A stretch of DNA of 64,000 nt from Octopus vulgaris (Eukaryota), in the NCBI GenBank assembly GCA_951406725.2, contig OX597816.1, positions 90,210,001 to 90,274,000 on the forward strand, given 5' to 3'. Below, in pieces: positions 1 through 64,000 of the stretch. How positions within the stretch are numbered: the first letter of the stretch is position 1; each line of letters opens with the position of its first letter. The notes below the pieces were generated by a model. The model worked only from the letters and a program-made list of their open reading frames with translations. It was not told the DNA's origin and did not search any database. Both the position numbers and the translations under genes were made by a program.

Positions 1-144
1 ATACTAGGTTCTTCTTTTCATTTATATATGTATTATACATGTCTCCCATTTATTTTATCAAAAATTGAATAATTCCATTTTGATGTGTTGAATAAAATCC
101 CGTGTGTTTCTAATTGTATTGTCTATTGATATAATTTATACCAG

Positions 145-39373
<39,229 letters not shown>

Positions 39374-39463
39374 GTAAAGAAAACAACCAAAAAAGTTATT
39401 CACTATGATATTTCATATTGGTAATACTATAATATTTGTACTTGCACTGCACAAAATGTTATC

Positions 39464-39469
39464 AATAAA
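39464..39469 (+). terminator. Putative polyadenylation signal of DYNC1H1
   Basis: AATAAA about 90 nt after the stop, followed ~20 nt later by GT-rich TGGTGTTTGTATTTT. Confidence 0.65.
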
Positions 39470-39767
39470 GGTATATGCTTATTAATTGGTGTTTGTATTT
39501 TCTATGTACTGAGCTGTTAGGAAGAATATGTTTTTGGTTCAACAGAAATATATTTGGCATGTTTGCTCTTTTTAATATTTAATATGACAACAAAAACCTT
39601 TCAGTTGGTGTGTTCAAAATTAGGCTGTTGAGTTATTTAGAACATCAATATATATTTAAGTTTAAAAAGTGATAGATTAAATGTCAACAAATTTATTTGG
39701 ATGAATATCTGATGTTCCATATGAGTAGTGATAAGATAATGAATGATATGGATGAAGAGGTTTTGTC

Positions 39768-40180
39768 TTTTACCTGTTTCATTGATTGGACTGTGGCCAT
39801 GCTGGGGTATCACCTTGAATTTTAGTTGAATAAATCAACCCAGCACTCAATTTTTTAAAGCCCATTTCCTTATTCTATCAGCCTCTTATGCTGATCCACT
39901 AAGAGGGATGTAAGCAAGCCAATACTGGTTGTCAAGTTGTGGTGTGACACCTAGTGAAAGATTGTATGATGCCTGTGTACAAACAGCCATGCTACATGGC
40001 AGCAAAATTGGCCTGTGACTGAAGAGGACATGCAAAGGCTTGGAAGAAATGAAGCCAGTGTGTTCCAATAGATGTGCAATGTCAGTGTGCATGTAGGAAG
40101 CACCTGCCTAAGGTACCATGCAATGGGACTGAAACCAGAACCATGTGGTTGGGAGGCTATCTTCTTAACATGCAGTCACG
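39768..40180 (-). mobile_element. Degenerate SINE family A copy with an RTE RT fragment (39945-40093, +) replacing its middle
   Basis: SINE tail CTGTGGCCATGCTGG and head GGGACTGAAACC flank an LYDACVQTAMLHGS-encoding RTE piece. Confidence 0.7.
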
Positions 40181-40229
40181 TTTGAGAAATTCTTTTCAGT
40201 TATGAGTAATGTGATTATGAATAAAATTC

Positions 40230-41414
40230 AGCTAGTTTTAATATAAAACTGAAATGCGAAAAATTTGTTTCTCATTTTGAGATGGGAACAGTTTGGGGCC
40301 AGTAGATGGGGTCAGATTGGCTCCAAAATTTTCAGGGACATGTAAAAAGAGGCGAGAAGCGACTGCACTAGGTTAGAAACTCCTATCTCAAAAGCTGTGG
40401 TTACTAGGGCATCAAAACCCAGACTTGACAAGTGTTTGTTGTTTCTCTCTTTCGCATATCACTGTCTTCCTCGATCTCTCTTTCCTTCCTTCCCTCCACA
40501 TTCTCTCTATAAAGACGTTTGACAGCTTCGTTACTCTTTCTCTCACTGTATGTCTGTATCTATAGAGAGAAAGCGTTGACAGCTGCAGAAGTTTTAAAGA
40601 TTCCTGCCACAGGTCTTTTAGAACGGTGAATTGTTATCGCCCACCACCACCACACAATCATAAAAGATATTATTAATCAGATATTTTGTGTTAATTTATA
40701 TATATGTGTGTGTATATATATATACATATATATGTGTGTACATATATATATATATATATATATAATGTGTGCATATGTGGTCGGAAATAGCTGAAAATAT
40801 GCACACCTATGTTAAAAGTGCTAGCGAGTTTGCATAGCAACTTTGAGTTTGCTCAATTGAAAGGCATGGCTTCTAGGGCAAAATTTCTCATCTTTTAAAA
40901 TGTGGCCCGCATAGATCCGATTATAATATGAAAAAGGTAAAACAATAATAAACTATTTTAATCCCAAGCAAGTCTAATCCATAAAATGAAGAAGGCGAAC
41001 ATTGATACAAATTGGATTTTTATGTAAAAAGGGGTCTAAATGGGGCTGGAAGGGGATTAGAATTAACAGGAGGGGGTAACTTGAGGTGAGAAATTGATTG
41101 AGAGACGTTTTGGGGCACTACAGTAGTTGCTTTGGTGTAAAAATGGGGATTTTATTGATTTTTGGGGAAACTTGGGGGTCTAGATTGGACACCTTTTGTC
41201 CGATTTCAATCAAATTTTCAACATGGTAAAGTGGAAGCGGATTTGTAATTTAAGCGCGGAAATCTAAGTTTTTATAAATGGGAGAGAGTGAGAGAGAAAC
41301 AAAGAGGGAGAATGTGGCGATAAGAAAGAGCAAGGAGGTAACAGAAAGTAACAACCATACCCTCACCCGCGGATGGTGCTTTTTACCTTAAGCTAGTTTT
41401 AATATAAAACTGAA
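40230..41414 (+). mobile_element. ~1.16 kb non-coding element bounded by 24-bp direct repeats, possibly a non-autonomous Helitron
   Basis: AGCTAGTTTTAATATAAAACTGAA at 40230-40253 and 41391-41414; CTAG-T 3' end after a GC-rich patch; internal microsatellite and CCGATTTCAATCAAATTTT motif. Confidence 0.5.
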
Positions 41415-41445
41415 CTTTGAAACAATATTCAATATTTCACTTAAT

Positions 41446-42385
41446 ATCATCATTTAACATCCATTTTCCCATGTCGGCATGAGTTAGATAGTTTAACTGG
41501 AACTGGAGAGCTGCTCCTGTCGTCTGTTTTGGCTTGGTTTCTATGGTTGGATGTCTTTAACACCAACCATCTTACAGTATACTGGGTGCCATTTACATGT
41601 CACCAGCATGGGTGTCTTTCGCATTTTACCATCACTGACCACGACAAACCACAACAAATTGCCACAAGTCTCAGTCACTTGTCATTTCCTCTGTGAGCTT
41701 CAAAAATTGAAGATTATATTTCACCACCTCATCCCACATCTTGGTCTACCCCTTCAACTGCTTCCTTCCACAATTAGAGATCAGCACTTGATGCAGCTGT
41801 CAGCATCCATATGCATCACATAACCATACTGACACAAGTCTTCTCTCTTGCACACTAGATTGATTCCTCTTGTATCCAATTTTTCACTCAAAACACTGTC
41901 ATACATGCACACTGACACTGCGCATCTATTGGAGCATACTGGCTTCATTTCTTTCAAGCTTTTGCATGTCCTCTGCAGTGACAACCCAATTTCACTGCCA
42001 TGTAGCATGGCTGTTTATATACAGGCATCATACAGTCTTTCACTCCGAGGGAGAGGCCCTTTGTTACTGACAAAGGTAGGTCTGTGAATTTTTCCCAGCT
42101 CATTCTTATTCATGCAACTATGCTCTGAGCCTCTTCCTCCACTGCTGACTTGATCATCTAGTTAATGGAAACTATCAACTACTAAATATTTCCCCATGGC
42201 ATTTGAGGAAGTCTGTTTTCTGTACATTCCTAGTGTTTTATTATACCTGCACATCTACCACACACAAAAACTATTTTCTTTGCTAACCTTCCTCTGATAC
42301 TGCTGCACCTTGTGTGTTTCCTTAGCTTGCACTGGGTACACCTTATGGAGTTTCTACCTGCTCCTTTTCTACATATTGAGCAGCA
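41446..42385 (-). mobile_element. RTE-LINE 3' fragment, degenerate
   Basis: Minus ORF MLHGSEIG...; (CAT)n-TTTAACATCCA tail at 41446. Confidence 0.82.
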
Positions 42386-42565
42386 CTAGTAAGGTGGCCA
42401 TGTGCAGCTTGCAAGACTAGATCCCTTCTCACAGAGTGGAACTACAGTAGAGAAAAATGGTTCTGTGCTAGGAGAGGTTAAAGCATGAAAGGAGCCAGAA
42501 CAAAACAAATTTCTTGCTGTAGAAGAGCCACATATCTACTTACTATATATATATATATATATCTT

Positions 42566-43103
42566 GTGACGTATATTTGCCATTTGAATATGGCTAACCC
42601 CTAAGGGTGGATGCTACTGTAGTTTGTAGCCCCAGGAGGACACCTCCTCTAGCTGGCTATAGACACACTTTCTGTGCCCTATCAGTATTTGCAAAGGGAA
42701 GCCATCCTTCCCGTCTTCAACTTATGATACACACGGACTCGAGTTTCAGGGTATTGACCCGTCATCGGCGTGTGACAATCATAGTTGTCGATGAGAAGTG
42801 GGTTCCCTTCACAAATACATATACTTTTTCCAGTATCGATTGACACTGATATTGAAAGTGTAATCAAACAATGATAAATCTCAGAGCGAGTTATAAACAG
42901 TAGCAGCAACACATCGTGACGTATATTTGCCATTTGAATATGACTAACCCCTAAGGGTGGATGCTACTGTAGTTTGTAGCCCTAGGAGGACACCTCCTCC
43001 AGCTGGCTGTAGACACACTTTCTGTGCCCTATCAGTATTTGCAAAGGGAAGCCATCCTTCCCGTCTTCAACTTATGATACACACGGACTCGAGTTTCAGA
43101 GTA
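42566..43103 (-). mobile_element. 1.5-copy tandem repeat (350-bp period) carrying a hammerhead ribozyme; retrozyme-like or Penelope pLTR-like
   Basis: GTGACGTATATTTGCC starts at 42566 and again at 42916; the copies are nearly identical over ~185 bp. Confidence 0.8.
42726..42780 (-). ncRNA. Type I hammerhead ribozyme (U4C core variant)
   Basis: Minus strand: CACACG-CCGAUGA-C-GGGU-CAAU-ACCC-U-GAAA-C-UCGA-G-UC^-CGUGUG; 6-bp helix I, 4-bp helix II, palindromic helix III ACUCGAGU, GUC triplet. Confidence 0.75.
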
Positions 43104-43553
43104 TACACAGAAACACTCAAACAAACCTGAACAAATTCAAGACATGCTAAAAGCTGGATAAATTAAAGGCACAAGGCTAAGCAATATTCTGTAGTTCTGA
43201 GTAAGATGCAAGATCTCTAGGAATCATAATTCTTCTTTTCCATACTTTGTCCTGTGATGCACCTGAGCACATCATTGATGAGATTTCTTGGAGTCACTGT
43301 GGGTTGCAAGTCTTTCAACAATCAGGACATTGTCACCCAACTAACTCAGTCATGGTTGATCGGGTCTCAGCTTATGTCCAGTTAGCACTACCCCATCACA
43401 CCTGATCTACAACCACCTCAATGCAACTTCTCTTGCCTCCCTAGCCAACTTGATGGCCTTCAGCCTATTTGCACATGTAATGCCCAGCATGTTGTAGGTT
43501 CTGCAGAGGGTTTCTAAGTTGTATATATGAAGGTCCTCTGGTCAGAGAACATT

Positions 43554-44070
43554 CATCATCATCATCATTTAACGTCCATTTTCCATGCTGGCATGGGTTG
43601 GACGGTTTGACTTAGGTCTGGAGAGCCAGTGGCTGCACCAGGCTCCAATCTGATCTGGCAATGTTTCTACAGCTGAATTCTCTTCCTAATGCCAACCACT
43701 CTGATATTGTAGTGGGTGATTTTTACATGCCACCAGCACAGGAGCCAGTCAGGCAGGCCTGGCATTGGCCACATGCGGATGGTGCGTTTTACATGCCACT
43801 AGCACGAGAGCCAGCCAGTGGGTATTGGCATCGGCCATGTTTGGATGATGCTTTTTATGTGCCATTGCCATGGGGACCAGTCAGGGGCTACTGGCTTTGG
43901 CCACATTCAGATGGTGCGTTTTATGTGCCACCGGTTTCAGAGCTAGTCAGTGGGTACTGGCATTGGCCACATTTGGATGGTGCTTTTTACATGCCACCAG
44001 CATGGGAGCCAATCAGGGGGTATTGGCATTGGCCACATTCGGATGGTTCTTTTTACGCGCCACCAGCATG
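43554..44070 (-). mobile_element. RTE 3' tail with about six ~61-bp tandem units
   Basis: (CAT)n-TTTAACGTCC..., then repeats of GATGGTGCTTTTTA(C/T)(A/G)TGCCACC.GCA...GCCAGTCAG...TGGCATTGGCCACATT. Confidence 0.88.
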
Positions 44071-46194
44071 GGGAATAAAAATACCAATACTGGGTAGAAT
44101 CAACTACAATCCAATCCACCAGTTACCTCAGGTTATTCACAACTCTCTCTTTAAAATGCAATACTAACCCAGTTGTGTTAATAACATTCAAGATACTCAC
44201 CTACTTTTGTTGACAACTTTCTGAACTGCATCTAAGTCACTGCAACAGAGACAATAGTAAATCACAACCGAGACTGGATGACCATCTAATAATCCATCCT
44301 AAAAATAGATTTAAAACAAAGAGAAATCATCAATTTTTAACATCTATCTTCCATCCTGACATGGATTGGACATTTTGACAGGATCCAAGGTCTGTGTTGA
44401 ATTTCATGGTTTCTACACACACAAACACACACATATCTACTTACAATATATAATACACACACTCCAATATAGATTTTGCAATTCTACTTTTCCATTACTG
44501 GTGCATCAGAATAATTTGCTATCAATGTCTGACAAGGTTTGAAAATACTTTTTGTTTATGTAAAATTAAAGTTCAGTTATGTAAAATTAAAGTTATGTAA
44601 AATTAAAGTTCTGGATTAAGTTAGTAGAATCTAGTCTCAAGTAAGCTGCAATGATAGCTCTTTGTCCTAAAGAATTACCTTAAAACTATATAGTTTTGAT
44701 AGTTAAAATGTCCCCAAAATATAGTTATCTAAGTACAAATTGATGTAAGCAATGAGAAAAACTTTTCACAAATAAAGAACAAATCCAACAAAACAACCAT
44801 AAAAGCTACTGTTAGTACTTTCATTATCTAGCTGCTTTCTCACAGTCATGATCTGTTTTTTTTTCTTTATTGCTTCCCTGTTCTTTCCACTGAATAGACC
44901 ATCCTACATTCCATTTGCACCAGTAAACAATAATATAGACAACCTTTAGGCTTTTGTCCTTTGAATAAAACAAAAACCAATCCCCCAAAGTTTAACCCAT
45001 TTCAAAAACAATGATCAACGCTGTTCAAAGTATTCTTATGGTCATAAGGTAGGAGAGTTACCCCATAATTTTAACAATGCCAATACAATCTTAACTATTA
45101 AAATTTAGTATTCAGATATTTGACACTTCACTCAGATTCATAAAGTCCTCCTAACTTTATAAAAACTGCAAACCCCTTTCTCTACCTCACAGTAGGAGTG
45201 GAGTTGTCAACTTTTGACATAATAAATGTATCTGTCCACTGTACTCAATTAATGATCAATCAACTTATTCTTTTGCTATATTAAGTATCATTAATTGTTA
45301 ACAGCTTACTTATCAACATACAGAACAGTGACCAGCATAACCATTTTATATGTAATGTCCTGTCATTTGATTCCAGTCTCCTGTGAAAAACATGTCAGGC
45401 CTCAGGGAAATATCACCTTGTTTGGAAACAAGTGAGGGTTGGTAACAGTAAAGACATTTAGCCATAGAAAATTTGCTTTGGCCAACTTTGACTTTTGCAA
45501 GCATGGAAAATTGAATATTAAATAATAATGATGATGACCAAGTCTTTATAGCAACCGCAACCAGCTTCAAGGAACACCATCTGCATTCTTGGCTCTCCAA
45601 TCTTCCCAAAAGCCATAAGAATATCAGGCTGTCTTCAATAACAATTAATAGTAGTTTATTCTGCGGTTCACAGGTAAAACATGTACATATGTATTTCTTG
45701 TGGGGAAACTGGCAGCCGAGTCCACAGGACTGTTTACAATGTTCACTCATGTGAGCCAAGAAGACAGAAATAGTACTGGAAACTGTAGATCTGTCTAGGA
45801 TGATGGAGAGATTGCACCTCATTGACATGCATCCAACATTCTTCTTGTTGAGGAATTGCCTTGCTATGCAGTGAGCTATATCGCCCTCTTACAGATCACT
45901 TCAGTGAACTCGATGTCACTATCTGGCCCTGTGCTGAACTGGGCGGCAATGTTAGTTTTGACAGCACTGGTTGGTAAGAGGTTAAACTACCTTTGAAATT
46001 CAGTGCCTTGGCTTCCATTCCACTTTGGACCTGGTACTGCCAGCCTATCTTCCCTCAGTTTCCTCCAGTCATACTCTCATTGGCAAAGTACTCCATGGAA
46101 TGGTTGAACTCAATGTGGCTTCAGAACTAGAATCATCTCTGGCAGATTGGACCATTGAAGACCTTACCATCTCCCAGAATACAGATGTATTTTT

Positions 46195-46797
46195 CCATGA
46201 GCAAAACACAAGTTTACAAGTGGTTTCTACACTTTAGGAATGGTCTCTTGTTGCTCGAAGATTAACCTTATTCAGGACGACTGTTAACCTCCTGAATGAA
46301 TAAAAACATCATGACAATTCATGAACTGATCTTGGACAATCATCACCAAACAATTGACAAACTTGTTGATATGACTGGTGAATCCTGGAGATCCTACCAA
46401 AGAATTTTAAGCGAGGAATTGCAAATGAAAAGAGTTGCAGCAAAATTTGTACCTTGCTTGCTCACGGAAGATCAAAAGCAGTCATGACTGAATGTAAGAC
46501 CCTGCTTACCCACCCTCCCTATTCGGCCAATTTTGCTCCCTGCAACTTGTTTTTGTTCCACTGAATGAAAAAAGTTCTTAAAAGGAAAACGTTTTGAAGA
46601 TGTAGAAAAAGTGAAGAAAAAACAATGGAGACATTAAAAGACATCACTTCACAGAATTCCGGGACAATGGAAAATGCATCCGAACTAATGCATTGCTTCA
46701 ACTGGAGAATACTTTGAAGGTGATAAAAGTGTAAACATATAAAACTATGTGGATAAAATATTATTGCAAAATTCTGGTTTCTTTTGGGTACCCCTTG
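46195..46797 (+). mobile_element. Internally deleted mariner (Tc1/mariner) relic
   Basis: QVYKWF..F..G...LED*PYSGR, RILSEELQMKRVAAKFVPCLL (WVPHEL-equivalent) and HPPYSANFAPCNLF (YSPDLAP-equivalent); right end ...TTTTGGGTACCCCTTG|TA. Confidence 0.85.
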
Positions 46798-47424
46798 TAT
46801 ATATTTTAAATAATACATATCTTCTTTCATGTACCTATGCACATATAGAGCATTCATGCATACACATACATACACGTGTTGAGATTGTGGACAGAATATT
46901 ATACTTCTAAAGAAGCTTTTTGCTGCTTTTGTCACAGATTGTATTCATACTGAAGTCACTCAAATTTTGATATGGTTTCAACAATGGGAACAGAATCCTA
47001 GTTAGGATATTTAAGCCTGAATTCAATGAGGCTAATGCTTAGGCTTTCAGACAAAAGAAGGAATTAAAAATTAGGACTGCTTGTAGAACAATTGATTTTA
47101 AAAAATGAAGAAAAAATAGGAAAAATATTGTTGAAAGCATGGGGAGGGCAGATTTTTAGGAAATTGCTTGACATTATTAGATTCCTTGTTAAATAGATTT
47201 TGATTCTATAGGATTATTTAAAAGGAGATGGATGCTAAATCTGAAGCAATAAGAAATAAAGGGAATTTTATAGAGTTAATTCATTTGTTGACAAAATATA
47301 ATCCAATGCTTTATGAGACTAAGAATCAAGTTGGAAATAAGTTTGCTATGTCTACATATCACTACTCAGAATGGGTTTATAGAAAATTTTAAAAACTATC
47401 TGGTTCAAGTGGCAATATATGTAT

Positions 47425-47647
47425 TTACTCTTTACTCTTTTACTCTTTTACTTGTTTCAATCATTTGACTGTGGCCATGCTGGAGCACTGCCTTTAGTCG
47501 AGCAAATTGACCCCAGGACTTATTCTTTGCAAGCCTAGTACTTATTCTATCAGTCTCTCTTGCCGAACCACTAAGTTACAGGGATGTAAACACACCACCA
47601 TCAGTTGTCAAGCAATGTTGGGGGGACAAACACAGACACACAAACAT

Positions 47648-47680
<33 letters not shown>

Positions 47681-47852
47681 CATATATACGATGGGCTTCT
47701 TTCAGTTTCCGTCTACCAAATCCACTCACAAGGCTTTGGTTGGCCCGAGGCTATAGTAGAAGACACTTGCCCAAGGTGCCATGCTATGGGACTGAACCCA
47801 GAACCATGTAGCTGGTAAGCAAGCTACCCACCACACAGCCACTCCTATGCCT
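47425..47852 (-). mobile_element. SINE family A, full-length copy
   Basis: tRNA-like head GGCATAGGAGTGGCTGTGTGGT...GGTTCAGTCCC, core ACCTTGGGCAAGTG, internal (TG)n, (AAAAGAGT)n tail. Confidence 0.9.
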
Positions 47853-48622
47853 AAGAGTGTAAAAGTAATGTTACAATAAATGTTACTGAATAATATGTCT
47901 TATTGATGCAGACCAACATCAGTTTTTTAGAGCCTGATCAAATATATTTATCACTTTGATCCTTGAGTTTAACACTACGTCATCAAAGAAACTACTAAAT
48001 AGTGACTGTTGTCAATTCTTTTTTTTTTTTCACGTATAACTTTCAAGGACATTGTTTTTCATTTTGTTTTCTTTTTTGTGTGTGGTGATGGTGATGGTCA
48101 TATAGAGAGAATGTTAGTAAAGGGTCACTACTTTAGTGAAAGGGTTGATAGAGAGGTCCTGTATGTGAGCTTTTGAGAAGGGTGTGTAATGAAAATATCA
48201 GAGGCATTTTTAAACAAACTATTTTAATTTATTAAAGGGTAACAAGAGCTGACAAGTAATATGAGCGTAGCTGGTGTATGTGTATGAGTCAGAGAAAGCT
48301 TTATAACTTACATTTGAAAAATGGATTCAGTTGTAAGTCGTTATAAGCCAACAGAAATGGAGCTAGTATAAATGAAAATGCACTGCTTGTGATATGGCCA
48401 GTGAACTCGTTTTTGCATTAATATGCATCTAGCCCTCTTGGCTGGCGTTGCCATAGCACAAGTGATAATAAAAATAGCTTTCCTTGACTTGCTACAGTCA
48501 CTATGACCTAGCATTTTCTATATTGATCATTTTATGGAAATATCAAAATAATATCTTGGTAACAACTTCAGTTAAAGAAATAATTTTATGTTTACTTACA
48601 AAACTAAAAAAGATTTTCATAC

Positions 48623-49022
48623 AGTTCTATATTTAAGAGATGAGGGATTATGTACATTATTTACATTATTTACATTTGACGGATATTTGTCCTCATCTTG
48701 TTTGTTGTTAACACAATGTTTTGGCTGATATACCCTCCAGCCTTCACCAGGTGTCTTGGGGAAATTCGAACCTGGGTTCTTATTCCTAAGATATTTTTCA
48801 ATGTTGTTGTTATTATCATCATCATTATTATCATCATCATCATCATCATCATCATCATTATTATTATTCAGGTCACTGCCTGGAATCAAACTTAGAATCT
48901 TGTGGTTAGTAGCCCACGCTCTTAACTACTATGCCATATGCCTGTGCTCATGGGCATATGGTGTAGTGCTTAAGAGCACAGGCTACTAACCCCAAGATTC
49001 CGAGTTCAATTCCGGGCAGTGA

Positions 49023-49061
<39 letters not shown>

Positions 49062-49209
49062 CAATATCGAAAAATATCTTAGAAATGAGAACCCAGGTTC
49101 GAAATTTCCCCAAGACACCTGGTGAAGGCTGGAGGGTATATCAGCCAAAACGTTGTGTTAACAACAAACAAGATGGGGACAAATATCCGTTAAATGTAAA
49201 TAATGTAAA
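48623..49209. mobile_element. Palindromic element: two head-to-head tRNA-headed units with Penelope-type hammerhead-like tails, 14-bp TSD
   Basis: Inverted arms 48660-48945 and 48950-49209; AAAGATTTTCATAC at 48609-48622 and 49207-49220. Confidence 0.85.
49114..49159 (+). ncRNA. Minimal type I hammerhead-like motif, core-mutated (mirror copy at 48710-48755, minus strand)
   Basis: GACAC-CUGGUGA-A-GGCUG-(10 nt)-CAGCC-AAAA-CGUU-GUGUU: helix I, helix II and the ACGU mini-palindrome are intact; core differs from CUGAUGA/GAAA at two positions. Confidence 0.55.
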
Positions 49210-49519
49210 GATTTTCATACTTAACTTTTTTAGACATACTGTACAGATACTTAATAATTTGTTGACTATTGTGTGGTAACCAAGATAGAAAGTTATCAAA
49301 CTGTAAGCAACTTATTTACTTATGTGGTAATTATAACTAATATATTATGGAACTTTTCTTGAGGGACGAACAATAATCAGTTATAATAATTAAAAGCTGA
49401 TAGCTCTACATGGCGATAACTACAGTGTAAAGCCTAAAACCTTTAAAGGTTTGATGAAAGCATATCAGAACAGTTAACAAATGTTGTTGGCTCATGTAAA
49501 TTCCATTTCATTTGTTTAG

Positions 49520-49728
49520 TCCTTTAACATTTAAACCGGCCAAAATATTCTACCTGTTTTATGTTTAAGTTGGCCTGATCTCAACTCTCACACCAACCCT
49601 ACAATATCATTAAAAAGTTAACAATTACCTTTTCAAAATCTCAAATCTATGAGATAATGCATGGTTAATACAAAACAATGTGAATCAATAAGTGTTAAAT
49701 TTGACAGAATAATGTGAATGCTAAAAGG
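49520..49728 (+). mobile_element. piggyBac-type MITE (~210 bp), degenerate
   Basis: ttag-TCCTTTAACATT ... AATGCTAAAAGG-ttaa; homologous to 35991-36971. Confidence 0.65.
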
Positions 49729-50667
49729 TTAAATGAGAGCACTATTGCACCATCTACTAGACTAGCCTTTATTACTCAATTTCTTAAGGGTAATGAAATA
49801 TTTGAGTGTAACCACAAGGGCTGAAATATGTAAATGAATTGTCAAACTGATAGAGTAATCTTTCAAAAATAGTTTCTGCTACAACTGATAATGTGTCCTG
49901 CGTGACTAGTAGAAATGTAGATTTGTTTGTAAAATATGTTTGATAACCACTGGTAGCCTTTCGTTATATAATATATGGAAAGCTTTTGTGTACAAAAGTT
50001 GACCATGTGGTTGCAAAGTGAGTTTCTTAACCACACAACCACACTTGTACTTATAGTTAACAATTTGAAAAATAGTAATTATAATATGTGTGTGTGTCTG
50101 TGTGTGTGTATTTTCTTGGGTCACAATGAGTATCTCTCTCTCTATCTCTTTCTCTCTATCTATCTCCCTATCTCTCTTTCTATCTCTCCATCATCAACAC
50201 CAAAATCAATACAACTACTTCCATTATCAACCCACCAACTCCTCAGCGACCAACAAGAGTATGAACAAGATAATCAACTCTGTCTAAAACAAGGCAATGA
50301 TATGAGATAATCTGGTATCTTGGCATATTTTAAAAGTTGAACAAAATGTCTTTGATCTTAGGTCAATAAAGATTGACTTGAGACTAACTAGTAGCAAAAA
50401 TACAAGTAACAAGAACTGCCACTGCCACTGCCACTACAAAAAATAGTCCCCACCATCATTGACACTACAACAAATCCATCAACTTTTGAATAACCAGCTG
50501 ATAACAACAATATGATAGCAATGTTTGTAACTACATATATTTTGTCAATACAGTGGTGTGTATATATGTGTGTGTGAGTAGATTGTGGAGTTTTTATGAC
50601 ATAAGTCAGAGGTGTAAGGGGCAAAGTGCCCATAAATCTGGTAACCTTTCAAATAACTGTAATTGTA

Positions 50668-51345
50668 CAGTATTTCCTCCTACCACTACACTTCATCTTC
50701 CCATCTTCTTTCTATTTTTACATTTATAGGAATGTGATAGTAATTTATTTTGGTCTCACAAGACAGTTCTTTCCTGGTGTTGCTCTATATTACATGTTTG
50801 TTACAGATAATTTATTGTTTTGCCTCTGCTGTTTGATTTACCCACATTTCAAGATGTCTGGAAAGAAGCCAAATGGAACTGAAGGTAGATGTGTGAACAG
50901 GAACCCAAAATAGACTACACTAGATATTAAACATACTATTTAAAAAAAACTTAATACAGGAGTAAAAATAAGCCTCACAACCAAAACATCAAAGCATACA
51001 ACATCCACTGTGGGAACAATATGTGACAACAGAGAGAAAATTAAGTCAACTGCCCAAGAGGCTATTTCATTAACTGCTCAGATTTTACTGTTTCTTAGAT
51101 CTGATGTGATATTTAGAAATGGAAAGGCTGTTGAGTGTATGGATTTCTTTTTTTACTCTTTTACTCATTTCAGTCATTTGACAGCGGCCATGCTGGAGCA
51201 CTGCCTTTAGTCGAAGAAATCGACGCCAGGACTTATTCTTTGTAAGCCTAGTACTTATTTTATCAGTTCTTTTGCCGAACTGCTAAGTGACAGAGACGTA
51301 AACACACCAGCATCGGTTGTCAAGCGATGTTGAGGGACAAACACA

Positions 51346-51386
<41 letters not shown>

Positions 51387-53246
51387 GACAGGCTTCTTTT
51401 AGTTTCCATCTACCAAATCCACTCACAAGGTTTTGGTCAGCCCGAAGCTATAGTAGAAGATGCCATGCACTGGGACTGAACCCGGAACCATGTGGTTGGT
51501 AGGCAAGCTACTTACCACACAGCCATTCCTGTGCCTGGAAAAAGTAGGTTTTCATGTACGCGTGGAACTCGAACCCAAACCTCTTTGTTTATGCGACCAA
51601 ATGTAATACTGATTACACCAACACACCAACCTGATAAAAGCTAAAAGTTTGTGTGATGATTTGCAGAAAAAGGAAAGTAAAACATCTCGTGAAAAACCTT
51701 TTCTGGCTAATAAAGACTGGTCTAAATGGTTTAAGAAGTGCTTGTATTTGTATAACATAAAAATAATTGATGGAACTGTCAGTACTGATACCTGTTATCT
51801 TGAGCAGCTGAGAAAAATATTTGCTAAAGATGGTTACACATTAGAGCCAGTATAGAATGTTGATGAAACTGCACCTTCCTGTAAGTCTTCTAAAATTTTT
51901 ATTTCTCAAGAAAGAAAATCAGCACTGGAATTTAAAGCTTCCAAAATCTTCTGGAACTTCTGGTAAGAAATAGTACTGGTGATATTAAATTAAACCCCTT
52001 GCTTGTGTATCATTCCAAAAGTCCAAGGTTCTTCAAGGGTTAAGCAAAATTTAAATCTAATTCTGATTTAACATTCAAATAAAAATGCATGGATGATTAA
52101 AACTTTTTTTGAAGAGTGTTTACAATAATTTTTGTCTTTTCTGTAGAAAGGTATGGTGTAAGACATATTTCCAACAAGAGTATTACTCATTTTAAGCAAT
52201 ATATCAAGTAATTTAGTGAACTTAAATGAGCTTTCTTGTAATACAAAAGTAAATATTCCTAAGAACCCTAGAATTGAAAAAAACTTTTGCCAATGGATTG
52301 AAGTGCAATAGCTAACTTCAGGGCATTTTATCTGAGAACTTTCAAACAACTTATGAAAGCAACTAGCAGGGAAAATAAATAAACTTTCAGTTAGGGAAGA
52401 AGTTCGACAGAATGGATACTGTAGTTAACATAGCTGAGTCATAGAATGAAGTGAAACTCTCAACTCTGAATGGTGATTGGAAAAAATATATGGCCAAACT
52501 GTATCTGTGACTTGACAAGTTTTCCATAAGCAGAAATCTGCATCAAATATGGAACATTTACAAATCGTGTAATATTTGAAGAAGTCTTGGAGGATAATGT
52601 GTTTGAGATACAAATGTTCTATACAGAAAGTTTTCTAACAAGAAGCTGATGCTGTTAGAATAAGAGCAAGCTGAGAATACAGAGGAAGGGTCTGCAAATT
52701 TTTACTGATAACAATTGTGACATAAAAATTACAACCTTAGCATAAAAATTACAAAAGGAGTTTACAATATTAATCTATACAAAGAGTTGATGTGCCATAA
52801 ACATCAAACAACTTTGGATAAGTTCTTCACCTCTTGAGAAGTTGTTGCTGATGCACTTTAATGACAGAAGATAGTGTCCCTTATCTTCCCAGTAACTCTC
52901 ATTCCAACCCCTCACATGGTAGTCAACATCTTTTGTGGTAAGAATGTACACTATTATAATATGATTCTTATTTATTCCTTGATGTATTTCTTGTCAAATT
53001 TTTTTATGTATAAATATTGTACTGTGTATGTTTAAAAATTGTTTTTTCTATGCATAAAAGTGGTTGTGTTGCTTGTTTAATTTTGTTTGTTTTAGTTCTT
53101 TTCTTTTTTTTTTCAAAAAAAAATTCCTTTGGAATGCATCTGACTATAACAAGAACAACAAATGGAAAATAATTTTGCACAACAGAATTTCGCATTATGG
53201 CAAGATTTTCAGGAACAGATTACTTCTGTAATATACAGGATTATTG
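50668..53246 (+). mobile_element. Tigger/pogo DNA transposon, near full-length but heavily decayed, interrupted by a SINE
   Basis: Fragments: TTLDIKH (HTH), STVGTICDNREKIK, MERLLSVW, FLANKDWSKWFKK, NVDET, GDIKLNPLLVYHSKSPR, PMD*SAIANFRAFYLR (DDE_1). Ends TA|CAGTAT and ATTATTG|TA are tentative. Confidence 0.8.
51150..51535 (-). mobile_element. SINE family A copy nested in Tigger
   Basis: Near-identical to 47425-47852. Confidence 0.9.
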
Positions 53247-53366
53247 TATTTACTAACCTTAAAAAGCACAAAGCAAATCTTCAAATTTCTTAGAAAATAA
53301 GTAGCATTCAAAAGCAACAGTCTAGTATCACTGAGTCAGCTGCTGATTAAGTTTCTAAAATGTGCA

Positions 53367-53755
53367 GCATGACTGTGTGGTTAAGAAGTTTATCTCCCAA
53401 CCACATGGTTTCAAGATCTGTCCCACTGTTTGGCATCTTGTGCAAATGCCTTCTACTACTGTTCTGGGCCAACCAAAGCCTAATTAATAGATTTGGTTGA
53501 TGGAAGCTAAAAGAAGCCATTCATAAATATGTGTGTGCATGTGCTTTCTTCTCTTAATATCATGTGGTAGTAAATAAGTGTCTCCATAATACAAATGATG
53601 TCATTTATTTCCAATCTTCTTGGGGAAATATTGCCATGCTTGGAAACTACTAAGAGCTGGCTAGAGGAAGGGCATCTAGCTGCAGAAAATCTACCTCAGT
53701 GACTTCCTTCTAAGACTTGCAAGTATGGAAAAGACAATAATAAAATGATGATGAC
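53367..53755 (+). mobile_element. SINE with family A head and RTE-like tail, degenerate
   Basis: GCATGACTGTGTGGTTAAGAAG head; GGAAGGGCATCTAGCTG...GCAAGTATGGAAAA...(GAT)n tail; similar copy at 8725-9010. Confidence 0.6.
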
Positions 53756-54562
53756 AGTGGCGATTTATCAAGTTTAGTTCATTTTAAGGGACTGGAAAAT
53801 TCCTGAAGTGTGCCAATAATGTAAACTAAATAATCTGGATTTGGAAATGCTGCAATAGATTGATTTAGGTAACTTTGAGAATAGACTGTCTTTATAACAT
53901 TATAGACACTTGGGTTATTCAAAAATGCTTTTCAATTAAAACTATTTTGAGATGCAACTAATTGATTTACAAAGCAGCTCAAACTGGATGCAAAAATATC
54001 TCTATACCTGAGAGCTGAATAAGCAAACATTGAAAGCAATCCCTGTTAGTGACAGGAATAGCATGGGAAATAAAGATTTGAAACTCTAGAATCCCATTCC
54101 TGTAACTTTGTCTGTTTCAAAAACTTCGCAGTGGCAATATTAACAAGTATTTTCACTAACATACACATGTGTATCTTTGTTTCCAGTGACAAACTTTGTC
54201 AAGTCTAAATATAGTCTTAGTAACGAAACCAGTGCTGCAAGCTCTCAAAACAATCAAATACAAGTGTAATATAAAGTATCTGTTACCAGTTGCATAGCAG
54301 CAAAAGTCTCACAGAAAATGTTCATTTTCCCATTCTTTGCTAGTTTTTAAAAATATTCATATCCCTTGTTTCTTATTATTAATGTGTATTATAATTTGTA
54401 AATAATACTCTTTTTCTGTTGTCATGTTTAAAAACATTGATATTATTTTCTGTCTTGCTTATTAAAGTACATATCTATTTATAAGTTATTCTTCAAGAGT
54501 CTTTTTAATGCCATTGACACTAATTGCTTAAACATGCTTCCTAAAATACTCTCCTTCCTTTT

Positions 54563-54822
54563 AATTTCTCAGTGGTATTTTTGTTAAACAATAAACATCA
54601 AAATTTCTTTTTCCTGGAAAAAAGGCTTGTTTTTGTTATTTATTCATTTATTTTACTTTTTGAGTCACTTATCATCATCATCATCATCTTAATATAAATA
54701 AATTTCTCAGTGGTATTTTTGTTAGATAATAAACATCAAAACTTCTTTTTCCTGGAAAAAAGGCTTGTTTTTGTTATTTATTCATTTATTTTACTTTTTG
54801 GGAGTCACTTAATATAAATAAA
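54563..54822. repeat. Tandem duplication of ~120 bp; first copy carries an (ATC)6 insert
   Basis: AATTTCTCAGTGGTATTTTTGTTA at 54563 and 54701. Confidence 0.9.
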
Positions 54823-55309
54823 ACATACATTCCTAAAACTGTCCCATTCAAATAATTCACGATTTAATACTTGTCTAAACAGGCTTCTTTAAGAATGATT
54901 TCCAGAATTTTGTTCTATTTTGCCATAAAAATAAATAGATAAGAGTCTAGGTCAGACTCTTATCTATTCACCCTAATGAATGAGGCTCTGGATTTTACCA
55001 ATGTTTATTTGCTTCCATTACTGGCAGCAAATTTTTGATGAACTACATCTACAAATATTACGAAATAACTCTGAGCCCTCAGAAACAGCCGTCAGACTTA
55101 TAATACTTTCACCCCTCTAATTCTTTGAGTCTATGTAATCTGAATAAGTTTGACTATTAAATGTATATATATATATATATATATATATAAATATTTATAC
55201 TTGATTGTTAATGATCTGAAAATTTTGAATCTACCTTCTCTTTTTACATGTATATATATTTTGTACATTAAAACCCACGCTTGTATCTGTTTATTTGAAT
55301 CAGTCTCTG

Positions 55310-55385
<76 letters not shown>

Positions 55386-55391
55386 ATATAT

Positions 55392-55632
55392 ATTTCTTTA
55401 TTGCCCACAAGGGTCTAAACATAGAGGGGACAAACAAGGACTAAATAATTAAAAGCAAGGGGATTAAGTCGATTACATCAACCCCAGTGCGTAACTGGTA
55501 CTCTGGTACTTATTTAATTGACCCTGAAAGGATGAAAGGCAAAGCCGACTTCAGCAGAGTTTGAACTCAGAACGTAACAGCAGACGAAATACCGCAAAGC
55601 ATTTTGCCTGGCGTGCTAAGAACTCGTCACCC
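55392..55632 (-). mobile_element. SINE family B copy
   Basis: TTTCTTTATTGCCCACAAGG...GAAAGGATGAAAGGCAAAG...TTTGAACTCAGAACG. Confidence 0.88.
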
Positions 55633-56065
55633 TCATATATATATACACCCATGAGTGAGTGTGTGTGCATGCATACACATTTTTGTTTTTGTATTTGTCC
55701 CTTCTCTACTTGGTTTGCTTACTTTCCCATAACAGCAATAAGATACCGATAGAATTAGTACTAGAGTCGATTTGCTTGACTAAATAATTAAAAGCAATGT
55801 TTCCACACAGCCTTTGCCCAATGACTGAAACAAATAAAAGAATAGAATAATTACATGAATGCGTAATGAAGAAGTTGTCTTTGCAAGTACATGGTCTTAG
55901 GTTTGGTCCTCATGTGCAGCACAGCGAGAAAGTGTCTTCTAGCAGAGCATCAAATCAATGAAAGCCTTGTGGGTGAAATTTGGCAAACAGAAACTACATA
56001 GATGTCTATCAGAGGGACTTTACTGCTTTTGAGTAGTATACTTAATGTATCGTTGAGTTTAACTG

Positions 56066-56400
56066 TTTCTTTATTACCCACAGGGGGCTAAACATAGAGG
56101 GGACAAATAAGGACAGACAAATGGATTAAGTCGATTACATCGACCCCAGTGCATAACTGGTACTTAATTTATCGACCCCGAAAGGATGAAAGGCAAAGTC
56201 TACCTCGGCGGAATTTGAACTCAGAACGTTACGGCAGACGAAATACGGCTACGCATTTCGCGCGGAGTGATAATGATTCTGCCAGTTCACTGCCCTCGCT
56301 TAAAATCGACCTTGGCAGAATTTGAACTCAGAACGTAAAGATGGAGTAAATGTCGCTAAGTATTTTGCCCCGCATGCTAACGATTCTACCAGCTCACCAC
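56066..56400 (-). mobile_element. SINE family B full copy plus a second partial head
   Basis: Same consensus as 63186-63418; extra TCGACCTTGGCAGAATTTGAACTCAG...CCAGCTCACCACC segment. Confidence 0.88.
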
Positions 56401-56782
56401 CTTAGTATTGTTGAGGTTAACACACACTTCTGGTTCATGGATATATTTAATGGAGTCAATACTGTTACAGATATTGATTGGATCAAGTCTCCTGCAGAGG
56501 ATAGCTTTGTAGCAACTGCTGTTTACTCTTCTCGATAATCACACAAGTGGAACCTGTTGGTCAACTTAATTTGCTGTTAAGTTAGCTGGAGATACCATCA
56601 CATAGTGTCAAGATGTTCCCCACTAAATGCTTTGTATCATGTATCTTGAATAAATCAGTAGCCGACTGGACTTGGAATAGGAATGACATTGTGAACAAAC
56701 TCTCTTTGATGTTGAATGGATTATCACAACTCACACTATGGTCAGAACAAACTTATTTTTCAGTCAATGTACACACTTATAA

Positions 56783-57677
56783 GGTGGTGGGCTGGCAGAA
56801 ACATTAGCATGCCGGGAAAAATGCTTAATGGTATTTTGTCGGAGAGCTGGCAGAAACGTTAGCACGTCGGGCGAAATGCTTAGCGGTATTTCGTCTGCTG
56901 TTACGTTGTGAGTTCAAATTCCGCCGAGGTTGACTTTACCTTTCATCCTTTCGGGGTCGATAAATTAAGTACCAGTTACACACTGGGGTCGATGTAATCG
57001 ACTTAATACCTATGTCTGTCCTTGTTTGTCCCCTCTATGTTTAGCCCCTTGTGGGTAATAAAGAAATAGGTATTTTGTCTGTCTTAATGCTTAATGATAT
57101 TTCATTAGTGCGGCGAGCTGGCAGAATCAGTAGCATGCCGGGTAAAATGTCTAACGGTATTTTGTCTGCCGCTACATTCTGAGTTCAAATTCCGCCGAGG
57201 TCGACTTCGCCTTTCATCCTTTTGGGGTCGATAAATTAAGCACCAGTTATGCACTGGGGTCGATGTAATCGACTTAATCCATTTGTCTGTCCTTGTTTGT
57301 ACCCCATCTGTGTTTAGCCCCTTGTGGGTAGTAAAGAAATAGGTATTTCATCTGCCGCTACGTTCTGAGTTCAAATTCCGCCGAGGTCGACTTTGCCTTT
57401 CATCATTTCGGGGTCGATGAATTAAGTACCAGTTATGCACTGGGGTCGATATAATCAACTTAATCCGTTTGTCTCTCCTCTCTGTGTTTAGGCCCTTGTG
57501 GGTAGTAAAGAAATAGGTATTTCGTCTGCCGCTACATTTTGAGTTCAAATTCCGAGGTCAACTTTGCCTTTCATCTTTTCGGGGGTTGATAAATTAAGTA
57601 CCAGTTGTGTACTGGGGTTGATTTAATCAACTGGCCCCTCCCTCAAAATTTCGGGCCTTGTGCCTAGAGAAGAAAAT
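56783..57677 (+). mobile_element. Nested/tandem array of SINE family B (tRNA head; core resembles Nin/Deu-type domain) inside one 17-bp TSD
   Basis: GAGCTGGCAGAA A-box, GAGTTCAAATTCC B-box, core GACTTTGCCTTTCATCCTTTCGGGGTCGATAAATTAAGTACCAG x4; AATGTACACACTTATAA at 56766-56782 and 57678-57694. Confidence 0.9.
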
Positions 57678-57807
57678 AATGTACACACTTATAATTCTTT
57701 TTTAGTCTTACATGCAATATTTTGCTTAGTCATTGTGTCTGTACAATTTCTCTAGTGAACTACATTTTATAAATTTTTTTCCTAGCCATTATTTCTGTTT
57801 TTATCTA

Positions 57808-58142
57808 TTACTTGTTTCAGTCATTGGACTGTAATAATTGACCCCCATTACATATTTTTTAACTTTGATATTTATTCTATCAGTTTCTTTTGCCAAACCA
57901 CTAAGTTACAAGGGCATAAACTAATCAACACTAAGTCAGGTGGTGGGAGGACAGACATAAACACAAAGACAAACATATATGTATGTATGTATGTATATAA
58001 ATACAATGGCCTTCTTTCAGTTTCTGTCTACCAAATCTGCTCTCATGGATTTGGTTAGTGCAGAAATAAAGTAGACACTTGTCCAAAGTGCCACACAGTG
58101 GGACTAAGTCCAAAACCATGTGGTTGGGAAGCAAACTTCTTA
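57808..58142 (-). mobile_element. SINE family A copy, degenerate
   Basis: ACTTGTTTCAGTCATT tail; GTGCCACACAGTGGGACT...CCATGTGGTTGGGAAGC head. Confidence 0.8.
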
Positions 58143-58959
58143 CAGAATTAAATTGTTAGAAGAAATATTCTTCTTTTTTCATCTTGCTATATAATATATA
58201 TTGTCTGATGCAGGTATTTTAGGCTTGACTAAACACACAGGCTTTTTTTACATTATCATAATGTAGTCGGTGAAACTCCTATTTCTTGTCTCACATCATG
58301 TAGAGGACTTCAATCTCCAATCCTGTTGCTTCCTCAGAAATTATGTTGTAAAACCAACATTAATAACAAAGTCGTTTTTTGGCTTCCTGCCTTTCACTTA
58401 CCAGTGTCAGAGACCCTGTAAAGCATCTTTAGTGTTGCTCTTTTTCTTCTGACTCAGCATAAAAAATATTCTTTTTTATATACAATGTTAGTAAATTTGC
58501 TTGTATATATTCTTAAGGACTTCATATAGGACATTCCCATGCAAGTAAATAGACTGACCAGAAGACCAGTAAAAGTTACAAAATTACCAGTGGCTCTTTC
58601 AGTTCAGTAAAAGGCTACAACCATTGCATTCACCTGATCTCAATAGTCTAATAGTTCATATACAAAGAAAATTTTCATGTTTATATTCTTCTCATTACAT
58701 GTTACTAATATCTCACCAAATTTAGCTAGTATTCCTTCTCAGTTGCAAGTTTTACATAAAAAATTTAAAAAATGTTGGTTCTTCAGAGATTATTTATTAG
58801 GTGATTGTGATCTTGTATGCAAGTTTTTCTTTTTTTCCTATCAAACCTTCATATTCATTGAGCTTGCACATTTTATGGTTGAAAGTAAGTTATTTCATTT
58901 TTTGTGTGCAAATTGTTGCCTTGCTATTATGACAAAAGCTAAATTTTTTTTTTATTGCT

Positions 58960-59055
58960 GTCACTGAAACCTATAAAACCTTCATACAATTGCCGTCACT
59001 GGAACCTATAAAACCTTCGTACGGTTGCTGTAACTGGAACCTATAAAACCTACAT
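58960..59055. repeat. 36-bp minisatellite, ~2.6 copies
   Basis: GTCACTG(A/G)AACCTATAAAACCT at ~58960, 58995 and 59029. Confidence 0.85.
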
Positions 59056-61020
59056 ACACAATAGTAATATAGAAAAGATACAAACTGTTAACTGTTTGAC
59101 AGTTCTCAATCATCTGTGATACTCAAACTCAGTAGAAACTGGCTTTTTATAATGCAGGTATAATGGCTTGATATATGAATGTGTCACTTTAATGAGTTTA
59201 ACCTGTTGAGGTGGAATGGAATGACTTCACCAATGTTGCAGATTCGCTGGTATGTTGTTATTGGTTTCTGTTTCAGCTGTGTGTTATTTCATAATGAACA
59301 GATGTGAATATAATTGAATATATTTATTGAACATATTTATATAAATTTCTGATGATTACTGGTAGACTATAATCAAGCTTCAGTGTAACAAATATACATA
59401 GTAATGATTAACAAGGTTTGAGATGCAGCAAGGCACTGATCTGAGATTATGAAGAATTCCTTTCATTTCTAGCTCGATTCAGCAATGGAAAACTTGACAT
59501 TGTTTGGCAATAGGGAAGGATATGTGTTCTCTGAAGCTTTCTCAGTTCAGTAAAAGGTTACATCTATTGCATTTACCTAATCTCAAAGATTTCAATATTC
59601 CAATAGTTCAAATACAAAGAAAATTTTCAAGTTTATATTCTTCTCATTACATGTTACTAATATCTCACCAAGTTTAGCTAATATTCCTTTCTGCTGTTGT
59701 CCTTGGTAGGCTTTTGCCTTATTAGTAAGAAAAGCACAGGAAAAGGTCATGGAATATTTGATTAAGTTTATGCTATGGCATATTACTACTGCAAGCTGAT
59801 TAGTTGATAATCAGGACAGATCACATGACATGCGAGTTCTATGCATAGTACAGACCTGGCAACTGAAAAATATGAGTTTCAATTCTAGGTCTCACCACAA
59901 ACCCTTCACACATTAACTTATGAGTGGCTATGACTGGGTAGCCACTGAAAGGAATTCTAGTCATAAACATTCCATCTTAATTTCAGACATAGTGTATCTA
60001 TGTCTACAAGATATATATCTTTCCTTTAAGATTCAAGGGAGATTTTGTTGAGTGTGTAACCATATAGAGGTTCTTTTATTGACTTGTGTGATAGCAAGTA
60101 CACTGTTACTGTATAAAGTGTGATGTAATTAAACCTTGAGCGACTCAAATATTATAGTATGAATTGAACAGAGCTGTCATTGTAAGGCAGTATTACAGTC
60201 AGACAGCTAGCTTTCATTTCAAGAGATGAGAAATGAATGTAATATCAATAGAAAGTCAAAGGAGGAACAAGTTAGACATGATTGGAAACTTTGCTATCTT
60301 TACATTATTGCTATTACAATAAGTTAGCAAGTTTCTTGAAGATATGGCTCTATGAAAGCCATACTAATTGTCAGACTTCTCAGTTTCCTGTATGTCATCA
60401 TTCTTAAGACATTTAGACTATATAACAAAAAATATGGGGTTCCTGGGTATTCTCAAGAAATAAATTCTAATTTATAATTTAAAAATTTTTTTCTATGATT
60501 TAGAATTTTGAATATTAGAAAGCAAAAATGATTAACAAAAATTTATTCTGTTAAAAAAATAATTAATGTAAAGTTGTTTAGAAAACTAACAATCTCCAGA
60601 AAAAGAAAATTTCTTTTTTAAATATTGAAAAAATAATTTCAATCATGTTGCAAATATAGTTTTAAATCCATGTGTTGCATGTTGTCATTTCAAAATGATT
60701 ACATTTTTCTAACAAAGAGCCCTACCACAGATAAGGCTCTTTCTGCTTTGATGGAATTTGAAAGAATATAACAAAGAGCAAAGTTCAATGTCTAGTAATT
60801 TCAAAATATTTTTTGAATTAGAAGATGACAGAATGTACTACTGATTGCTTTCAAGAGATTTGTTAATGGAAATATTTAATCTCTGTTGATGGCATGGATG
60901 CCTCAGTTATGGGTTTGAATTTAGAACTGAAAAAAAAAATGGATTTTGATGACAAAAATAGAAATGAATAAAGAGCATCCAAAAATTAAAAATAGGATTA
61001 TTTATATACATCATCTATTA

Positions 61021-61600
61021 GGTGTAGCTGTGTGGTAAGAAGTTTGCTTCCCAATCACATGATTCCAGGTTCAGTCCCATGGCATGGTACCTTGAACAAG
61101 GGTCTTCTACTATAACCCTGGGCTGACCAAAGCCTTGTGAGTGGATTTGGTAGAGCAGTGCTTTTCAAACTTATTGCTGGAGCGGAACCCCAAGGAAACA
61201 TTCCACTGGCTCGAGGATCCCCTGTGCAATAATTTAATAGTCTTATGCACACATATTTGCACAGGAGACTTAAAAATTACTGCCGATTTTAGCAGTTTTG
61301 TAACTTCTTGCGGAACCCCTGGACTGTGCTGGTGGAACCCTGGTTGAAAATCACTGTGGTAGAGAGAAATTGAATATATATATATTTATATATATATATA
61401 TAAAGTATTATGTTTGTTTGTGCCTGTCCCCCACTGCTGTGGGGCAACTGGCATTTGTTTATATCCTTGTAATTTAGTGGGTCAGTGTAAGAGAATAATA
61501 GAACTAATACTGGGTTTTAAAAAAAATAAGTACTGGGCTCAATTTGTTCAAAGACCCTTTAATATAGTGCCCCAGTATGGCCACAATTCAATGACTGAAA
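61021..61600 (+). mobile_element. SINE family A copy interrupted by a hAT MITE
   Basis: Head GCTGTGTGGTAAGAAG...GGTTCAGTCCC; tail CCCCAGTATGGCCACA...ATGACTGAAA. Confidence 0.8.
61156..61356. mobile_element. hAT (Charlie-like) MITE, 201 bp
   Basis: TIR CAGTGCTTTTCAA / TTGAAAATCACTG (12/13); 8-bp TSD TGGTAGAG at 61148-61155 and 61357-61364; subterminal GGAACCC motifs. Confidence 0.92.
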
Positions 61601-62473
61601 TAGATGTGTTGTTTTACTCAAAAAGCAGATCTAATCCAAATACTTGCAAAAACAAACAAACAAACAAAACAACCGAGTCCACTAAGTGTATTGAAGGACC
61701 AGGTTGGGATGGGATGTTAAGTAAGCCATAGTAGTATTTGGACTCAGAATATTAAGAGCAAATACCATAATGCTCCTACCAGACTACCACCCCAGATTAC
61801 TATTTTATTGATCCCTGAAAGATGAAAGCCCAAGTTGACATTGGTGGGATCTAAATTCAAAATTGAAGGAGATGAAAAATCTTACGTTGCTCTCTTAGAC
61901 ATTGTTGAATGTGATAGTATTTCTATTTTTTGAATAGTGTTTGAAGAGAAAAGATAAATAGAGAAAATATTTCAGTTCCAAAATGTTGCTGACTTTCAAG
62001 CGAATAGTGCTCAATAGAACACTGCTTCCACATCTGGGACAGAGTTGTAGCTGCTGCACAATTTATCCAAAACTGATTAGCAAAGAGTCACTCATCAATG
62101 AACTAGGACCTGTTTTCTCACACTACCTTATCAACTCCATCTCCATGCTACAATAGTTTAGCTCCTCTGAGCTGACTGGTTGGTGCTATCTCCACCCAAT
62201 GCACTTTACTTCCCTTCACTTACCACTTATACTTCCACTTCCACCCCCATCTGTCTGTCTGGTCTTGTACTAGCCTTCTACCAGAAGGTGTCAATCCTCT
62301 ACAATTTCTTCTCAGATCATATTTTCTTCTCTTTTGCAGTTGTTGACTGGTAATTAATTTCAGTCTCAGAGAGACTGTGAAGGTCATGAATGCAACTCAT
62401 TCCTCCTGACTAAACTATTAAAAGTATCCTAATAACATCTTAGTTTTTTTTAACAATTTGCTTGCTCACTTTC

Positions 62474-62845
62474 ATTTGTTTCAGTCATTTGACTGTGGCC
62501 ATGCTGGAGCACTGCCTTTAGTCGAGCAAATTGACCCCAGGACTTATTCTTTGTAAGCCTAGTACTTATTCTATTGGTCTCTTTTGCTGAACCGCTAAGT
62601 TACAGGGACGTACACACACCAGCATCGGTTGTCAGGCAATGTTGGGGGGACAAACACAGACACACACATATATATACATATATACGACGAGCTTCTTTCA
62701 GTTTCCATCTACCAAATCCACTCACAAAGCTTTGGTTGGCCCGAGTCTATAGTAGAAGACACTTACCCAAGGTGGCACGCAGTGGGACCGAACCTGGAAC
62801 CATGTGGTTGGTAAGTAAGCTACTTATCACACAGCCACTCCTGAG
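62474..62845 (-). mobile_element. SINE family A, full-length copy
   Basis: Near-identical to 47425-47852. Confidence 0.9.
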
Positions 62846-63004
62846 CCATTCCCTGCTGATCAAAATAAATAAACAGAAAGAAAAACCCCTTTATTACAGG
62901 ATCTAATTTCTCTGTATCAGTCTAAATTGTCTTGTATTAGATTAAAAAATTTATCCTTTCATAAAGTCTATTAGCTTTAATTTCTTTCATTACTTCTATA
63001 TATA

Positions 63005-63608
63005 AGGTGCAGACATGGCTGTGTGGTAAGAAGTTTGCTTCCCAACCACATGGTACCTTATGCAAGTGTCTTCAAGTAGAGCCTTGGACCATTCAAAGGC
63101 TTTGAGTGGATTTGGTGGATAGAAACTGAAAGAAGCCTGACGTGTTTCTATATCTGTGTGTGTGTGTGTGTGTGTGTGCATTCCTATATCTTTACTACCC
63201 ACAAGGGGCTAAATACAGAGGGGACAAACAAAGACAGACAAACGAATTAATTCGATTATATCGAACCCCAGTGCGTAACTGGTACTTAATTTATCGACCC
63301 CGAAAGGATGAAAGGCAAAGTCGACCTCGGCGGAATTTGAACTCAGAACGTAACGGCAGACGAAATATGGCTACGCATTTCGCTCGGCGTGCTAACGTTT
63401 CTGCTAGCTCGCCGCCTTCATGTGTGTGTGCATTCCTGCTTGTCCTCCACCGCTGCTTGACAACTGGTGTTGGTGTGTTTACATTCTAATTTAGCTGTTC
63501 AGCAAAAACACAGATAAAAGTACTGGGCTTAAAAAGAAAGTAAGCAGTGGGGTCAATTCATTTGATTAAAATTCTTCAAGGCCTAATGACTGAAACAAAA
63601 GATAAAAG
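63005..63608 (+). mobile_element. SINE family A copy containing a nested family B SINE
   Basis: Head at 63005-63140, tail at 63440-63608. Confidence 0.8.
63186..63420 (-). mobile_element. SINE family B, full length, with 17-bp TSD
   Basis: TGTGTGTGTGCATTCCT at 63169-63185 and 63421-63437. Confidence 0.9.
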
Positions 63609-63654
63609 ATCATATTTGCTCCACTCCCAGCTGAAGGGCTTTTTGTCTTGCAAA

Positions 63655-63927
63655 GAGCACTGTGCTAGTGCCATGTAAAAAGCACCCGTGTTGGTTGGTG
63701 CCACATAAAAATTACCCATACTAGTACCATGTAAAAATTACCTGTGCTGGGCCATGTACAAAGCACATGGCACACTTTGTAAAGTGGTTGGCATTAGGAA
63801 GGGCATCCAGCCATAGTAACCATGCCAAATCATTCTGGAACCTAGTGCAGCTCTCCAGCTTGCCAGCTTTGGTCAAACTATTCAACCCATACCAGCATAG
63901 AAAACAGACATTAAATGAGGATGATGA
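63655..63927 (+). mobile_element. RTE 3' tail with short GTGCCA(T/C)GTAAAAAGCACC repeats
   Basis: GTGGTTGGCATTAGGAAGGGCATCCAGC...CCATACCAGCATAG...(GAT) tail. Confidence 0.8.
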
Positions 63928-64000
63928 AGTGATAATGTATAATAAAATCTATAATAAATGAATGATTTGGATAATTAAATATCCCAATGAGATATTTTCT

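Follow-up and report, generated by a model that had tools for sequence, protein, structure and literature searches.

A 350-bp repeat in a 64,000-nt stretch of the Octopus vulgaris genome (contig OX597816.1; hereafter the window) probably represents a 5'-truncated insertion of a non-coding hammerhead unit, likely copied by the protein of a Neptune-type Penelope-like element (PLE). In the youngest lineage of this unit the ribozyme core carries C instead of U at position 4 (U4C); this core is predicted to be weak and its activity was likely not required for spreading. Judged by its sequence-level features, the unit is a variant of the animal non-LTR retrozymes, the consensus core excepted. A preliminary description of the locus had proposed such a candidate retrozyme family, and its main elements stand: the family is multi-copy and non-coding, its unit of about 350 bp contains a type I hammerhead and also occurs as a tandem array, its helices covary and its insertions are of PLE type. 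Two further elements, U4C as a trait of the whole family and a working locus with two cleavage sites, do not hold.

At the locus (Table 1), the segment 42566-42753 matches its own repeat at 183 of 188 positions with a period of 350, and the other periods between 340 and 360 give 37-59 matches, which bears out the 1.5 tandem copies with a period of exactly 350 that had been claimed. The full unit ends at 42566, which corresponds to the first fixed 3' end of the family with the optional tail absent; its length is 350 bp, and that of most relatives and of the units in a nine-unit array is 352 bp. The upstream partial unit forms a partial tandem resembling a pseudo-LTR. Two cleavage sites 350 nt apart had also been described. 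A GAAA..GUC half-site does lie at that distance, but neither a core of its own nor the 5' strand of helix I accompanies it, and the locus is therefore unable to form a full double hammerhead. The locus consists of 1.5 units, not two ribozymes, and is a 5'-truncated insertion rather than a working two-site cassette. The decayed copy at 29 kb adjoins a long (TA)n/(AG)n tract. No tRNA was found at the locus and, by eye, no host gene is evident among the frames of at least 110 codons between 30 and 56 kb of the window. Elsewhere in the window there are tandem repeats with 65-66-bp and 186-bp units (16372-16513, 32034-32188, 43715-44072 and 57156-57632) and 2-kb (TA)n tracts (23539-25601 and 26851-29014).

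Table 1. Parts of the hammerhead repeat and related features in the window
Feature	Position	Strand	Basis or remark
Full 350-bp unit	42566..42915	-	Period and family alignment
Upstream partial unit, 5'-truncated (unit positions 162-350)	42916..43104	-	97% identical
Type I hammerhead motif	42730..42774	-	Predicted cut 42736/42735
Half hammerhead: GAAA, helix III palindrome, GUC, helix I 3' strand	43080..43098	-	Predicted cut position 43086/43085
Long stem extending helix I	42688..42821	-	Pairing of about 42821-42775 with 42729-42688
Initial 46-49 nt of the unit; in other copies the optional 3' "tail"	42867..42915	-	Ends at the putative second reverse-transcription start
(TA)n run adjoining the 3' end; preferred target of the family	42544..42562	none	
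Decayed member of an older subfamily (80% identity)	29083..29289	+	GAAA lost, private C at position 4

On the minus strand, helix I is formed by CACACG (42774-42769) and CGUGUG (42735-42730), and the core CCGAUGA occupies 42768-42762, with the C of position 4 at 42767. The core is followed by C10.1, helix II (GGGU-CAAU-ACCC), U11.1 and GAAA, and then by the helix III palindrome ACUCGAGU (42744-42737) and C17 at 42736. The three helices surround the core in type I order, which confirms the minus-strand layout given in the preliminary description; the cut is predicted from this layout, and the C.U mismatch reported at 10.1/11.1 is seen in the window copy. The consensus CUGANGA..GAAA..NUH is found in the older subfamilies and not in the window copy or its own lineage, in which position 4 is C (C4). 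A relaxed type I descriptor (CYGANGA, 5-bp helix I, 4-bp helix II), of the kind suggested at the outset, has a single match in the window and none in 100 dinucleotide shuffles. The Rfam hammerhead models, also suggested, gave no match in the window, in the finding itself or in six relative loci; since canonical-core relatives were missed too, this result says little about U4C. The isolated motif of 55-71 nt has an unremarkable stability (z -1.1 to -1.5) and a predicted fold that mispairs the core, and in the fold of the whole 539-nt copy the pairing probability is about 0.6 for helix I and about 0.1 for helix II.

A genome search, as had been advised, retrieved a dispersed family. A first look at the 2.8-Gb assembly yielded 2,468 candidates for the unit, 40 of which were scored and gave 41 near-full matches (96-100%). 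A conserved 20-mer has at least 1,417 exact genome matches and the relaxed ribozyme pattern 577, with 0 in the control in both cases. The sampled copies are mostly monomers or partial tandems, and a single array of nine 352-bp units arranged head to tail was found at G000:C2:14.09 Mb. Between its full units there are 0-6 base differences, and the array unit has C.A at 10.1/11.1. All nine units carry the C4 motif CCGATGA, so that the family comprises a non-coding tandem unit within the range of ~150-450 bp known for retrozymes, with a type I hammerhead in each unit of the array. It is possible that this array is a source locus. The array (L157:7400-10000 plus L158:1-547; G000:C2:14.086-14.090 Mb) has no flanking TA runs. 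The longest reading frame of the unit has 81 codons and its GC content is 45%. The occurrence of dispersed copies with fixed 3' ends spares the retrozyme reading the objection that the repeat is a local duplication without other copies, and no long flank is common to 48 distinct young loci. The 29-kb copy (window 29070-29345) is duplicated together with its flanks at two other loci (L062 and L063, 99% and 94%), and therefore moved inside a larger piece. Contigs from four runs (three presumed RNA, one unlabelled) cover 30 of 30 bins and contain both letters at core position 4; contigs cannot reveal strand, starts or level, and no pile-up of starts or ends was seen. A joint that goes back 350 also occurs in the large unlabelled run, which has genome-scale depth, a joint to which a circle and a tandem would contribute alike.

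Covariation of helix I, the palindromic helix III and the long flanking stem between subfamilies indicates that the RNA fold was selected. Among 80 distinct sequences, 94.7% of the cells are paired, compared with 14-57% when partners are slid, and the flanking stem is paired in 92.7% compared with 43-60% in controls. One helix III pair is UA in 44, CG in 27 and UG in 8 of the 80 sequences, and the closing pair of helix I is GC in 52 and AU in 12, counts that reflect few inherited events and some of which CpG decay could explain. The short helix III palindrome changed from ACCCGGGU to ACUCGAGU via G.U forms, with duplex energies of -14.9 and -10.7 kcal/mol. In the stem extending helix I, four pairs changed on both sides, and its inner part covaries between subfamilies. 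Moreover, the circularized unit folds at -118 kcal/mol, compared with -85 +/- 5 kcal/mol for 60 shuffles (z -6.4). A separate pairing involves the tail, in which unit positions of about 12-17 can pair with about 298-303 (window 42904-42899 with about 42618-42613). Its partner lies upstream of the first fixed 3' end and closes a multibranch loop around that end, and the pairing is kept across subfamilies with almost no covariation. In the modeled structure, this pairing may act as a signal to the PLE protein.

A sister family of 360 bp is homologous to the unit along its own length (score 208 vs 118 +/- 11). Its core is the known U3-A8 variant and its 10.1/11.1 pair is A-U; this lends support to the register used here and shows the C.A or C.U mismatch to be particular to the family of the unit. 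The sister family (L178:1240-1599; G000:C13, about 22.648 Mb) is young and TA-flanked, with 2,775 candidates, top copies that are 96-98% alike, the core UUGAUAA and the helix III ACAUGU. Another locus (L094, minus strand, about 2550-2640) contains a CTGATGA..GAAACTCGAGT motif that is unrelated in sequence to the unit and whose helix II region is long; it may represent an additional family of hammerheads.

U4C was most likely fixed once, in the youngest lineage. Whether CCGATGA is the consensus, a question raised by the preliminary description, has a different answer for each age group: it is found in 67 of 75 copies of the young groups (0.7-2% diverged), and CTGATGA prevails in the old (7.6% diverged; 26/34) and intermediate copies (18/19), with C4 in 0/34 and 0/19, respectively. 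The old-subfamily unit type is represented by ACCCGGGT. In a tree built without the position-4 column, which took in 77 of 128 aligned rows after removal of 28 duplicates and 2 wrong-strand rows, the C4 group requires one change and lies within the canonical copies, a single C4 clade being moderately supported (71/90; 68% of bootstrap trees). A search with core positions 3-5 left open had 246 matches, and the first 100 of these include 24 with CTG and one with CCA. This ratio marks most CTG copies as ancestral and led us to reject CpG decay as an explanation for every one of them; such decay probably accounts for the CTG copies inside the youngest subfamily (6 of 86). The genome holds 178 exact U4C ribozymes, in a lineage that is about 2% diverged and keeps every other core letter and the palindrome, and the natural series runs from the canonical core to U4C and then to U4C with C.U. 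The 29-kb copy had been taken as evidence that U4C is a family trait. It does read CCGATGA, with GAAA lost, but other members of its old subfamily mostly read CTGATGA and its C4 is common only to its two near-identical duplicates (L062, L063), so that C4 is independent there and the agreement is a coincidence.

Another core position, G8, is A in 6 of 86 young copies (L007, L013, L055, L057, L212 and L213), compared with about 0.9% for G in other TG contexts; this is a hot spot, and the comparison set had been enriched on purpose with 2 G8A and 4 CTG copies, which biases the rates at both sites. These copies sit on different backgrounds, and the search for a dead G8A sub-lineage among young copies revealed no amplified sub-lineage with a clearly dead core. 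It is reported that U4C considerably lowers in vitro activity (PMC3088659, citing Ambros and Flores 1998) and that a viroid with U4C stays infectious (PMC3088659); U4C therefore need not mean that a ribozyme is non-functional. The ribozyme was most likely functional in the ancestors and is most likely weakened, without being limiting, in the youngest lineage.

Insertion anatomy was compared across the 94 arms of 59 young loci, which had been selected because their matches were full-length or included the ribozyme. The 3' ends fall at the unit end in 45 arms and at the tail end, 46-49 nt further on within the start of the next unit, in 40 arms; two fixed 3' ends about 47 nt apart account for 85 of the 94. 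A TA or ATT run adjoins 72 of these 85 fixed ends (background 8%), which corresponds to the (TA)n microsatellite targeting of Neptune and Naiad elements. Inverted arms are present in 34/59 loci, with exactly one tailed arm in 24/34 and two tailed arms in 0/34. The 5' ends are scattered, only 4/94 being within 5 nt of the cut site where about 3 are expected, and 69/94 arms span the cut site, a share inflated by the choice of loci. Their presence still means that some templates ran through the cut site, whether it had stayed uncut or had been re-ligated. The 5' truncation, partial tandems, inverted arm and optional tail at one end match the insertion anatomy of PLEs (Craig et al. 2021, PMC8557442). 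In the PLE system described in vitro, the tail corresponds to the segment bounded by two internal starts of reverse transcription, both target strands are cut and extended, and hammerhead mutants insert unaffected (Frangieh et al. 2024, PMC11167929).

In the mechanism that we favor, tandem units would be transcribed, and their RNA would fold as a rod with the hammerhead at its tip, dimer pairing being possible through the helix III palindrome. A PLE protein with reverse transcriptase (RT) and GIY-YIG domains would nick (TA)n on both strands, and reverse transcription would begin at two internal sites of the RNA, separated by about 47 nt. Copying would pass through the uncut or re-ligated ribozyme site, and random fall-off would produce partial tandems, inverted arms and one tail per insertion. 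Since the youngest lineage kept spreading after the core letter changed, efficient self-cutting is likely dispensable, and likely not needed for the spread of the unit. A further step, which we put forward tentatively, is that the lineage is losing its ribozyme, with self-cleavage negligible after U4C and yet hundreds of new PLE-type insertions.

A classical retrozyme cycle, with the same PLE helper, U4C tolerated by a dimer fold, a long helix I or protein help, RNA that continues to cleave itself and is then ligated, and the resulting 350-nt circle as the required template, is a less probable though serious alternative. It would agree with the infectious U4C viroid, with the mismatch at the helix II base reported for an axolotl retrozyme and with the circles that mussel and axolotl retrozymes of similar size are described to form (PMC7229834), and the long stem would keep both ends of a monomer together after cleavage. 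The retention of the palindrome and of all other core letters in the C4 lineage also fits, but this lineage, at about 2% divergence, is too young for relaxed selection to show. Copying from one circle is expected to give arms longer than one unit, which reach 704 nt, and rare variants common to both arms of a locus, as sometimes found (L008, L044 and L151); however, uncut tandem RNA of a homogeneous array, whose units differ by 0-6 bases, would give the same patterns. Moreover, only one of nine Xenopus retrozyme dimers was reported to be cleaved in vitro (preprint 10.64898/2026.07.22.740005).

Whichever template was copied, candidates for the helper are present. The genome has 6,136 candidate GIY-YIG loci, 150 of which were scored, and among them a young PLE has an open 781-aa RT and GIY-YIG frame with a Neptune-type CX4CXXC linker, preceded by an ORF1. 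The frame matches GIY-YIG, and it matches RVT_1 just under the curated cut-off. The 3' end of this PLE is (TA)n, with or without a tail of roughly 40 nt. The young PLE loci are L121-L126 and L097, ORF1 has up to 479 codons, and the 3' end carries a U3-A8 hammerhead-like motif with the helix III ACAUGU, as in the 360-bp sister family. No sequence homology between the unit and the young PLE family was found, local alignment scores being within those of shuffles, and a 10-nt likeness between the PLE 3' end and the unit (ACAGYAGCAT) was rejected as within chance. The own 3' ends of 30 GIY-YIG loci and four extended loci contain no homologue of the unit, and no homologous partner emerged from the GIY-YIG family search, six full young PLE loci, tblastn and the four extended loci. 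Solely from the shared target and the tail behavior of the insertions, we infer that the helper would be a Neptune-type PLE.

It is improbable that the copies are truncated ends (pseudo-LTRs) of an undiscovered autonomous PLE rather than an independent unit. Their anatomy is that of PLE ends, a copy adjoins a PLE coding region at two loci (L208 and L209), and the 150 scored loci are a small part of the 6,136 GIY-YIG candidates among which such an element could lie. However, in both loci a (TA)n run lies between the copy and the PLE, and in L209 the PLE has a hammerhead-like end of its own. The head-to-tail joining of the unit to itself in the nine-unit array, the lack of a frame above 81 codons and the lack of a common long flank among the 48 young loci also argue against this origin. 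Finally, a local duplication or satellite with a chance resemblance to a hammerhead, which the Rfam non-match and the weak local folding z might suggest, is very unlikely, being contradicted by the dispersed copies, the fixed 3' ends, the canonical older cores and the compensatory changes.

Compared with animal non-LTR retrozymes as described in the available accounts (PMC7229834; Li, Clavereau and Pollet 2026 preprint), the unit is alike in its ~350-bp non-coding form with 45% GC and a type I hammerhead, in a 2-bp helix III with a palindromic tetraloop and a mismatch at the helix II base, and in occurring mostly as monomers and partial tandems with rare arrays, a highly self-paired predicted circle and PLEs in the genome. 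In contrast, its youngest lineage has C4 and its 10.1/11.1 position is C.A or C.U. Also, no homologous PLE pseudo-LTR was found for the unit in the PLE families sampled, whereas 24 of 57 Xenopus families are reported to match known transposable elements, nearly all PLEs (preprint 10.64898/2026.07.22.740005). With Neptune-clade PLEs and their non-autonomous derivatives, as reported (PMC8557442, PMC11167929), the unit shares 5' truncation, partial tandems, an inverted 5' arm, an optional tail at one end, (TA)n targets and a hammerhead upstream of the reverse-transcription starts. It differs from these PLEs in having no ORF, a tail of 46-49 nt rather than 30-40 nt, and a hammerhead of canonical type rather than a minimal one. 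The viroid hammerhead with natural U4C shows an identical core change in a replicon found in nature (Perreault et al. 2011, PMC3088659), but in the octopus the change has become fixed in a lineage of genomic repeats that numbers at least 178 exact copies and whose canonical ancestors are present alongside it. In titles and abstract openings of the literature on hammerheads or retrozymes in octopus or cephalopods, and on the CCGAUGA core, the family is not described, and the main text of the 2026 Octopus vulgaris repeat annotation, as far as available, has no mention of ribozyme or retrozyme (PMC13282606). The sequence of the unit may already be in repeat libraries or supplements under another name.

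The family bears on what mobilizes animal retrozymes and on whether hammerhead cutting is needed for it. The published support for mobilization by PLEs, in the accounts consulted, consists of co-occurrence and phylogeny, together with a single PLE system in vitro, where insertion was not blocked when the hammerheads were dead. The octopus genome combines a dated natural variant series, a U3-A8 sister family, a tandem array and an intact candidate helper PLE, which makes both questions directly testable with natural sequences. If the youngest lineage is indeed losing its ribozyme, this would be in vivo mobilization of a retrozyme through an RNA structure read by a PLE protein, with neither cleavage nor a circular intermediate needed.

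Follow-up and report, generated by a model that had tools for sequence, protein, structure and literature searches.

The two arms of the inverted repeat at positions 48609 to 49220 of the window, by which we mean the whole analyzed stretch of 64,000 nucleotides of Octopus vulgaris DNA, are each, by sequence comparison, a copy of the whole pseudo-LTR (pLTR) of a now-decayed Penelope/Poseidon-type retrotransposon, tRNA-like head included. The pair was inserted with a target-site duplication (TSD), the family has two fixed 3' ends, one per arm, and its 5' ends cluster at the head. The head-to-head pair was probably made by an RT/endonuclease that copied a short, probably Pol III-started RNA from both nicked strands of the target. 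Transcription would begin roughly at -6 to +1 relative to the head and read through to the first TTTT in the flank. The protein would cut the two strands about 12-14 nt apart, with one nick priming at the tail end and the other about 34 nt upstream, and each cDNA would head toward the RNA 5' end before the two were joined head to head. The palindrome would then be a by-product of one insertion event and not the mobile unit, and the short copies would be SINE-like in behavior while deriving from the end-repeat of the autonomous element itself.

The palindrome, the 14-bp TSD, the tRNA-like heads, and the hammerhead motifs, all of them claimed in an earlier sequence-only reading of this DNA, are confirmed as real features. 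The inverted arms cover 48623-49209 and pair in three blocks with complementarities of 97%, 86%, and 82%. Flanking them is an exact direct repeat, AAAGATTTTCATAC, at 48609..48622 and 49207..49220, with two occurrences in the whole window and a chance of about 3e-6 of standing at both ends; its right copy includes the TTTT at 49212, the first to occur downstream of the right head. The TSD supports the claim that the structure was inserted as one unit. Read outward, each arm passes from the tRNA-like head through an (AAT/GAT)n tract and a hammerhead-like motif to AAATAATGT repeats, and the left arm has a 3' extension; its excess length consists of the roughly 34-nt Penelope tail at the outer end plus a tract that is 27 nt longer. 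On the minus strand, the left arm comprises the head (48869..48942, with an A box at 48926-48936 and a B box at 48882-48893, both damaged), the tract (48803..48868), the hammerhead (48710..48755), and the tail (48623..48653), which is the long 3' end and also N-terminal coding sequence of the autonomous ORF. On the plus strand, the right arm comprises the head (48952..49026, A box 48959-48969, B box 49002-49013), an (AAT)n tract (49027..49064), and the hammerhead (49114..49159), the last lying within what reads as the first 41 or so codons of the Penelope ORF (49085..49209, likely start ATG at 49085), which finish at the short 3' end. Between the heads is the junction (48943..48951), of which 48946-48951 is a decayed version of the 6 nt preceding the head in the autonomous element, as judged by comparison with its linker. 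No read joint across the insertion, as an empty-site allele would give, was found, and the left and right junctions are spanned by single contigs in two runs. We found no further pieces of the same element elsewhere in the window. The window copy is old, its ribozymes are broken, and nothing suggests a function for this single copy. A 1.5-kb truncated ORF-bearing copy of the same Penelope-like element (PLE) family, with an inverted 3'-end piece, lies about 6.7 kb beyond the window end (L313:3037-4697). Within the window, about 8 kb at 22001-30000 have low GC and a strong G-over-C skew (0.27-0.63) and are probably a simple-repeat array.

The arm was identified as a pLTR because the head follows the stop codon and linker of an autonomous ORF and the tail leads in frame into the N-terminus of that ORF. 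At locus L048, a GIY-YIG-like endonuclease C-terminus ends 33 nt before a head. A search with the L048 coding piece and the 29-nt linker as queries returned 60 loci, and among the matches listed the linker led to the head or its first bases in 46 of 46; 50 of the 57 non-redundant loci selected by ORF or linker align to both head and tail. On the opposite side, L286 shows the tail leading in frame into the N-terminus of the ORF, and in 26 of 30 loci the N-terminus follows directly on the tail. Four loci are partial tandems reading ORF end-linker-head-tail-ORF, the arrangement that marks a pLTR. As reconstructed, the pLTR consists of head, tract, hammerhead, and tail, and the ORF starts inside it.

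Upstream of the head lie RT and endonuclease frames, the RT matching PF00078 with E=1.2e-9. The element's protein is 40% identical over 264 aa and 29% identical over 157 aa to an 836-aa protein of Anolis carolinensis, and its C-terminus matches the endonuclease region of that protein with a pairwise E=2e-23; the Pfam GIY-YIG model matched neither the C-terminal fragment nor the Anolis protein. The nearest named matches are proteins of echinoderm and lizard origin, at about 40% identity. A single ORF with an RT plus a GIY-YIG-type endonuclease at its C-terminus places the element among the EN+ PLEs, and all ORF copies seen are broken. Translations inspected by eye and the ungapped Anolis alignment contain no extra Zn-finger-like linker before the endonuclease, a feature given as setting Neptune/Nematis apart from Penelope/Poseidon (PMC8557442). 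The proposed link to Penelope elements is therefore supported. The tail does match the pLTR of an autonomous Penelope, as had been suggested, but so does the whole arm with its head, and so no tail was borrowed.

Stand-alone and ORF-attached repeats have the same consensus and diverge alike from it (0.048-0.055), no position is specific to either group, and the window's two variants occur together in 2 of 100 listed copies. These observations give no sign of a separate SINE subfamily and do not support the claim of a separate SINE with a borrowed tail. ORF-bearing copies also have the same inverted 3'-end pieces. With a tRNA-related head bearing A and B boxes and with 5' ends at that head, the short copies resemble SINE2 elements; the head is shared with the autonomous partner, and the copies have no subfamily positions that would point to source genes of their own. 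Because the head is common to the partner and there is no lineage apart from it, we do not file the family as a SINE, SINE-like as it is in its likely promoter and in its use of a protein made elsewhere.

Three other candidates were rejected. The 781-aa GIY-YIG family, the most abundant in the genome, cannot be the partner since the tail is present in 0 of 30 of its loci. RLE-type LINEs upstream of tails lie within the (AAT)n tract and are later insertions. An animal non-LTR retrozyme would consist of units arranged head to tail, each with a hammerhead, whereas the units here are head to head or single, and tandem short units are rare (L033, L040, and L043 of 90 loci). We also saw that in 12 of 90 hammerhead-selected loci the pLTR tract contains LINE-like 3' ends, which come from at least four families that we take to be Dong/R4-like, several of them having a restriction-like endonuclease at the C-terminus (tract insertions were seen at L050, L059, L181, L182, L185, L191, L192, L198, L215, L223, L224, L231, L021, L026, L027, and L111); the (AAT)n tract is a target for AAT-seeking LINEs. 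The 781-aa family (L305-L308, L065-L090) is young, with intact frames in many copies, and its 3' region holds tandem units of about 90 bp rich in GATTGG and TGACGT, presumably CCAAT/CRE-like motifs, as well as an unrelated hammerhead-like motif in L072. These units suggest a Pol II promoter. Lastly, the three loci L162-L164 are near-identical and lie within ORF-bearing insertions of head-to-head form (L294:4578-4670, L295) that stand about 100 kb to 1 Mb from one another, a layout that suggests local duplication.

The heads are tRNA-like by sequence. Scored with a profile built from 10 genomic tRNA genes, 32 heads reach 7.0-26.5 bits, with 14.5 and 16.2 bits for the window's left and right heads, and the best of 960 shuffles reaches 5.5. 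In contrast, neither ARAGORN, run on the window, nor the Rfam tRNA model, run on the heads, returned a tRNA, and the cloverleaf is broken (head fold z +1.4). As such, the tRNA-like head holds at the level of sequence and not of these two programs. A-box-like and B-box-like segments are in place in both arms as claimed, but the B box spelling originally quoted occurs only in the right arm; the left-arm B box is AAGTTTGATTCC, and the left-arm A box ends in AG. The B-box spelling of the head also occurs in genomic tRNA genes, and the nearest tRNA differs by copy (Arg, Ala) within the compared set of 30 tRNA loci of few isotypes. In all ORF-attached copies, L098:1893-1935 among them, the linker that separates stop codon from head is similar to the first 20 or so nt of the head in reverse complement; an earlier inverted insertion that delivered the head may have left it behind.

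The family is large. In the AT-rich, 2.8-Gb host genome, one arm used as query gave 4,476 first-look candidates, and exact patterns gave 1,427 matches for a hammerhead 36-mer, 2,448 for a head 30-mer with CpG degeneracy, 4,372 for a tail-start 29-mer, and 429 for the 29-nt linker, with 0 matches for reversed control patterns. Taken with the divergence of about 5%, these counts lead to a rough estimate of ten thousand insertions. The family hammerhead, derived from 61-62 copies selected independently of the motif, reads CTGA(T/A)GA-A-GGCTG...CAGCC-GAAAC-GTT, and the consensus CTGATGA..CCGAAACGTT that the sequence-only reading had said to look for is indeed present, being the 36-mer counted above. 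Each invariant core base is kept in 75-98% of those copies, the lowest being G12 (46 of 61), which is a CpG site. Helix I (GACAC/GTGTT) and a 6-bp helix II are both predicted to fold. CUGANGA and GAAA, an extra base 9/10.1, G10.1-C11.1, and a palindromic 15.2-16.2 are all present in the family core, the latter three as described for the minimal type I hammerheads of PLEs (PMC4209133). The window copy has lost this core: both arms read CTGGTGA and CC-AAAAC in place of CTGA(T/A)GA and CC-GAAAC, that is, A6G and G12A, and the left arm has a further G to A change in helix III. Both window hammerheads are therefore predicted to be inactive, on what we take to be the established chemistry of hammerheads. 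The Rfam hammerhead models did not match the arms, and nothing in Rfam scored above chance in the window. In L029, both arms share three private changes, two of them within the hammerhead core, the clearest single case of a common template or of conversion.

To describe how copies are built, we took 90 loci from the 1,427 matches to the hammerhead, namely the 30 at the top of the listing and 60 of the 70 that follow, all on one contig. Leaving out 13 with another element in the tract and 4 that run past the reference, 73 were assessable. An inverted piece adjoins the copy in 52 of these 73, and a TSD score of at least 8, mostly reflecting duplications of 12-16 bp, was obtained in 26, as opposed to 0.5 for shuffled flank pairs. 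In only 6 of the 73 do both arms have their start in the first 7 nt of the head, so that the window copy belongs to a tidy minority. Junctions differ from copy to copy and arms are truncated independently, which speaks against movement as a fold-back dimer. Divergent promoters would not rescue that idea, since each outward-facing internal promoter would transcribe one arm and not the palindrome. Microhomology was dropped as a rule for the arm junctions because overlap exceeded zero at just 8 of 49.

The two 3' ends, about 34 nt apart, are seen both at loci and as loose read ends, and 45 of 50 two-arm loci pair one long end with one short end (P=5e-10 under independent ends). For the arm that lacks the tail the 3' end is fixed, falling at 127-151 in 45 of 50 loci and at 139 or 145 in 30 of them. 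In 23 of 45 loci this arm extends further 5' than the one with the tail, with the reverse in 16 and equality in 6, although later deletions could account for some of the cases in which the short arm is longer. This one-long-one-short pairing and the independent truncation are a better fit to priming on both strands of the DNA than to a fold-back dimer that moves. In the Poseidon_Ac (PAc) element of the green anole, both strands are extended and RT starts at two sites bounding the tail (PMC11167929). The fixed short end, its further 5' reach, and the PAc result together suggest one priming event per strand, one per site; a point against this is that no strand difference in start site was seen with PAc (PMC11167929). 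Private changes common to both arms are few (10 observed versus 5.2 +/- 2.3 expected in 56 unbiased pairs, or 20 versus 6.8 with similarity-selected loci added), and so one RNA template and two are indistinguishable.

The 5'-most point reached by either arm, classed by eye in the 90 loci, lies at the head start (-8..+5) in 32, upstream in 9, inside the head in 19, and in the tract or tail in 17, with 13 set aside. Thus 32 of the 41 copies that reach +5 stop within 14 nt, where the rate inside the head would lead one to expect 3.0 (P=9e-29, or P=5e-22 after moving four borderline loci). A head-selected sample gave a similar picture, with 25 of 30 loci not running on into the linker; of the five that do, three duplicate one another almost exactly, and this sample has five loci in common with the first. 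The exact counts of 429 for the linker versus 2,448 for the head point the same way. Many 5' ends include 2-6 nt upstream of +1, and starting 8-13 nt ahead of the A box is in keeping with Pol III. Because most short copies start at the tRNA-like head, Pol III likely made the RNA that was copied, and transcription from the head is likely. Extension beyond the head start is commoner among near-full-length copies than among short ones (5 of 8 versus 9 of 41, p=0.03), as expected with a separate short RNA, but a more processive RT would give the same result. The 5 of 8 near-full-length copies extending upstream of the head mean that part of the template RNAs had another start or derived from tandem arrays.

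Further signs of Pol III were sought in its terminator. In the 2,573-nt body at a depth of at least 19, no TTTT is common to the majority of copies while 13 TTT sites are shared, giving p of about 0.035 in a test that rests on one ancestral sequence; GGGG is likewise absent from shared sites. Pooled open stretches, from copies that are non-independent, hold 9 TTTT as opposed to 22 +/- 3.8 in synonymous shuffles. For comparison, the 781-aa family has 8-9 TTTT per ORF, and nine fragments of other PLE families hold 20 in 5.5 kb, two of the fragments holding none. As a sign of Pol III, the lack of TTTT in the body is no more than suggestive, and one would have to explain how a Pol III RNA is translated. 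The earlier claim of Pol III-driven movement is probably right, given the 5' pile-up and the TTTT lack. In three raw RNA-seq runs, family sequence occurs equally on both strands, 66-71% of reads run into other sequence, and there is no pile-up of starts or ends, including read ends at the hammerhead that would indicate self-cleavage, a pattern that weighs neither way on Pol III; the sequence index listed no RNA record with family sequence. The A-to-I editing signature that the sequence-only reading had raised is absent, with no excess of sense-strand A>G (14.3 per 1000) over T>C (16.8 per 1000).

A pile-up of 5' ends need not mean a promoter. One unlikely but credible explanation is ordinary 5' truncation without Pol III, in which a longer read-through or Pol II RNA is copied, RT stalls or turns at a hairpin formed by the linker and the first 17 or so nt of the head, and the boxes are relics of an old SINE. 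Such a hairpin over the start is predicted (-12.5 kcal/mol, z -1.65), 11 of the 19 stops inside the head fall at +7..+17, its 3' base (P=3e-5), and this excess means that structure plays some part. Many palindrome centers lie on the GCCC-AC-GGGC loop, palindromes at pLTR 5' ends have been published and read as self-priming (PMC3846280), and the RNA-seq runs show no RNA start. Yet most stops are at or beyond the loop (the 32 at -8..+5) and not at the 3' base of the stem (11), about 13 of the 32 head-start copies have no inverted head alongside, passage of the site is more frequent in long copies than in short, the stability of the hairpin is ordinary (11 of 200 shuffles fold as well), and the lack of TTTT is left unexplained. 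Alternatively, the short RNA could be real with a 5' end that results from processing, in which a nuclease, RNase P-like or otherwise, cuts a long Penelope transcript at the head. This would account for the 5' ends without a new promoter and would make use of the head's tRNA likeness, but we regard it as improbable given the broken cloverleaf, the lack of an Rfam match, and the many ends 2-6 nt upstream of +1, where RNase P cuts at +1. Tentatively, one might go further than our preferred account and take the tRNA-type head as a Pol III promoter for the whole Penelope, with a 2.6-kb body purged of TTTT, 3' repeats throwing off SINE-like copies, and each subunit of a Penelope dimer priming one strand at its own start site; a SINE would then be seen arising from the very element that is its autonomous partner. 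We think this extension unlikely.

The inversion alone could be explained differently, by the second arm being made through self-priming (snap-back) on a single strand. This is the published reading of head-to-head palindromes in rotifer Penelope elements (PMC3846280), and palindromic centers are present in about 18 of our loci. We find it rather doubtful here, as the end of the tail-less arm is fixed and not random, as most junctions are not palindromic, and as a short arm that so often reaches further 5' than its tailed partner is not a snap-back copy of it. Least probable of all, and largely refuted, is an independent tRNA SINE with a borrowed Penelope tail that spreads as a fold-back dimer with divergent promoters. 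Short copies do outnumber ORF-attached ones about five to one, the inverted piece is frequent, and arms share slightly more private changes than chance. Against this stand a head that is part of the autonomous pLTR, the equal divergence of the two groups with no diagnostic subfamily, the rarity of full symmetry, and ORF-bearing copies with the same inverted ends. Two-strand copying of a short RNA started at the head thus continues to be the account we prefer.

If that account is true, a Penelope with a tRNA-type head in its own end-repeat would make a third class of retroelement mobile through Pol III and would offer one route to SINE-like families. In published descriptions SINEs are paired with LINEs, and autonomous elements are expected to use Pol II (PMC10886601). 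The family, with its 45 of 50 coupling, is also a large natural data set on how Penelope inverted ends originate. On a practical level, its roughly estimated ten thousand insertions could be mislabeled as SINEs.

The layout is already known: inverted copies, one-sided tails, and TSDs are recorded features of PLEs (PMC8557442, PMC3846280), and inverted ends with a one-sided tail of about 34 nt and TSDs are the published Penelope footprint. What departs from it is the tRNA-type head inside the pLTR of an autonomous element, with 5' ends piling up there. We found no PLE with a tRNA-derived head in its pLTR in the open literature, although subscription papers, Repbase, Dfam, and the consensus files of other supplements may hold the family; the PMC13282606 supplement makes no mention of pLTR, hammerhead, or polymerase III. 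PAc is similar in having an RT with a C-terminal GIY-YIG-type endonuclease, an ORF start inside the pLTR beside the hammerhead, a 30-40-nt tail with an RT start site on either side of it, partial tandems, and AT-rich targets (PMC11167929). It differs in that no tRNA-like head is mentioned in the accessible text, while our family has 5' ends that cluster at such a head and is made up mostly of short copies with the pLTR alone. The Pen2a, Pen2, and Pen3a elements of Adineta vaga differ in having a pLTR with a putative TATA/Inr promoter and an inversion explained by self-priming; for the Pen elements the one-long-one-short coupling is described, uncounted in the part of the source available (PMC3846280), and it is counted here. 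The hammerhead is the same in kind as the minimal hammerheads of metazoan PLEs (PMC4209133), the window's two copies having lost core bases.

Outside these elements, the SINE-like schistosome repeats Sm-alpha and Sj-alpha are likewise short and tRNA-related, with hammerheads in Sm-alpha (PMC2770079), and animal retrozymes are non-autonomous hammerhead repeats argued to derive from PLE pLTRs (PMC7761336; bioRxiv 10.64898/2026.07.22.740005). Retrozymes form head-to-tail tandems that are processed to circles, whereas our family is dispersed, head to head, and identical to the autonomous pLTR. A further parallel is found in the TRIMp3 elements (Cassandra, Helenus, Ajax), which carry a small-RNA-derived Pol III promoter in the terminal repeat, thought to derive from an inserted SINE (PMC10886601). 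Those are non-autonomous LTR elements whose autonomous partners are expected to use Pol II and not to share the repeat (PMC10886601); in the octopus family, in contrast, it is the autonomous non-LTR element itself that bears the head.
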